This document shows positions 1 through 64,000 of a DNA stretch of 64,000 nucleotides, piece by piece. Source of the stretch: Candidatus Latescibacterota bacterium (GTDB taxonomy: Bacteria; Latescibacterota; UBA2968); NCBI GenBank assembly GCA_965204375.1, contig OZ241986.1, positions 3,712,001-3,776,000 on the forward strand, written 5' to 3'. The translations under genes were made by a program, and so were the position numbers. Every line of letters starts with the position of its first letter. Within the stretch, counting starts at the first letter, position 1. The notes under the pieces are model-generated. The model searched no databases. It saw only the letters and a list, made by a program, of their open reading frames with translations, and was not told the DNA's origin.

Positions 1-1
1 C

Positions 2-292
2 ATCCCCGACGAAGCCATCGGACGCACCGCATCCTCTGATCGCGTCACAACCGTAGATTCGACACGGGAAAAAGACGGCAGAAACATACCCTGTACCGCG
101 CAGGGCGGACGGATCGAATTTCGCGCACGCGCGGAAAAACCCGTCTTTTCCACGCGCTGGTTTGCGCTCTCGGACCCGCTCGTCGAACGCGGCGACAACT
201 ACCTGTCCATCACACTCACCAAAAGCGACCCCGAAGCCGCATCCCCCACAATTGTAATCGACGAAGTAGAGATATTCGTCGAACCGCAATAA
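2..292 (+). CDS. 3' end of a hypothetical protein entering from the left edge
   Basis: Open frame from base 2 to TAA 290-292 (...GDNYLSITLTKSDPEAASPTIVIDEVEIFVEPQ*), followed by a hairpin. Confidence 0.75.
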   Translation: MPDEAIGRTASSDRVTTVDSTREKDGRNIPCTAQGGRIEFRARAEKPVFSTRWFALSDPLVERGDNYLSITLTKSDPEAASPTIVIDEVEIFVEPQ

Positions 293-298
293 AAAACA

Positions 299-334
299 GG
301 CCATCAATCCTCTAATTACACAGAATTGATGGCC
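299..334. terminator. Probable (bidirectional) intrinsic terminator between convergent genes
   Basis: Inverted repeat GGCCATCAAT (299-308) / ATTGATGGCC (325-334), preceded by an A-run. Confidence 0.65.
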
Positions 335-395
335 ATTATGTACTGCCCTTGCACGTCAACCGAACAGCAGTCCCCTTGTTATCTGCGGTTTTCAC

Positions 396-2318
396 CTAAA
401 AGCAGCTATAAATATTTGGACTAAACGCGTTTAAATCCGCAGTAAGTCCTATCCCCGAAGGCTTGCTATTTGAGATTGTAAGTGGAATACTGCGAATTGT
501 TTCCCACTCCGTGCGTAGATTTTTTACCCAGTCCGGCAAAGTTCCCAGACGCAATGCGAGTTGGGCGTCAAAAAGCGATTCCGGAGCAACCGCCTCGCCA
601 TTCGATTCCAGAATCTCGAGATCACTCTCATTAAAGGTCGCCGGATTGCCGTGAAAACCCACAATAATCGGAAACAAAAATTTGAGATATCCTTGCCAAA
701 AATCGTAGTGCGTAACAGCACCCCCGTGGTTGTAATTCCAGAACACGAGACGCCGGAGATGGTGCGGCTCAACCCCACCACCGCTGCTACCGGACAACCT
801 GCCATTACTCACAAGATCGTATAAATTGGCATAGCAGGGATCCGTCTTATGGATATCAAGCGGCTGGTCTGGAGACATATCATAACGGTAAATCACATTG
901 CCCGTTGAGACATGGCTCATACCCGTGCCATGATGCTGGCCTGGAATCGCACGGGTGTTTCTCTGAGCATCGATGAGAGGAGCCGTGCTATAAGGCGCCT
1001 GGCCTGCAATATCTTCTGACAGCCCAAACCATATCCCGTAACTACCCTGACTATTAAAAGCAGTATGGCCCTTGTTGCCCGCTATTGTAACCTGGTAAAC
1101 CGATGAGGCAGCGCTGACAGTAAAACCAAGTGCGCCATTGACATGCATGAAAGAGACGCGCCGAACCCAGGAATTGACACATCGGTTGAATCCGAGAATA
1201 CTCCAGCCCGAATTGTGGATGAGATTCAGGTGATGGACAAATGACTCGAAGAACGAGCCGTGAAAACTGATGTCCTCAACGCCGACTTCTTCGAGATGCG
1301 GCAAGGACTGCACCCTCCAATTATACGCATGATTGATATGGGTATGCAGGGGTTCATTGAGGCGAACCCGATTGCCCTGAATCTCGGCAATGCTGTGTTC
1401 TTCCCGTATATCAAGCCCCACTTCGAAAAGTTCCCGCAAGCCGGACGCTGACTGAAGAGGTGCAATAAACTCATTAATTGCTTCTTCCTCGTTAGTATTC
1501 ACAGAGACCCAAATCCACTGACCCACTGAGAGCCTGGAAGCATTATTCACTGTAATCCAAAAAGTTTCTCGCGCCGCACTTTCTGTAATACGCGCTAAGG
1601 TAGAACGAGCGAAGCTAACAGGCTGGAAATTGAACATACTGGGCACATAACCGGGTCTATCGGGAAGGGGGACCATGTAATTGACCATTCGGATAATAGT
1701 ACCCCCCTTGCGGCTACCACTACCTCGCAAAACAATATTGCTACTGTAGATATAGATAGGCTCGTTGTAGCCCTCATCGTTTTTATCCGCATCGGTATTG
1801 ACGAGAAATACACCCGGCGGAAAGAACACAACACCCCTGCCATTTTCCTCTGCCGCGGCAATAGCCCTTACAATAGCAGGCTGGTCAGACACATCGTCAT
1901 TGGGAATGGCGCCATAATCCGTGACGTCGAATATGGGATGCGCGACATCGGGAACGGGTTTGTTGAAGTAGTGATAGCCCGAATAAGAAAAATCGGGTAA
2001 GATAGGTTCTGTCCCATTCTCTTTCGCCTTCACAAACTGTTGATAGGGCATCGCGCTCCTGAAAAATTCCGCCGTTCTGCCAAAGTCGCTGATAAAGAGC
2101 AGAAAATCGCCAAACCCAATTGCGCCATCGCCATTTAAATCGTATTTTGCATCGTACCTCTCCTGACCTTCCCGAGCACCAAACGCGCTGACAAGCAACA
2201 AAAAGTCGGTAAAATTGACCGCCCCACTCTCGTCAAAATCCGGCGAAGGTGCCGCAGACGCCGGTTGAATCAACAGCGCGATGAGTATGATTTGTGCGAA
2301 ACGCATGCGGAATAGCAT
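396..2318 (-). CDS. Secreted pectin-lyase-fold (beta-helix) protein, DUF4955-like, with N-terminal EF-hand/dockerin-like module
   Basis: Signal peptide; DFDESGAVNFTDF and DLNGDGAIGFGDF Ca-binding loops; ILPDFSYSGY, FDVTDYGAIPND, VFFPPGVF; C-terminal PIIVGFHG...PESLFDAQLALRLG. Confidence 0.75.
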   Translation of the reverse strand: MLFRMRFAQIILIALLIQPASAAPSPDFDESGAVNFTDFLLLVSAFGAREGQERYDAKYDLNGDGAIGFGDFLLFISDFGRTAEFFRSAMPYQQFVKAKENGTEPILPDFSYSGYHYFNKPVPDVAHPIFDVTDYGAIPNDDVSDQPAIVRAIAAAEENGRGVVFFPPGVFLVNTDADKNDEGYNEPIYIYSSNIVLRGSGSRKGGTIIRMVNYMVPLPDRPGYVPSMFNFQPVSFARSTLARITESAARETFWITVNNASRLSVGQWIWVSVNTNEEEAINEFIAPLQSASGLRELFEVGLDIREEHSIAEIQGNRVRLNEPLHTHINHAYNWRVQSLPHLEEVGVEDISFHGSFFESFVHHLNLIHNSGWSILGFNRCVNSWVRRVSFMHVNGALGFTVSAASSVYQVTIAGNKGHTAFNSQGSYGIWFGLSEDIAGQAPYSTAPLIDAQRNTRAIPGQHHGTGMSHVSTGNVIYRYDMSPDQPLDIHKTDPCYANLYDLVSNGRLSGSSGGGVEPHHLRRLVFWNYNHGGAVTHYDFWQGYLKFLFPIIVGFHGNPATFNESDLEILESNGEAVAPESLFDAQLALRLGTLPDWVKNLRTEWETIRSIPLTISNSKPSGIGLTADLNAFSPNIYSCF

Positions 2319-2327
2319 ATTAAATTC

Positions 2328-3650
2328 CTATGAAGCAACCTCTTCGAGGGCATTTCCGACAGCCAAAATCAAACCGTCGATGTGTTCATCCTGCGTCGGA
2401 AGACTAATCGCACACATAGTCAGTCCCTGCCCGCAGAAATAGCCCTGATTGAGCAGAGACAGAAACACGGCGTGTGCGAATGCCCTGTCCGCCCGGGTCA
2501 GATCGCGATAATCGTGCAACCTGTCAATACCAAAGTGGATACCAAACACCGACCCCGTCGCAACGACCTGCGCCACAACACCCCGTTCGGCGAACAAATC
2601 TTCCAGACCGGTCTTCAACCGATTCCCCAAACGGTTCAGATGCGCGTACGCCTCGTCCGTCATAGATTCGAGCGTAGCGATCCCCGCAGCCATCGCCACT
2701 GCGTGACTGCTATGGGTACCACTCTGAAAAACAGATGAAGACCCGCTGGAATTATCCACCATATCCATAATATCCGCTCGCCCGCCAAAAGCCCCGACGG
2801 GAAACCCGCCGCCGATCATCTTGCCAAAACACGTCAAATCAGGCCTGATCCCCACATGACTTTGCAGACCGCCCTTCGCCTGACGAAATCCGACAATCTC
2901 ATCGAGAATCAGCAAAATGCCGAGTTCCTCGGTAATCGCGCGCACCCGCTGGATAAAATCGTGCCGGATCGGAATAATACCCGCCTTTGGATCGAGAATC
3001 ACACACGCCAGTTCATCCCGGTGGCGCGACAAAAGCCGCTCGACGCTCTCCTCATCGTTATAGGGCAAAACAATCATATCCTCAAGCGCGTGCAACGCCA
3101 TACCCCCCGCACTGGGAACCGCATTGGGCGCAGAGGCTTCCCCCGCGGATTCCAGAGACGGGGTAGTGCTGATCTCCACAGCATCGTGACTCCCGTGGTA
3201 ACCGCCCTCGAACTTCGCGATCTTCGGCCTACCGCTGAAACATCTCGCCAGCCGAACCGCGTGCAATGTGGCTTCGGTCCCGGAACTGACAAAACGGATG
3301 CGATCAACCGAAGATATGCGCTCGCACATCACTCGCGCCAACCGGGTCTCGATACCCGTTGCAGCACCAAGCGCGATACCATCGACCAACTGTCTCTCCA
3401 CCGCCTCTACAATCGCGGGATGGTTATGCCCCAGAACCTGCGCAGTGTGGTGATTCGAGAAATCGACATAGGACCTGCCATCGACATCTTCGAGCACACA
3501 TCCCTTTCCCCGTCGCAGCGTAATCGGATACGGCGCAAAAAAATAGGCGCCCTTGGCGGCGCCAGCATTCACCGACCGCCCGTCCTCAAACATCTGACGG
3601 GACATCGGCGTCAATTCGCGATATCTAACTTCAATAGTCTCTTGCGACAT
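2328..3650 (-). CDS. Class III PLP aminotransferase (glutamate-1-semialdehyde aminomutase-like)
   Basis: SSGTEA, KFEGGYHG, LILDEIVGFR, DLTCFGKMIGGGFPVGAFGG. Confidence 0.85.
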   Translation of the reverse strand: MSQETIEVRYRELTPMSRQMFEDGRSVNAGAAKGAYFFAPYPITLRRGKGCVLEDVDGRSYVDFSNHHTAQVLGHNHPAIVEAVERQLVDGIALGAATGIETRLARVMCERISSVDRIRFVSSGTEATLHAVRLARCFSGRPKIAKFEGGYHGSHDAVEISTTPSLESAGEASAPNAVPSAGGMALHALEDMIVLPYNDEESVERLLSRHRDELACVILDPKAGIIPIRHDFIQRVRAITEELGILLILDEIVGFRQAKGGLQSHVGIRPDLTCFGKMIGGGFPVGAFGGRADIMDMVDNSSGSSSVFQSGTHSSHAVAMAAGIATLESMTDEAYAHLNRLGNRLKTGLEDLFAERGVVAQVVATGSVFGIHFGIDRLHDYRDLTRADRAFAHAVFLSLLNQGYFCGQGLTMCAISLPTQDEHIDGLILAVGNALEEVAS

Positions 3651-3663
3651 TGCTCAATTTCCC

Positions 3664-4413
3664 TCACAATCTCAACAGGCGTTTCGCATTTTCCCCAAGC
3701 ACCAGACGCTTCTCGCAATCGCCAATCCTCGCAGTAATAATCTTCCCCAGTTGCGTTCGCGGATCCATAAGCGGAACATCCGAACCGAAAAGTACGCGAT
3801 CGGCACCCGCTTCGGCCACCAGCCTTTCGATCACACCAGGCTCGCGGAAAGTGGAACACGTCTCGACATAAACATTCGAAAATCGCTGCGCCGCCCGAAT
3901 CGCCTGACTTCTGTACGGCTCGGAATTGCCCGCATGCGCGATCACAAAATTCGCATTCGGATAGCACCCGGCAATATCCTCAACATAAACGGGCCAACAC
4001 GTCTCTTCCGCACCCGTATGCGAAATAATCGCCAGACCGCGATCATCCGCGAACTGATAAACCGGGTCCCACACGGGATCGTTCAACCGCCAGTGGGAAT
4101 AGGGCGGGTAGATCTTAATCGCCAAAAATCCGAGCTTGTCAATCGCCCGTTCCAACTCCGGTACCATAAATTCGGACATCAGGGGAGAGACATAGGCAAA
4201 ACCGATAAACCGCTCCGGGTAGCGACTCACAAAAGCCGCAGTCTGGTCATTGCCCGTCGCGCCATCTGGATGAAAGATATTGAATAGACAACTGCGATCA
4301 ATACCCACGGCATCCATCGCGTGGAGAATCTCGTCGGCATCATCGCTCATCTCAAAAATGTCCCACCGGCCGACATGCCCGTGAAAATCGATAATTTCCC
4401 GACCGTCAATCAT
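3664..4413 (-). CDS. Amidohydrolase family 2 metal-dependent hydrolase
   Basis: IIDFHGH, KIYP, SHTG, IAHAG, LFGSDVP; ATG at 4413 overlaps the upstream stop. Confidence 0.85.
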   Translation of the reverse strand: MIDGREIIDFHGHVGRWDIFEMSDDADEILHAMDAVGIDRSCLFNIFHPDGATGNDQTAAFVSRYPERFIGFAYVSPLMSEFMVPELERAIDKLGFLAIKIYPPYSHWRLNDPVWDPVYQFADDRGLAIISHTGAEETCWPVYVEDIAGCYPNANFVIAHAGNSEPYRSQAIRAAQRFSNVYVETCSTFREPGVIERLVAEAGADRVLFGSDVPLMDPRTQLGKIITARIGDCEKRLVLGENAKRLLRL

Positions 4414-5152
4414 AAAGAACCCGCTCCAGATTCGCCGCACAGATCAACCTGAGATCATCCTCCGATATCTCCAGATGATGGAGCGCGAACAGCATCGGAC
4501 CCATCGCATATCGCGGAAAGAACGACCCGTAAAGTAGCCGTCCCGCACCAAATTCCCGAACCAACTTCTCGATCCCGCAGATATTCTCATAACGGCTGAG
4601 TTCGAGAAACGCATTGGGCAACACCCGCAGCATCGGACGGACCATCATCGAATGCGTATAGTGCGCGCCGACCAGCACGACAGTCAGATCCGGATACCCA
4701 CCCAGCGTATCGACGACCTCTGCCGGAGGCGTATCCGCCAGCGACACCCAGAGGGGAATACCCTCAGCACGCAGCCAGGCGAGCAAATCACCGTAAAGCC
4801 ACGAAACAAATGGCAGCCTGCATTCCTCGGTATTGTGCAGCCGAACGCTCGAAACGACACCATCCCGGTGGAAATCGCACAACTGCCTCAGCGATCCAGA
4901 ATCACACCCGGCGACGAACTGCGGAACAAGCGCGTCATTTTGCCCCGTCAACACCGCGAGCGAATCATTGCCCTGCATCGGACTAATCCATTCGCCTTGA
5001 ACGGCATAGACAAGCGCGCGATCAACCCCGTGGCGCGACATCTCCTCGAGCAACTGACCGGGAGAATCGACTGGAGATCGCCGGTCGTGGCGATTGCCGA
5101 TCCCGACATTGGCATCAAATACGGGAACGCGAGATCTAAAAGACAAAGACAT
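4406..5152 (-). CDS. Amidohydrolase-fold protein with degenerate metal-binding motifs
   Basis: FDANVGIG, LLEEMSRHGVDRALV, RLLYGSFFP; lacks the HxH motif and the conserved Asp. Confidence 0.75.
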   Translation of the reverse strand: MSLSFRSRVPVFDANVGIGNRHDRRSPVDSPGQLLEEMSRHGVDRALVYAVQGEWISPMQGNDSLAVLTGQNDALVPQFVAGCDSGSLRQLCDFHRDGVVSSVRLHNTEECRLPFVSWLYGDLLAWLRAEGIPLWVSLADTPPAEVVDTLGGYPDLTVVLVGAHYTHSMMVRPMLRVLPNAFLELSRYENICGIEKLVREFGAGRLLYGSFFPRYAMGPMLFALHHLEISEDDLRLICAANLERVLYD

Positions 5153-5185
5153 TGCGTATAACCCAACTCAGATGTGAAAACACAA

Positions 5186-6682
5186 TCACCCCTCGCCCCG
5201 CGCAACGATCTCCGACCAGGGAACGCCCTCATGGACATCCTGGTGCGCCTGCGACCAGGTCTCCGTTTCATAACCCGGAACATCTGCCGGCGTCAATCCC
5301 TCTGGGAGCGGACCATGCATAAGCGGCGGACAGGAACGGAAACGCAGCAAATCAATCAGCAGCTTTTCCCGTACCTCGCGATAATCCGGATCATCCCACC
5401 GGTTGATGAGTTCCCCCGGATCAATGCGATGGTCGTAGAGTTCGCTCTCGTCTCCCGTAATATCGAGCGTAATCCGAAATTCCTCCGTACGCATCGACAT
5501 ATGGTGATACGCCTTGACGTGTTCGCACAGCACAGCCTGCTTATTCCAGGCATCCCTACCCTGAAGAGCGGGAACCAGACTCCTACCCTGAACCGTATTG
5601 GGCGCATCAACACCCAGAATATCCATCAGCGTGGGATAGAGATCCACAGACTCCACAAACCCATCGAAAACCTCCCCCCTCGGCAACGCCGCGGGATAGC
5701 GCAGAATAAACGGCACCCGATGGATACACTCGTAAAATCCGAGATTTTTCCAGATCAGACCGTGTTCGCCGGCAAAATCGCCGTGGTCTGCCGAATAAAT
5801 GACAATAGTCTCCTCCAGAATACCCTGGGATTCCAATTCTTCGAGAACGCGCCCGATCTGCTCATCAATCAGAGAGACCAGCCCGTAGTAATGGGCGATA
5901 CACTTTTGCAGATGTGCCCTATCCCTGGGCCTGAACGGATAGGGAAGCTCCCCCCGTTTGGCCTGTTGCTGGCGTTCGGACTTGCCCTCAAACGCATCCG
6001 CTGCATTGTCCGGCACCGCGACCTCCTCGGGATCGTACATGCGATCAAAAGGCGCGGACACGGTAAGCGGGTCGTGTGGTCTTGAAAAAGAGATACACGC
6101 GAAGAAAGGTTTGCCCTTATCGCGCTCCCGAAGATATTTGACAGACTCATTCCCACACCAGACCTCGACCGAATGTTCCAGTGGCAGCGGCGAAGTCACC
6201 GCACATTCGGGGTGCCGTGCCCATTTTCTGGTCAGGTCAAAATCATCCGCCACCCCGGCCTCGACCAGACTCCGGAAATAATCGCAACTCAGCGGGTCAT
6301 CGGGCAGGGCGTCGGTCATATGGTCAAAACGGTGGTAATCGAACTCGCGGCGGGGCCAGTGGACCCCAATATGCCCCTTGCCAATGATAGCCGTTTGATA
6401 CCCCACCTGCTTCAATATAGAGGTGATCGGATTCAGATGATCGGGCGGTTCGTCCGTATTGTTGTGCCGCCGGTGAAAATGCTCGTACATCCCCGTCATA
6501 TAGGAAATTCGGGACGGACCACAGTGCGCGCTATTGCCATACGCCCGCGAAAACCGCACCCCCTCTCGCGCCAGACGATCCATATTCGGCGTCCTGAGCA
6601 GGGGTTCCCCCGCACAGGACATTGTGCGCGCATTGTGCTGATCGGTCAAAATCCAGAGAATATTCGGTTGTCCAGATGCCAT
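5186..6682 (-). CDS. Cys-type sulfatase (S1)
   Basis: PNILWILTDQH, CGPSR (CxPxR), GKGH, SADHGD. Confidence 0.9.
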   Translation of the reverse strand: MASGQPNILWILTDQHNARTMSCAGEPLLRTPNMDRLAREGVRFSRAYGNSAHCGPSRISYMTGMYEHFHRRHNNTDEPPDHLNPITSILKQVGYQTAIIGKGHIGVHWPRREFDYHRFDHMTDALPDDPLSCDYFRSLVEAGVADDFDLTRKWARHPECAVTSPLPLEHSVEVWCGNESVKYLRERDKGKPFFACISFSRPHDPLTVSAPFDRMYDPEEVAVPDNAADAFEGKSERQQQAKRGELPYPFRPRDRAHLQKCIAHYYGLVSLIDEQIGRVLEELESQGILEETIVIYSADHGDFAGEHGLIWKNLGFYECIHRVPFILRYPAALPRGEVFDGFVESVDLYPTLMDILGVDAPNTVQGRSLVPALQGRDAWNKQAVLCEHVKAYHHMSMRTEEFRITLDITGDESELYDHRIDPGELINRWDDPDYREVREKLLIDLLRFRSCPPLMHGPLPEGLTPADVPGYETETWSQAHQDVHEGVPWSEIVARGEG

Positions 6683-6690
6683 TTAACTCC

Positions 6691-7107
6691 TCACTTTCGC
6701 GTCACCCGCAGCACGCCCTCATCGGCATTCACCACCACGTGGTCGCCCGTAGCGATCAGCTCAAACGGATCCCGTTCCAACTCTGTCATCATCGGAATCT
6801 CATTGACAATACATCCGAGAGCAGCCAATCCATCCACCTCCACATTGACAAAAGCCACTGGCGCATTGCCTTCCAATTGTGCCAGATTTAAAACCATAGG
6901 CGTACCCGAAGAACCTTTGGTCGAGCGAATAACCAGTACGCGCCCTCCCAGAGAAATTCCCTCCAGAGGATGCCCCACGCCGATCACCTTGCCCGTAATT
7001 GCATCCACCTCGCCCCAGAACGACAGCGTTGTATCAGCCACCAGTGCCTCGCCCTCCGCGTATCCCTTAACCACACCGTGCCCTCGAATATCAATGGTAT
7101 CAGCCAT
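6691..7107 (-). CDS. Aconitase X small (swivel, DUF126) subunit
   Basis: GEALV...LSFWGEVD..TG...GHPLEG, KGSSG, TGDHVVVNADEG; ATG 7107 overlaps the stop of the large subunit. Confidence 0.85.
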   Translation of the reverse strand: MADTIDIRGHGVVKGYAEGEALVADTTLSFWGEVDAITGKVIGVGHPLEGISLGGRVLVIRSTKGSSGTPMVLNLAQLEGNAPVAFVNVEVDGLAALGCIVNEIPMMTELERDPFELIATGDHVVVNADEGVLRVTRK

Positions 7108-8350
7108 CTCCAAGCCACCTCCCGGCAACTGCCGCGCGTATGCAGGCCTCCGTCTTGGCAATAATCACTTCTGCACCCACCATCCCCCGCGCATAGTGCG
7201 CCTGCTTAAAACCGTGGGTCACAATGCGCTTCGCCGGAATCCGCATATTTGTCGGACAGGTATCGCAAAGAATGCGCCCGCCAGCCGCCTCAATAATCTC
7301 CGTATAGCCCATCCTATCCGCATTTCCCTTCGTACCCCGCGCTGTATCGATCCACAGGCGCACGCCTTTTGCCACCTTTTTCCCCTTCAAAAGAGCGGCA
7401 ATTTTCGAAAGCTCATTAATAGACGCATGCGGGCAACCCAGAATGACCGAATCGATTTCATCTCCCGTGCGCACCCGCAAAGACTCATAAGTCTCCCTCA
7501 ACGTCTCCGCATCAAACGTCAAATAATCCTCTGGAACATCCCCCTGAAACGCCGCTTCCAAAGTAGGCGCTTCTGGCGTAACACCCGCGATATGACACAT
7601 CGTCACCCCGCCCGAAGTCGCCAGCGCCGCACACAGTTGCTTGGCCTCGTCCTGAGAAGGCCGCCGTATGCCATTGAACACCGGAATACCCAGACCCGCT
7701 GCTTTTCCCGCAAAATAGCCCAGAGCACCCCAATCGGGCGGATCCTCCAACTCCGCCGTCACCTCTATCCGAAGCGTGCCCTTGCGATTCTCATCCAGCA
7801 ACACGCCGAACTCCGGAACCAGACCCAGAAGCGAGGCTGCAATCGCGCTCTCCGTGCCGTGCCGCGTCGTCCGCGCGCCCAGAATAGAATTGGCATAAAC
7901 CACCGCAGACGACTCCGTCCACGCCAGAACCTCATCCTTGAGCGGCACATTGCCCACCAGATACGGGGCACAGGTAAAAGTGGGGATAAACCCCGCATCC
8001 GCAGCCAGAACCGCCAGATCCTTCTGCATCTGCACCTGCTCGGGATCATTCTCGGGCACATCCAAATCATCCAGAGTCACAAACGCCGCATGCACCGTAC
8101 AGGTACATCCGGGATGCGTCCCGTGGGAACACGCCTCCACGAGATCGGCCATATATCGGTCCATCGTCTCTTTGGACGCCCCCTGAGCCATCAAATTGGG
8201 CACCGGCAGCAAAGCGTGTGTATTATCCACTTTAATCAGCCGTTTTGCCCCCATCACCTCGCCCCATTCAACCAGCCAGCGCATGCACTTTGCCAGATAG
8301 TCTCCCCGCGATCCATCCAGAACAGCCTGCTGTTCTCCTGTCAGTTCCAT
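7100..8350 (-). CDS. Aconitase X catalytic (DUF521) subunit
   Basis: TFTCAPY, AWTESSAVVYANSILGART, AALATSGG..MCHIAGVTPEA, LGCPH, CDTC; GAGGAG RBS before ATG 8350. Confidence 0.88.
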   Translation of the reverse strand: MELTGEQQAVLDGSRGDYLAKCMRWLVEWGEVMGAKRLIKVDNTHALLPVPNLMAQGASKETMDRYMADLVEACSHGTHPGCTCTVHAAFVTLDDLDVPENDPEQVQMQKDLAVLAADAGFIPTFTCAPYLVGNVPLKDEVLAWTESSAVVYANSILGARTTRHGTESAIAASLLGLVPEFGVLLDENRKGTLRIEVTAELEDPPDWGALGYFAGKAAGLGIPVFNGIRRPSQDEAKQLCAALATSGGVTMCHIAGVTPEAPTLEAAFQGDVPEDYLTFDAETLRETYESLRVRTGDEIDSVILGCPHASINELSKIAALLKGKKVAKGVRLWIDTARGTKGNADRMGYTEIIEAAGGRILCDTCPTNMRIPAKRIVTHGFKQAHYARGMVGAEVIIAKTEACIRAAVAGRWLGDG

Positions 8351-8363
8351 AAAACGCTCCTCC

Positions 8364-9239
8364 TCAATTACCGATCGGATCGATACCCGCCATCTCGTAA
8401 TTCCTGATCCAGTCGTGATGTGACCTCGCCACACCCTCTGGATTGACCCGACTTCGAGCGATAAAACCCGGCACATTCTCACGACCGGTCGGAAGCCCAA
8501 TGCGGCTATAGCGAACATCCAGACTCCACCTGACGGATTTTGTCGTATGCGGGGTTGAGCGATGCAAAACGCGCTCCATCGTCATCAATACATCTCCCAC
8601 ATCGACCTCGCAAGTCACGACCTCAAAATCCGGAAGATCACTTTCGAAGACCCCTTTAAAGTGGGGTGTCCGATAATCGTGTGGCAAAAGACCGACCCGA
8701 TGGGAACCGCGAAGCACCTGCAAACACCCGTTATCGGCCGTCGCCTTAACCAGTGGGATCCAGAAATTGACAAATAGCGTCTCTCCTGCATCCTCCGGTA
8801 TGAGATACGCCAGATCCTGATGCCACGGCACCACAGTCGCTTCCAGATCTGGCAATTTGGCGCGCAGATTGGACTGCGGATGCGCGTAAATCTCGGGACC
8901 AATCAGAGATTCAGTCGCATCCAGTATAGCCGGATGCGTCCTGAGCGCGAACATCCCGGGCGTCTTAAATCTCTTCCCCTGAAAATGCTTCCAGATCCGC
9001 TCTGGCTCCGCACAGGCATTCGACACCAGAGCCAATCGGGTCTCAAAAGGCGCGTCGGGAAAAGTATCCCCCGGATCGAGCAGACCCTCATCCACTGCCG
9101 CGCCCACCACCTCGTCAATTTTAGCCACGAGTTCATCGACAAACGGTTGGTACGCTTCTTCTGGAAGCTGATCGCGGACGATCAAAAAACCATCGTCGTG
9201 GAACTGCGCCACCTGTTCTACGCTCAGTCCATATTTCAT
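8364..9239 (-). CDS. Phytanoyl-CoA dioxygenase (PhyH) family Fe(II)/2OG enzyme
   Basis: QFHDDGF, PWHQD, WIPL..AT..NGCLQVLRGSH, LHRS, RWSLDVRY. Confidence 0.9.
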   Translation of the reverse strand: MKYGLSVEQVAQFHDDGFLIVRDQLPEEAYQPFVDELVAKIDEVVGAAVDEGLLDPGDTFPDAPFETRLALVSNACAEPERIWKHFQGKRFKTPGMFALRTHPAILDATESLIGPEIYAHPQSNLRAKLPDLEATVVPWHQDLAYLIPEDAGETLFVNFWIPLVKATADNGCLQVLRGSHRVGLLPHDYRTPHFKGVFESDLPDFEVVTCEVDVGDVLMTMERVLHRSTPHTTKSVRWSLDVRYSRIGLPTGRENVPGFIARSRVNPEGVARSHHDWIRNYEMAGIDPIGN

Positions 9240-9260
9240 GGGAAACCCTCCAATAAGTTT

Positions 9261-9289
9261 TTACCCACGCATCGCATTGTAATCAACCG
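9261..9289. repeat. Left copy of a 29-bp imperfect direct repeat (encodes ...VDYNAMRG* on the minus strand)
   Basis: TTACCCACGCATCGCATTGTAATCAACCG matches 26441-26469 at 25/29 positions. Confidence 0.75.
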
Positions 9290-9440
9290 CAGAATCCTCT
9301 CCAGGTCAAGCGTTCTCTGCGATACCCTCTTTGGAAGCGATCCACGACCGCCTGCCGCTAACCTTACGTCATTAGAATGCACTGATCTCAGGTCTAATCC
9401 GCACACTGAGGCCTTGCCTCTTCGGGTGGGCAAAATTCAC

Positions 9441-11924
9441 CTATCCCGGCGTACCGCCGTAATAAAAAACAACCTCTCGCACTCTGGTCTCACCGCTGCC
9501 CAGATCTTCAACTGTAATCTCCAAAACATTCACACCAGCTTTTGCCTTCCTCAGGTCGAGTTCGACATATTCGTACTCGGACCGCTCCTTCCCCACCTGC
9601 TCGTAGGTCACCGACACCTGAGGTTTTCTTCGTTTGAAGAGCGAACGGAGCCCGGTCGTAATCGCTCCGGCAATTCCCACAGTAGCTTCAGGCGTGAACC
9701 GCACCAGGTATTTTACCTTATAATGGGTCTGACCGTAGTCATTCCGTTTCAGGTTATAGATCTCGAAATAGGCATAGACCTTCTGCTCCTTCGTGTATGT
9801 CCTGGAAGGCACCGGAACCACCCAGAGTTCGCCCTTTCGAAATCGGTCGTTCGTCCCTTCATCCCCAATCGAAGAAGCGAGTTGGATACCGCTGACATGG
9901 AGGCCTTCCGATGCATAGTCCGGGACCTCTACAGACTGTTTATATATCCCGGTGTGTCCCGAAGCCATGTCTTTGAGTTGAACCTGTAGCTCGTATTTCC
10001 CGGGAGGTACCTGAACTTGAAGCTGGTCGGGCACAAACACCCCCCTCGCCTTACTGAAACCCTTGCTATTCTGGTAAAAAAACTCATCTGTAGCGCGGTA
10101 AATATGGGTGTAATCCTCGTTCATCAGCGCCATGGAACTCTGCACCCGGATCATGAAGTCCTCGTCTCCCTTGACGATCTCCACCTCGCGGGGGGGAATA
10201 CCGTAATAGACTTCGAAATTGGTCTGTCCCTCGGAACCGCGGAAATCGGCCAGATCGTAATAGAAATGCAGCGCGGCACCTCGCATGCTCGGACGATAAT
10301 AATCGGGGGTTTGTGCAATGGTCCTCTGGAAGACCGTCCCGGGAGCATACTCGAGCATTCGCGCGGCATTTGCGAGCTTATTCTCTCCGGTGGGAATGGG
10401 GGGAACCCGGGCAAACTCGTAGTCGCCGCTGCCGAACTCATCGGTAAAAGTAAACTCCACACCTCCCTGGAGTTGGGTGTAGGTCCACGTTTCCCAGGGC
10501 ACGGTTTCAGCGCTGCGTTCCATCGTCACGGGCGCGTAGTTTTCGAAGGTGAGGCGGAGGTTTGGATTTCCCAACTCATCCAACATACTCGTGGGATTCA
10601 GGCCGAGCATGTCGGCGTTGGCATCTCCTTCTGCTTCTGCCGGAGCCGGACCCACGGTCTCTTCCAACTCCCCGGGCGCGTCGAGGGACCCCGTTTCGAT
10701 ATCGAACTCCATATCGGGGCGACGAGGACTGGATCGGATGGGAAAGACCGGCCCGGTAAAGGTTAAATACGTGGCGGCAGGACCGTAAAGGTCCACGGCC
10801 ATCCGGGTGCGCACCGCCTCGACCTCAGGGCTCATACTCAACTGCCTCTTACTGGAACGGTAGTCGGGCTCACCGTAGCGAATATAGACCTCTCCCCGCT
10901 TGTCCCATGGGAATACCTTTTTGGAAAAAAAGGTGCGTGCGTACCAGACCCTGCGGTAATGTTCAATAATGCGCTCGTTGATCCGCGTCAAGATATCGGA
11001 ATCCCGACGCAACCAGAATTTTTCCAGATAGTCCAGACGCTCGGTGCTGTCAGAGATCGCTTGATAGGCGTGAAATTCCCTCTCAGACGCAACGAGCGAG
11101 ATGTCGGTATAGTGCTGGCGCTCTTGATCATCCACCTTTTTCAGATAGCGCTCGAACTGTTCTAAGGCGGTTTCATAGCGCTCTAAAAAGAAGTAGCCCT
11201 GGGCTATTAAGGGGATCAGCCGGGTCTCCATGAGATGCGGTTTCAGGTGAGGCGTGAGGTATGTGTTGATCTTGCTGTACTGTTCACCCTGCACACAGGC
11301 GAGCCCGAAGTAGTAAAGCCCATCTACATTGTCGGGCTCCAGCGCGACGTACTTCTCATAGTAGTGGATGGCTTTCTCGTGATCCTGCCAGAAGCGCTCG
11401 TAGAGTTCGCCCAAAAGCCGGTAGGCCGGGGCATAAGTAGAATCAATCCTGACCGCACGCCTGGCCTCGCCTCGAGCGCGCCTGGAGTTAAAGAAAGCAT
11501 TGAGTCCCCTACCAGGGCCCTCCACATAGACCAACCCGAGCCCCACATAGGCATCGGGACGGGTTGCATCCAGCTTTTTGGCCGTTTTGAAGGTCTTTTC
11601 GGCCTCCTTGAAGTCCCGATTTTTGAGATAGGCGTAGCCGAGCTGAGAGTGAAGAGCGGCATCCTCTGGATAAGCCTCAACCAGCCGGGTGAAGGTGACG
11701 ACCGCATCGCCGGATGCGCCTTCGAGCATCTGTCGCTCTCCCCGGGCAAGCAGAGTGTCCTTCTCGGCTTTGGAAAGTACCACCTTCTGTTCTGTTTCAC
11801 CCTCTTCACGAGCAGAAACGGCAGATACGAGGATCGCAACCCCTACCAAAAAGATCCAATTGCAGGGAAATTTGTTCCGGTTTCCCCGGTCTCGTAATCG
11901 ACTCAATCCGGTCAAAGCATTCAT
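9441..11924 (-). CDS. TPR-containing GWxTD-domain-like exported protein
   Basis: Hydrophobic N-terminus, several TPR-like helices, FWLRRD..NE..EHYRRVWYAR..F...WDKRGEVYIRYGEPD; AAGGAG before ATG 11924 (ORF open to 11975). Confidence 0.8.
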   Translation of the reverse strand: MNALTGLSRLRDRGNRNKFPCNWIFLVGVAILVSAVSAREEGETEQKVVLSKAEKDTLLARGERQMLEGASGDAVVTFTRLVEAYPEDAALHSQLGYAYLKNRDFKEAEKTFKTAKKLDATRPDAYVGLGLVYVEGPGRGLNAFFNSRRARGEARRAVRIDSTYAPAYRLLGELYERFWQDHEKAIHYYEKYVALEPDNVDGLYYFGLACVQGEQYSKINTYLTPHLKPHLMETRLIPLIAQGYFFLERYETALEQFERYLKKVDDQERQHYTDISLVASEREFHAYQAISDSTERLDYLEKFWLRRDSDILTRINERIIEHYRRVWYARTFFSKKVFPWDKRGEVYIRYGEPDYRSSKRQLSMSPEVEAVRTRMAVDLYGPAATYLTFTGPVFPIRSSPRRPDMEFDIETGSLDAPGELEETVGPAPAEAEGDANADMLGLNPTSMLDELGNPNLRLTFENYAPVTMERSAETVPWETWTYTQLQGGVEFTFTDEFGSGDYEFARVPPIPTGENKLANAARMLEYAPGTVFQRTIAQTPDYYRPSMRGAALHFYYDLADFRGSEGQTNFEVYYGIPPREVEIVKGDEDFMIRVQSSMALMNEDYTHIYRATDEFFYQNSKGFSKARGVFVPDQLQVQVPPGKYELQVQLKDMASGHTGIYKQSVEVPDYASEGLHVSGIQLASSIGDEGTNDRFRKGELWVVPVPSRTYTKEQKVYAYFEIYNLKRNDYGQTHYKVKYLVRFTPEATVGIAGAITTGLRSLFKRRKPQVSVTYEQVGKERSEYEYVELDLRKAKAGVNVLEITVEDLGSGETRVREVVFYYGGTPG

Positions 11925-11947
11925 CGCACCCTTCTCCTTATTCCGCT

Positions 11948-12871
11948 CTACTTTGCCTTTGCGGTAAAGCCCCATTCTTTGCGGAATTCCCCAATGGATT
12001 TTCGATCTTCCAGAGGGGCCTTGGGAATAACGTCGCCCGCATCCTCTCCCATATGGCGATCGTCAACCGCTTCGGATGCGAGCTGATAGCGGGTATCGCT
12101 GCTAAAGCGGAAATAGTTGGACGTGTTTTCAAGCGAGGCGTGCATGAAATACATGCCGAAGATGACGACATCGCCCGCGTTAAAAGGGGTAGATGCCCAC
12201 CGGACATCCAGAGTTTTCATAACGTCATCGGGATCGGTGGAAAACGCGCCCCCATCCAGATCTTGATGCGCGTCCATCGCGCCGTAAGTATTTTTTAGAT
12301 GCTGGATTTTATGGGAGCCTAAACAGAGGGCAAGCGGGCCCATATCCAGAGATATATCGCCGAGCGCGGTCCACATCGTATAGAGGTTTTTGGTGCCAGC
12401 ACCCATATAGACCACATCGTAATGCGCCCCCGCATTCTGACCGCGGCAGATCACGCGGAGCCATTTGTGATCAAATGAAAGAACAGGGCCACCCATAAAG
12501 CGTTCGAAGAAGGCCATGGTGTTTTTGCCTTCAACGATTTCGAGAAATCCCGGCCATTGTTTCACAAGTCGGTCCGCAAAGCGGGGACGGCGATTCTCGC
12601 CAATCACCGCCTCGTCTATAGGCGTGTTCGGGGCAAGGAGATTCTGGGCGGCCATGTTTTCCAGGATTTCTCTCCGGGCATTTTGAATTTGCTGCCGCGT
12701 ATGAAAATTGCGAATAATGAGATAGCCGTCTTCTTCAATGCGCTGGTGAAGGGCCTCGGTATCGTCGAGCAGGTGGGTGGCTTCACTGGGGGTGAAAATA
12801 GTTTCGCCAAAGACGAGTTCGCGTCCAGACATCGAAACCCGGGTACCGTCGGGAATGTTAAAATTGGACAT
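11948..12871 (-). CDS. PhyH family dioxygenase
   Basis: EEDGYL, HYDVVYMG, WTALGDI...GPL....GSH, MHAS, RFSSDTRYQ. Confidence 0.88.
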   Translation of the reverse strand: MSNFNIPDGTRVSMSGRELVFGETIFTPSEATHLLDDTEALHQRIEEDGYLIIRNFHTRQQIQNARREILENMAAQNLLAPNTPIDEAVIGENRRPRFADRLVKQWPGFLEIVEGKNTMAFFERFMGGPVLSFDHKWLRVICRGQNAGAHYDVVYMGAGTKNLYTMWTALGDISLDMGPLALCLGSHKIQHLKNTYGAMDAHQDLDGGAFSTDPDDVMKTLDVRWASTPFNAGDVVIFGMYFMHASLENTSNYFRFSSDTRYQLASEAVDDRHMGEDAGDVIPKAPLEDRKSIGEFRKEWGFTAKAK

Positions 12872-13076
12872 GGGTATTCTCCTTAGAGATGAGAGTTCCT
12901 GAGGGTCGTTGATTCTTCTTCGACTAATCTTTGCTCATCAAAGATGGGGAAGAGCCTTCTTCATACGCTATCCAGAGTTGTAAGTCGCAGAGGATGCGCG
13001 CGTCACTGCCTGGTGTATTGTGAGCAATCTCAATGACTACCTTCAAAAGTGTTTCGAGACCAGAGAAAAGTCAACT

Positions 13077-14663
13077 CTAACCTGAGCCGATTCCCGAATC
13101 ACCCCGGACATGCCTTTCCCATACATCATACATCTCGGCCATCTCTTTCACCAGATCCGGGTATTGATCCGCAAGGTCATTCACCTCTGTTCGATCAACC
13201 TCCATATCGTAAAGTTCCCAAAGCGAATTCGGGTCCGGCCACGCTTTTTGTTCTGACCTTGCCTCTCTTTCAGGACGCCAGGGATTGTAATCTCTCCAAT
13301 AATCAGGAGAGACGAGTTTCCATTTTCCCATTCTCACAGCACGCCAGAGGGCGGTCTCACTATACTGATTCCAGTACAGCGCCCTGTGGCCCTCGCGCTG
13401 TTCGCCTCTGAAGACCGGCAGCAGGCTCTTGCCTTCCAGGGGCAGGACGCCTTTGTGGGAGGACGGGTATTCCGCCCCTGCAATATCTGTACAGGTAGCC
13501 ATAACATCGATGAGGTGACCGATCTGATGGGTGATCTCGCCCCCGTTTTGAATCACGCGCGGCCAGTGTGCGATAAACGGTGTAGAGATGCCTCCCTCGT
13601 GGTTCCACCGCTTGAATTTGCGAAAAGGCGTATTGCTGAGATTGGCCCAGGGCAGATCTACCGTACGGTACGACGCCATGGGACCGGGCGGAATATCGGG
13701 GGTGCTGGTCCTGTCTTCATCGCTGGCGCCGTTGTCGGACAGAAACAGCACGAGGGTGTTTTCCTCTATACCGAGCTCGCGGAGTTTGGCCTGAAGGCGT
13801 CCGACATTCTGGTCCACGCGGTCAATCATGGCCGCGTAAACAGCCATCTTTAGATCCCAGGCATCTCGATCCTCAATCTCCTCCCACGACAGCGAATCCG
13901 GATCGCGCGCCGAAAGGGCCCACCGCTCGTCAATCAGGCCCATCTCGACCATGCACTCGAGGCGCTGCTCCCGCAACCTGTCCCAACCGACTTTGTATTT
14001 GCCCTTATACTTTGCGATGTCCCTCGGCCAGGCGTGCAGAGGATAGTGCGGCGCAGTATAGGCCACGTAGAGAAAGAAAGGTCTGTCTTCCCGCCCGTAC
14101 TCGTCCAGGTATCCAAGGGCGTAATCGGTGAACGCGTCGGTGGAGTAGAAGTCCTTGTCTTCGGGTGTGTAGGGCTGAATGACCCTGTCGTCGATGGCAA
14201 ATGCGGGATTGTCGTCCGGAAATTTTTCACCGGGCCGTTCTTCACCGGGTCGTTGCAGACCCGGGTTAAAGAAATTGCAGCATCCATCGACGAGGCCGTA
14301 ATAGCGGTCGAAACCCCGTTCGACGGGTAATCCAGAGAAAAGCCCAGACAGATGCCATTTTCCCGCCATGAGGGTGCGGTAGCCGGCAGCCTTGAGTACC
14401 TCGGCGATGGTAACGCAGCTCTTCGGCCCTCCCCTGCTGACTTGCTGGGAGTAAAGCCCGGTCAGCAGAGACGCCCGCGTAGGTGCGCACAGGGCATTGT
14501 TGTAAAACTGGGTGAAGCGAAGGCCGTTTGAGGCAAGCCGGTCGAGGTTGGGGGTACGGATCTCGCCGCCATAGCATCCCAGGTCGGAAAATCCCAGATC
14601 ATCGACCATAATCAAGAGAATATTCGGTCTTGAGCTATTTTCCGTCAATCTACTCGAGTTCAT
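13077..14663 (-). CDS. Arylsulfatase (S1, Cys-type)
   Basis: RPNILLIMVDDLGFSDLGCYG, CAPTRASLLTG, GKWHL, APHYPLHA, SDNG. Confidence 0.92.
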   Translation of the reverse strand: MNSSRLTENSSRPNILLIMVDDLGFSDLGCYGGEIRTPNLDRLASNGLRFTQFYNNALCAPTRASLLTGLYSQQVSRGGPKSCVTIAEVLKAAGYRTLMAGKWHLSGLFSGLPVERGFDRYYGLVDGCCNFFNPGLQRPGEERPGEKFPDDNPAFAIDDRVIQPYTPEDKDFYSTDAFTDYALGYLDEYGREDRPFFLYVAYTAPHYPLHAWPRDIAKYKGKYKVGWDRLREQRLECMVEMGLIDERWALSARDPDSLSWEEIEDRDAWDLKMAVYAAMIDRVDQNVGRLQAKLRELGIEENTLVLFLSDNGASDEDRTSTPDIPPGPMASYRTVDLPWANLSNTPFRKFKRWNHEGGISTPFIAHWPRVIQNGGEITHQIGHLIDVMATCTDIAGAEYPSSHKGVLPLEGKSLLPVFRGEQREGHRALYWNQYSETALWRAVRMGKWKLVSPDYWRDYNPWRPEREARSEQKAWPDPNSLWELYDMEVDRTEVNDLADQYPDLVKEMAEMYDVWERHVRGDSGIGSG

Positions 14664-14677
14664 CTAATATCTCCTTA

Positions 14678-16690
14678 TTACCAACCGTGAACATAATGCC
14701 CATCTCCGAGGGGGAACCAGATGTAGTCAACAAGGGAGGAGAGAAAGACCCCTGCGACGTATCCTATCGGAAGACCGATAAAAAAAGGAGCTGCGCGGCG
14801 ATACAGACCAATGCCCCCGATGCGCATAATCAGGCTCTTGGCGGTCCAGGTCAGGAAGATGGAGAAGGCGTAGATACGGGGACCCGTGGTATTCTGGAAG
14901 GCCAGGCCAAGGGGATGAAGGGGCCACCAGGACAGGCGGTTGCGCAACAATACCAGGAGCAGAACCTCCAGAGCACCGAAAAGACAAACACCTACCTTGG
15001 CGGGGTCGAAGACGGTAAGATCGCTCTCCAGAACTTTCGCCGCCAGCCTGTTGTACGGAGCGACCAGTGATCCCGCCGGGTTAAAAGGTCCTTTGTGCAA
15101 ATTCTGTCCACCGTAGATGTAGGGCAAGTAGATCACGAAGAAGAAGGAGGCGAACAGGCCCGCGAGAAACGCCAGCAGAACGAGCCAGACGACGAGTGAT
15201 CGCCTGCGGGTGAGGCTACTGAGAAGTTTGAAGTGGTGGGGCAGCGCAGGCCAGGCCGGAATGCGGAGATTGCCGAAGAAGGCACCCGTGTTGACCATGC
15301 CGATGCCGACGAGGTCTCCCCGAGAGAGGTTCGCGGTGCCGACCAGGGTCTCCAGCATAGGTCCCCCTTTTACGGCCACTGGAAAAAGATGGGTAAACCC
15401 GCTGGCGGCCGTGAACTTGGCAACGGTCAGGTAGGCGATGTAGAGCATTAGAGTGTGGGCAATGGCCATTGGGAGCGATATCCCGAAGGCGTGCATCAAG
15501 CCGACGATGAAGACGGTAGAGATCCCGAGCCCGAGCAGGGCAATCCGATAGGACGCGGTCCCCTCATCTTTCGGATCACCCACGCCCCCGAGTGCGGTGC
15601 GCCAGACCCGCTGCAGATGGCCCCGCGCGACCCAGACCGACCAGAGCGCCAACAGGACCATTGCGCCGTAGCCCTCCAGATCGAGGATTCCACTGGGAGG
15701 AGCCTGTTGCCCGGACAGTCCAATACCGAAGCCAGTGCGGTTCATGATCCCCAGTTTGAAGATCGCCAGCAGGCGGAACGCCCAGAGGCTGAGCAGGATA
15801 TCCAGGTTGCAGAAGTAGGTAAGCCCGATCACCGTAGGCAGGACGCGGAGATAGACCGGAGGAAAGTCCCTGCTTACATGCACCGCCTTGGTCAGGTAGA
15901 ATCCAAAAACGGTGATTTCGGGCAATACGACCGCGAAGTAACCTGCGATATTCCAGAGAAAGATACCAAATACCAGAAAAAAGCCCGCCCAAAAGACACC
16001 ATCGCGGAAGAGGCGGGGTACCCGCCCCGGCTCGTCGAATCCCGACGTCAACGCCACGGCAAATTGCGCAAGCGGATAGGTCAACCGCTCGGCATCCTCC
16101 CACTGGCGCTGGAGGATGATAAACGCACAGATGCCGGCTGTGAGCACAGCGATGGGGATCGCCGTACCCCAGAAGAGGGGCCTGACCCACCCGATCCAGG
16201 GCACGGGTGTCTCGGGCGCAAGGCCGTCGTAATAGGGCCGTATAACGGCCGGAGACGCATCGGGCATATACCACCAGGGCAGGGCGTCGAAGAACGCCTC
16301 TTCCCACCGGTTCTCGGGGGAGGCGAAGTAGGTGGGTGCAGCCAGAGTACTCGCCCAGTAGCCGGTAAAACCCTCAAAGGGGATGTTTCCGGCGATTCAG
16401 GACATGCTGTAGATCACCAGGAGTTCGGTACCGCTCAACGCCGCCCGGGGGAAGAATGCCTTCAGGCCCAGATTGACAAAGAGCCAGAGACCAAACGGGA
16501 TCAGCATCGCCATCGGAAACTGGGACTTGTTCAGGGAAAAGGAGCCCATGACCATGCCGGCATAGTCGGCATAGATGTTGAGAATTACGACAGTGGCCGC
16601 GCCCAGGAGAACGGAGCGGAGGGTGATGCGGGCGGACGCCTTCTCGGGAGCCTGGCTGGCGTTGGTGTCAAGAGTTGAAGAATCTGGCAT
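14678..16690 (-). pseudogene. DUF6785/DUF6784-like polytopic membrane protein interrupted by one in-frame TGA (16397-16399)
   Basis: ORF pieces 16397-16690 and 14678-16267 share a frame; read-through gives IYSMS*IAGNIPFEGFTGYW..PTYFASPENRWEE, versus paralog IYSMSWIVGTMP...PTYYASPENRWEE. Confidence 0.8.
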
Positions 16691-16777
16691 GGAATCTGTT
16701 AAAAAATCGCAATGGCGCAAAAGCCACCCATTCAAACCAAAAGGACCCTGTCGGGTAAACTCTGCGCCACTTGAGAT

Positions 16778-16811
16778 TCCCTCGGCGCCACCTGAAAGGG
16801 AAGCCGAGGGA
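16778..16811 (-). terminator. Hairpin downstream of the PorV-like gene
   Basis: TCCCTCGGC (16778-16786) / GCCGAGGGA (16803-16811). Confidence 0.5.
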
Positions 16812-16825
16812 TTTTAGCCCGGCGG

Positions 16826-17821
16826 TTACAGCGAGCCGGAAAAACTCAGACGGATCGGGGCATCGAAATATTTCCCGAAGTCGGAGTAGGCGATGTCCAG
16901 CCGAATATTTCGACCTGAGAAGGTGCCCTTCAGCCCCGCGCCGACGGTCCACGATTCTGCATCGTAGTCAAACTTATAGCCCGCGCGCAGCGCGACGATA
17001 TTTTTCAACCACAACTCGCCGCCCAGATTATAGCGCTGATCGCGGTCAGTGAAGTAGGCCCCCTCAAAGGAGGCGGTTAGCGACATCGGATCGCCCAACT
17101 CGCCGACGACCTCCATCGAGGTGCCCAGATTGAACACCACCGGAAATTCCGCGGGGTCGCTGTGGATCTTCATCTCGTTGCCCAGATTGTTAATACCCAT
17201 GCCGATGCGGAGGCTGCGGTAGCCAGTGTGCAGCAGCGTGTAGAGACTCAGCGAAGTCCCACCCAGCTTTTCCGGACCGAGATTGGACTGGACAAATGAG
17301 AACTTGGCAGCCGCTGAAAGCTTGTCGGTCAACTGACGGGCAAAAATCACACCTAAGGCGTAGTCACCTACATCCAGCATTTCTCCTGTGCCATTGGGCT
17401 CCAGAATGGTGGTCCGTTCGATCTCTGGAGGTTGGTGGTTGACCACGGAAATGCCCAGCATAGCGTTCCACCCGACATTGAGGGCGACAGCGCCAGAGTA
17501 GAACTTAGAACCTACCAGCCACTGCGCGTATCCGAAGGAATAACCCAACCGCCGCACCGAGGTGATACCGGCCGGATTCAAATAGATCGCATCCATGCCC
17601 TCGGCAACAGAGGTATAGGCGTCGCCCATCGCCGCAATACGGGCACTGGGTGTGACCTTCAGGAAGGCGAGCGTGCTCGGTCCTTGCTTTTCAAAAGCTC
17701 CGGTAACCTTGTCATTAAACAGGTGCGGCACGTCCAGTTCTTGCTGTGCCTCCGCCCCCAGCGTGCCGCAGACGGCAATCGCGATCGTAAATAAGAGAAT
17801 TCTTTTCATAGTTGAAACCAT
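16826..17821 (-). CDS. PorV/PorQ (UPF0164)-family outer-membrane beta-barrel
   Basis: Signal peptide (start may be 17809); FLKVTPSARIAAMGDA...IYLNPAG; ALRAGY; amphipathic strands. Confidence 0.85.
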   Translation of the reverse strand: MVSTMKRILLFTIAIAVCGTLGAEAQQELDVPHLFNDKVTGAFEKQGPSTLAFLKVTPSARIAAMGDAYTSVAEGMDAIYLNPAGITSVRRLGYSFGYAQWLVGSKFYSGAVALNVGWNAMLGISVVNHQPPEIERTTILEPNGTGEMLDVGDYALGVIFARQLTDKLSAAAKFSFVQSNLGPEKLGGTSLSLYTLLHTGYRSLRIGMGINNLGNEMKIHSDPAEFPVVFNLGTSMEVVGELGDPMSLTASFEGAYFTDRDQRYNLGGELWLKNIVALRAGYKFDYDAESWTVGAGLKGTFSGRNIRLDIAYSDFGKYFDAPIRLSFSGSL

Positions 17822-17837
17822 CCTTTATTTAAAGCAG

Positions 17838-20198
17838 CTACTTGTGCAGGATAAAGGCTCCTCGAGACAGCTTGCCCATGCTCTCCTGTACCTCGGATTC
17901 CACGACAAAATAGTACAGCCCGGAAATGACCTCTCCACTGAGGAATCGGTCCTTTAACTCCCAATTGGTCTCGCCGAGAAGCGGGTTGTCGTGTTTGATT
18001 AACGCCACCATATCGCCCGATACCGAAAAGATGCGGATCGTGCACTTGTGGGGCAATCCCACAAATCGCAAGCTCTCGGCACCCTGGTAACTCTGGCCGT
18101 CCAGAGTCACGCTGAACGGGTTGGGCACCACCCGCACCTGTCGCTCCAGATTGTCGCTCATTGTGCTACTGGCCATCTTTGGGCGCAGCGGCACATTGAC
18201 CTTTGTCTCTGGCGAGGAGTAGCCGCCCTCCAGTCCACTTCCCGTGAGGTGTTCCCGGACTTTCGGAGGCAAGTCGGCCAGGGTCACTGACCCTTCGCTC
18301 CAGTCCTGCTTGGGCGAAGCAACGGCGCGGACATTGTAGATATAGCGGAAGCCGGCCAGAGAGTTCGTATCTACATACTTATACGTTCCGGCACTGGTGG
18401 CAGGAACCTCTTCCACCAGTTCCCACGGACCGTATTCCTGAAAGGTAGATCGGTAGATCCGGTAGGCCACAACGTCGGCCGCCCCATATTCGGGATTAAT
18501 TGCCTTTTCAGCGGCGTCGGTCCACGAGAGCTCGATGTTGGCATCCTGGTTATTCCCCGCCTGGAAGTCCACATCCGGTGGGGCGTTGGGGATGCGAAAG
18601 CCGCTGTCGTATGCGAACTGGGCGTGCGACAGGTTCTGCAGGAGGGCCTTTTCACCCTGGGCGAGCACCTGCTTGCGAGCATCGTCATTCAGACCTCTTT
18701 CCCCCACCCCGAATGCCCAACTCATCTGGTCCCTTGCAAAACCGGTCCTGGAATCGACATTGCTCTCTTCTATGTCTCCGGCGTGGCCAAAGACGTAAGT
18801 GACCACGATCTTGGCCTTATCTCCCGGTGCCAGGTCGTAGGGACCGTAGATCTGGTCGGACCAGACGACCCCCTCCGTGGGGGGATCGGCCATCGAGGGA
18901 GCCGTGTAAATATCGTAGAGTTCGGCCATACCTACGCCCTTGCCGATGGGATCGTCGATATTATCAAGCCCGTGTGCCCTGAACCAGTGCCCCAGGACCT
19001 GGTCGCTCTTCGGATCCACGTAGCCCTGTACCAGATCGTTCGCGTTGAAGACGTGACTGGGACCGGAATTGCGAAATGCCAGAGGAGCAAACCCGGCATA
19101 TTCCGGCGCAATCGGTGTGCCCTTCGGCCGGTCTCCGCTGGCCGGGAAGGAACCACCGGGATTTTCAAGGTCGGGATCAAATGGATCTCCCGTGTCTTCC
19201 TCAAAGCTATTGGTGGTATTCCCGTCATATACATAGGTGATGTATTTGCCGGCGAAGTCCGCAGCGGTCAGGCCGCTGAGGGAATTGGGCTGAAAGCCGG
19301 GAGATTCCGAGAAACGGAAGAAATCGTCCAGCCCACCCGACCTGTTGTATCGGATCATCCCACCTTCGTGCCCCCACCGGTAAGAGGTACCGGTGGAGTT
19401 GACGTAGAGGGTGTTGTTGAAGCCGAAGTAGGTGTCATTGAGCTGCTTATCGCCCCGGTTCTCGAACTCGACATCCACGATAATGAAGTCGTCGAAGTCC
19501 TGGTGGCTCCAGGCGTATATCTTCCGCGTCATCACGATGTTGTGCTTGAACCGCGTCTGGGTGATGTGAATCTCCTCAGGCGCGTCCTGCACGGGTGGAT
19601 AGATATGGTAGTCGTAATTGTGAATTTCGTAGGGGTCGGCGGCCGTGGCATCGCCCGACTTGGGCGTTGCGCCGGGATACCAGTTGGCCATTTCCAGGCC
19701 GACCTTGATCCCTCTGGTGGGCACGACCGTGCGGATACCCCAATTGGCCTCCGGGCCGTTCAGGATGTCGTAGATCATCGGGAACACATCCTCCGAGGGG
19801 TGGCGCGGACCGGTCCATGAAACGTGCTTCTCCCCATCCACATTCGTGAGTACCAGCACGCCATTGCCGGATGAATGCATGGTGCCTTCGGACTTGTTCG
19901 CACCGTCAGACCAGGCCTTGTCACCCCAATATTCCATGTAATCGGTAGGATTCATCAGGGTGTAAAATCCCATCATCATGCCAGGGTAGATCAGACGGAA
20001 TGCAGCCCGGCCCGCGCTGTCGGCGTAGTGCATGCCGGAAAACCCATAATTGTGAAAGGTCTCCCAGACAAGCGAGCGCGTCATCATGCGGCTGGCGTAG
20101 TAATCGAGCTGGGCCGAAGCGGTCAGGGCGCCCGACAGCAGCAACGCCAGCGCCAGCAGGCCCACCCCAAGCCATTTCTTTATCAGAGATACAAACAT
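17838..20198 (-). CDS. Large secreted protein with Fn3-like domain and T9SS-like C-terminal sorting domain
   Basis: Signal peptide; PNAPP...IELSW...YRIYRS...YVD....GFRYIY; VRVVPNPF...LRFVGLP..CTIRIFSVSGD...W.L......SGLYYFVVES. Confidence 0.75.
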   Translation of the reverse strand: MFVSLIKKWLGVGLLALALLLSGALTASAQLDYYASRMMTRSLVWETFHNYGFSGMHYADSAGRAAFRLIYPGMMMGFYTLMNPTDYMEYWGDKAWSDGANKSEGTMHSSGNGVLVLTNVDGEKHVSWTGPRHPSEDVFPMIYDILNGPEANWGIRTVVPTRGIKVGLEMANWYPGATPKSGDATAADPYEIHNYDYHIYPPVQDAPEEIHITQTRFKHNIVMTRKIYAWSHQDFDDFIIVDVEFENRGDKQLNDTYFGFNNTLYVNSTGTSYRWGHEGGMIRYNRSGGLDDFFRFSESPGFQPNSLSGLTAADFAGKYITYVYDGNTTNSFEEDTGDPFDPDLENPGGSFPASGDRPKGTPIAPEYAGFAPLAFRNSGPSHVFNANDLVQGYVDPKSDQVLGHWFRAHGLDNIDDPIGKGVGMAELYDIYTAPSMADPPTEGVVWSDQIYGPYDLAPGDKAKIVVTYVFGHAGDIEESNVDSRTGFARDQMSWAFGVGERGLNDDARKQVLAQGEKALLQNLSHAQFAYDSGFRIPNAPPDVDFQAGNNQDANIELSWTDAAEKAINPEYGAADVVAYRIYRSTFQEYGPWELVEEVPATSAGTYKYVDTNSLAGFRYIYNVRAVASPKQDWSEGSVTLADLPPKVREHLTGSGLEGGYSSPETKVNVPLRPKMASSTMSDNLERQVRVVPNPFSVTLDGQSYQGAESLRFVGLPHKCTIRIFSVSGDMVALIKHDNPLLGETNWELKDRFLSGEVISGLYYFVVESEVQESMGKLSRGAFILHK

Positions 20199-20225
20199 TG
20201 AAATTCCTCCAGTGTATATTCAAGG

Positions 20226-23200
20226 TCAAAACTTCAGGCGTGCGCCGACCACCCAGTTGCGGGGATAGCGGCCCAGTCCCTGGTCGTAACGGTCTATATC
20301 GCCGTCCCCATACTTCAGATAGGTGCCGTTATCCGGGTCTGGCATCTGCTTCCCCCATTGTATCCAATCGAAACCGGTAGTCATGTCGGCCTTGTCGTTC
20401 CAGAGATTGCGGATCTCCAGAAAAGCGGTGGCTGTCATAGTGCCGCCAATGTAGAATTCCTTCTCCAGGTTGATATCGCTAACCAGAGAGATCGGCCCGG
20501 TCCGTCGCTCCTGGGGACCTGTCGGAGGCGTATAGTTGAAGGGAATGCCGGTATGGAGCCGGTAGAGCAACGATATCCGGAGGCTGGCCAGAGGCGCAAT
20601 GTGAAAGTCAGAGGGACTGGAAAAAAGGAATTGCCCACTGAGAATATTGCGCCGGTCAATACCGCTTTGCAGTGTCGGCGTATTGTATCGGCCGATAGTG
20701 TACGCATAAATCCCTGGCTCGAGTATCTCCACCGGAGCGTTCCAGTAGCCATCGGACAGAGGCTCGCCGATTCGGCTATCGTAATCCCTGAGTTGTGCCC
20801 TGGCCCTTTCGGCCAACTGCACCCGCTCCTCCTGGGTGGGCGCATGAGGGACCTCCTGGCCGTCCGCCTGCGCATCCACACCCACGAAGTATTGGTCACT
20901 CATGACGTATGAGGGTCCGACTACGTGGTAGGCTCGCCAGTTCCGAAAGCCGGAGTTATTCATATTTTTTGTCCACGCGAGATTGTACGCCACGTTGAAC
21001 GTGACCATGTTGCTGAACTGCTTTCGCAGAGAGACCTCGAACCCCCGGGACCACTTCCGACCCCGGTTGCCGGATCCCCTCGAAGAGACACCGTCGTACC
21101 CGAAAGCCGGTTCCTCCAGGCGCCAGGAGGTGGAGCCGTTGGTGATAATCCCCATCTGATCCCTATAAAAGGCGGTGACACTGGCAACGTATTCGCCAGC
21201 GAAGTTCCAGTCAAATCCGGCCTCGAAACTGGTTGATTTTTCCGGCTCGATGTCGGACATCCCGGAGACCGCGTGGTGGAACTGCTTCAGGCTGTTGTAC
21301 TTCTCCCTCTGATCGATCTGTCCGTTCCCGTTCACATCCCTGTCCTCTCCGGTCCCGCCGAATTCCCGCTGGTAAAAATTCTGGATATCGGGAAATTGCC
21401 GGAAGACGCCAGTGAAGAACCGGATCGTGGAGCGATCGGTGATGGGATGAGAGACCCCAATCCGGGGACTCCAGGCGTGCAAAATCGGGAGGTCTTCGGT
21501 CACGGGCATGTTTCGAAAGCGCGTCAGGGATTCGTAGTGTCTGAACATCCAGAGCGTGGCGATATTGCGCCAGCCTTTTACCGGGTCCATCGCGTCGAAC
21601 CGGATACCGGCGTTGATCACCAGGCCCTCAAATTCCATCTTGTCCTGGATATAAACTCCGTACTGGATGGGATGAGCCCGCTCCATACCGATGATCGGGT
21701 CGCCCGAACCGCCGGCAAGGCGGATCGTAAAAGCACGGGCCTGGCGGGAGCCTTCCTCGTGGTGATAGAGGCCATAGCGGGTGATCTCAAACCCGGTTTT
21801 GACAAAGTGTCCCTTGGTGATCTGGCTGCTCAGATCGGCTTTGAGGCGCACCCGCTTGTTGTCCATATACTTAAAGGAATAGATGTCCCTCGGCAGAAAG
21901 TACCCCTTGCTGTCGCGCCGCACCCCTTCGGTAACAGGGGGCACATCGCTGGTGTCGGTCAGGGTTTGCTGCCAGTTGAGACGCACTTCATAGAAGGTCG
22001 TGGGGGATAGGGTGTGGGTAAAGAGGAGATACGCCATCCTTTCACTGAAATTCTGTTTGCCCGCTGCGGAATAATCCTCGGGCAGGAAAAGATTGCGTCC
22101 ACCCCTGGTGATACCCCGCACACCCCCGTCGGTATCTCGCAACTGCCCGGCGAAGGGATCATCGGGATCGATCCTCGTATTGGATCCTCCGATTCGCCTG
22201 CTACCTCTGGTTCCGGGATCGAAACCCTCGTAGTAGGCGAAAACCCCGCCCAACTTCACCTTGAAGTTGGGGGACGGCCGGGTGACAAAATTGCCGAAGG
22301 TCTGGATGTTAAACGGCTCGCGGTTGAGCGCGCTGGGATAGATAGGGGCCTTGCGACTGTGGGCCGCATTCACAAAGAAGGAGACATCCTTAGCGATCGG
22401 TCCAGAGGCCGAACCCTCCAAATAGTGCCCGAACACGCCCGTGTAATCGGTGCGTTCATGCACTTTGCGCCCGGTCTCAGGATCGGTCTCATTCGCAAAG
22501 GCCGGGTCACTCCAATCCACCTTGCCTGCGTGGAAGGGATGATCGTAGATATTCGGTCCCCAGTGCCTCTTGGCAGGCAGATCCAGGCGGTATTCCCCAA
22601 AGCCCGTATAGGCGTCCCGGCCCTCTTTGGTGACCAGGCTGATCACGCCGGCCTGAGCGTTGCCGTACTCGGCCTCCATCCCACCGGTAACCACCTGCAC
22701 CTCCTGCAGGGCACTTTTGTTGATGCCCATCCAGGTGGGGGCGACAAATCCGTCGTTGTTGACGAGCCGAACCCCGTCAATTTCCACAAAGGTATCGTTT
22801 GAGCCCGCCATAGACGCATTGTTGCTGCCCCGAATCCGGAGGTTGCCGTCCAGCGACACGCCCGGCTGTAGCGCGATCACCTCATCAAGGGTGCGCGCAA
22901 GGGGCACATTCTCAATGTCCTCGGCATCGACGACATAACGGCTGAAGGTCCGGTCCGGCTCCACTGGTGGTCGCTCGGCAATCACCACCAGCTCTTCGGC
23001 CTGTAGCGCGGCCTCCACCAGGTTAAAATCGACGGTGGTAGTGAAGTCCGCACGCACGACCACATCCTGTTTGGTCGCCGCGGTATAACCGACCATCGAG
23101 GCTTCAAGTTTATACCTGCCAGGTTCGACCGACAGGATGAGAAAATAGCCCTCTGCATCGGTCGTAGCACCCCTGCGGGTGCCCTGGATCACCACGTTCG

Positions 23201-23339
23201 CCCCGGGCAGTGGCGCGCCTGAGGCGTCGGCCACAACACCATTGAGTTTGCCGACCGTCCCGGCAGGCACGTTTGCGGGCGAGAAGGCGACCAGCACCCC
23301 AATGAGAAACGGGCAAACCAAATAATAAAGGTATTTCAT
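20226..23339 (-). CDS. TonB-dependent receptor with N-terminal carboxypeptidase-regulatory-like domain
   Basis: GKLNGVVAD..GAPLPGANV, plug LQPGV..IRG, TGGMEAEYGNAQAGVI, YIQDKMEFEGLVINAGIRFD, SPRIGVSHPI, C-terminal Phe. Confidence 0.92.
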   Translation of the reverse strand: MKYLYYLVCPFLIGVLVAFSPANVPAGTVGKLNGVVADASGAPLPGANVVIQGTRRGATTDAEGYFLILSVEPGRYKLEASMVGYTAATKQDVVVRADFTTTVDFNLVEAALQAEELVVIAERPPVEPDRTFSRYVVDAEDIENVPLARTLDEVIALQPGVSLDGNLRIRGSNNASMAGSNDTFVEIDGVRLVNNDGFVAPTWMGINKSALQEVQVVTGGMEAEYGNAQAGVISLVTKEGRDAYTGFGEYRLDLPAKRHWGPNIYDHPFHAGKVDWSDPAFANETDPETGRKVHERTDYTGVFGHYLEGSASGPIAKDVSFFVNAAHSRKAPIYPSALNREPFNIQTFGNFVTRPSPNFKVKLGGVFAYYEGFDPGTRGSRRIGGSNTRIDPDDPFAGQLRDTDGGVRGITRGGRNLFLPEDYSAAGKQNFSERMAYLLFTHTLSPTTFYEVRLNWQQTLTDTSDVPPVTEGVRRDSKGYFLPRDIYSFKYMDNKRVRLKADLSSQITKGHFVKTGFEITRYGLYHHEEGSRQARAFTIRLAGGSGDPIIGMERAHPIQYGVYIQDKMEFEGLVINAGIRFDAMDPVKGWRNIATLWMFRHYESLTRFRNMPVTEDLPILHAWSPRIGVSHPITDRSTIRFFTGVFRQFPDIQNFYQREFGGTGEDRDVNGNGQIDQREKYNSLKQFHHAVSGMSDIEPEKSTSFEAGFDWNFAGEYVASVTAFYRDQMGIITNGSTSWRLEEPAFGYDGVSSRGSGNRGRKWSRGFEVSLRKQFSNMVTFNVAYNLAWTKNMNNSGFRNWRAYHVVGPSYVMSDQYFVGVDAQADGQEVPHAPTQEERVQLAERARAQLRDYDSRIGEPLSDGYWNAPVEILEPGIYAYTIGRYNTPTLQSGIDRRNILSGQFLFSSPSDFHIAPLASLRISLLYRLHTGIPFNYTPPTGPQERRTGPISLVSDINLEKEFYIGGTMTATAFLEIRNLWNDKADMTTGFDWIQWGKQMPDPDNGTYLKYGDGDIDRYDQGLGRYPRNWVVGARLKF

Positions 23340-23388
23340 AGAAAAAACTCCTTATCGCGTAAAGTCGTGATACATTACAGGATACGGG

Positions 23389-24102
23389 CTACTGCTGGGT
23401 ATAGAACTTGAACCGCACACCGACGTTGAGCTTCTGGAAAGGGAAGACCTCTTCCAATCCCCAGGCCTCCAGCGGACGCACACTACCCAACACGACGTTA
23501 TACTGCCCTCTCAAGTCGATGGTCAGAGATTGGGAGGTGAAAAACTGCACGCCCAACCCAACATTGAGCCCCAGCGTCATGTGCTGGTCAATCGTAGGCT
23601 CCAGCAGCAGATTCTCGTCCAGAGGCGGCGCGGGCTGACCGGGCCAGATCAGGCCACTGACCTCGTTCTTATATTTAAAATACCCCGTACCCACCACCAG
23701 GTAAGGCGCCCTACCCCCGCCTTCTGCCAGCTTCCTGCCCCCCTGATTGAAATGATACAGCCAGCTAATCGTCCCGCCCATCCAGGTCATCTTCGAACTG
23801 GCCTGTGGGCTGCCATACTCCTGCTTGTCGATCGACCAGAGAAATTTCCGGTTCTCCAGTTCCCCGCCACTGTATTTGACGTAGTGTCCCTCCACTTCGG
23901 CGGTCCACTGCTCGTTGAGGACATAGAGCACCGTCCCACCGAGATTGACACCACCGGAGGGAAACCATTCGTTTAATTTGAAGGTCGGCAGATCGTAGCT
24001 GGCAGCGACGCCAAAGCCCCACGTTCCACCAACTTGCGCAGCGACGCCAAAGGGCCAAGACAGCAGCAAGATCCCCGCTAAGAGCAACATCCTATATCTC
24101 AT
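23389..24102 (-). CDS. Outer-membrane beta-barrel protein (OmpA/OmpW-like)
   Basis: Signal peptide, APYLVVGTG, GLNVGLGVQFF, LNVGVRFKF; AGGAGG RBS before ATG 24102. Confidence 0.8.
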   Translation of the reverse strand: MRYRMLLLAGILLLSWPFGVAAQVGGTWGFGVAASYDLPTFKLNEWFPSGGVNLGGTVLYVLNEQWTAEVEGHYVKYSGGELENRKFLWSIDKQEYGSPQASSKMTWMGGTISWLYHFNQGGRKLAEGGGRAPYLVVGTGYFKYKNEVSGLIWPGQPAPPLDENLLLEPTIDQHMTLGLNVGLGVQFFTSQSLTIDLRGQYNVVLGSVRPLEAWGLEEVFPFQKLNVGVRFKFYTQQ

Positions 24103-24210
24103 AATTCCTCCTTTTTTGAGACCTTCAATCTCCTTGAAAACCACCCCAAAATACTATTAAATCTTCCCGTGCTTCACCTCCTTTCAACGGGCATAAATAC
24201 AAGATTTATC

Positions 24211-24240
24211 TTGACAATAAAAGACAACCCATTTTATTTC
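24211..24240 (+). promoter_or_regulatory. Sigma70-type promoter for a candidate antisense sRNA
   Basis: TTGACA (24211-24216), then TTATTTC at 17/18-bp spacing; same layout as the promoter at 33213. Confidence 0.5.
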
Positions 24241-24245
24241 CTGAC

Positions 24246-24340
24246 CTGGATATGCGAGGAGGTGACAACGCCTCTTCACATCTTTCCAAAGCCGTTAGCT
24301 CCAGTCCCGCCAAGGTCGGTAGCTGACGGCTCTTTTTTTC
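24246..24340 (+). ncRNA. Candidate ~95-nt structured sRNA antisense to the leader of the barrel-TonB receptor operon
   Basis: Hairpin GAGGAGGTG/CGCCTCTTC, then terminator AGCCGTTAGCT/AGCTGACGGCT plus T7; the G-U pairs work only on the + strand. Confidence 0.5.
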
Positions 24341-24348
24341 TTTGAGAA

Positions 24349-24377
24349 AAGATAAACCGTAAGAATTCTTGTGTCAA
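24349..24377 (-). promoter_or_regulatory. Sigma70-type promoter of the barrel-TBDR-cargo-PorV operon
   Basis: Minus strand TTGACA-17 bp-TATCTT. Confidence 0.6.
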
Positions 24378-24418
24378 GCTATTAGTCAAAGTAAACATGT
24401 CCTTCGTCAATTTCATAT

Positions 24419-26410
24419 TCACCAACTATGCACGCTGTGCCCCTGTCCTGGGAACCAGGCAGCGTCGATGAGGAAACACCAGACGACCCCAAACGTGTAG
24501 CCAATCAGCAGACCCAAAAACAGGGGCATGGCCCGGCGGTAGAGAGCCACCCCGCCAACGCGCATCAGGATCGCCTTGCAGACCCAGGCGAAGAAGACCG
24601 GGATGACGAGGGACTTAGAGTTGTCCGAGGCGGATATGGCCAGACCGATGGGATGGATCGACCACCAGGCGAACCGATACCTCAGGAAGGTGAGCAAACC
24701 CATCAGAGCCGCGCCAATGCCAAAGAAGATCATCCGGTCCAGAGCCATTGGCCCAGGTGTCCTCATATGCGACAGGGTAGAGGAAAAGACACTCTTGGGA
24801 TTCCCTTTGTAGTAGAACGCAAAGTTGTAGGCCCCGTGGATGTATCCCAGATAAAGCGTAAGCCAGACCGAGGCGACAAGCCCGACCAATGCACCGACCA
24901 CCACCCAGAACACCAGCATGCGTCGGTTTTTCCGAATTAAGTCACCCAGCTTGACGGCCTGCGCCAGCCCCGGCGCGAACAGGCCCCGGATATAGTCGAT
25001 CAGCGAATATGAGAGAAGCATCGAGGTGAGGGTGGACCCTGTCATCACGTCGGTTCCCCGCATGTCCATCGTAAAGGCCTGTGCGGTAATGGGGGCCTGT
25101 GTGATGACCAGGCCAGTCTCGGAGACGATTCGAGCCATCCCGATGTAAATGATCCCCGTACCGGCCACGAACACCAGTGCTGTAAGGAGGTCCATGCCGG
25201 ATTGATGGATCAGAAACAGGATATACAACAGGCTCAGCAACAGGCCCAAAACCGATGTGCGGTAAGAGAGGATCTCCTGGCGATCGTCGGCTGGATAACG
25301 GGAATTGAGAGCCTTCAAAAAGACGTCCCTCAGATGGTGCCGGGCCACCCAAAGCCGCCAGAGGACCAGGCTGGCCAGCGCGCCGAAACACTGCCAGGAC
25401 TGAATCTCCTGATCTGCGGTGAAAGAGTCCGAGGGTTGTTCGGTCTGCAAGCCCATGCGGTTGATGATGTGCCCTTCCACCACGTGGATCACAAAGAAGA
25501 ACCAGACGCTGAAGAGGACCTCCAGATTAGCGAAGTAAGCAAAGCCAAGGGTGTAGAACTGCAAAGGGCGAACTCGTAGGGACGGCGAGTAGCGCGTGAA
25601 TTGAAAGTAGCCCCCGGAGGGGATAAGGGCGATATCGGGGACGGCGGGAAAGAACCAGGAGAGGGATTTCCAGAAGAAGAGTCCAAACGCCAGAAGGGCC
25701 GCGACCCAGAAGAGCTTGCTCCGCATCAAGGCCGGCCAGAGGCGCTCCGAATCGGCGTCTCTGGCCAATTCAATGGGTATGGAGACCAGCGGGTACACGA
25801 GTTTCTCGTGCTCGACCCACTGCTTTCGAAGGATGACCATCACACACGCCGTTCCAACCAGGATGGCCGCGATGAGGCTGCTCCACCACACCAGCGGGAC
25901 CAGCCAGACCGTCCAGGGAGCCTGTGCACCTGGAGGCAGCCCCTCGTAGAACATCCTCAGGGCCTCGCGGTCAGTGGGCACCATCCAGGTGCTGAGGTGG
26001 GGGTGATAGTATTCGGCCCACTGGTTTTCAGGGGTGGCAAAGTAGAACGGGGAGGTGATGATGCCCAAGAAAAAGCCGGTAATGCCGGAACCGGGGACGA
26101 CCGACCCGACAATACCTATAGCCACGACTGTCAGAAGTTCGGCGGGGGAAAAGGCAAGTCGTTGCCGATAGAGCTTGAGCAGAGGATTGAGAAATCCCAC
26201 CAGGAGGACGAAGAGGGCCAGGAGTGGAAGCTGAAAATAGGCCAGATTAAGCCGGGTGGACTTGACGACCGCTTCGGCATAGGTCACCCAGAGGTTGGTG
26301 AAGATCACAATGGAGAGCCCCAGAGCGACCGCCCGGAATGTGACCCCACGCTCCGGGAACGGACTGGCCTGCGCTTCGGGCCGTGGAGCAGCAATGACAT
26401 TCTCAGACAT
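24419..26410 (-). CDS. DUF6785/DUF6784-like polytopic membrane protein (putative transporter)
   Basis: Many TM segments; TFRAVALG, FATPENQW, RKQWVEHEKLVYPL, WWSIHPIG, GGVALYRRAMPLFLGL. Confidence 0.8.
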   Translation of the reverse strand: MSENVIAAPRPEAQASPFPERGVTFRAVALGLSIVIFTNLWVTYAEAVVKSTRLNLAYFQLPLLALFVLLVGFLNPLLKLYRQRLAFSPAELLTVVAIGIVGSVVPGSGITGFFLGIITSPFYFATPENQWAEYYHPHLSTWMVPTDREALRMFYEGLPPGAQAPWTVWLVPLVWWSSLIAAILVGTACVMVILRKQWVEHEKLVYPLVSIPIELARDADSERLWPALMRSKLFWVAALLAFGLFFWKSLSWFFPAVPDIALIPSGGYFQFTRYSPSLRVRPLQFYTLGFAYFANLEVLFSVWFFFVIHVVEGHIINRMGLQTEQPSDSFTADQEIQSWQCFGALASLVLWRLWVARHHLRDVFLKALNSRYPADDRQEILSYRTSVLGLLLSLLYILFLIHQSGMDLLTALVFVAGTGIIYIGMARIVSETGLVITQAPITAQAFTMDMRGTDVMTGSTLTSMLLSYSLIDYIRGLFAPGLAQAVKLGDLIRKNRRMLVFWVVVGALVGLVASVWLTLYLGYIHGAYNFAFYYKGNPKSVFSSTLSHMRTPGPMALDRMIFFGIGAALMGLLTFLRYRFAWWSIHPIGLAISASDNSKSLVIPVFFAWVCKAILMRVGGVALYRRAMPLFLGLLIGYTFGVVWCFLIDAAWFPGQGHSVHSW

Positions 26411-26440
26411 TATTCCTCCTTTGAGTTGGAGGCAAGTCGT

Positions 26441-26640
26441 TTATCCACGCATCACTTCGTAATCAACCGTCGCAAACGCGCCCTCCCATTCCCTTCCAAA
26501 CGCAATCACATCTTCCACGCCCTCTTTCAGCGATACCCCGACCACATTCGGCGCCACCTTTCGCACACCTGGCTTTGTCTCTCCCTCTCGATGCGGCACA
26601 ATAACCGCGAGAAATCTCGCATCGCGGCGCGGTTCGGTTG
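26441..26640 (-). pseudogene. Start-less 3' remnant of a gene, containing the right copy of the 29-bp repeat
   Basis: Reads TEPRRDARFLAVIVPHREGE...EDVIAFG...TVDYEVMRG* with no start codon. Confidence 0.6.
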
Positions 26641-26677
26641 AACTCTATTGAAGCCCTGAAGCATTCAGAATACTGCG

Positions 26678-26890
26678 TCAGATAGAGACATCGCTTTTCT
26701 CATCCATCAGCACGATGAGTTGGCGCACAACAGGTACCAGTTTGCGGGGAACCTGCATAGCGGTGTAATCTTGCTCAAAGGCGGTCTCGTCTTCAGCGAT
26801 GGTCTCTTCTTCCGTCCGGGATTCGACATGTTCGATGACCTCCTGGACGCGCTTCTGATTCCACCCATTAGGATATTTATTTTTATCCAT
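26678..26890 (-). CDS. Small acidic antitoxin-like protein
   Basis: KYPNGWNQKRVQEVIEHVESRTEEETIAEDE...MQVPRKLVPVVRQLI; GGAGG RBS. Confidence 0.6.
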   Translation of the reverse strand: MDKNKYPNGWNQKRVQEVIEHVESRTEEETIAEDETAFEQDYTAMQVPRKLVPVVRQLIVLMDEKSDVSI

Positions 26891-26943
26891 ACTTATCGCC
26901 TCCTGCGTTGGCGATGGCGGAGAGCAATTGAGTAAAAGGTGCA

Positions 26944-28392
26944 TCACAACACCGCCAATATTTTCTCCACCTTATCCTCAAAAATCATCTGCCATTCCGG
27001 CGCCAGCATACAATCGCTATCTTCTTGTGCACCACCCCGATTTTTGAGTTGCTCTGCCGTTGGCGTATAATAGATATAGCCATTTGTAACACCCGCGACA
27101 AAAGTGAACTTATGCGGGGACCTTTTCTTAATATTGAGACCAATCTCCACCGACAACTCACCCGGGAACGTAACCAGAACAAATTCCCCAACCCTCAAAC
27201 CCATCATCTCAACTTCAATTTTCCTCTCTCCAGCAGCGACATTCCGCGCCTGATGTTTTTTGAGCAAATTTAGATTGATCTGGATCCTCGTCAATTGCTC
27301 CATCGCGTAAATATTCTCAATATACCGGTCCATATTCGCTCTATTTTCGGCATCCAGCTTCTTCAAACCATCTCTCCCCATCATCTCCTCATGCAAATAA
27401 CGATGAGAATAATAAGATGGAAAATCGCGGGAAAGATTGTATTTCACATACAGAGGAATAAACGTCTTCAAATTGAGACTCGTCCCCTTCAAAGCCTGAA
27501 GCAATTGTATCTGTTCGGCCTGTAGAGATTCTATACGCTCCGCGAGATCGGCCCTCGGCAGTTCAATGGTCTCCCGGATAATCTTCAACTCCCCGCCTCC
27601 ACTACCGCGGATCTTCTTCAACCCCTGCAACGTGCTAAGACCCAGCATATTTCCCAAAATCTCGGCATCCCGAGGATTATTGACATCCTTATACAAAATC
27701 GGATTGACATCACCCCCGCAACCCTGTAAAAACAGCGCAACCGTATCCTCGCTCAAATTATCTTCAATCACCTTTGACGCAAACCCGGAAATATCCGCCG
27801 TATTTTCTCTACTCGGCACCTCCAGAATCGGATGACACGCAAAATTGAAAACAACCGCCAGCGTCTCTCCATCCTCCCGATCCAGCCGAAGAATGCCAAT
27901 CTCCGGATCGACTGGTCCGACCGAAGCGACCTCCTCATCGGGCGGAAGCGAATACGCGTGACGAACATCGGCTTCCCTTCCATTCTTCAACACAAGCCTG
28001 CGGTTCTCCATAATCCTGTCCTCGTAGCCGGTGCCAACACCTATACGTACGGGGACCATATTTTGCCACGCCTCTACGACCGCCCGTACCGTGCGCTGTT
28101 CCACATCTACACAAACCCTGCCATGACAATGACTGGCATTGATCAGAATATGCGAAGGATCGAGATTCAACTCCCTATTCAACTGCGAACGCACATTGGC
28201 GAGAAACTCATTTCTGATAGAACCGATCTCAGCTATAGCCACCGCATCTACAGTCACAATAACAGCAGTTTCAGCCCCAGACCTCAGCGCCAGAGCTTTG
28301 ACATAAAGGGGATCATTAGCCAGTCCCGCGTCTGGATCGGTTATAACCACCTTTGCAACACCCGCCAGGAGATTTCGCGAAATCGTTTCCAT
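26944..28392 (-). CDS. Neutral/alkaline ceramidase-like amidohydrolase
   Basis: AGVAKVVIT, DPLYVKALAL, INASHCH, NFACHP, FLQGCGGDVNP, PGELSVEIG, NGYIYYTPT. Confidence 0.8.
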   Translation of the reverse strand: METISRNLLAGVAKVVITDPDAGLANDPLYVKALALRSGAETAVIVTVDAVAIAEIGSIRNEFLANVRSQLNRELNLDPSHILINASHCHGRVCVDVEQRTVRAVVEAWQNMVPVRIGVGTGYEDRIMENRRLVLKNGREADVRHAYSLPPDEEVASVGPVDPEIGILRLDREDGETLAVVFNFACHPILEVPSRENTADISGFASKVIEDNLSEDTVALFLQGCGGDVNPILYKDVNNPRDAEILGNMLGLSTLQGLKKIRGSGGGELKIIRETIELPRADLAERIESLQAEQIQLLQALKGTSLNLKTFIPLYVKYNLSRDFPSYYSHRYLHEEMMGRDGLKKLDAENRANMDRYIENIYAMEQLTRIQINLNLLKKHQARNVAAGERKIEVEMMGLRVGEFVLVTFPGELSVEIGLNIKKRSPHKFTFVAGVTNGYIYYTPTAEQLKNRGGAQEDSDCMLAPEWQMIFEDKVEKILAVL

Positions 28393-28399
28393 ACCTTAC

Positions 28400-29533
28400 T
28401 TAAAGTCCCAGATCTCTCTGATTGTAATTTTTCAAAACACTCTCCCGCGTATCTTCATTCCACCGATTGGCATCCTCCTCCCCAATCAAAGGCTGATAAA
28501 CATAGCGGGATTCATCTGGAAATCGCTGCTGCCGCGCGTCAATCCCCAAAGCGATCAAACGAGAACGCTCATAGATACGCGCCTCGTCGTAAATCACCTC
28601 CTCATCCCCGCGCCTCACCCGCGCATTCAGAACAGAAGACCGGCGGTGAAAACCAAAATTGATCGTCATCCGCTTATCCGGCGACGTATTGGCAAAAGAA
28701 GCGTGCAGAGCCTGGCGATTGGACATAACCACATCGCCGGGTTCACACACCATGGGAACCGCCCCCGGCAAACGGTCAGAACCATTGTTATCCGCAATCA
28801 TCGCTTTAATATCCAGCTTGCCCTGCTTGTGCGACCCGGGAACCACCCACACCCCATTGGCCGCAGTACTACCGAAAAGCTGAGCCATAAAATTAAACCC
28901 ATGCGTACCCTCATCCCAATCGGGCCTATCCCACTGCGTGGTGCCATCCTGATGCCAGGCCACCGATGCCCCCAACCCCGGCTGCTTGACAATAACAGAC
29001 TCTGTAAACGGCGTAAAATCCGGCCCATTGATCTGCTCTGCAACAGACAGCAGTTGGGGATGTCCGTAAAGCCGCAAACAAGAATCCATAATTTGCAAAG
29101 GGGCAGCGATATTGGAAATCACATAATCCGGCGCATCGGCCGGAGGCTCTGGCTCCGTCATCCTGGCTGGATGCCGCCCATTATTGCTCGACGTACCCCC
29201 CACGGGATCGCTCAGCGGTTTGACAAAGCGAAAAGGCTGCCGCGCCAAATCCGCCCCAAGTGCTTTGCGGCCCATTGAATCAACCAGCGCGTCTTTAGTA
29301 TGCGGTGCCCGCTCAAACGCATGCGCCAGATCCGCATGCAAATTCTCGAGTTCCTCATCGCCCAGCGCACCCTCAAACACATAAAAACCCACGCGCCAAT
29401 ACGCCTCTACAATATCCTCATCCAGCGTACCGTCCGCATTAAATTTGATAGCACCGCGATTCCCAAGCGCGAACGCCATCTCCTCGCCCTCTCGGACATA
29501 AGCATCCATAGTATTTTCTACCGTGGTCTTCAT
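28400..29533 (-). CDS. PhyH family dioxygenase
   Basis: SVAWHQDG, NGVWVVPGSH, LHASFAN, RMTINFGF. Confidence 0.88.
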   Translation of the reverse strand: MKTTVENTMDAYVREGEEMAFALGNRGAIKFNADGTLDEDIVEAYWRVGFYVFEGALGDEELENLHADLAHAFERAPHTKDALVDSMGRKALGADLARQPFRFVKPLSDPVGGTSSNNGRHPARMTEPEPPADAPDYVISNIAAPLQIMDSCLRLYGHPQLLSVAEQINGPDFTPFTESVIVKQPGLGASVAWHQDGTTQWDRPDWDEGTHGFNFMAQLFGSTAANGVWVVPGSHKQGKLDIKAMIADNNGSDRLPGAVPMVCEPGDVVMSNRQALHASFANTSPDKRMTINFGFHRRSSVLNARVRRGDEEVIYDEARIYERSRLIALGIDARQQRFPDESRYVYQPLIGEEDANRWNEDTRESVLKNYNQRDLGL

Positions 29534-29546
29534 TTTATTCTCCTTT

Positions 29547-29581
29547 TTACACTTCTCACTTCACACTTCTCACTTCACATT
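29547..29581. repeat. 7-bp-period tandem repeat (CACTTCW)n
   Basis: ACACTTCTCACTTCACACTTCTCACTTCACA directly after the stop of the upstream minus-strand gene. Confidence 0.75.
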
Positions 29582-29587
29582 TCCCCT

Positions 29588-31582
29588 TTACCATCCATGC
29601 GTCCAGTGTGGCGTTGACGGAAACCAGATATAATCCACAAGCGAAGAAAGCGCGCACCCCGTCACATATCCAACGACGAGACCAAAGAAAAACGGACGCA
29701 CGCGATTGTAAAGTGGAATACCGCCAAACCGCAGAATCATATGCTTGGCCGACCACGTCAGGAACATACTGAACGCATAAGTCCTCGACCCCTGGCTAAT
29801 CTGAAAAGCCAGCCCCATCGGATGCAGCGGCCACCAGGGCACGCGATTTCGCAAAAGCGTGAGCAAACCGGCAAAAAGCACACCCAGAACCCACACAGTC
29901 GCCTTGGCCGGATCGAACACCGTCTTATCTGCCTGCACAATAATTGAAACCATGCGATTATAGAGATTCCGATTGCCACCTTGAAAACCGCCCAACCCCA
30001 AATTCTGCGCTGCGTTGTCATAGCCGAGATAAATCGTATAGAGCATAGACGCGAAAAAACACGTCGAAAAAGCCAGAAAAATCGTCCAAACAACCCGCTT
30101 CCGTCTCACTTCGGACGAAAAAATTTTGAGATGATGGGGTAGCGAAGGCCAGACCGGAATGCGGTAATTCCCAAAAAACATATTGGAATTGACGAGACCC
30201 AGACCGACGACCTCCCTGCGCGTAAACGTCGAATAGCCAATCAGACTCTCAATAATACGCCCGCCCCGGACCGCCACCGGAAACAAATAGGAGAACCCAC
30301 TCGCCGCCGTGTATTTCGCAATCGTAAAATAGGCAATATAGAGCAGCACCACCTGAAGAATCGCAAGGGGCAGCGAAAGCCCCATATACGTGACAAACCC
30401 CACCACAAAAACCGTAGAGAGCACCAAACCCACAAGCGCAAAACGGTAAGGGATAAGACCATCATCTTTGGGAGACCGACAGCCTTCCATCGCCGCCTGA
30501 AACACCCTGTGTAAATGTCCCCGAGCAATCCACACGGACCACAGCGCGAGAAACACAAAAGCCCCGTGAGATTCCAAAAGCAGAATCTCATACGCATCTG
30601 CCTGCTGACCCGTATAGCCCACCGTATAGCCAATGCGGTTGATAAATCCCTCTTTCAAAATCGCAAAAAGTCGAAATGCCCAAAAAGAAAGAAGAATATC
30701 GAGATTGCACAGATAGGTCAGCCCAATAACGGGCGGCATGATACGCAGCCTCAAAGGCGGGAAATGTTCTGCAATAATAACATCCTTATTCGCGATACGC
30801 ACCGAATCGTAAATCCCAATATGGGGCAAATTGGGCGCAAAATACGTGATGATATTATAGACATAAACCAATAGCACAACCAGAACGCCCGCCCAGAAGA
30901 TGCCATCTTTAAACATCGCGGGAATGCGCTCTTTACTGTCAAATCCCTCGGTCAGAGCGACGGGAAAAGTCACCAGAGGAAAAGTCAGCTTTTCGGCATC
31001 TTCCCACTGCCTCTGAAAAATAACCGAAACACAAAGCGCAGCCACCACAAGCGCGATAGACAAGCTGAACCACCAGCAAAGTGTGCCTACCCAACTCCCC
31101 CACGGAATACTCTCGCCCGGCGGCAGCCCCTCGTAAAAGGTCGTTATGGACCCCTTAGACACCTGGGGCAATACCCACCAGGGCATAACATCAAAAAGAA
31201 ACTCCTCCCATCGGTTTTCCGGCGAGGCATAATAAGTCGGAGAACTGACAATACCGCCCCAGTACGTGGCCCATCCCGCAACGGGCATCGTCCCCACAAT
31301 CCACGACATACTGTAAATCAAAACGAGTTCAGAACTGGAAAGTGCAATGCGGGGCCAAAAAAATCTGAGAACGAGATTGACGCCAATCCATCCCACAAAA
31401 GGCAGCAACACAGACATCGGGAGTTGCGACTTAACCAGCGCGCTATTGACGAGCACCATGCCCGTATAATTGGTATAAGTATTGAGCAAAACCCCCGTAG
31501 CCACGCCCAATACAACCGCCCGTACAGTAATAACCGGCTGTTTTTGTTCGGATACATCCTCTGAAGGTTGAGCGCGTGCCAT
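29588..31582 (-). CDS. DUF6785/DUF6784-like polytopic membrane protein (third paralog)
   Basis: TVRAVVLG, YASPENRW, QRQWEDAEKLTFPL, WWPLHPMG, GGIPLYNRVRPFFFGL. Confidence 0.8.
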   Translation of the reverse strand: MARAQPSEDVSEQKQPVITVRAVVLGVATGVLLNTYTNYTGMVLVNSALVKSQLPMSVLLPFVGWIGVNLVLRFFWPRIALSSSELVLIYSMSWIVGTMPVAGWATYWGGIVSSPTYYASPENRWEEFLFDVMPWWVLPQVSKGSITTFYEGLPPGESIPWGSWVGTLCWWFSLSIALVVAALCVSVIFQRQWEDAEKLTFPLVTFPVALTEGFDSKERIPAMFKDGIFWAGVLVVLLVYVYNIITYFAPNLPHIGIYDSVRIANKDVIIAEHFPPLRLRIMPPVIGLTYLCNLDILLSFWAFRLFAILKEGFINRIGYTVGYTGQQADAYEILLLESHGAFVFLALWSVWIARGHLHRVFQAAMEGCRSPKDDGLIPYRFALVGLVLSTVFVVGFVTYMGLSLPLAILQVVLLYIAYFTIAKYTAASGFSYLFPVAVRGGRIIESLIGYSTFTRREVVGLGLVNSNMFFGNYRIPVWPSLPHHLKIFSSEVRRKRVVWTIFLAFSTCFFASMLYTIYLGYDNAAQNLGLGGFQGGNRNLYNRMVSIIVQADKTVFDPAKATVWVLGVLFAGLLTLLRNRVPWWPLHPMGLAFQISQGSRTYAFSMFLTWSAKHMILRFGGIPLYNRVRPFFFGLVVGYVTGCALSSLVDYIWFPSTPHWTHGW

Positions 31583-31589
31583 AACGACC

Positions 31590-31967
31590 TTAATCGTCAT
31601 AAGTGACGATAACATCATCGCCATCAATCTCTACCGCATAGGTCTTGACATACACCTCCGGATCCACCAGACAGCGTCCCGTTGAGATTTCAAAAGACCA
31701 CTGATGCCACGGGCAGTGCAAAATCTCGCCATCGCCATCAATGGAAATTTCGCCCTCCCCCATAGAAGGCGGTGCCTGAGTCGTCACCCGACCACCGAGT
31801 GTCCCTGTACAGAGCGGACCATTCTTGTGCGGACAAATATTGCGCACCGCGTAAAACGAACCTCCGACATTAAAAATGCCAATCCCGGCGCGCCCGCGAA
31901 AAGGCACCACAATTTTGCGCTGTCCGGGCGGTATTTCCGAGACCCTGGCAACTACAATACGCGCCAT
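31590..31967 (-). CDS. Rieske [2Fe-2S] ferredoxin
   Basis: NICPH...CPWHQW. Confidence 0.9.
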   Translation of the reverse strand: MARIVVARVSEIPPGQRKIVVPFRGRAGIGIFNVGGSFYAVRNICPHKNGPLCTGTLGGRVTTQAPPSMGEGEISIDGDGEILHCPWHQWSFEISTGRCLVDPEVYVKTYAVEIDGDDVIVTYDD

Positions 31968-33113
31968 TTACACAACCTCCATACGCAGCATCTCCAGAGC
32001 ATTATCGGCAAAAATGCGCTGGTGCAAATCCTCTGCCAGCCTGGGAAATGTCGTCACGGGATCATTCCAGTCAAAATGGGGAAAATCCGAACAATAAATA
32101 AGGGTCTCATCGGCGTGTAACATATCCAGCATCTGGTGTATTTGCTCGGGTCGCTCAGGCTCGTGCAAAGGCTGTGAGCCAACCCGAATATGGTCGCGGA
32201 AATACTCACTCGGCAAACGCTTGAGCCACGGCGTCTGGTCGCGCAACGCCTTCCAATCCGAATCCATGTGCCACATCAGCGGAACAGCCCAAAACTGCTG
32301 TGCTTCAATGAGCGCAAACTGCAAATTTGGGAACTTCTCAAAAACGCCCTCGCAGATCAACGACGCCGCATGGGAACTCGCCATATACGGTCGGCTCATC
32401 CTGGACTCCATATAATACGTGGGAAAACCCACCGGAGTCGGAACAGTTCGCGTCGCCCCACCACCCCCGCCCACATGAGAAACCACCGGCAGCCCGTGAT
32501 TCTCACACGCCTCCCATATCGGATGGTAAAAGCGATTCCCAAAAGGCATCATCGTACCCATAGGCACCATCACCGCAACCGTATCTTTGCGATGCGCCAG
32601 CCTGTTGATTTCATCCACCGCCTGAGACGGATCAGTAGGCGAAACGAGAATCGCATTGACGAGACGATCGTCGCGACTGAGCCAGTGCTCAATCGTCCAA
32701 TCGTTAAACGCGCGACACAGCGCAGCCGCCCAATCCGGATCCGGCAAACCCGAATACCCGTAAAAAGGCGGTGGTCCCGTCAAAAGCGCGTAATCGATAT
32801 GCCAGCGGTCGAGATGCTCCTTCTGCAAAAACGCAACGGAAAAATTGAAATCTCGCTCTTTGAGATCCGGATCCTTCAAATCAGGTCGATTAGCGCGGAA
32901 AGGCATATTGGGATATCCACCGCCAGGCAAATGCAAACCCTGATCGTAGAGATGCTCCTGATAGAACTTCGAAAGATGCGGCAACAAATCTTCCGGACGA
33001 CGAAAATTTTGATGTACATCGCAATCGACAATCGCAACGCCTTCTTTAGACTTCGCGGTCCAGCCCGGTGCCGTAATGGGAGCAGCACCTATTTTTCCAC
33101 CTATATCGCTCAT
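31968..33113 (-). CDS. Amidohydrolase family 2 protein
   Basis: VDCDVH, AFNDW, YHPIWEAC...LPVVSH, EGVFEKFP, LKRLPSEY, SDFPHFD. Confidence 0.88.
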   Translation of the reverse strand: MSDIGGKIGAAPITAPGWTAKSKEGVAIVDCDVHQNFRRPEDLLPHLSKFYQEHLYDQGLHLPGGGYPNMPFRANRPDLKDPDLKERDFNFSVAFLQKEHLDRWHIDYALLTGPPPFYGYSGLPDPDWAAALCRAFNDWTIEHWLSRDDRLVNAILVSPTDPSQAVDEINRLAHRKDTVAVMVPMGTMMPFGNRFYHPIWEACENHGLPVVSHVGGGGGATRTVPTPVGFPTYYMESRMSRPYMASSHAASLICEGVFEKFPNLQFALIEAQQFWAVPLMWHMDSDWKALRDQTPWLKRLPSEYFRDHIRVGSQPLHEPERPEQIHQMLDMLHADETLIYCSDFPHFDWNDPVTTFPRLAEDLHQRIFADNALEMLRMEVV

Positions 33114-33162
33114 TTAATCCTCCTGTATCCACTTTAAGGATATTTCAATACCTGTTAAACCA

Positions 33163-33242
33163 AAAGTACTGACACCTCTGAGCACTTGTCAAGACAGAAC
33201 GGGCTATTTTTGTTGACGTATTGAAAGATTGGTGGTTATTTC
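33163..33242. promoter_or_regulatory. Divergent sigma70-type promoters
   Basis: Minus: TTGACA (33192-33187)-18 bp-TACTTT; plus: TTGACG (33213-33218) then TTATTTC. Confidence 0.5.
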
Positions 33243-33282
33243 TTACTCCCGAAATCATATTCACGGATGAAAGGAGCGTATT

Positions 33283-34284
33283 ATGTCAAATAAAATTCGA
33301 GTCGCAGTAATCGGCACAGGACAGCGCGGACCGTCGCATGCACGCGAGCTATTGGGATGCGATGAAGCCGAACTCGCGCTCGTGTGCGACCTGGACGAAG
33401 AACGCGCCAAAAACGCGGCTGAAAATTTCAACGTAAAATACGAACTCGACCACCGGGAAGTCATCGCGCGGGACGACATCGACGCCCTGGCAATTGCGAC
33501 GCACACGCGACACCACGCAGGCGTCATGCGCGATGCCGCCGCGGCAGGCAAACCATTTCTGGTCGAAAAGCCATACTGCGACAGCATTGAATCGGGCGTA
33601 GAAATCTGTGAAATGGCAGAACAAAATAACGTCGTAGCGATGGTGGGATATCAATCTCGCTTCACGGCTTTTGCCCAGGAAATGAAAGCCCTTGCCTCAC
33701 AGATCGATCTGATTCAGACCAATGTAACACTTCAGCGCGGATTTTTTAACCCGCAGTATTTCTTCCCCGAACACTACAGCGGCATCCTCGACGCGCTATC
33801 GCACACCATGGACCTGGCTTTGTGGTGGACGGGATCTTTGCCCGTAGAAGTCATGGGACACGAGCGTTGCGGCCTGTTCAAACCCGACAAAGACGCCGTA
33901 GAATTTGTCAACATCACAACCCGATGCGAAAACGGGCAAATCGTGTGTATGACGGGCAGCATGGCGGGCGTCCAGATGCAGAACATCTATCAGATGGCGG
34001 GCTTGAGGGGAAATATCTCGGCGACAGAGCGCAATCGAATCCGATACGTCACCCATCGCGGATTTGAAGAAGACAAAACACCGATTGACCTGAAAAGAGG
34101 AGAATGGACGGGTTCGGGACAGCCGCCGACAGACATGTGGACGCATTTCGCGCAATGCGTAAAAGAAGGGCGAACCGATGTATCACCCGGAGCGAGCCTG
34201 CGAGATGGACTCGCACAAGTAGCGGTAAGCGAAGGCGCGTATTTCTCTTCCCGCGAGGGAAAAGCCATCACAGTCGAGCTTTAG
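33283..34284 (+). CDS. Gfo/Idh/MocA family oxidoreductase
   Basis: VAVIGTG, LVEKP, MVGYQSRF, D..SHTMD. Confidence 0.88.
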   Translation: MSNKIRVAVIGTGQRGPSHARELLGCDEAELALVCDLDEERAKNAAENFNVKYELDHREVIARDDIDALAIATHTRHHAGVMRDAAAAGKPFLVEKPYCDSIESGVEICEMAEQNNVVAMVGYQSRFTAFAQEMKALASQIDLIQTNVTLQRGFFNPQYFFPEHYSGILDALSHTMDLALWWTGSLPVEVMGHERCGLFKPDKDAVEFVNITTRCENGQIVCMTGSMAGVQMQNIYQMAGLRGNISATERNRIRYVTHRGFEEDKTPIDLKRGEWTGSGQPPTDMWTHFAQCVKEGRTDVSPGASLRDGLAQVAVSEGAYFSSREGKAITVEL

Positions 34285-34299
34285 CCAGAGGAAAACAAA

Positions 34300-35082
34300 A
34301 TGAAACTCGGATGTCAGGCGAGATCATTTGGCAAAGGAATATACCCCAACGAAGCGGACTTTCTCGCAGTTGTCCGCCAGATCGGAAATCTGGGATTCAA
34401 GGGACTGGAAGCAAATTGGAAAAATCTGGAGCGATATTTTCAAGACCCCGAAGCATTCAAACGCATCCTATCTGAAACCAATCTCGAACTGATTGGCGCG
34501 CATTACGGTGCCGCACACTGGGATGAATCCTCGCGTGAGCAAATCAGAACTGAAGGCAACCAAATTGCCGACTTTGTATCCGCTGTTGGCGGACAGTACA
34601 TTGTTTGCAGCGGACGGCGTCCAACACAGGGACCCGTATCAGACGAAATGTGGAAAAAAACCGCAGAAGGACTGAACCTCCTGGGTGAACACTGCGCGCC
34701 CAAAGGCGTCCAACTCGCCTATCACAACCACTGGTGGGAATCCGAGCAAGAAGGACTGGTCAAACTCGCGGCATATACCGATCCGTCATACGTCGGATTC
34801 GCCTTTGATACTGGACACCACATACGGGCGGGCAAAGACGCAATCGCATTGGTCAGAGAACTCTCTGGCAGGCTGCACATCATCCACCTCGCAGACCATT
34901 CAAAAGACGCCAAAGGCAATGCCCTTCGACCGCAACTGGGCACTGGCGTATTAGACCTATCAGCGTTACAAAACGCACTCAAAGGATTTACTGGCTGGCT
35001 GGTTTTAGAAGAAGAAAATAACGCCCCATCCCCAGAGAAACAGGTGGCTGAATGCATCGAAGTAATGAGGACAATGACTTAA
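34300..35082 (+). CDS. Sugar phosphate isomerase/epimerase (IolE-like TIM barrel)
   Basis: YHNHWWE, FDTGH, IHLAD, LGTGVLD, VLEEE. Confidence 0.85.
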   Translation: MKLGCQARSFGKGIYPNEADFLAVVRQIGNLGFKGLEANWKNLERYFQDPEAFKRILSETNLELIGAHYGAAHWDESSREQIRTEGNQIADFVSAVGGQYIVCSGRRPTQGPVSDEMWKKTAEGLNLLGEHCAPKGVQLAYHNHWWESEQEGLVKLAAYTDPSYVGFAFDTGHHIRAGKDAIALVRELSGRLHIIHLADHSKDAKGNALRPQLGTGVLDLSALQNALKGFTGWLVLEEENNAPSPEKQVAECIEVMRTMT

Positions 35083-35112
35083 AATCCCTTGAATCCACGC
35101 GAAAGGAAAATT

Positions 35113-35637
35113 ATGGAATTCGTCCAAAAAGACGTGCAAATAACACCGCATTATTTTCAAGACGACGGTGTGGTTCCAAACAGCGCGTTCCCCCTCATCG
35201 TCTATCAAAACGCTCTATCATTACCCGAAAACGACCCCGCGCGGGCATTTGAGCAGGTATTTGCAGCCAATCGCTGGTCGCGTTCATGGCGCAACGGCAT
35301 TTATCCCTTTCACCACTACCACGCCACAGCGCACGAAGTACTGGGCATAGCGCAGGGAAGTGCCAGAGTATGCATGGGTGGCGAACAGGGCGCGCGCTTG
35401 ACCATTGGACCTGGCGATGTCATGGTAATTCCCGCGGGCGTAGGACACAAAAACCTGGGCGCGAGTTCAGACTTACTGGTCGTAGGCGCATATCCCGATG
35501 GCCAGCACCCGGACCTGTGTCGAGAAAGTGCCCGTGAACACAAACACGCACTGGAAAACATACCCAAAGTACCGATGCCCGCTTCCGATCCGGTCTTTGG
35601 AACAAATGGTGCTGTAATGAATTTATGGAAAAAATGA
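35113..35637 (+). CDS. Cupin domain protein (YjlB-like)
   Basis: WRNGIYPFHHYHATAHEVLG, GDVMVIPAGVGH, VVGAYP. Confidence 0.85.
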   Translation: MEFVQKDVQITPHYFQDDGVVPNSAFPLIVYQNALSLPENDPARAFEQVFAANRWSRSWRNGIYPFHHYHATAHEVLGIAQGSARVCMGGEQGARLTIGPGDVMVIPAGVGHKNLGASSDLLVVGAYPDGQHPDLCRESAREHKHALENIPKVPMPASDPVFGTNGAVMNLWKK

Positions 35638-35644
35638 GGTTTTT

Positions 35645-37102
35645 ATGCAACCGACAAACATGCTCTACATCATTTCCGATCAACACAATCGCAATCTACT
35701 CGGATGTTATGGTCACCCGATGGTGCAAACGCCCAACCTGGATCGGCTATCCGAACAGGGCACGCGGTTCACCAATGCCTACACCAACTGTCCAATATGC
35801 GTACCGGCGCGCGCATCTCTCGCCACCGGACGCTACGTACATCAAATTGGCAACTGGGACAATGGGCATCCATACATCGGGGACACGCCAAGCTGGCACC
35901 ACCGCTTGCGCGAGCAGGATTTTAACGCAACATCAATAGGCAAATTGCACTTTAAGGGCCAGGGCACGGATCACGGCTTCACCGAAGAAATCGAGCCATT
36001 AAACGTCGTCGATGGCACAGGCGATGTACTGGGCTCTATCCGGGAACAACCGCCCTTTCGCAACAAACGACCGGGAATTCGAGAAGCAGGACCGGGCGAC
36101 TCGACGTATTTGCAATACGACCAGCGCAATGCAGACAACGCCATAAAGTGGTTACAAGAGCATCAGCACGACGAAAAACCCTGGTGTCTGTTTTTATCAT
36201 TTGTATGCCCACACCCACCGTATATTTCGCCGCCAGACACATACGACATCTACGACCCGGACGAATTGCCCATGCCGCCGCAATGGCGAACCGAGGACTG
36301 GCCCGATCATCCCGCAATGGACTACTTCAGGCGATTCTTCACATTTGATCCCCAATTCCCCGAAGCCATCGTGCGACAGCTAAATGCAGCCTATTATGGC
36401 GTATGTACGTATCTGGACCGTCAAATAGGTCGGGTGCTAAATACCCTGGACGAACTGGAACTAACCGACACAACCCGCATAATCTATACAACAGACCACG
36501 GTGAACACCTGGGCGGACGCGGCATATACGGCAAATTTACCATGTATGAAGAATCCGCCGCCGTGCCATTTTTGATGGCAGGTCCCGACGTTCCCGTGGG
36601 CAAAGTCGTGGAAACACCTGTCTCGCTCGTCGATAGCTTCCAGACAATTTTGGAAGCCGTGGGCGCGCAACAGACCGAGGAAGACGCGGAGTTGCCGGGC
36701 GAATCACTGTGGACCATTGCACAGGAAGAAGACCGCGACCGCACGGTATTTAGCGAGTACCACGCCATAGGCGCACAGCACGGGGCATATATGTTGCGAA
36801 ACCAAAAATACAAATACATATATCACGTCAATAATCCCCCGCAACTATTCGATACAGTAAATGATCCCGAAGAGTGCCGTGACCTCGCGCAATCCTCCGA
36901 TCACCAGAAAGTCCTGGAAATCTTCGAACGCGAATTGCGCGACCTCCTCGATCCCGAAGTAGTAGATACCCGGGCCAAAACCTCGCAACGAGAAATGATT
37001 GAATCTCTGGGTGGCGAAGAAGCCGTCATTCATCGGGGCGCATTTGACAACTCGCCCGTACCCGGCGAAGCGCCAAAATTTCGACAACACGGATCGGAGT
37101 GA
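35645..37102 (+). CDS. Cys-type sulfatase (choline-sulfatase-like)
   Basis: SDQH, ICVPARAS, GKLHF, PHPP, TDHGE. Confidence 0.9.
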   Translation: MQPTNMLYIISDQHNRNLLGCYGHPMVQTPNLDRLSEQGTRFTNAYTNCPICVPARASLATGRYVHQIGNWDNGHPYIGDTPSWHHRLREQDFNATSIGKLHFKGQGTDHGFTEEIEPLNVVDGTGDVLGSIREQPPFRNKRPGIREAGPGDSTYLQYDQRNADNAIKWLQEHQHDEKPWCLFLSFVCPHPPYISPPDTYDIYDPDELPMPPQWRTEDWPDHPAMDYFRRFFTFDPQFPEAIVRQLNAAYYGVCTYLDRQIGRVLNTLDELELTDTTRIIYTTDHGEHLGGRGIYGKFTMYEESAAVPFLMAGPDVPVGKVVETPVSLVDSFQTILEAVGAQQTEEDAELPGESLWTIAQEEDRDRTVFSEYHAIGAQHGAYMLRNQKYKYIYHVNNPPQLFDTVNDPEECRDLAQSSDHQKVLEIFERELRDLLDPEVVDTRAKTSQREMIESLGGEEAVIHRGAFDNSPVPGEAPKFRQHGSE

Positions 37103-37117
37103 GCACAGGAGCTAATC

Positions 37118-38593
37118 ATGGCCGAAACAGTCAAATTATTCCTCAATGGCGAATGGGTGGCATCTGAAGCAACGGAAACCGTACCGGTTTACAACCCATC
37201 GGATGGAACAGAAATAGCTGCAACACCCCTATGTGGCGCATCAGAAATAGATCGCGTAGTGCAATCAGCCGCAGATGCATTTCCCGAATGGGCAAAGACA
37301 CCCGCCGTTGATCGCGCGCGCGTGATGTTCCGGCTTGTCGCACTCATGGAAACCCACTTCGAGGAATTGGCCCAACTCGTAACCCTCGAAAACGGCAAAA
37401 CCATAGAAGATGCACGGGGTGAAATTCGACGCGGAATCGAAGTCGCAGAATTTGCCTGCGGTGCGCCCGCACTCTTAATGGGCGACGCGCTGGAAAATAT
37501 TGCACAGGGAATAGATTGCGACACCATCCGACAACCCCTGGGCGTATCCGTGGGCATCACGCCATTCAACTTTCCATCTATGGTACCCATGTGGACATTG
37601 CCCATTGCCCTGGTATGTGGCAATACCTACGTATTAAAGCCATCGGAGCGCGTACCATTGAGCGCAATCCGAATTGGCGAATTACTGACCGAAGCCGGAT
37701 TACCGCCCGGCGTATTCAACATCGCACACGGTGGAAAAGACGCGGTAGATGCTCTGCTCGCCCATCCTGAAGTAAAAACCATCTCATTTGTCGGATCAAC
37801 ACCCGTAGCGCGCTATGTCTATGAAACAGCCACTCGCAATGGTAAACGCGTACAATCAGCCGGTGGCGCAAAAAATTACTTAATCGTATTGCCCGACGCC
37901 GACCTGGACTCAACCGTAGCTGCCGTCATGGGATCTGCTTATGGCTGCGCCGGAGAACGCTGCATGGCCGGCAGCGTACTCGTCTGTGCCGAAGGTGCAG
38001 GCGACCGTTTCCTGGAACCGCTCAGTGAAACCGCACGCGAATTTCGGGTGGGACCAACCGACCGCGATCCCGGTGTAGATATGGGACCGGTAGTGACTCG
38101 AACGCACCTGGACCGCATCCATCAACACATCGAAAATGGGCTGAAAGAAGGCGCAGAACTAATCGTAGATGGCCGCGATGTAAAAGTCGAAGAAACACCG
38201 CAGGGCTTCTACCTGGGCGCGACCATTTTCGATCGGGTAAAACCCCAGATGTCCATTGCGCGAGAAGAAATTTTCGGACCCGTATTATCGACCATGCACA
38301 CAGACGACCTGAGCGGAGCCATTGCGCGGTGCAATGCCAGCGGATACGGCAACGCAGCCGTACTATTCACATCCAGTGGCGGAGCCGCGCGCAAATTTCG
38401 CCACGAAGTAAACGCTGGCATGGTCGGCATCAACATCGGCGTCCCCGCGCCCATGGCATTCTTCCCCTTCTCCGGGTGGAACAATTCCTTCTTCGGCGAT
38501 TTACATGTACAGGGCACCGAAGGCATTTCGTTTTTCACCCGACAAAAAGTAACAATCAGCCGGTGGATTGACACAAAGCGACAATTCTTTTAG
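37118..38593 (+). CDS. mmsA: CoA-acylating (methyl)malonate-semialdehyde dehydrogenase
   Basis: GITPFNFP, KPSE, SFVGST, GGAKN, GCAGERCMA, EEIFGP, PAPMAFFPFSGW..SFFGDLH. Confidence 0.9.
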   Translation: MAETVKLFLNGEWVASEATETVPVYNPSDGTEIAATPLCGASEIDRVVQSAADAFPEWAKTPAVDRARVMFRLVALMETHFEELAQLVTLENGKTIEDARGEIRRGIEVAEFACGAPALLMGDALENIAQGIDCDTIRQPLGVSVGITPFNFPSMVPMWTLPIALVCGNTYVLKPSERVPLSAIRIGELLTEAGLPPGVFNIAHGGKDAVDALLAHPEVKTISFVGSTPVARYVYETATRNGKRVQSAGGAKNYLIVLPDADLDSTVAAVMGSAYGCAGERCMAGSVLVCAEGAGDRFLEPLSETAREFRVGPTDRDPGVDMGPVVTRTHLDRIHQHIENGLKEGAELIVDGRDVKVEETPQGFYLGATIFDRVKPQMSIAREEIFGPVLSTMHTDDLSGAIARCNASGYGNAAVLFTSSGGAARKFRHEVNAGMVGINIGVPAPMAFFPFSGWNNSFFGDLHVQGTEGISFFTRQKVTISRWIDTKRQFF

Positions 38594-38660
38594 TGTATGG
38601 AGCGTGTATCGGGATGTGTTGATCGGAAGGGGCTAACCGCTATTCTCACAGGCAAATGCT

Positions 38661-39182
38661 ATGCACGCACTCAATTTCTGGAAAACGGTGACAATGGATC
38701 ACAGCCATTTTTTGGAGAACTTGATCGCCTTATTGACAGAACACGATATTGCGTATTGCGTAATTGGTGGTCAAGCTGTCAATGCCTATGCAGAGCCAGT
38801 CGTCAGCCTGAATCTCGTTCTCGTTGTCGCTATTGCACACTTTGACCGGGTAGTGACCCTGTTAGAAACGAACTTTGAGGTAAAGCAGTTCCCCCATAGC
38901 CTCAATGTGTATCAAAAAGGATCTGACTTGCGCGTGCAGATACAAACAGATGCGCGATATTTTGATTTTCCAGATCGCGCTGCACCGCGTGAAATACTCG
39001 GCCTTGAACTACCAGTTGCTCGTCTTGAAGATACATTACAGGGCAAAATATGGGCTGCGATGGATACGGACCGACGCAGCAGCAAACGGCAAAAAGATCT
39101 GGCCGACATTGCTCGCCTCATTGAAACTTATCCCTTTCTAAAATCGCGCGTCCCATCAGAAATCCTTTCAAAACTGGTATAG
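38661..39182 (+). CDS. Nucleotidyltransferase-fold protein (AbiEii/DUF6036-like)
   Basis: YCVIGGQAVNAY, GKIWA...RRSSKRQKDLADIARL; the usual DxD reads LNLVL. Confidence 0.65.
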   Translation: MHALNFWKTVTMDHSHFLENLIALLTEHDIAYCVIGGQAVNAYAEPVVSLNLVLVVAIAHFDRVVTLLETNFEVKQFPHSLNVYQKGSDLRVQIQTDARYFDFPDRAAPREILGLELPVARLEDTLQGKIWAAMDTDRRSSKRQKDLADIARLIETYPFLKSRVPSEILSKLV

Positions 39183-39191
39183 GAAAAAAAC

Positions 39192-39650
39192 ATGGCAAGT
39201 CGGCACGCAGATTGGTTTAGACAGGGGGAACGCGACCTGGACCACGCTCGCAGAGCAACAGAGCATGGCGATTATGAATGGGCCTGCTTTGCCGCTCAGC
39301 AAGGTGCTGAAAAAGCCGTTAAGGCAGTCTTTCAAAAAGTCGGTGCCGTCGCCTGGGGGCATTCCGTTGCGGCACTATTAGAGGCTTTACCCGATATTTC
39401 TCCACTCGACGACGCCCTATTAGATGCGGCAAAAGAGTTGGACAAACATTATATCCCAGCGCGATATCCCAATTCGCATCCTCAGGGCGCACCATTTGAA
39501 TACTATACGCAAGGAGAGGCGGATCGTGCTGTATCAAACGCCGAAAAAATCATCACCTTCTGTTCGGGTTTTCTATTTGAACCGCCCAAAGACGATCCAA
39601 CGGATTCGGAAGGCGATGAAAAAACTGAAGATCCAGCATCCCGAGATTGA
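39192..39650 (+). CDS. HEPN domain protein
   Basis: W..Q..RDL, YEWACFAAQQGAEKAVKA, GHSV, LDKHYIPARYP. Confidence 0.88.
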   Translation: MASRHADWFRQGERDLDHARRATEHGDYEWACFAAQQGAEKAVKAVFQKVGAVAWGHSVAALLEALPDISPLDDALLDAAKELDKHYIPARYPNSHPQGAPFEYYTQGEADRAVSNAEKIITFCSGFLFEPPKDDPTDSEGDEKTEDPASRD

Positions 39651-39894
39651 ACGCGCAGTCCTATTCGGCTCTTTGTCCCGCGGTGATGCTGTTCCCGGAA
39701 GTGACGCCGATGTGTTGCTGGTGCTGCGAGAAAGTGCGCTATCTTTTCGAGAACGCAGTGCCTATTATATCCCCAAAAATATCGGGATCGGCGTAGATAT
39801 TTTTGCGTACACGCGTTCCGAACTGGACGCGATGCGAATATCTAAAAATGCCTTTGTCCTTCAAGCACTAAAAGAAGGAATGGATCTGATTTAA
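39424..39894 (+). CDS. Minimal nucleotidyltransferase (MNT) partner of HEPN; true start uncertain
   Basis: LFGSLSRGDAVPGSDADVLLV, VDIFAYT..E. Confidence 0.8.
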   Translation: MRQKSWTNIISQRDIPIRILRAHHLNTIRKERRIVLYQTPKKSSPSVRVFYLNRPKTIQRIRKAMKKLKIQHPEIERAVLFGSLSRGDAVPGSDADVLLVLRESALSFRERSAYYIPKNIGIGVDIFAYTRSELDAMRISKNAFVLQALKEGMDLI

Positions 39895-39954
39895 AAGCCT
39901 ATTCGTCAAACCAAAAAAGTGTTCCATAGAAAGCCCTTCCCGTCAGGAGGAAAC

Positions 39955-41298
39955 ATGGCAGATGATATAAAAGCTGCGGCGAGAACTGCGCGGCAGGCTG
40001 CACTCACATTGAGTCAGACCACGGAAAAACAGCGCAATGCCGCGCTTGAAGCTATAGCACAGGCATTGCACGTAAATCGCGACCGCATATTAGACGCCAA
40101 CAAACGCGATCAGGCAGCCGCAGAAAAAATGCTGGTACAGGGAGAAATCACCCCCCCGCTAATCAAGCGCCTGAAAGTAGATGATGAAAAGCTGGACAGT
40201 GAAATAATAGTTGGCGTTCGCAGTGTCGCAGCCCAGGAAGACCCCATTGGCAAAACGCAGACCGCGACCGAATTGGACGAAGGCCTGAACCTCTATCGCG
40301 TAACCGTCCCAATCGGCGTCATAGGCGTGGTCTTTGAATCGCGCCCCGACGCGCTGGTGCAAATCGCGACCCTGTGTCTAAAATCGGGCAATGCCATCAT
40401 GCTCAAAGGCGGCAGCGAAGCATTTCATACCAACCGCGCACTGGCCGAAATCCTGGTCGCTGCAACGGCTGACCTGGACGGCATCCCCGAAGGGTGGATG
40501 CACCTTTTAGAAGCGCGAGAAGAAGTCGCGGGCATTCTCGAATTACACGACCTCATCGACCTGATCATCCCGCGCGGCGGCAATAAACTCGTACAGCACA
40601 TCATGAACAACACCAAAATCCCCGTCATGGGGCATGCCGACGGCATCTGCCATGTGTACGTGGATAAGGCAGCGGATATAGAACGCGCAAAGCGCATTGC
40701 ACTCGATGCCAAAGTGCAATATGTGTCGGTGTGCAATGCTGTGGAAACCCTGCTCGTGCATCGGGATATCGCATCAACTTTTGTGCCGGAGATGGTGAAC
40801 ATTTACCGGGACGCCGATGTGGAAGTGCGCGGCGATGCGGCTGTTCTTGAACTGAGCGAAGGGGTGCTTCCCGCCACTGAAACCGATTGGCGCACCGAAT
40901 ATCTCGATATGATTATTTCTGTAAAAATTGTGGATAATTTGAACGAAGCAATCGCCCACATCAACGAATACAGCAGCCATCACACCGACTCAATCGTAAC
41001 CGAAAACCAGCAAGCCGCGCAGAGATTTTTGCAAGCCGTGGATTCGGCATCCGTCATACACAATGCGTCAACCCGATTTGCCGACGGATTTCGCTATGGC
41101 CTCGGCGCCGAAGTGGGCATCAGCACCAACCGCCTGCACAGCCGCGGTCCCGTCGGCCTCGAAGGCCTCGTCATCTACAAATATGTAGTAACAGGTGACG
41201 GACATATTGCGGACGATTACATCGGCGAAAATGCCAGAACATTTACACATCGCAAACTGGATCGCGGATTACATGGATTACGCGGATGGCGCGGATGA
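39955..41298 (+). CDS. proA: Gamma-glutamyl phosphate reductase
   Basis: PIGVIGVVFESRP, LKGGSEA, IIPRGG, GICHVY, CNAVET, NASTRFADG, GAEVGIST..LHSRGPVGL. Confidence 0.95.
   Translation: MADDIKAAARTARQAALTLSQTTEKQRNAALEAIAQALHVNRDRILDANKRDQAAAEKMLVQGEITPPLIKRLKVDDEKLDSEIIVGVRSVAAQEDPIGKTQTATELDEGLNLYRVTVPIGVIGVVFESRPDALVQIATLCLKSGNAIMLKGGSEAFHTNRALAEILVAATADLDGIPEGWMHLLEAREEVAGILELHDLIDLIIPRGGNKLVQHIMNNTKIPVMGHADGICHVYVDKAADIERAKRIALDAKVQYVSVCNAVETLLVHRDIASTFVPEMVNIYRDADVEVRGDAAVLELSEGVLPATETDWRTEYLDMIISVKIVDNLNEAIAHINEYSSHHTDSIVTENQQAAQRFLQAVDSASVIHNASTRFADGFRYGLGAEVGISTNRLHSRGPVGLEGLVIYKYVVTGDGHIADDYIGENARTFTHRKLDRGLHGLRGWRG
41259..41296. repeat. 9-bp-period GGATnnnnn tandem repeat at the proA 3' end
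   Basis: GGAT at 41266, 41275, 41284, 41293. Confidence 0.6.
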
Positions 41299-41367
41299 AT
41301 GAGGACAATGAAATTGCAAGTGGATGGTGTGGCGTCCGGAATAATAACTCAAATAAAAGGGAATATC

Positions 41368-44223
41368 ATGATCAGGAACTACTTTATCCTCCTTTGCTGC
41401 GCGTGTGTCATAACCTCGTGTGCAACAACGCAGACAGAAGTTGAAACACCTCAACCACCAGTTCCCCAACCGCCACCATCACCCACCCTACCCATCGATC
41501 CTGCTGTGCGAACGGGCAAACTGGCAAATGGGCTTCGCTACGTAATCCGGGAAAACAAACGACCGGAAAACCGCGCCGAATTGCGCCTCGTCGTCAATGC
41601 GGGATCCATTCTGGAAGACGAAGACCAGCAGGGACTGGCGCACTTTGCCGAACACATGGCATTTAATGGCACGGCCAACTTTCCCAAACAGGAAATAATC
41701 GATTTTCTCGAAAGTATTGGCATGCGCTTTGGCGCGCACTTAAATGCCTACACGAGTTTTGACGAGACCGTCTATATGCTGCGCGTGCCCACAGACAGCA
41801 CCGAAGTAATGGAAAAAGCATTTCGCATTATGGGCGACTGGGCGCATCGGGTAAAATTTGATCCCGAAGAAATCGAAAAAGAAAGAGGCGTGGTCATAGA
41901 AGAATGGCGTTCGGGACGCGGAGCCAGAGCGCGCATGCGCGACAAACAATTGCCGATCTTACTCAAAGACTCGCGTTATGCCGAGCGTTTGCCCATCGGA
42001 CAAAAAGCACTGCTCGACACATTCAAGCACGAATCCCTCACGCGCTTTTATCGCGACTGGTATCGCCCCGACCTCATGGCAGTCATCGCAGTGGGAGACT
42101 TTGAAACAGACGCGATTGAAACCCTGATCAAAAAGACCTTTGAACCAATTCCAAAAACAGAGAACCCACGCGCGCGAACCACTTATACGGTTCCCGACCA
42201 CGGTGAAACCCTGTTTGCGATTACAACCGACCCGGAAAATTCTCAATCTTCCATCGATATCTATTTTATGCAAGATGTCGCGCCCGAAGGAACAGTAGAA
42301 GATTATCGCAGCATGCTCATTCGCAACATGTTCAACAGCATGCTCAATCAGCGATTCAGAGAAATAACCAAAAAACCCGATCCGCCATTTCTGGGCGCAG
42401 GCTCCGGCCGCGGAAACCTCGTCAGAACCAAAGCCGCATACATCCTGGGCGCAGGCGTCAAAGAAGGGGGAATTGAACGCGGACTGGAAGCCGTCTTAAC
42501 CGAAGCCATTCGCGTCCAACGCCACGGATTTACGCAACCCGAAGTAGATCGCTTAAAAACCAACATGTTGCGCAGCATTGAACAATCTTATCGCGAACGC
42601 GACAGGCGCCGTTCGCGCGGTTTTGCATCGGAATACATCCGTCACATATTGACAGGCGAACCCATTCCGGGCATTGAAATCGAACGCGATTTATTTCGTG
42701 AACTACTCCCCGGCATTCAAGTCGAAGAAATCAACCGCCTCGTCGGCGAATGGATCACCGACAAAAACCGCGTCATCGTAGTCAGCGCACCCGAGAAAGA
42801 TGGCCTACCTGTACCATCCGAAGCGGACTTGTTAAACATAATCAACGAAGTCCAACAAAAAGATGTGGAACCCTATGAGGAAGATGTATCCGACGATCCC
42901 CTCATCGCGAATATCCCGACACCCGGAAAGGTCGTAAGCGAAACCACCATTGACACATTTAACGTCACCGAGTGGAAATTGAGCAATGGAGTAAAAGTCG
43001 TCATGAAGCCCACGGACTTCAAAAACGACGAAATCCTGTTCACATCCTTCAGCCCGGGCGGGCATTCTCTATCAAGCGATGAAAACTACATGGCGGCATC
43101 CACAGCGACATCAGCCATAATGGAAAGCGGTCTGGGAAAATTCAATCAAATTGAACTCAATAAAAAACTCGCTGGCAAAGTCGTGCGCGTATCGCCCCGC
43201 ATCAGCAGCCTCAGCGAAGGCGTATCGGGCAGCGCGTCTCCCGAAGACATAGAAACCATGTTTCAACTCATCTATCTCATCTTCACAGAACCGCGTGCAG
43301 ACTCTCTGGCATTTCAAGCACTACTGGACCGCTATCGAGGCATGTTGCAAAACCGGGATATGAGACCAACGACAGCGTATTCCGATACGATTCAAGTTAC
43401 CATGTCCCAATACCACTTCAGATCGCGCCCGCTATCAAACGAAATACTGGAGGAAATGGACCTGCAAAAATCGCTGGCATTTTACAAAGACCGATTTGCC
43501 GATGCCAGTGACTTCACATTCGTATTTGTCGGCAACTTTGAGCCAGAAAAAATAAAACCACTAATAGAAACCTATCTCGGCGGATTGCCCGCACTCAACC
43601 GCGGAGAAACCTGGCGCGACACAGGCGTCAGAGCACCAAAAGGCGTCATTGAAAAAACCGTGAAACGGGGACAGGAACCCAAAAGTAGCACACGGCTGAT
43701 CTTCACCGGGTCTATTGATTACAACGATCGATTCAGGCGGTATGTCTTTGGCTCAATGGGCGATGTCTTGCAGATAAAACTTCGGGAAGTACTCCGAGAA
43801 GATGAAGGCGGCACGTACGGCGTTGGCGTGCGCACATCTCTTTCGCGTTGGCCCGAAGGCCGATACAGCATCTCAATTAGCTTTGGATGCGATCCCGAAC
43901 GGTTGGAAGAATTGACACAACTCGTCTTTGCCCAAATTGACAGCATGAAACAAAAACCCGTCGAACAATCCTACATCGGCAAAGTGACCGAAATGGATCT
44001 GCGGGGTCGGGAGACCAATAAAAAAGAAAATAGCTACTGGCGCAGAACGCTAAGCTCGTATTACCAGAATGAGAGGGACTTGATGGCGTGGTTGACTTAT
44101 GAAGACGAAGTCATCAAAAAACTCACAGCAGAACATGTCCAAAAAGCAACACAGCAATACTTCAACATGGAAAACTACGCGCGATTCGTCCTGTTACCAG
44201 AAGAAGGAATGGCGGAAAAATGA
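41368..44223 (+). CDS. pqqL: M16 family zinc protease (PqqL-like), probable lipoprotein
   Basis: Lipobox-like VITSC; GLAHFAEHMAFNGT (HxxEH), NAYTSFDETVY, LREDEGGTY. Confidence 0.88.
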   Translation: MIRNYFILLCCACVITSCATTQTEVETPQPPVPQPPPSPTLPIDPAVRTGKLANGLRYVIRENKRPENRAELRLVVNAGSILEDEDQQGLAHFAEHMAFNGTANFPKQEIIDFLESIGMRFGAHLNAYTSFDETVYMLRVPTDSTEVMEKAFRIMGDWAHRVKFDPEEIEKERGVVIEEWRSGRGARARMRDKQLPILLKDSRYAERLPIGQKALLDTFKHESLTRFYRDWYRPDLMAVIAVGDFETDAIETLIKKTFEPIPKTENPRARTTYTVPDHGETLFAITTDPENSQSSIDIYFMQDVAPEGTVEDYRSMLIRNMFNSMLNQRFREITKKPDPPFLGAGSGRGNLVRTKAAYILGAGVKEGGIERGLEAVLTEAIRVQRHGFTQPEVDRLKTNMLRSIEQSYRERDRRRSRGFASEYIRHILTGEPIPGIEIERDLFRELLPGIQVEEINRLVGEWITDKNRVIVVSAPEKDGLPVPSEADLLNIINEVQQKDVEPYEEDVSDDPLIANIPTPGKVVSETTIDTFNVTEWKLSNGVKVVMKPTDFKNDEILFTSFSPGGHSLSSDENYMAASTATSAIMESGLGKFNQIELNKKLAGKVVRVSPRISSLSEGVSGSASPEDIETMFQLIYLIFTEPRADSLAFQALLDRYRGMLQNRDMRPTTAYSDTIQVTMSQYHFRSRPLSNEILEEMDLQKSLAFYKDRFADASDFTFVFVGNFEPEKIKPLIETYLGGLPALNRGETWRDTGVRAPKGVIEKTVKRGQEPKSSTRLIFTGSIDYNDRFRRYVFGSMGDVLQIKLREVLREDEGGTYGVGVRTSLSRWPEGRYSISISFGCDPERLEELTQLVFAQIDSMKQKPVEQSYIGKVTEMDLRGRETNKKENSYWRRTLSSYYQNERDLMAWLTYEDEVIKKLTAEHVQKATQQYFNMENYARFVLLPEEGMAEK

Positions 44224-44927
44224 CCATAGACGCCGACATGAACCGCTTGAAAAACGCCACCTATCCCGGTCGTGGCATTGTAATAGGACAAACTCCTGAT
44301 ACCTCATGTATGGTTCAGATCTACTGGATCATGGGCCGCAGTCCCAGCAGTCGCAACCGCGTATTTGTGCGCGAAGGCGACGCGGTTAAAACCGACACCG
44401 TGGATAAATCCCAGGATGTAGATCCACTAACCCTGTACTATCCCATCAAAGTACTGGGCGATGCGCATATCGTCACAAATGGCGACCAGACCGACACCAT
44501 CGTCCAGGCCCTGCAAAACGGCGGCTCGTTTGAATCCGCCCTGAAAACGCGCACTTATGAACCCGATGCTCCCAATTTTACACCGCGCATCTCTGGCCTT
44601 ACCGACCTGGGCGATTCCCGGGCCTATCGACTATCAGTCTTAAAAACCGTTGGCGGTGATGCGCGCTATTGCTCGCGCCAATTCTTCGACTATGAAACCG
44701 CGATTCCCGGCACGGGCCACTGTATTACAACATACACGGACGACGGCAACCCCTTGCCCTCATTCAAAGGAGAACCGTATGCCGTCGAATTATTCGACGA
44801 CATACAGCAAACCGCCAATGTATTCTGGAACCTGTTAGACGAAGACAATCGCGTCTCGCTACTCGTAAAATTCATCCATTCCGAAACCTCTGATCTGGTA
44901 ATCGTGAACAAATACGGATCAGGATGA
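44220..44927 (+). CDS. PurO-type (Ntn-fold) IMP cyclohydrolase-like protein
   Basis: YPGRGIVIG, YWIMGRS.SSRNR, IVTNGDQTD, YEPDAPNFTPRISG. Confidence 0.85.
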   Translation: MTIDADMNRLKNATYPGRGIVIGQTPDTSCMVQIYWIMGRSPSSRNRVFVREGDAVKTDTVDKSQDVDPLTLYYPIKVLGDAHIVTNGDQTDTIVQALQNGGSFESALKTRTYEPDAPNFTPRISGLTDLGDSRAYRLSVLKTVGGDARYCSRQFFDYETAIPGTGHCITTYTDDGNPLPSFKGEPYAVELFDDIQQTANVFWNLLDEDNRVSLLVKFIHSETSDLVIVNKYGSG

Positions 44928-45080
44928 AAGGATTAAAGGATTTTCAGGATTAAAAACCCGTAATACAGGTTAGGATAAAAAATTCGTAGATGAAAGGCAC
45001 AAGCACAGCCTACCAGTCTGCCATCTGCACAGGCAGGAAACGGAGAGAAGCAAGGATTAAAGGATTTTCAGGATTAAAAA
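44928..45080. repeat. Two identical 29-bp direct repeats separated by 95 bp
   Basis: AAGGATTAAAGGATTTTCAGGATTAAAAA at 44928-44956 and 45052-45080. Confidence 0.85.
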
Positions 45081-45101
45081 ACTGCAGGAAGGAGCACCTC
45101 T

Positions 45102-46199
45102 ATGGAACCAATCAAATACGGTATGTTCATCATGCCCTTCCACGCCCCGGACAAACCGTTGAGTCAGGGATTTGACGAGGATCTGGAGCTCGTTGTCAAA
45201 GCCGAGGAACTGGGCTTTGATGAATTTTGGATCGGCGAACACCACACCATGAAATACGAGACCATTGTCACGCCCGAAATTTTCATCGGACGCGCCCTGG
45301 GTGAGACCCAGAACATCCGCCTGGGACCGGCACCGGTCTGTTTGAACCTGCACCACCCCGCCTATGTGGCCAGTCGTCTATCTTTTTTGGATCACCTATC
45401 CAAAGGCCGACTCAACCTGTGCTTTGGCCCGGGCAGTGTCACCTCAGACCAGGAACTGTACGGCCTGGATCCCAAATCGGGCGGTGCAATGACCGGGGAA
45501 GCCATTGACGCCATCCTCAACTTGTGGACATCGGATCCGCCCTACGAGCACCGGGGGAAATACTGGCAATTCCAGCTCAAAGACAATATTGACGAAGAAA
45601 CCCTGATCGGCTTCATCCACAAACCCCTGCAACAGCCCCACCCGCCCATCGCCATGCCGGGAATGAGCCGCAATTCACACAGCATGCAAACCGCTGGCGA
45701 GCGCGGCTTCCAGCCCTTTTCCGCCTGCCTGATATCGGGCAACGTGGTAGCCGACAACTGGCAGATCTATGAGCAGAGTGCCCTGCAAGCGGGACGGCAA
45801 CCGCAGCGAACCGACTGGAAAATCGCCCGTTCAATCTTTCTCGCCGACACCACAGCCGAAGCCGTAAAAAAGGCGCAGAACAATTCCCTGGCAAAAAATT
45901 ACGAATACATCGGGCGTCTATTCGACAAGGGCCTGGGGCGCCAGGTGTACAAGCGCGACTTGGACATGCCCGACTCCGAGTGCAATCTGGACTATTTGAT
46001 GACCGAACAAATCATCGCTGGCGACGTCGATGAAGCACTGCGTCGCTTGCTGGCTCTGTTCGAGGAAACCGGACCCTTTGGCACTCTGGTGCTCATGGGC
46101 TATGACTGGGACGACAAAGATAGTTGGGTGTACAGCATGGAATTATTCGCCCGTGAACTAATGCCAGCATTGAACAAGGCAGTGGGCGCGGTACCTTAG
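45102..46199 (+). CDS. LLM-class flavin-dependent monooxygenase
   Basis: MFIMPFH, LGFDEFWIGEHH, HHPAYVA...LDHLSKGR, QQPHPPIA. Confidence 0.88.
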   Translation: MEPIKYGMFIMPFHAPDKPLSQGFDEDLELVVKAEELGFDEFWIGEHHTMKYETIVTPEIFIGRALGETQNIRLGPAPVCLNLHHPAYVASRLSFLDHLSKGRLNLCFGPGSVTSDQELYGLDPKSGGAMTGEAIDAILNLWTSDPPYEHRGKYWQFQLKDNIDEETLIGFIHKPLQQPHPPIAMPGMSRNSHSMQTAGERGFQPFSACLISGNVVADNWQIYEQSALQAGRQPQRTDWKIARSIFLADTTAEAVKKAQNNSLAKNYEYIGRLFDKGLGRQVYKRDLDMPDSECNLDYLMTEQIIAGDVDEALRRLLALFEETGPFGTLVLMGYDWDDKDSWVYSMELFARELMPALNKAVGAVP

Positions 46200-46208
46200 A
46201 GGCCAAAA

Positions 46209-46916
46209 ATGACAATCAAAGCATTGACATTTGACGTATTCGGCACAGTCGTTGATTGGCGCAGTTCGGTCATCCGCGACGGCGAGCGATTGGGCGAACG
46301 CATGGGATTGGATGTGGATTGGGCCGCATTTGCCGATGCGTGGCGCGGGGGCTATGGTCCGTCGATGAACCGCGTGCGCACGGGCGAATTGCCCTGGACA
46401 AAAATCGACGACCTGCACCGCATGATCCTGGACGAACTCATAGAAAAATTCGGCATCTCGGGATTATCCGAAGAAGAAATCGCGGACTTCAATCGCGTCT
46501 GGCATCGCCTTGCCCCCTGGCCCGATGCCGCAGGCGGCTTATGGCGGTTAAAATCGCGGTACCTGATCGCCACACTATCCAACGGCAATGTATCGCTACT
46601 CGCCAACATGGCAAAATACGGCGGACTGCCCTGGGATTGCATCTTCTCAGCCGAATTGGCCGGGCATTACAAACCCGACGCCGAGACCTATTTGAAAGCC
46701 ATCGAACTGCTCAGTTGTGAACCCCATGAAGTCATGATGGTCGCCGCTCATCAGGGCGACCTGCACCACGCAGCGCGCGTCGGCATGAAAACGGCTTATG
46801 TATTCCGACCCCTCGAACGGGGACCCAACGCAAAAAAAGATCTACCCCCCGATTTGGACTTTGACATCATAGCCCATGATTTTCACGACCTCGCCGATCA
46901 ACTGGGGTGTTATTAA
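46209..46916 (+). CDS. Haloacid dehalogenase type II
   Basis: FDVFGTVVDW, LSNGN, YKPD, MVAAH..D. Confidence 0.88.
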   Translation: MTIKALTFDVFGTVVDWRSSVIRDGERLGERMGLDVDWAAFADAWRGGYGPSMNRVRTGELPWTKIDDLHRMILDELIEKFGISGLSEEEIADFNRVWHRLAPWPDAAGGLWRLKSRYLIATLSNGNVSLLANMAKYGGLPWDCIFSAELAGHYKPDAETYLKAIELLSCEPHEVMMVAAHQGDLHHAARVGMKTAYVFRPLERGPNAKKDLPPDLDFDIIAHDFHDLADQLGCY

Positions 46917-46918
46917 AA

Positions 46919-47653
46919 ATGAAACTCACCGATTTCAAAGTCCTGACATTCGATTGCTATGGCACACTCATCGACTGGGAAACCGGGATGATCAAAGGGC
47001 TGGAGCCGCTTCTATCAAAAGTCGAACGAAAAGTGTCGCGCAATGAAATCCTTCAAGCGCACGCGCGACACGAATCAACGCAACAAACCTGGACGCCGGG
47101 CATGCGCTATTCCGAACTCCTCGCCATCGTATATAAACGCCTCGCCGAAGAATGGGGCGTCGCCGTCGCGCCCGATGAATGCGCCGCATACGGCCAATCG
47201 ATAAAACAATGGCCTGCGTTTTCCGATTCTCCCGACGCACTGCAATATCTCAAAAAGCACTACAAGCTCGCAATCCTGTCCAACGTAGATAACAACAGCT
47301 TCAAATACAGCAACGACCGTCTCGGTGTCGAGTTTGACGCAATATACACGGCTGAAGACATAGGATCGTACAAACCTGCGGATCGAAACTTCAAATACAT
47401 GCTGGAACACCTCAAATCGCTCGGCATTGAAAAATCGGAAATTCTACACACCGCAGAAAGCTTATACCACGACCACATTCCGGCAAACAAAAACGGACTC
47501 GCCTCTTGCTGGATCTACAGACGCTCCAATGAAGAAGGCTTCGGCGCGACCATAGACCCAGGCGAAATGCCAAACTACGATTTTCAATTCAATAGCATGG
47601 CCGATCTCGTAAAAGCGCATCAGGAGACTTTTTCAACAACTCCCAATGTTTAA
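46919..47653 (+). CDS. Haloacid dehalogenase type II (second subfamily)
   Basis: FDCYGTLIDWE, LSNVD, SYKP, HTAESLYHD. Confidence 0.88.
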   Translation: MKLTDFKVLTFDCYGTLIDWETGMIKGLEPLLSKVERKVSRNEILQAHARHESTQQTWTPGMRYSELLAIVYKRLAEEWGVAVAPDECAAYGQSIKQWPAFSDSPDALQYLKKHYKLAILSNVDNNSFKYSNDRLGVEFDAIYTAEDIGSYKPADRNFKYMLEHLKSLGIEKSEILHTAESLYHDHIPANKNGLASCWIYRRSNEEGFGATIDPGEMPNYDFQFNSMADLVKAHQETFSTTPNV

Positions 47654-47669
47654 AACAACTTATAAGTGA

Positions 47670-47957
47670 TCAAATAGGTGTCGCGTGCAACCGAAAGCCC
47701 AATGCGTGTATAACCTTGAGCACGGTGGCAAAACCCGGATTCCCGTCAGGCGACAATGCTTTGTAGAGACTTGTGCGTCCGAGACCTGTTTCACGGGCAA
47801 TTTGCGTCATACCTTTGGCGCATGCGATATCGCCTAAGGCAGCAGTGATTAAACTGGGATCGCCATCCTCAAGCACGGCTTCGAGGTACGCGGCGATATC
47901 TTCTTTGGTCTTCAGATGGGTCGCAGCATTCCAGGGATGTGTTTTCGTCTTTCCCAT
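47670..47957 (-). CDS. Addiction-module antidote protein (HI1420-like HTH)
   Basis: EDIAAYLEA, ALGDIA.AKGMTQIARETGLGRTSLYKALS..GNP.F.TVLKV. Confidence 0.88.
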   Translation of the reverse strand: MGKTKTHPWNAATHLKTKEDIAAYLEAVLEDGDPSLITAALGDIACAKGMTQIARETGLGRTSLYKALSPDGNPGFATVLKVIHALGFRLHATPI

Positions 47958-47987
47958 GATTATCTCCTCTTCATTCCGGAAAGAACG

Positions 47988-48899
47988 TCACACATCATCT
48001 AACGTGCGTTCAAATGCTTCGAGATTGGTAGCCTGAATTGCCGCACGAAGCAACTGCTTCAGACGTTGCAAATCGTCAATGGTGGCAATGCGATCAGATA
48101 TAGGATGCGCCTTGTCTAGACCAAATCGAATCTCCAATACATCGAGAATATCTTCAATGGCGCGTTCTCTTTCTCCCTGCTGAATCCATTGTTCTTTGTT
48201 TTCCTCAATCTCTTGCTCAATGAGGTATTGGGCAAATGAGGATTCGCGGATGAGATCCATCAATCCCTCCTTTGAAATAAGGTTCGCAATCATTTCTCGA
48301 TCATGCACCAACCCACCCAAAACTGATAGACCTGCGAGAAAATCGCCCTTGGCAGATTCATCCAGCGGCAGGTCAGTCGCACAGTCAACACACGCACCAA
48401 ACCACGACTCCGAACCCATCCCTTCAGGCGGCTTCATCAATGATGCAAAGGGTATCAAGCCCGAATGGTCTGTATCAAGAACGCGCTGTCCTTCTACCTC
48501 TATCAGTCTGATCACCTTGTATTGGATAATGAACTGACAGCCAAAACGCGACTGGATGTGGTATCCCGGATCGTTCTGTCCGGCATCGGGACGCAAGTAA
48601 ATGACAGCAGAATGGAAGGGCAGATCATATTGCTCAATGGCGCGACCGATGTACCCAGCCATACGACGCGGCATGGGCGGATTCGTGCTGTCGGCGGTTT
48701 GAAATTCATAGTGAATCAATACTTCTTCTTCGCCGATTCGCGCACGGATCAAGCTATCCGTGCGGCGTGCATCAATATTGGGTTGCTCTGTATCGAGGAG
48801 TGCGAGAAATTCGACATCGTCCCGTTCGAGTGTGAAGCGTATAAAATCCTGAGGATAGGTCTGGATGAGACGTTTGGAGATGGTATCGTATTTTCCCAT
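47988..48899 (-). CDS. Rpn/YhgA-like recombination-promoting nuclease / putative transposase family
   Basis: YDTISK, DSL...LIHYEFQT...MPRRMAGY, VIYL; C-terminal QQGE...ILDVLEIRFG. Confidence 0.75.
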   Translation of the reverse strand: MGKYDTISKRLIQTYPQDFIRFTLERDDVEFLALLDTEQPNIDARRTDSLIRARIGEEEVLIHYEFQTADSTNPPMPRRMAGYIGRAIEQYDLPFHSAVIYLRPDAGQNDPGYHIQSRFGCQFIIQYKVIRLIEVEGQRVLDTDHSGLIPFASLMKPPEGMGSESWFGACVDCATDLPLDESAKGDFLAGLSVLGGLVHDREMIANLISKEGLMDLIRESSFAQYLIEQEIEENKEQWIQQGERERAIEDILDVLEIRFGLDKAHPISDRIATIDDLQRLKQLLRAAIQATNLEAFERTLDDV

Positions 48900-49138
48900 G
48901 CTGGTTGCCCTGGACTGGAGGTTGATCTGCTTTAGAACATGCAACAGTCAGACCTTGAGCAAAAAGCGAGCCAGAAAACGCCATCATCCAAAAATTGAGC
49001 CACATATTGTGAAAAAGAAGCGCAAACATCTCATTTTTTTGAAATATGCAGTATTGCGCTCGTATCTACAACCCAAATTTAAGCCTCATATCGAAAAATA
49101 AAGGCGGATTGGAACGCGCCGGATATGCAACAGTGAAC

Positions 49139-49330
49139 ATTTTGATCCATTGCCAATTTAAAAGTTGAAATCATTGCGCCCTACAAAGGAGATTGCGCGA
49201 GAAGCGACTCAGTGCTTCAAGGACATTACGCAGAAGGCGAGTAAGAACCCAATGCCTATCCGTCCTGCGCCATATCGGGGCGAAGAAACCATCATCCTGA
49301 AAACAGCGGACGCTTTAGTACGGGACTAAA
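49139..49330 (+). pseudogene. Internally deleted duplicate of the ceramidase-like locus at 53968-55363
   Basis: Consecutive matches to 53968-54038, 54141-54158 and 55250-55363. Confidence 0.8.
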
Positions 49331-49449
49331 ACTGTATAACATCAGCTAATATCATTCTTGCCCCGAAAAATTATGCAACTATTTTTTTGACATTGTAGGA
49401 ATAGTGTCCCCGGGTAGAATATTATCACGAGGCAGACTCTTGCTGCCCC

Positions 49450-49707
49450 TTTCCCAAAAAGCACCGCAGACGCATCCGGACGACCAACCTGTTGGAACGA
49501 CTCAACCGAGAGATCAAAAGACGGGCTGATGTGGTGCAGATCTTCCCCAATCAGGAGGCTTGTCAACGCCTTATAGGCGCGTTGTGTATGGAGTGGTCTG
49601 AAGAGTGGATCACGGGCAGACGCTATCTGGACATGAGGTATTTGAAATAAAAGCTCTGACCCCTATATCACGGAGCTACCTTTTTACAGAACTTTTGGGA
49701 CTTGACC
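49450..49707 (+). mobile_element. IS256-family transposase C-terminal remnant with right end
   Basis: FPKKHRRRIRTTNLLERLNREIKRRADVVQIFPN...W..GRRYL (TAA 49648-49650); end TTTACAGAACTTTTGGGACTTGACC. Confidence 0.85.
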
Positions 49708-49873
49708 GGTAAATGATTGTCCAACCCAAAAATTGAAATAAAACCAAGTTATGAAAATGGGAAAAACAGCCAAAAAAAAGACGCCAAAAACAAGGTCTGA
49801 CGACTCTAAAAATGAGAGAACAAAGGCATTATATCAGAATCTTAGGGTACAATGCTTTGTTCGTTCAGGTTGG

Positions 49874-50167
49874 TTACTTGTGAAGACTTCTGGCGTCTCG
49901 AAGATGGTCGAGAAGATTTGAAATTTCATCAGCGAACCTGGCTTTAAAGACGGGGGTTGCGTCCGCAAGAGCGGCGTTTAGGGGCAAGTTATTGCTGGGA
50001 GAATTTTCTATGGCTTCTTGAAAACCTTCTAATTCTTCTATGAGGGTGTCTATGGCTTTGGTAGGCAATTGAAGAACAGACATTGTGATTATATACCAGT
50101 TAAAGCTAATTCGTGCGTTTAATTCTTCAAGTTTTGCTTCCAAACCTTCGATCTTATTGTCATTCAT
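49874..50167 (-). CDS. Hypothetical helical protein
   Basis: 97-aa ORF with AAGGAG RBS, downstream of the Sel1 gene. Confidence 0.55.
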   Translation of the reverse strand: MNDNKIEGLEAKLEELNARISFNWYIITMSVLQLPTKAIDTLIEELEGFQEAIENSPSNNLPLNAALADATPVFKARFADEISNLLDHLRDARSLHK

Positions 50168-51130
50168 ATTTTACTCCTTTTCTTGACTATTAACAAATTG
50201 CCCTTGCCTGGACACTTTAGTTTTCCTAAATTTAAAGTGACCATGCAAGGTTGTTTGAGATTAGAGGGTCGTGTCTCTGCGAAAGACACGGCCTTTTTTT
50301 ATTTTGACAAAAGGGATTCCCCGTTCTTCTCCATCCATTCAAATGCGAGACTTTGTGCCGTAGAAACTTCTTCTCTTGTCATCACTTTAGCGAGTTGATC
50401 GCGGAGTTTGGCAGCCTTCTCGTCGCCATGCGCTGAGGCAAGGTTAAGCCACATATGGGCAACTGTGTCACTTTGTATGACACCATGGCCTTCCGCATGC
50501 ATTAGGCCAAGCATGCCCATAGCTTCAGCGTTTCCATTCTCTATGGCCTTGCGAATCCATTTAACCGCTTCTTTGTAGTTTTGTGGCACGCCTTGACTAT
50601 AATAATACATTATACCAAGTTCGCGTTGGGCATCGCTATTTCCTTGTGTTGCAGCTTTTATAAACCATTTCATGGCTTCTGAAAAATTTTGATTTATTTT
50701 GCCAGTGCGAAACATAAACCCAAGCAAATACTGAGCATGTTCTTGACCTTGTTCGGCTGCTTTATAGAACCATTTTGCAGCCTTGTTAAAATCCTGCTTT
50801 ACGCCATAATTTCCCTGATAATACGCAAGGCCAATTAGGGTTTTTGATATGCCACATCCATTCATCGCTGCCCTATGGTACCATACCATTGCTAAGGAAT
50901 CGTTTTGGGTTACACCTTTGCCGAGAGCATACGCATCTCCAAGTAAACGTTGGGACAGATACCAATCTTGCTTAGCGGATTTGCGAAACCATCTTATCGC
51001 TTCTGAAAAATCTTGTTTTAAATACTGCCCATTCCAGCAAAGCAAGCCAAGAACATATTGAGCAAGAACGTCGTCGTTTTCAGCGGCATATCTATATAAC
51101 TCGACTCCTTTTTTTTCGTCTTTTTTTACA

Positions 51131-52514
51131 CAATGGTTCGGACAAAATTAAGCGGCGATATTGCCATAATTGATTAGATATTGATATTTGGGCGATTTTT
51201 TTATGCACTTGGGGTCAAGATCAAAGATTGCAAAAATCTTTTCGAGAAAAAAAGCGTTGAAATAACAGGCTTTTATGCTTGCCATAGAAAAGGGCTTTTT
51301 TGGGGTATCTGCTTGGGCTTGTAGGTGCTCTGCTTTGGATAGATTGAGCGTTGTTAAGGCCGCATTGAAATGGAAGTCGAGGCGTTGTTGGTCTCGGGTC
51401 TGTGCATCGGATAGGCCAGTAAACTGTTTGGCATCGCGAAAGATAAATTCAATCTGGAAGCGTGCCTTGTAATACGTCAGGATTGTTTGGGCATCCAAAT
51501 CGGTATCGGTAGAGAACAAAATCACATAGTTTTTCTTGTTCTTGATCTTCTCATTGACCAAGACGACGACTTTGAGATTTCTTTTGAAGCACTTATGATT
51601 GATCACCAGGCTATACAAGGCCATGTCCTCTTGTGTGTGGTGATAGGTGAAGCGCGATACGTCTTGCCAATCCACTTTGCCATCATAAACCTTTTGCCTG
51701 CCAGAGCCTTTTTCACGTTTGGGACCTGTGTAAAGATAGCGCATATTCGCGTCGCATCGCAACTTGCCGATTTGGTGTAGCTTGAGGTTCGTCACGCCAT
51801 CAATGAATGTTTTCTTGCTAAAATACCCATCCACAGCAAGATAGGTTTCATCGGCTTTTAAGTAGGGTTGGACATCTCGCAAGTGCTGTAAATACTGATC
51901 AATGCGGGTTTCCTCATCCTCTGTTTCGGCTTTTTGGTTCGCACGCGTGGGAACGGTTTGAGCAACTTTGAGCGTAAAGGCGGTGTTTTTGTCCACATCA
52001 AGCAGGGCAACGCCACAGATTTCTAAGCCCTTTTCTTTTTTCGATTGGCAGCCATTCCAAAAGTGGTCTAAGCCATAGGTCTTTTTCCCTGACTTGGGGA
52101 TAAAAGAGGCATCTAAGGCCAGGATACGTGCAGATGCTTGGTCTTGATCTTGGTCTTGATCCTGGTCTTGATCTATACATTCATTGATGATGGCACGGTT
52201 GAACGCCATAAAGTTAAAGGATTTGTCAAATTGGCGTGCGTATGTGCGCTCACTGTAATGGGAATAACGTGAAAGGTTGCGAAAATTGATTTTGCCTCGT
52301 GCAATGAGTATGGTAGTAAAAAGCGTGATGAGAAACTTTTTTTGGGGTTTGCATAAGTTTATCCGATTGAGTATCTTTTCTGCCAGTTCCATTGTGCCGT
52401 CTCACTTGTTTGGATTGTCGTTGATTTGGATATCTTTGACATCCAATCTGCGTGAACGGCACTTTTTTGTCTATGATTTTTTGTAACCTTTAAAAAAAAC
52501 TGTCCGAAGTATTG
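51131..52514 (-). mobile_element. Complete 1384-bp IS (IS4/IS701-related DDE), 14-bp IRs, 6-bp TSD
   Basis: IRs CAATGGTTCGGACA / CAATACTTCGGACA; TSD TTTACA at 51125-51130 and 52515-52520. Confidence 0.9.
51148..52392 (-). CDS. DDE transposase
   Basis: LALDASFIPKSGK, AVDGYF, YKARFQIEFIFRDAKQ (YREK-like). Confidence 0.92.
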   Translation of the reverse strand: MELAEKILNRINLCKPQKKFLITLFTTILIARGKINFRNLSRYSHYSERTYARQFDKSFNFMAFNRAIINECIDQDQDQDQDQDQASARILALDASFIPKSGKKTYGLDHFWNGCQSKKEKGLEICGVALLDVDKNTAFTLKVAQTVPTRANQKAETEDEETRIDQYLQHLRDVQPYLKADETYLAVDGYFSKKTFIDGVTNLKLHQIGKLRCDANMRYLYTGPKREKGSGRQKVYDGKVDWQDVSRFTYHHTQEDMALYSLVINHKCFKRNLKVVVLVNEKIKNKKNYVILFSTDTDLDAQTILTYYKARFQIEFIFRDAKQFTGLSDAQTRDQQRLDFHFNAALTTLNLSKAEHLQAQADTPKKPFSMASIKACYFNAFFLEKIFAIFDLDPKCIKKSPKYQYLINYGNIAA

Positions 52515-52665
52515 TTTACAATGCCTTTACCAAAAAAGTAGAAATTCCCAAGCTGGTAATAGGCACGAATATCCCCTTGTTCAGCCTTCTCTTTTATTTC
52601 TTGAAAAGATTCTCCATGTGCGGGGAGTGTCACAAGCAAACAAAATACAATACTGAAACGCCACA

Positions 52666-53037
52666 TCACTGTCCCCTTTCTGACAAGACAACGTGTATGT
52701 TATGCGTGTGGTCATGCTTGAAAATTGGGCGGCCAATCGTGGGTTTGGTCAAGTTACTTGGCGGATACTCGGCTTGAAAATAGTTTACCTTATACCCTAA
52801 ATCTTCCATTGCCCCTATCGTCACTTTTGTCAATACACTACCAGGCATCCCGTAGGGCTGCATAATGTCCCATTGAAGCTCTGGAAACCGCCAGTGCGAA
52901 GTTCCTGTCATTGGAACGCGGAGATCGGGAATGCCAAAGACCAACTTTTCGCCCATGTAGTGATACAGAATTTCCCGATAGGCAGCTATGGCGTTTGCGC
53001 CATTGAAAAACGGAATTACCTTTGCAGTATGTCCTGC
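52666..53037 (-). pseudogene. 5'-truncated leishmanolysin (M8)-like metallopeptidase remnant
   Basis: FNGANAIAAY...SHWR...IM...LTKVTIGAMEDLGYKVNY; no HExxH; in-frame stop upstream at 53038-53040. Confidence 0.6.
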
Positions 53038-53180
53038 TCAATATACAACAGCAAGAACAAGAGTTCCGAAAATGCATTCGGTTACTGATTAATCCCCCGT
53101 ATTTTAACGCTCATTAGGTTTTGTCGTGTACTATGACTTTTTTTATAAAGCAGTGTAGCAGCATCACAATGGATGGTCGT

Positions 53181-53372
53181 TTATTTTAGGGACGCTGTCT
53201 GCCCTGCGAACTTAGAGCCTTGCAATTCCTGGAATAATTGCACTTGATCTGAATACTTCGTATTGAACGATTTTAAATAGGCTATGTATTTATCCGAATT
53301 ATGATCACATACTTTAGACATAAGCTTCCGGCTTTCTCGGATATTTTCAATCAATTCGTGATATGTATCCAT
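53181..53372 (-). CDS. Small protein, probable partner of the PIN toxin
   Basis: 63 aa, 2 bp after the PIN gene; LIENIRESR...HNSDKYIAYL. Confidence 0.6.
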   Translation of the reverse strand: MDTYHELIENIRESRKLMSKVCDHNSDKYIAYLKSFNTKYSDQVQLFQELQGSKFAGQTASLK

Positions 53373-53374
53373 GA

Positions 53375-53848
53375 CTATTCATCTCCCATGAGTTCCAGAG
53401 GGGTTATTAACATTGGCACATAAAGCCCTAAAAGAGTATTGATCCGGCGAATATGTCCCGCCTTATTGGCATTGGCGAGGTGTTCACAATTCCAGGTCAA
53501 AAGATAATCGAATTTATGAAATGATGCCAAAGCCAAATGCAATGCATCGCCAAGCGGATCACGAGGCATAACATGATGTTCAATATAGACATCTACAATT
53601 TTACCAATTTCATCTTCAGGTGCGACGGCTGGCAAAGTCATCGCCAAATTGAGAGCTTCCTTTCGATGGGGTAGATTTCCGGTATCCAATTCAGCCAAAA
53701 CAGCCGTACTGGTCGCTATCAGGTAACGGTGCCGATGGTTGTCCCACCATTGGCGTGTCCAACCCTGCATCGCAATTGCTGCGGGACTCGTGCGCCTCTC
53801 AAAATAGAAGCTAAAAATAGATGTTTCAAGATAAACCGTTTGAGCCAC
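53375..53848 (-). CDS. PIN-domain (VapC-like) toxin
   Basis: VYLETSIFS, VLAEL, DALHLALA, LLTWNCEHLAN, TPLEL; GTG start. Confidence 0.85.
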   Translation of the reverse strand: MAQTVYLETSIFSFYFERRTSPAAIAMQGWTRQWWDNHRHRYLIATSTAVLAELDTGNLPHRKEALNLAMTLPAVAPEDEIGKIVDVYIEHHVMPRDPLGDALHLALASFHKFDYLLTWNCEHLANANKAGHIRRINTLLGLYVPMLITPLELMGDE

Positions 53849-54091
53849 AGGTCAAAGTCCTTTCACTTAATATTTTTTTGGTCAATGGATCTGTGACCCA
53901 AAAATTGAATACATGATCCGAGTCTGGATAGAGGTCTGTCAGGACATTCACTAAACGGGGTGACAAATTTTGATCCATTGCCAATTTAAAAGTTGAAATT
54001 ATTGCGTCCTACAAAGAAGATTGCGCGAAAAGCAATTCTGAGATACATTTGAAAAATAAAATTCCAAACGCACAAATTCAGGAGACCCACC

Positions 54092-55363
54092 ATGATCCAG
54101 AGCGGTGTTGCAAGCGGAGACATCACGCCAGAACCAGGTCCAGTGCTTCAGGGGCATTGGAACACCAACCCATCGCATTCCGTGCTCTATCCATTGGAAG
54201 TACGGGCGGTTGTATTTGCCGAAGAAAACGCGCAAATAGCCATCGCCACACTCGACGTCATCGGCATAACCAAAGTCATCACTGACCGAATCCGAGCGCA
54301 GGTGGCAAGCGCGTGTGGAATCCCGGGAGACAGCGTAATGGTAGCGTGCAGCCACACGCACTGCGCCCTCCCCACACTGCCGTGTTTGGGCATGACACCC
54401 GACCCCGAATATATGGATCGCATAGTCGAAACCACCGCCGCGTGCATAGCCGAAGCAGCCGCAAATCTCCAGCCCGTAACCCTCGGCCTGGGATGTGGAT
54501 CCGCGCATTTCAACATCAACCGCCGTCCGCTCCCCGGAGCCTCGAGCATGACCTTGAACTACGGCGGCATCGTCGATCGCCGCGTGCGAGTCTTACACGT
54601 AACAAGAGCAAACAGCGCACCCCTCGCCACATTATTCCACTACGCCTGTCACCCGACCACATTGAGCGGCGCCAACGGCATCATCTCGCCCGATTACCCC
54701 GGCATTGCCCGCAACCGAATTGAACAAACCCTCGGTAGCAAAGCACTCTTCTTGCCCGGATGCTTTGGCAACATCCGCCCCGCCATCCTGAGCGAAACCG
54801 GAGGATTTGCCTCCGCCACCAGAGAACAATTAGACGCATGCGGTCACGAACTCGGCGATGAAGTATGCCGCGTAGCCACAGGACTAAACACCCGAAGTGC
54901 AGAAGGCATATCTGCCCGCCGCACCGACATTGCAATACCTTATGGCGACCTCATGCCCGAAGACGAACTGCAAAAGATGGCAGCAGACAAAAGCGACCGC
55001 GGACAATTATTAACAGGCCCCTGGGCAAGGCAGGTACTGGAAATGGCAGCATCAGACACCGTCCCAACCGAAAAACCCACCGAAATGCAACTCATGCAGG
55101 TAGGACCACTATCACTGATCACCATACCGGGCGAACCCGTACAGGAAATTGGACATGCAATGGAAAAAAGGCTGCGGGATATCAGCGAAGACCTGTGGCC
55201 CGTGGGCTATGCCAATGACGAAGTGGGATATTTGTGTACAGAGCGGCAATACGAAGAAGGCGGTTACGAACCAAACGCCTATCCGTATTACGGGGAACCC
55301 GCGCCATATCAGGGCGAAGAAGAGATCATCTTGCAAACAGCAGACGCTTTAGCACGGGACTAA
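54092..55363 (+). CDS. Neutral/alkaline ceramidase-like amidohydrolase
   Basis: DITP, CSHTHC, HYACHPT, SPDYPG, FLPGCFGNIRP, PGEP, GYAND..GY. Confidence 0.82.
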   Translation: MIQSGVASGDITPEPGPVLQGHWNTNPSHSVLYPLEVRAVVFAEENAQIAIATLDVIGITKVITDRIRAQVASACGIPGDSVMVACSHTHCALPTLPCLGMTPDPEYMDRIVETTAACIAEAAANLQPVTLGLGCGSAHFNINRRPLPGASSMTLNYGGIVDRRVRVLHVTRANSAPLATLFHYACHPTTLSGANGIISPDYPGIARNRIEQTLGSKALFLPGCFGNIRPAILSETGGFASATREQLDACGHELGDEVCRVATGLNTRSAEGISARRTDIAIPYGDLMPEDELQKMAADKSDRGQLLTGPWARQVLEMAASDTVPTEKPTEMQLMQVGPLSLITIPGEPVQEIGHAMEKRLRDISEDLWPVGYANDEVGYLCTERQYEEGGYEPNAYPYYGEPAPYQGEEEIILQTADALARD

Positions 55364-55365
55364 AC

Positions 55366-56622
55366 ATGAAACACATCGATATACCTTATGGCCGAGGAGC
55401 CGTATCTGTTCAAACAGACCCCAAACTCGCGCACTGGGATGTAATCCGCCCTGCATTTGAACCCGCACTCGAAGACCCCAAACGGCTCTTTAATGAAGCC
55501 GTGCGCGATCCCATCGGCACAAAACCGCTCAGAGAAATAGTCAAGCCCTCCGACCGGGTCGTAATCGCAACATCCGACGGCACCCGCCCCGTCCCCAACA
55601 AACAACTGATCCCCTATCTACTCGAAGAACTGCCCGTATCCCCCGACCAGATAACCGTATTGATCGGCACGGGCACGCACAGGCCAAATACAAAGCGCGA
55701 AATTGTCGAAATGTTTGGCGAAGAGATGGTTCGCCGCGTACGCATTGTCAACCACGATGCATTTAGCGAGACGCAAAACGAGCGGGTAGGCAAAACTGCG
55801 GACGGAACAACCGTATTTTTGAACCGGGAATACATCAATGCAAATGTGCGCATTGCCCTCGGATTTATCGAACCGCACTTCTTTGCGGGCTTCTCGGGGG
55901 GTCCCAAAGCAGTCGCGCCCGGCGTGGCGAGCATTGAAACCATTTTTCGACTGCATCGCGCCGAACTGATCGCCGACCCAAACAGCACCTATGGCGTACT
56001 CCACGAAAATCCACTACACCGGGAAATTCGCGAATGCGTCGCCCTGTGTCCCCCGGATTTCTTGCTCAACGTGACACTCAATGCAGAAAAGAAAATCTCG
56101 GGATATTACGCGGGCGACCTCTCCCTTGCCCATGCAAAAGGATGCGCCGATGTAAAAGCCTCGGCAATGGTACCCGTCGAAACACCCTTCCCACTGGTGG
56201 TCACATCCAACAGCGGCTTTCCCCTGGATCAAAACCTGTATCAAACCGTAAAAGGCATCTCAGCCGCAGCGCGTATCGTAACCGACGGCGGAACAATTCT
56301 CGTAGCGAGTGCGTGCAGCGATGGCGTACCCGATCACGGCAATTTTGCGGCATTGATGCGCGAAGGTCATACACCTGCAGACGTAATAGAATCGGTCTAT
56401 GCACGCGAACCGATCCTCGACCAGTGGCAGGCGCAAATTCTATCGGGCATATTAGATCGCGTAAACGTAAAAGTCTATACCGAAATGGACAGCAATGAAG
56501 TCCGCGCCTGCAAACTACAGGTCATACCCGACCTCAACAAAGCGATCCACGAGCACCTGGAATCCCGAGATAATCGCATAGCCGTATTGCCCGATGGCCC
56601 CCTGGTCATCCCCTACCTATGA
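55366..56622 (+). CDS. larA: Nickel-pincer-dependent lactate racemase (LarA) family protein
   Basis: SDGTRP, GTGTHR, VNHD, PHFFAGFSGGPK, PLDQNLYQTVKG, DQWQ. Confidence 0.85.
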   Translation: MKHIDIPYGRGAVSVQTDPKLAHWDVIRPAFEPALEDPKRLFNEAVRDPIGTKPLREIVKPSDRVVIATSDGTRPVPNKQLIPYLLEELPVSPDQITVLIGTGTHRPNTKREIVEMFGEEMVRRVRIVNHDAFSETQNERVGKTADGTTVFLNREYINANVRIALGFIEPHFFAGFSGGPKAVAPGVASIETIFRLHRAELIADPNSTYGVLHENPLHREIRECVALCPPDFLLNVTLNAEKKISGYYAGDLSLAHAKGCADVKASAMVPVETPFPLVVTSNSGFPLDQNLYQTVKGISAAARIVTDGGTILVASACSDGVPDHGNFAALMREGHTPADVIESVYAREPILDQWQAQILSGILDRVNVKVYTEMDSNEVRACKLQVIPDLNKAIHEHLESRDNRIAVLPDGPLVIPYL

Positions 56623-56632
56623 TCCCTGGGAC

Positions 56633-56693
56633 GGGCAGGCACGAGCGGTTTACAACGGGTCGCAGTCCAGACCCGTTCACGCACTGCCCCTAC
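56633..56693 (-). repeat. GTAG-type REP-like palindrome with a nested hairpin
   Basis: Minus strand GTAGGGGCAG...CTGCCC; inner AACGGGTC/GACCCGTT. Confidence 0.65.
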
Positions 56694-56695
56694 AT

Positions 56696-56726
56696 CATCT
56701 GCGTCTATCTGCGTCCATCTGCGGAT
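56696..56726. repeat. 10-bp-period tandem repeat (ATCTGCGTYY)
   Basis: ATCTGCGTCTATCTGCGTCCATCTGCGGAT; reverse-complement family member at 63882-63912. Confidence 0.7.
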
Positions 56727-56733
56727 ACGCTCC

Positions 56734-58314
56734 TCAAACAGGACCCGCCTCTATAATCTCATCGCTGACCCCATCTTCAAACTGCTTGAAATTCTCCTTA
56801 AACAACCGCGCCAGATACGTGGCCCTCGCGTCGTATTCAGAAGGATTGGACCACGTTGCACGCGGAGACAAAATACTACCCGTAACATCTGGACAGGTTT
56901 TTGGAACCTCAAAACCAAAGCGCGGGTCTGTTTCGCACGCCACATCTGTCAAAGCACCATTGTGTATCGCCCGAATAATTGAGCGGGTATTCGTCAACGT
57001 AATGCGCCTACCAACACCGTAGCCACCGCCCGACCAGCCCGTATTGACCAGCCACACATCCGAATTGTGTTGCTGGATCTTTTCTGCCAGTTGCTCGGCG
57101 TACTTCCCCGGATGCCACACGAGAAAAGGCGCGCCAAAACAGGCCGAAAAAGAAGCCTGTGGTTCGGTAACACCCATCTCTGTACCCGCGACCTTAGCCG
57201 TATAACCGCTGATAAAATGGTACATCGCCTGTGCAGGCGTGAGCTTGCTCACCGGAGGCAAAACACCAAACGCATCGCAAGTCAAAAAAATGACATTTTT
57301 CGGATGACCACTCACACATGGAATTTGTGCATTGGGAATATACTCGATGGGATATGCCGCGCGCGTATTTTCCGTAATTGTATCATCGTCGTAATTAACC
57401 ACGCGCGTGTTCTCGTCAAAAACGACATTTTCGAGCACCGTCCCAAAACGGATCGCATTGTAAATCTCCGGCTCGCGCGCTTGCGAAAGACCAATGCACT
57501 TGGCGTAACAACCGCCCTCAAAATTAAAAATACCGCGATCGCTCCACCCGTGTTCATCATCGCCAATAAGACGGCGCCGTGGCTCGGCGGAAAGCGTCGT
57601 TTTTCCCGTACCCGACAGACCAAAAAAGAGCGCCGTATCACCCGCTGCACCCACATTGGCCGAACAGTGCATCGACAAAATATCCTGCTTGGGCAAAACA
57701 TAGTTCAGAACCGTGAAAACACCTTTCTTCATCTCACCCGCATATTCCGTCCCCAAAATAACCATCTCTTGCAATTCAAAACTCACATCCACACTCGTAG
57801 TCGAGGTCATTTCAACTGTATATCGGTTCGCGGGAAATCTGCCAGCATTAAAAATGACATAATCCGGCTCGCCAAAATTTTCAAGCTCTGTGCGCGAGGG
57901 ACGCATAAGCATATTGTGCATAAACAGAGCATGGTAGGCACGGGCGCAAACAACCCGCACCTTAACGCGATATTTGGGATCCCAACCCGCATAACCGTCA
58001 ACCACATAGATGCGATCACAAACATTGAGATAATCGATAGCCCGCTCTCTATTAATCAGAAACGTGCGCTCATCGAGCTTGATATTGACCTCACCCCACC
58101 AGATATCATCCGCACTATCGGGATGATGCACAATGCGTTTATCCTCTGGACTGCGCCCGGTCTTTTCTCCCGAGCGCACAATGAGTGCCCCAGTACTCGT
58201 AATAGTCGATCCGGTCTCGTGGGTCAGTGCCTCCTCGTAAAGCACCGCAGGCGAAGCATTGCGCAAAATAAGCGGCCTGGTGATATTGTAGCGTTCCAAA
58301 TTTATTCCGGTCAT
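56734..58314 (-). CDS. pckA: Phosphoenolpyruvate carboxykinase (ATP)
   Basis: [57 protein letters not shown]. Confidence 0.96.
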
Positions 58315-58378
58315 ACAATGAACTCCTTTCGGGATCAGGGTGATCAGGATGGTCTCCAGCGGCAATCAGCAAAACCTC

Positions 58379-58439
58379 CTGGATCGCGGCTCAAGCATGC
58401 CCCGTAGTGTTTTTATACGGGGATCATGCCGCGATGACG
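58379..58439. repeat. CGTC-type REP-like palindrome with a nested hairpin
   Basis: CTGGATCGCGGC...GCCGCGATGACG enclosing CCCCGTA/TACGGGG. Confidence 0.6.
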
Positions 58440-58577
58440 AGTGCCTTTAACGTCTCGCCTCTCAAAATATATCATACAAGACACTTCAAACCAAATATTA
58501 CTCCGCGCCCAAAAATTCCTTCATTATTTAAAAAATAGTCATTATATTTCGCGTCTGACCATCAATCGGAGGAAAAC

Positions 58578-59429
58578 ATGTCCAAAAAATGGTTGCGCGT
58601 TGCCGCATGTCAAATGCATGCCAATGAGAACATCGAAAAAAACACATGTGGGGTCATCGACCGTCTGAACACCTGTGCGCGTGAAAAAGTAGATATAGCT
58701 GCATTTCACGAAGGTGTTTTATACGGCTATAGCAACTGCCCCGACTTCTGGTCAAACCTGGATCAAACGCGCATTGAAAAAGCCGAACGGCAAATTATAC
58801 AGATATGCCGTGAAAAAGGCATTGCCGCAATCGTAGGCTCAACCCATCTCGAAAACGGGCAACGCTACAACAGCCTGCTCGTCATAGATCGCGATGGCAC
58901 AGTACAGGGGCGCTATGGCAAAATACATCTGGCGGGTGAAAAATGGTGTGAACCCGCGCAACACCTGCCCATTTACCACTTGTGCGGCGTACCCTGTTGT
59001 TTTTTAATCTGTCACGACATACGATATCCCGAACTCGTGAGATTGCCCGCCGCAGCCGGTGCAAAAATCTGCTTCTTCGCCAGTTGTGAAAGCTCTGTCA
59101 CCTCAGAGCACAAATTGTCGGCCTATCGCGCCATGCCCATCAGCCGCGCAACCGAAAATGACATTTACGTCGTCATGGCAAACGCGCCCGCCGACCCCCT
59201 GGACATCAACCGCGCGGGATCTTCCCACGGCGAATCAAAAATCATCCATCCAAATGGCAACGTCATAGTCGAGGCCGGCATATTCACGGACGAGATCATA
59301 ATCCGCAAATTAGACCTCCATCAGGCATCGCGCAACATCGCATTGCGAGCCGTGAATGACACAACGCGTCTGCGCGAATGGATGAAAAAAGGCGTAAAAT
59401 TAGTAGATTTTGAAAAGGAGCATTCATGA
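58578..59429 (+). CDS. Carbon-nitrogen hydrolase (nitrilase superfamily)
   Basis: E-K-C triad: FHEG, YGKIHL, ICHDIRYPE; RATEN. Confidence 0.88.
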   Translation: MSKKWLRVAACQMHANENIEKNTCGVIDRLNTCAREKVDIAAFHEGVLYGYSNCPDFWSNLDQTRIEKAERQIIQICREKGIAAIVGSTHLENGQRYNSLLVIDRDGTVQGRYGKIHLAGEKWCEPAQHLPIYHLCGVPCCFLICHDIRYPELVRLPAAAGAKICFFASCESSVTSEHKLSAYRAMPISRATENDIYVVMANAPADPLDINRAGSSHGESKIIHPNGNVIVEAGIFTDEIIIRKLDLHQASRNIALRAVNDTTRLREWMKKGVKLVDFEKEHS

Positions 59430-60883
59430 AAGGAACAAAACCAAACATCTTGTGGATCTGTACAGACCAGCAGCGATATGACACCATTGGCGCACTGGGC
59501 AATCCCCATGTAGATACCCCCAATATCGACCGGCTAATCGCCGAAGGATTTGCATTTACCCATGCATATTGCCAGAGTCCGATTTGCACACCGAGTCGGA
59601 CGAGTTTCTTGACCGGACAATACGCCAGTGCCGTACACGTAAATGGCAATGGCAACTCGCATTTCCCAGACGCGCCACCCCTGGTCACCAAAATACTCGC
59701 AGACAACGGATACGACTGCGGGCTAATCGGCAAATTGCACTTATCGAGCGCGCATGGACGCATAGAAAAAAGAACAGATGACGGATATCGATACTGGCAA
59801 TACAGCCACGCGCCCCGGGACGATTGGGAAACCGGACACGATTATGCCGACTGGGTGCGATCAAAAGGCGAAATCCTGGGCGAACTCATCAAAAGTCCCG
59901 ATGGTGTACCTGCAGAACTGCACCAGACCACGTGGTGTGCGGAAAAAACCATCGAATTTTTGAGCGAACAGCGCGATGGACCCTGGTTGGCCTCTGTGAA
60001 CATCTACGACCCACATCCGCCATTTAACCCGCCCAAAACGTACCGCGAAATGTTTGACTCCGAACAGGTAAACGGTCCCCTATTTCGAGAAAGCGACCTC
60101 GCGCAACAAGAAAAACTGGAAGCCATCGACTTCCAGTCCAAAGGCCGACACCCCGATGAATTGGATATACGAAGCCCCGTAATCCCCAGGACGCCGACGC
60201 GCGGATTGCACGAATCCGAATCAGCCGGAAAACGCGATGCAAAAACACTCATCGCCGCCTATTACGCCATGATCAAATTGATTGACGACCAACTCGGGCG
60301 CATAATTGCCGCACTGGAAGAAACTGGACAGCGCGACAACACATTGATTATCTTCACCAGCGACCACGGCGAAACTCTCGGAGACCATGGACTGATCCAA
60401 AAGGGATGCCGTTTTTACGAAGGACTGGTACGCGTACCACTCATTTTTTCATGGCCGGGTTATGTAAAATCGGACCAAAAAAGCGACGCACTCGTCGAAC
60501 TGCGCGACATAGCCCCCCTCTTATTGGAACTGGCTGGCATAGAAGTACCCGAGCGAATGCAACCGCATTCGCTATCACCCATGCTAAGCGGGGATCACCC
60601 CCCCGACGAACACCGCGATTTTGTGCGCTGTGAATATTACGATGCACTCGATCAAGCCGACGGAACATTTGCCACAATGTATCGCAATCGTCGGTACAAA
60701 CTTGTGGTCTATCACGGACACGGCCTGGGCGAACTCTACGACTTGCAGGAGGATCCAGACGAATTTGGCAATCTGTGGGACAGTCCCGATCATGCAGATG
60801 TAAAACTCGACTTAATGCAACGCAGTTTTGATGCGTCAATGCTCGCAATGGACAGAGGTCCAGAACGCATTGGACCGATGTAA
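59426..60883 (+). CDS. Cys-type sulfatase
   Basis: PNILWICTDQQ, CTPSR, GKLHL, PHPPF, SDHGE. Confidence 0.9.
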   Translation: MKGTKPNILWICTDQQRYDTIGALGNPHVDTPNIDRLIAEGFAFTHAYCQSPICTPSRTSFLTGQYASAVHVNGNGNSHFPDAPPLVTKILADNGYDCGLIGKLHLSSAHGRIEKRTDDGYRYWQYSHAPRDDWETGHDYADWVRSKGEILGELIKSPDGVPAELHQTTWCAEKTIEFLSEQRDGPWLASVNIYDPHPPFNPPKTYREMFDSEQVNGPLFRESDLAQQEKLEAIDFQSKGRHPDELDIRSPVIPRTPTRGLHESESAGKRDAKTLIAAYYAMIKLIDDQLGRIIAALEETGQRDNTLIIFTSDHGETLGDHGLIQKGCRFYEGLVRVPLIFSWPGYVKSDQKSDALVELRDIAPLLLELAGIEVPERMQPHSLSPMLSGDHPPDEHRDFVRCEYYDALDQADGTFATMYRNRRYKLVVYHGHGLGELYDLQEDPDEFGNLWDSPDHADVKLDLMQRSFDASMLAMDRGPERIGPM

Positions 60884-60920
60884 AAACCAGAACTTGTATT
60901 CATCGTCGCGGAGGTATTAC

Positions 60921-61787
60921 ATGGCAAAAAAACCCGTTCAAAAACCAAAAATTAAAATCATGGCAGCAGATTGGTCATTGAGAGATTACCCTTCTCCAAG
61001 AAACCCCTGGACAATTCAGACCAAAGTGCGAAAAGTGAAACAAGCGGGATTTCACGGCATGTCATCCGGGGCTGACCCTGAGTTAGCCGCAGAATTGCAC
61101 AAACAGGGATTGGAAATGGTCGGCGGGGTAGATGTGGGCAGCAAAAAAGAAGCCGACGCAAAAATGAAAGCATTTGCCGACATAGGCGTGGTTCACATCA
61201 ACGTCCAATTGTGCGACCACGACACGCGAACAAAAGACGCGGTAAAAGTCGCGCGAGCAGTCGTAAAAGCCGGAAAAAAGCACAAAGTCACACCCGCAAT
61301 CGAAATCCATCGCGACACATGCACAGAAACACCGGAAAAAGCCTTTGCACTGGCCGATGCATACCGCAAAAAACACAAAAAGAAACTGCGAATGAACTTC
61401 GACCACTCGCACCCGGCAATTATCAAACAACTCCGCCCGCACGAATACTGGGAGCGGCTATCTGAACGCACCGACCTCTTGCAAATGCACGAACTCATCC
61501 ACTTCCGCCCTTTCACAGGCAGCCATTGTCAGACCCCCGTAACAAATGGCAAAGGGCGACTGGATCGCGATTTCAAAATCTGGCTGACGAATTACCTCGA
61601 ACCCGCCCTCGAAGCGTGGATACAGGGCGCGAAACCGGGCAAAACACTCCACATCGTACCCGAACTGGGACCACAAGGCTCTGGATACGCGCTTGCCTGT
61701 TTCCCCGACATCTGGGAGGATGCTATCCGGGAAAAGAACGAGATTATAAAGGTCTGGCGTCGGTTGATGAGAAATTGGAACAAGTAA
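60921..61787 (+). CDS. Xylose-isomerase-like TIM-barrel protein
   Basis: EIHRDTCTE, FDHSH, PELGP..SGY; GGAGG RBS. Confidence 0.75.
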   Translation: MAKKPVQKPKIKIMAADWSLRDYPSPRNPWTIQTKVRKVKQAGFHGMSSGADPELAAELHKQGLEMVGGVDVGSKKEADAKMKAFADIGVVHINVQLCDHDTRTKDAVKVARAVVKAGKKHKVTPAIEIHRDTCTETPEKAFALADAYRKKHKKKLRMNFDHSHPAIIKQLRPHEYWERLSERTDLLQMHELIHFRPFTGSHCQTPVTNGKGRLDRDFKIWLTNYLEPALEAWIQGAKPGKTLHIVPELGPQGSGYALACFPDIWEDAIREKNEIIKVWRRLMRNWNK

Positions 61788-61800
61788 ATGGAGATATAAC

Positions 61801-62586
61801 ATGTCAAATCGCAATGGACAAATCTTGATCGGCTCCATATTGTTGGACCTCAATCGCTGGGGCGATCCCAAAACACCGACCTACGAAGTAAGCGACTGGA
61901 CAGACCGATTTCGGAAAGCCGGATTCGACGGAATGGAACTGTGGGAATATCACGCCACATTGTGTTCAGACGCCGAACGCGAAAAATTGCTATCCTCTAA
62001 TTTCCCCGCAACAATCTACAATACCTATTGCGACTTCGACGACAACTCTGCCGATGCGCGCCAACACGCGGCAGAAATGATCGGCCTATTCGGATCAGCC
62101 GGTGTGAAATTCAACGTGGGAAAAGACCCTGCCCTGCGCGAAACCTATTTGAACAACCTGCGCGCCTGGCGCGAACAAGTCCCACAAACCTGTACATTGC
62201 TCTGCGAATGCCACCCCGGCACAATTGTAGAAGATCCCCATGCAGCCAGAGCATTCTTTGACGGTCTAAGCATCGAAGGCTGGGAAATCATCGTACACTG
62301 CTTCATCCCCGAGATGGACATCTTAAAGCGATGGTTTGATCTCTTTGGTCCCAAAGTCACCCACGCCCACACGCAATTGCGCGACGAAAACAGCAATGTC
62401 CAGTTGCTTCACGACCATCCCGAACGCGCTCAAACGGCATTGGACCTCATGGCCGAATACAAATTCACCGGCTCCATCACTGTCGAATTCGCCAAAGGAA
62501 CGCGCGAACCCGGCGAAAACATGGACGACCTCTGGGCAGCGGCAAAGGCCGATCTGTCATTTTTACGTAGTAAATCCCAACCTTGA
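61801..62586 (+). CDS. Sugar phosphate isomerase/epimerase-like TIM-barrel protein
   Basis: AGFDGMELWE, CECHPGT, HAH.Q, TVEF. Confidence 0.72.
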   Translation: MSNRNGQILIGSILLDLNRWGDPKTPTYEVSDWTDRFRKAGFDGMELWEYHATLCSDAEREKLLSSNFPATIYNTYCDFDDNSADARQHAAEMIGLFGSAGVKFNVGKDPALRETYLNNLRAWREQVPQTCTLLCECHPGTIVEDPHAARAFFDGLSIEGWEIIVHCFIPEMDILKRWFDLFGPKVTHAHTQLRDENSNVQLLHDHPERAQTALDLMAEYKFTGSITVEFAKGTREPGENMDDLWAAAKADLSFLRSKSQP

Positions 62587-62598
62587 ACGGAGTAATAA

Positions 62599-63882
62599 AT
62601 GGCAAAAAAAGTAACAATAGCATTGATTGGCGCCGGGATGTTTGGCGGCGATATTCACGTCCGGGCGTTTGCGGATCTGCAGCGCAACGGCATCAGTGGC
62701 CTGATGGGACGAGTCGGACTCGACGCCTGGGCGCGCGACCTTGCAGACATCGAATTTGATCTGGTAGCAGTAGCCACGCGCAGCGAAGCATCCGCCCAGC
62801 GCGCAAAAGCCAACTTTGAGCAATGGACCGGACACGCGCCCGCACCCTACTGGGGTGAAACCCCCTGGGAAGATGTATTGCGCGACTTTCCAGACCTCGA
62901 CGTAATGGCCGTCGCCACACCAGACAACCTGCACACGCCCGTGGTCCTCGCAGCGCTGAACAACGGCACCCATGTCATCACCGAAAAACCAATGTGTTTA
63001 TCGGTCCACGAAGCCGACGAAATGATCGAACTCGCCAATAAAAAAGGACTGGTATGTGCGGTAGATATGCACAAACGCTATGACCCGGATCACATGCGCA
63101 TCGAGCACGACATCGCCAATCGCATCGGCGACCCCATTTACGGACTCGCCATGCTGGAAGAACCCCTCGAAGTATCCACCAGCATATTTAAGTGGGCAGA
63201 AGAAAGCGACCCCTTCTCCTACGTGGGACCCCACTGGGTCGATCTATTTTACAACTACTACCGCAGCAAACCCGTATCCCTCACAGCCGTAGGACAAAAA
63301 AAACGCCTCGTACGCGACGGGATCGATGCTTATGATGCCGTCCAGGTCCGCGTAGATTTCGACAACGGCATGAGCATTTACTTCCACAACAACTGGATCA
63401 CACCCGATGACTTTGAAGGACCCGTCAACCAGGGACACGAAATAGTCGGCACCGACGGCAAAGTGGAATCCGACCAGCAATATCGCGGATTTCGCTTCTG
63501 GTACGCAGACGGCGGCAGCCAGAGTTCAAACAACCACTTCACGCGCAATGTCAAACGTCCCGACGGCTCAGAAGTCTATGTGGGATATGGCACAGACAGC
63601 ATCATCGTAGCACTCGTCGCAATATGTCGCATCGAATTCTTGGGCGAAACCCTATCAGACGTAAAAGAAATCTATCCCACCGCTGAAGACGGGCGGATCA
63701 CAACGGCAATCGTAGATGCCGCGCGCATCGTCCGCGATCGCAATTTTGAATACATGCGCGAAGGCAAAGGCGCCACAGTCACAGCGCAATTCGGCACAGA
63801 CGGCATCACCATTGTCGATCCCAACCGCGCATCTGACGGACCCGACGCAGTATTTGAAAAAATATACGATAGGCCAGTGTGA
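62599..63882 (+). CDS. Gfo/Idh/MocA family oxidoreductase
   Basis: IGAGMFG, VATPDNLH, TEKPM, DMHKRYDP. Confidence 0.88.
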   Translation: MAKKVTIALIGAGMFGGDIHVRAFADLQRNGISGLMGRVGLDAWARDLADIEFDLVAVATRSEASAQRAKANFEQWTGHAPAPYWGETPWEDVLRDFPDLDVMAVATPDNLHTPVVLAALNNGTHVITEKPMCLSVHEADEMIELANKKGLVCAVDMHKRYDPDHMRIEHDIANRIGDPIYGLAMLEEPLEVSTSIFKWAEESDPFSYVGPHWVDLFYNYYRSKPVSLTAVGQKKRLVRDGIDAYDAVQVRVDFDNGMSIYFHNNWITPDDFEGPVNQGHEIVGTDGKVESDQQYRGFRFWYADGGSQSSNNHFTRNVKRPDGSEVYVGYGTDSIIVALVAICRIEFLGETLSDVKEIYPTAEDGRITTAIVDAARIVRDRNFEYMREGKGATVTAQFGTDGITIVDPNRASDGPDAVFEKIYDRPV

Positions 63883-64000
63883 TCCGCAGATGAACGCAGA
63901 TGAACGCAGATGAAAAAGAGGGGCTGGGGATCAGAAGTATGAAGTGTGAAGTGGAGTGGTGGAAGGGTGGCATCCTGTAAATCCTTTAATCTGGGAAATC
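63882..64000. repeat. Cluster of three short-period repeat families at the window end
   Basis: ATCCGCAGATGAACGCAGATGAACGCAGAT; AGTATGAAGTGTGAAGTG; CATCCTGTAAATCCTTTAATC. Confidence 0.7.

Follow-up and report, generated by a model that had tools for sequence, protein, structure and literature searches.

Small RNAs aimed at the expression of outer-membrane receptors are known from Proteobacteria, where OmrA and OmrB act in trans, depend on Hfq and are not encoded adjacent to their targets. The systems closest to the locus described here lie in Bacteroidota, which together with Latescibacterota belong to the FCB group. The DonS-type sRNAs of Bacteroides PULs are 78–128 nt long, are encoded divergently to the first susC homologue and occur at several loci per genome, and a negative effect has been proposed for them (Cao et al. 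2016, as summarised in PMC7366714). FopS of Bacteroides thetaiotaomicron pairs in trans near the start codon through a conserved single-stranded 5′ seed, has RbpB (RRM-1) as its partner and has a consensus that is stated to be deposited in Rfam (PMC11697453).

Here, we describe a locus in a Candidatus Latescibacterota bacterium (contig OZ241986.1; coordinates count from the first letter of the window, the 64,000-nt stretch at positions 3,712,001 to 3,776,000 that was analysed) and are highly confident that its plus strand at 24247–24339 represents a real small RNA. By comparison of descriptions, DonS and this RNA are alike in being short (~93 nt here), divergent to a nutrient-receptor operon and part of a multi-locus family, and in the negative effect proposed; a short RNA divergent to an OMP or susC-like receptor operon was found at 40 of 68 family copies. 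Our RNA differs from DonS in belonging to another phylum, at a locus with SD-dependent translation and TTGACA-type promoters, in that a small OMP beta-barrel gene usually comes between it and the receptor gene, in the sequence-conserved terminator hairpin that its family shares, and in a predicted overlap with the operon mRNA at one locus type only. The likeness to FopS is one of paralogous multi-copy genes with canonical promoters of their own, Rho-independent terminators and a tie to SusC-like operons (PMC11697453). Unlike FopS as described there, the 5′ part of our RNA is a closed, variable hairpin and conservation lies in the 3′ hairpin, searches for RRM_1, Hfq and CsrA genes found none, and there is no Rfam match; the single-stranded 5′ seed with a terminator hairpin that marks FopS and GibS was not found in this RNA.

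Candidate small RNA gene and its surroundings

The locus comprises the following features.

20226–23339, minus strand: the operon's second gene, coding for a TonB-dependent receptor of 1037 aa and SusC-like build, with CarboxypepD_reg (N-terminal) and Plug domains (Pfam)
23389–24102, minus strand: the operon's first gene, coding for an outer-membrane beta-barrel protein of 237 aa that carries a signal peptide (its Pfam match, OMP_b-brl at E 3.8e-5, falls short of the curated cut-off)
24096–24122, minus strand: OMP translation start region, with the SD AAGGAGG (24113–24107) looped by a 6-bp stem, GUCUCA (24122–24117)/UGAGAU (24101–24096)
24103–24342, minus strand: putative operon leader of ~240 nt, its first ~95 nt the exact complement of the sRNA
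24166–24191, minus strand: small hairpin CCCGU/ACGGG (24166–24170 with 24187–24191), with the SD-like AGGAGGUGA (24182–24174) in its loop
24212–24241, plus strand: predicted sRNA promoter, with −35 TTGACA at 24212–24217 and a weak −10, either TTTATT (24234–24239) or TATTTC (24236–24241)
24247–24288, plus strand: sRNA 5′ domain by fold and alignment, an outer helix UGGA/UCCA around hairpin 1, GAGGAGGUG-ACAA-CGCCUCUUC
24290–24339, plus strand: sRNA 3′ domain, a terminator hairpin at 24290–24332 (GCCGUUAGC...GCUGACGGC, apical CCCGCCAAGGU) followed by T7 at 24333–24339
24349–24377, minus strand: promoter-like site that points towards the sRNA gene, made up of TTGACA (24377–24372), 17 nt and TATCTT (24354–24349), with a predicted start near 24342
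24419–26410, minus strand: co-directional upstream gene for a membrane protein (DUF6785 + DUF6784), which ends with a stop codon 79 nt from the sRNA 3′ end

All of the sequence features listed in the initial annotation, which was made from the sequence alone, were present in the window at the coordinates given. Motif matches of this kind are by themselves near chance level; what makes them significant is that they are conserved in relatives and that the locus belongs to an RNA family. It is very likely that 24247–24339 encodes a non-coding RNA of ~93 nt with its own promoter. The two plus-strand hairpins ending in T7, as annotated, held up well: the plus strand of 24241–24345 has a predicted folding energy of −44.0 kcal/mol (z −4.88), which none of 200 shuffles equalled, compared with −37.9 (z −3.52) for the complementary strand. 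Three of the stem pairs, at alignment columns 15/32, 20/27 and 53/83, are G-U in the source genome and would be A-C mismatches on the minus strand. The 5′ arm of hairpin 1 is purine-rich and SD-like and its 3′ arm pyrimidine-rich and anti-SD-like, and fold and alignment together predict stems that leave almost no single-stranded seed. The proposed plus-strand promoter fared less evenly. Its −35 is an exact TTGACA, invariant in 7 of 7 orthologous loci, but both −10 candidates (TTTATT at 16 nt and TATTTC at 18 nt from the −35) are poor, the −10 varies among the loci (TTTTTT in one relative), and a consensus promoter scan of 23900–24600 did not call the site.

We searched 40 relatives (41 genomes with G000, the source genome) and found the orthologous intergenic region in six genomes of the same genus. 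Across these and our own locus, the sRNA stretch has a mean column identity of 94%. Stem substitutions in the six genomes preserve pairing on the plus strand only: all 192 cells formed by the 32 pairs and six relatives are paired, 20 of them as G-U, which is A-C on the minus strand, and every one-sided change is GC/GU or UA/UG. The 16 pairs of the 5′ domain (alignment columns 4–45) are unbroken in all seven sequences.

Searches against Rfam gave no match to the 64-kb window at the gathering score, noise in the intergenic gap at E values up to 10 (the best weak match, preQ1-II, scored 16.8 bits against a cut-off of 47) and noise only in seven family loci at E values up to 1. A literature search found nothing in print on regulatory RNAs of Latescibacterota.

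RNA family across Latescibacterota

The sRNA is one member of a previously undescribed multi-copy RNA family of Latescibacterota. A covariance model search recovered 68 copies, with 65 distinct sequences among them, in 63 fetched loci. The source genome itself holds a second copy (G000:C1:564803-564894), which scored 44.8 bits with model R1 and 62.2 bits with model R2, against 10.5 bits on the opposite strand, and which stands as a gene by itself, preceded by TTGACA-17-GATATT and closed by a terminator. A DNA-similarity search for repeats in this genome matched only the window itself, so that the covariance model was needed to find this copy. As far as we searched, the family is confined to part of the phylum: copies were present in 30 of 151 sampled genomes and, at the order level, in 26 of 53. 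Four taxonomic families held copies in 21/29, 4/19, 2/64 and 2/2 genomes, and ten others in 0/36. A strict 3′ hairpin motif occurred 17 times in a genome-contig database, always in Latescibacterota records and always in a MAG; to our knowledge, the phylum is known only from metagenome-assembled genomes.

Pairing is maintained throughout the family, with strong covariation. Over the 68 copies, the share of paired cells is 88.6%, a value that none of 500 shuffles reached (71.2% on average) and that compares with 31–50% in slid controls; these counts are flattered because the alignments were fitted to the model's structure, and many copies are orthologues and hence dependent. Two-sided changes occur in 31 of 32 pairs, including all 16 of the 5′ domain (helices 1–3), and stems contain 184 G-U cells as against 81 A-C cells. 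An exact TTGACA lies at the matching position just upstream of 39 copies, 41 have a promoter-like score of at least 9/12, and 58 end in a T-run of at least 4. The family thus shows the marks of an independently transcribed sRNA, namely a promoter (with a weak −10 at this locus type), structure conserved on one strand, and a hairpin with a U-run. The structural conservation in homologues, whose absence had been named in advance as grounds for rejection, was present both in the six relatives and in the 68 copies. The 3′ hairpin is conserved in sequence, with the loop CYCGCCAAR, and the 5′ hairpin mainly in structure, with the semi-conserved sequence UGAGGRG...CYCCUCA. A suggestive complement of the loop, GCTTTGGCGAG, is present in the leaders of 5 of the 7 oxidoreductase-type loci.

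The usual position of the family is divergently upstream of operons that start with or contain OMP beta-barrel and SusC-like receptor genes. The upstream neighbour is divergent in 58 of 68 copies and the downstream neighbour convergent in 49. An OMP and/or TonB-receptor homologue lies in the divergent operon of 40 copies, including 24247–24339, and no copy has one in any other orientation; OMP homologues are the first gene after the sRNA at many loci. The initial reading of a plus-strand sRNA facing a receptor operon is therefore borne out by the family, its covariation, its promoters and T-runs and this recurrent context. Within the source genome, two of ten OMP-receptor operons carry a copy; the region upstream of each of the other eight, searched with filters off, held none (best score 9.1 bits). 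The far side is often crowded at other locus types, where the upstream gene frequently ends no more than 40 nt from the sRNA terminator. At ten TIM-barrel-type loci it stops 26–38 nt away, and at LacI types −4 to 69 nt.

Putative operon leader and proposed mode of action

The minus-strand promoter TTGACA-17-TATCTT in the initial annotation was confirmed: it matches at 10 of 12 positions and is the sole promoter-like site called in 23900–24600 (shuffles: mean 0.5). All seven orthologous loci keep its hexamers unchanged, although the spacer varies. In none of the seven is there a sigma70-like site closer to the gene, in the interval from the sRNA promoter to the start codon, and no minus-strand terminator-like site was found in 23900–24600. 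From these three observations we infer the leader, and a ~240-nt leader running from this promoter, face-to-face with the sRNA gene, is plausible at this locus. The leader length originally proposed thus stands on invariant hexamers and the lack of a nearer site; its start is a prediction from those hexamers, and that of the sRNA is likewise predicted from the plus-strand promoter, whose −10 is weak. Near the gene, 24103–24165 has 93% identity among seven species, compared with 74% for the upstream gene when only third codon positions are counted. A far sigma70-like minus-strand promoter was seen at this locus type only (7/7) and not found at the others, where moreover the upstream gene is often too close; overlap is therefore not established as a family trait. 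At TIM-barrel-type loci, a nearer candidate (TTAACA-18-AATATT in 6 of 12) was rejected, being largely a mirror of the sRNA's own promoter with a −10 that is not conserved.

Our preferred reading, which we judge slightly better than an even bet, is that the sRNA acts in cis on the receptor operon through antisense overlap or convergent transcription. The operon would most likely be transcribed from the conserved promoter at 24377–24349, with read-through from the upstream gene as the alternative source; from either, the first ~95 nt of the leader would be perfectly complementary to the sRNA. The two RNAs, folded as mirror-image hairpins, would form a duplex that could then be cleaved or destabilised. 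The convergent promoters are only ~95 bp apart, and collision of the converging polymerases would provide a second route of restraint. On this view, the sRNA probably restrains the outer-membrane receptor operon, as comparable RNAs of gut Bacteroides do; both the sign and the mechanism of this regulation are inferred. Taken whole, the account of a family sRNA that restrains its operon through an overlapping leader and convergent promoters at this locus has, in our view, roughly even prospects, tilted marginally in its favour. The semi-conserved 5′ hairpin and conserved 3′ loop would be superfluous for pure cis-antisense control, which hints that the RNA may have targets in trans or bind a protein. 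A tentative and rather doubtful extension is a family of "gatekeepers", in which the constant 3′ hairpin would serve as a handle for a protein or nuclease, the locus-specific 5′ hairpin would be antisense to the adjacent leader, and each copy would gate its own operon. Searches of the source genome (a single contig rated 96% complete) turned up no Hfq, CsrA or RRM_1 protein, and a CsrA reading of the GGA-in-loop motifs was dropped on that account.

A divergent, trans-acting sRNA would explain several of the same observations. The operon mRNA would then start downstream of the sRNA promoter, ahead of its own start codon, with no overlap of transcripts, and the sRNA would act elsewhere or at its neighbour's ribosome-binding site, using either its CYCGCCAAR loop or the CCUCCUCA arm, which is anti-SD-like; a protein that recognises the constant 3′ hairpin may be required. 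Paralogues do share the 3′ hairpin sequence, their 5′ arms keep an SD-like/anti-SD-like composition, most locus types lack room or a site for a far promoter, and the copy at 564803 stands free with a promoter and terminator of its own. FopS offers the precedent of a multicopy repressor of susC-type mRNAs near the start codon (PMC11697453). However, the seven orthologous loci conserve the far minus-strand site and have no nearer one, and the sRNA is nearly without a single-stranded seed. Pairing predictions are no more favourable: in 21 loci chosen to represent the 43 whose neighbour is an OMP, receptor or oxidoreductase gene, the 3′ arm and linker are predicted to bind the cognate non-overlapping leader and start region at a mean of −13.9 kcal/mol, compared with −14.4 for non-cognate targets and −13.9 for shuffled arms, and with either arm the cognate target was no better than non-cognate or shuffled ones. 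Whole-length RNAduplex predictions between sRNA and neighbouring leader at 45 loci gave long, uninformative duplexes with mostly small z scores (−3.0 to 2.2, excluding one tandem-copy artefact), and the genome shows no enrichment of the loop complement CYTTGGCGRG, with 66 occurrences where 51 are expected. We regard this reading as unlikely, if a good deal less so than those that follow.

A leader-centred version of the initial annotation would place control in the leader itself, as an SD/anti-SD switch or a riboswitch-like element, with the plus-strand transcript secondary. On the minus strand, UCACCUCCU (24265–24257) would pair with AGGAGGUGA (24182–24174) or with the true SD. The 9-nt complementarity of 24174–24182 and 24257–24265 is indeed exact (100%) and the leader highly conserved, but about 0.15 such 9-mers are expected by chance in 280 nt on a rough estimate, so the repeat is not significant alone. 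Among seven species the pairing is identical in four, kept by a wobble in one and broken in two, with no compensatory change, and the supposed anti-SD is merely the complement of the sRNA 5′ hairpin arm, whose substitutions track plus-strand pairing. The small CCCGU/ACGGG hairpin speaks on both sides: in relatives it becomes CCUGU/GCGGG, which pairs through G-U on the minus strand alone, and SD-like motifs recur in other OMP-type leaders, where a similar GAGAAAGGAGG adjoins the sRNA promoter; yet an insertion of ~100 nt splits its arms in G020, and the RNAalifold consensus did not pick it. A leader peptide behind AGGAGGUGA was rejected, as no start codon follows and the open frame is lost in one relative through a 1-nt deletion. 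As for a sensor, the whole 256-nt leader folds no better than its shuffles (z −0.77), Rfam gave no match, no CsrA was found, and when homologous leaders were compared for covariation, as had been suggested, the consensus fold of the 3′ leader had a covariation term of only −0.69. That consensus, from six orthologous leaders, includes the 6-bp stem of the start region, which takes in the U and G of the AUG (24102–24100); its pairs are nearly invariant, and covariation thus argues neither for nor against it. Leader-centred control is in our judgement improbable. The same low standing belongs to a two-way terminator or insulator that parts the upstream gene from the receptor operon, with the plus transcript a by-product. 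The hairpin lies −17 to 86 nt from the upstream gene's stop codon at many loci and an A-run precedes it on the minus strand; on that strand, though, it is followed here by UUUGG, with no U-run at TIM-barrel-type loci, G-U pairs and T-run favour the plus strand, and neither the strong promoter before most copies nor the covarying 5′ hairpin would be needed. The annotated analogy with hok/mok/sok extends to an antisense RNA that opposes the 5′ portion of a longer mRNA and to promoters that face each other across a leader; neither a toxin nor a leader ORF is present, the setting of the family differs, and what lies downstream is a receptor operon. No small ORF is conserved: a 58-aa plus-strand and a 49-aa minus-strand ORF are cut by indels of 22 and ~60–70 nt in relatives. 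A 24-codon plus-strand frame from the ATG at 24252 has no SD before it, is shifted by a 1-nt insertion in three relatives and lacks its ATG in other family members. We therefore give next to no chance to a hok/sok-like type I toxin–antitoxin or to a gene for a small protein.

Regulatory RNA and substrate uptake in Latescibacterota

With a covariance model and 68 members, the family can now be annotated in Latescibacterota genomes. Its position ties RNA-level control to outer-membrane receptor operons for substrate uptake, a target class that it has in common with OmrA and OmrB, and extends the Bacteroides picture of sRNAs at susC-like operons to a second phylum. If the "gatekeeper" reading is true, antisense control of glycan-uptake operons would be either an old trait shared with Bacteroidota or one that arose twice.

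A probable antisense RNA gene upstream of a receptor operon

The predicted sRNA (about 93 nt, plus strand, 24247–24339) lies upstream of a minus-strand operon encoding an outer-membrane protein (OMP) and a TonB-dependent receptor. The minus-strand promoter, plus-strand TTGACA, two plus-strand hairpins with T7, 9-nt repeat and CCCGT/ACGGG stem that the initial annotation had described are all present in the sequence:

24103–24418: 316-bp intergenic gap holding the sRNA, between two minus-strand genes
24419–26410, minus: upstream gene, DUF6785/DUF6784 membrane protein
23389–24102, minus: first operon gene, 237-aa outer-membrane beta-barrel protein
20226–23339, minus: second operon gene, 1037-aa TonB-dependent receptor with CarboxypepD_reg and Plug domains
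24377–24349, minus: promoter-like site TTGACA-17-TATCTT (consensus promoter scan)
24212–24217, plus: −35 element TTGACA of the sRNA promoter
24333–24339, plus: T7 following the two hairpins
24174–24182 and 24257–24265: exact 9-nt inverted repeat
CCCGT/ACGGG stem flanking the repeat arm at 24174–24182

Two more genes follow the receptor gene in the operon. The minus promoter was the sole promoter-like site that the consensus scan found within 23900–24600, where shuffles average 0.5; the plus promoter, with a perfect −35 and a poor −10, was not called. The plus strand of 24241–24345 folds at −44.0 kcal/mol (z −4.88), and its minus-strand complement at −37.9 (z −3.52). An octamer, TTTATCTT, occurs on both strands: the plus copy (24205–24212) adjoins and overlaps the −35 of the plus promoter (TTTATCTTGACA), and the minus copy (24356–24349) forms the −10 of the minus promoter (TATCTT). 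Three paralogous DUF6785+DUF6784 genes lie within 17 kb (14678–16267, 24419–26410 and 29588–31627), with the receptor operon, PhyH-like genes and ceramidase-like genes interspersed among them; at two further locus types (L049, L095) the sRNA likewise has a member of this protein family as its upstream neighbour.

When 40 relatives were searched at the DNA level (41 genomes including the window's own, G000), six genomes of the same genus proved to have the orthologous gap, and all seven sequences were aligned. Mean column identity across the sRNA was 94%, and all 32 predicted pairs were intact in every sequence (192/192 cells, 6 distinct rows). One-sided stem changes were all GC/GU or UA/UG, and 20 stem cells are G-U pairs that would become A-C mismatches on the minus strand. 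The observed score was matched by 16 of 500 shuffles; because so little variation leaves this control weak, the same-genus pairing is by itself suggestive only. Mean pairwise identity was 92% for the sRNA, 93% for 24103–24165 and 89% for the minus promoter, compared with 74% at third codon positions at the end of the upstream gene. At the seven loci, both hexamers of the minus promoter were invariant and 7 of the 17 spacer positions varied. G000 lacks two stretches that the other six genomes have: 22 nt of the leader (at 24196) and 60–70 nt between the T-run and the minus promoter (at 24340), the latter holding a CTGATG...CATCAG hairpin. One relative, G020 (L015), carries an insertion of ~100 nt directly after the SD-like motif.

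Distribution and conservation of the RNA family

The seven same-genus sequences were used to build a covariance model (R1), which detected a second G000 copy at G000:C1:564803–564894 (44.8 bits), with a promoter (TTGACA-17-GATATT) and a T7 run. Within the order, R1 matched 26 of 53 genomes, with a maximum of 8 copies per genome and tandem triplets among them. With a broader model from 35 matches (R2), the RNA was found in 30 of the 151 phylum genomes sampled, distributed over families f1 (21/29), f2 (4/19), f3 (2/64) and f4 (2/2), with none in ten other families (0/36). The final R2 set comprises 68 matches in 63 non-redundant loci, from which loci duplicating others were omitted.

Conservation of structure extends to this family. 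Among 65 distinct sequences, 88.6% of cells were paired versus 71.2% in shuffles (0/500 reaching the observed value), although the alignments were fitted to the model, which flatters pair counts, and many rows are orthologues. In the same sequences, both-sided changes occurred in 31/32 pairs, slid controls gave 31–50% paired, and G-U cells outnumbered A-C cells (184 vs 81). The 5' domain has a variable sequence in which the 5' arm stays purine-rich and the 3' arm CYCCUCA-like; the 3' hairpin is sequence-conserved (RGYCGUUAGC ... CYCGCCAAR-GU ... GCUAACGRC, then a U-run). An exact TTGACA stands at the right distance upstream of 39/68 copies, a promoter-like site scoring at least 9/12 accompanies 41/68, and a T-run of at least 4 ends 58/68.

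In a search of one genome per bacterial or archaeal species, all 17 occurrences of the strict 3' motif fell in records titled Latescibacterota or Latescibacteria, the phylum to which the window's organism belongs. Neither the window nor seven other family loci matched anything in Rfam. The sRNA belongs to a family that had not been described before and that, within the genomes searched, is confined to part of Latescibacterota, the comparison with the Bacteroides sRNA DonS being by description only. In two same-family genomes (L037:1501–2716, L038:1501–2664), ~1.2 kb next to an HTH transposase-like ORF contains three copies; a TTGACA promoter and a T-run accompany the first alone, and the second and third may be decayed copies or pieces of one longer transcript.

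Association with receptor operons and overlap with the operon mRNA

By a simple ORF call, a divergent gene flanks the 5' side of 58/68 copies and a convergent gene the 3' side of 49/68; typically, two co-directional genes flank the RNA gene, which is antisense to them. An OMP and/or receptor homologue was found by tblastn, with Pfam also used, inside the divergent operon at 40/68 copies, and by tblastn in any other orientation at 0/68. Three further copies precede a GFO/IDH/MocA oxidoreductase gene; at longer loci of this type, OMP and receptor genes follow the oxidoreductase gene, as confirmed for the second G000 copy. Sorted by eye, these copies form ~15 locus types with varying upstream neighbours (DUF6785, xylose-isomerase-like TIM barrel, LacI, GntR or PhyH). 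The other 25, two tandem triplets by an HTH transposase-like gene among them, stand next to unrelated genes. All 10 OMP-like genes of G000 are followed by a receptor gene, and just 2 of these 10 operons have an RNA copy; a filter-free search upstream of the other eight gave nothing above 9.1 bits. The TIM-barrel-type OMP is preceded by a family sRNA at 12/12 such loci examined in other genomes; upstream of its 95%-identical G000 orthologue (G000:C1:2176615–2177304, L111), no copy was detectable with filters off.

The far minus promoter is present at 7/7 loci of the window's type, with no sigma70-like site between the sRNA promoter and the start codon. If the operon started near 24342, the first ~95 nt of its leader would be exactly complementary to the sRNA. 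There is no minus-strand terminator-like site between the upstream gene and the operon, and therefore read-through would cross the sRNA gene too. The facing promoters are ~95 bp apart in the window and 150–175 bp apart in the six relatives. At TIM-barrel-type loci, where the upstream gene stops 26–38 nt from the sRNA terminator, there is no far sigma70-like site, and a near site in 6/12 is mostly the sRNA promoter itself in mirror image; on the operon strand, most other locus types lack any sigma70-like site. The long-leader overlap proposed initially therefore does not generalise to other locus types but, given the conserved far promoter, is likely at the window's locus.

Candidate mechanisms and known systems

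The initial annotation also proposed an SD/anti-SD switch, which the comparison does not support: of seven species, 4 have the 9-nt pairing unchanged, 1 maintains it through a wobble and 2 disrupt it. The leader's "anti-SD" is the complement of the SD-like 5' hairpin arm of the sRNA, and no start codon follows the SD-like motifs. The loop of a small minus-strand hairpin contains the partner motif, AGGAGGUGA; in relatives the substitutions in this hairpin (CCUGU/GCGGG) pair on that strand only, and in one relative a ~100-nt insertion splits it. At other loci of the OMP type, motifs resembling GAGAAAGGAGG adjoin the promoter of the sRNA. The true SD lies in the loop of a predicted, nearly invariant 6-bp stem that includes the U and G of the AUG. 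Hok/sok-type control was rejected because no ORF is conserved, and a riboswitch finds no support either in Rfam or in the fold of the entire 256-nt putative leader, which is no better than shuffles (z −0.77). TIM-barrel-type OMP leaders (L042, L045, L047, L050, L051, L052) carry three AAAGGAGG motifs each in all. On the operon strand, ~55–85 nt upstream of the OMP start, they have a strong conserved SD and, after it, a mini-ORF of two codons (ATG-NNN-TGA) whose stop is overlapped by a second ATG.

For action in trans, pairing of the sRNA arms with the neighbour's non-overlapping leader and start region showed no cognate preference (cognate −13.9, non-cognate −14.4, shuffled −13.9 kcal/mol), and the complement of the conserved loop was not enriched genome-wide. 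GCTTTGGCGAG, which is complementary to the loop that is usual in the family (CUCGCCAAAG), occurs in the operon leader at 5/7 GFO-type loci, including the oxidoreductase gene leader by the second G000 copy (L030:1380–1400, G000:C1), where the adjacent sRNA carries a different loop, CCGCGCAAGG. GCTTTGGCGAG may be a trans kissing site, or may occur by chance.

As described in PMC11697453, the Bacteroides FopS sRNAs are a multicopy family that represses susC-type mRNAs via a 5' seed that is single-stranded, together with the partner protein RbpB. Compared with that description, the Latescibacterota sRNA lacks such a seed, and no RRM_1 protein, CsrA or Hfq was found in the window's genome.

The antisense-sRNA reading was largely right, and stronger than could be known from the window. 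The family is linked to outer-membrane receptor operons. The sRNA is a putative regulator of an already known kind, and its family is new.
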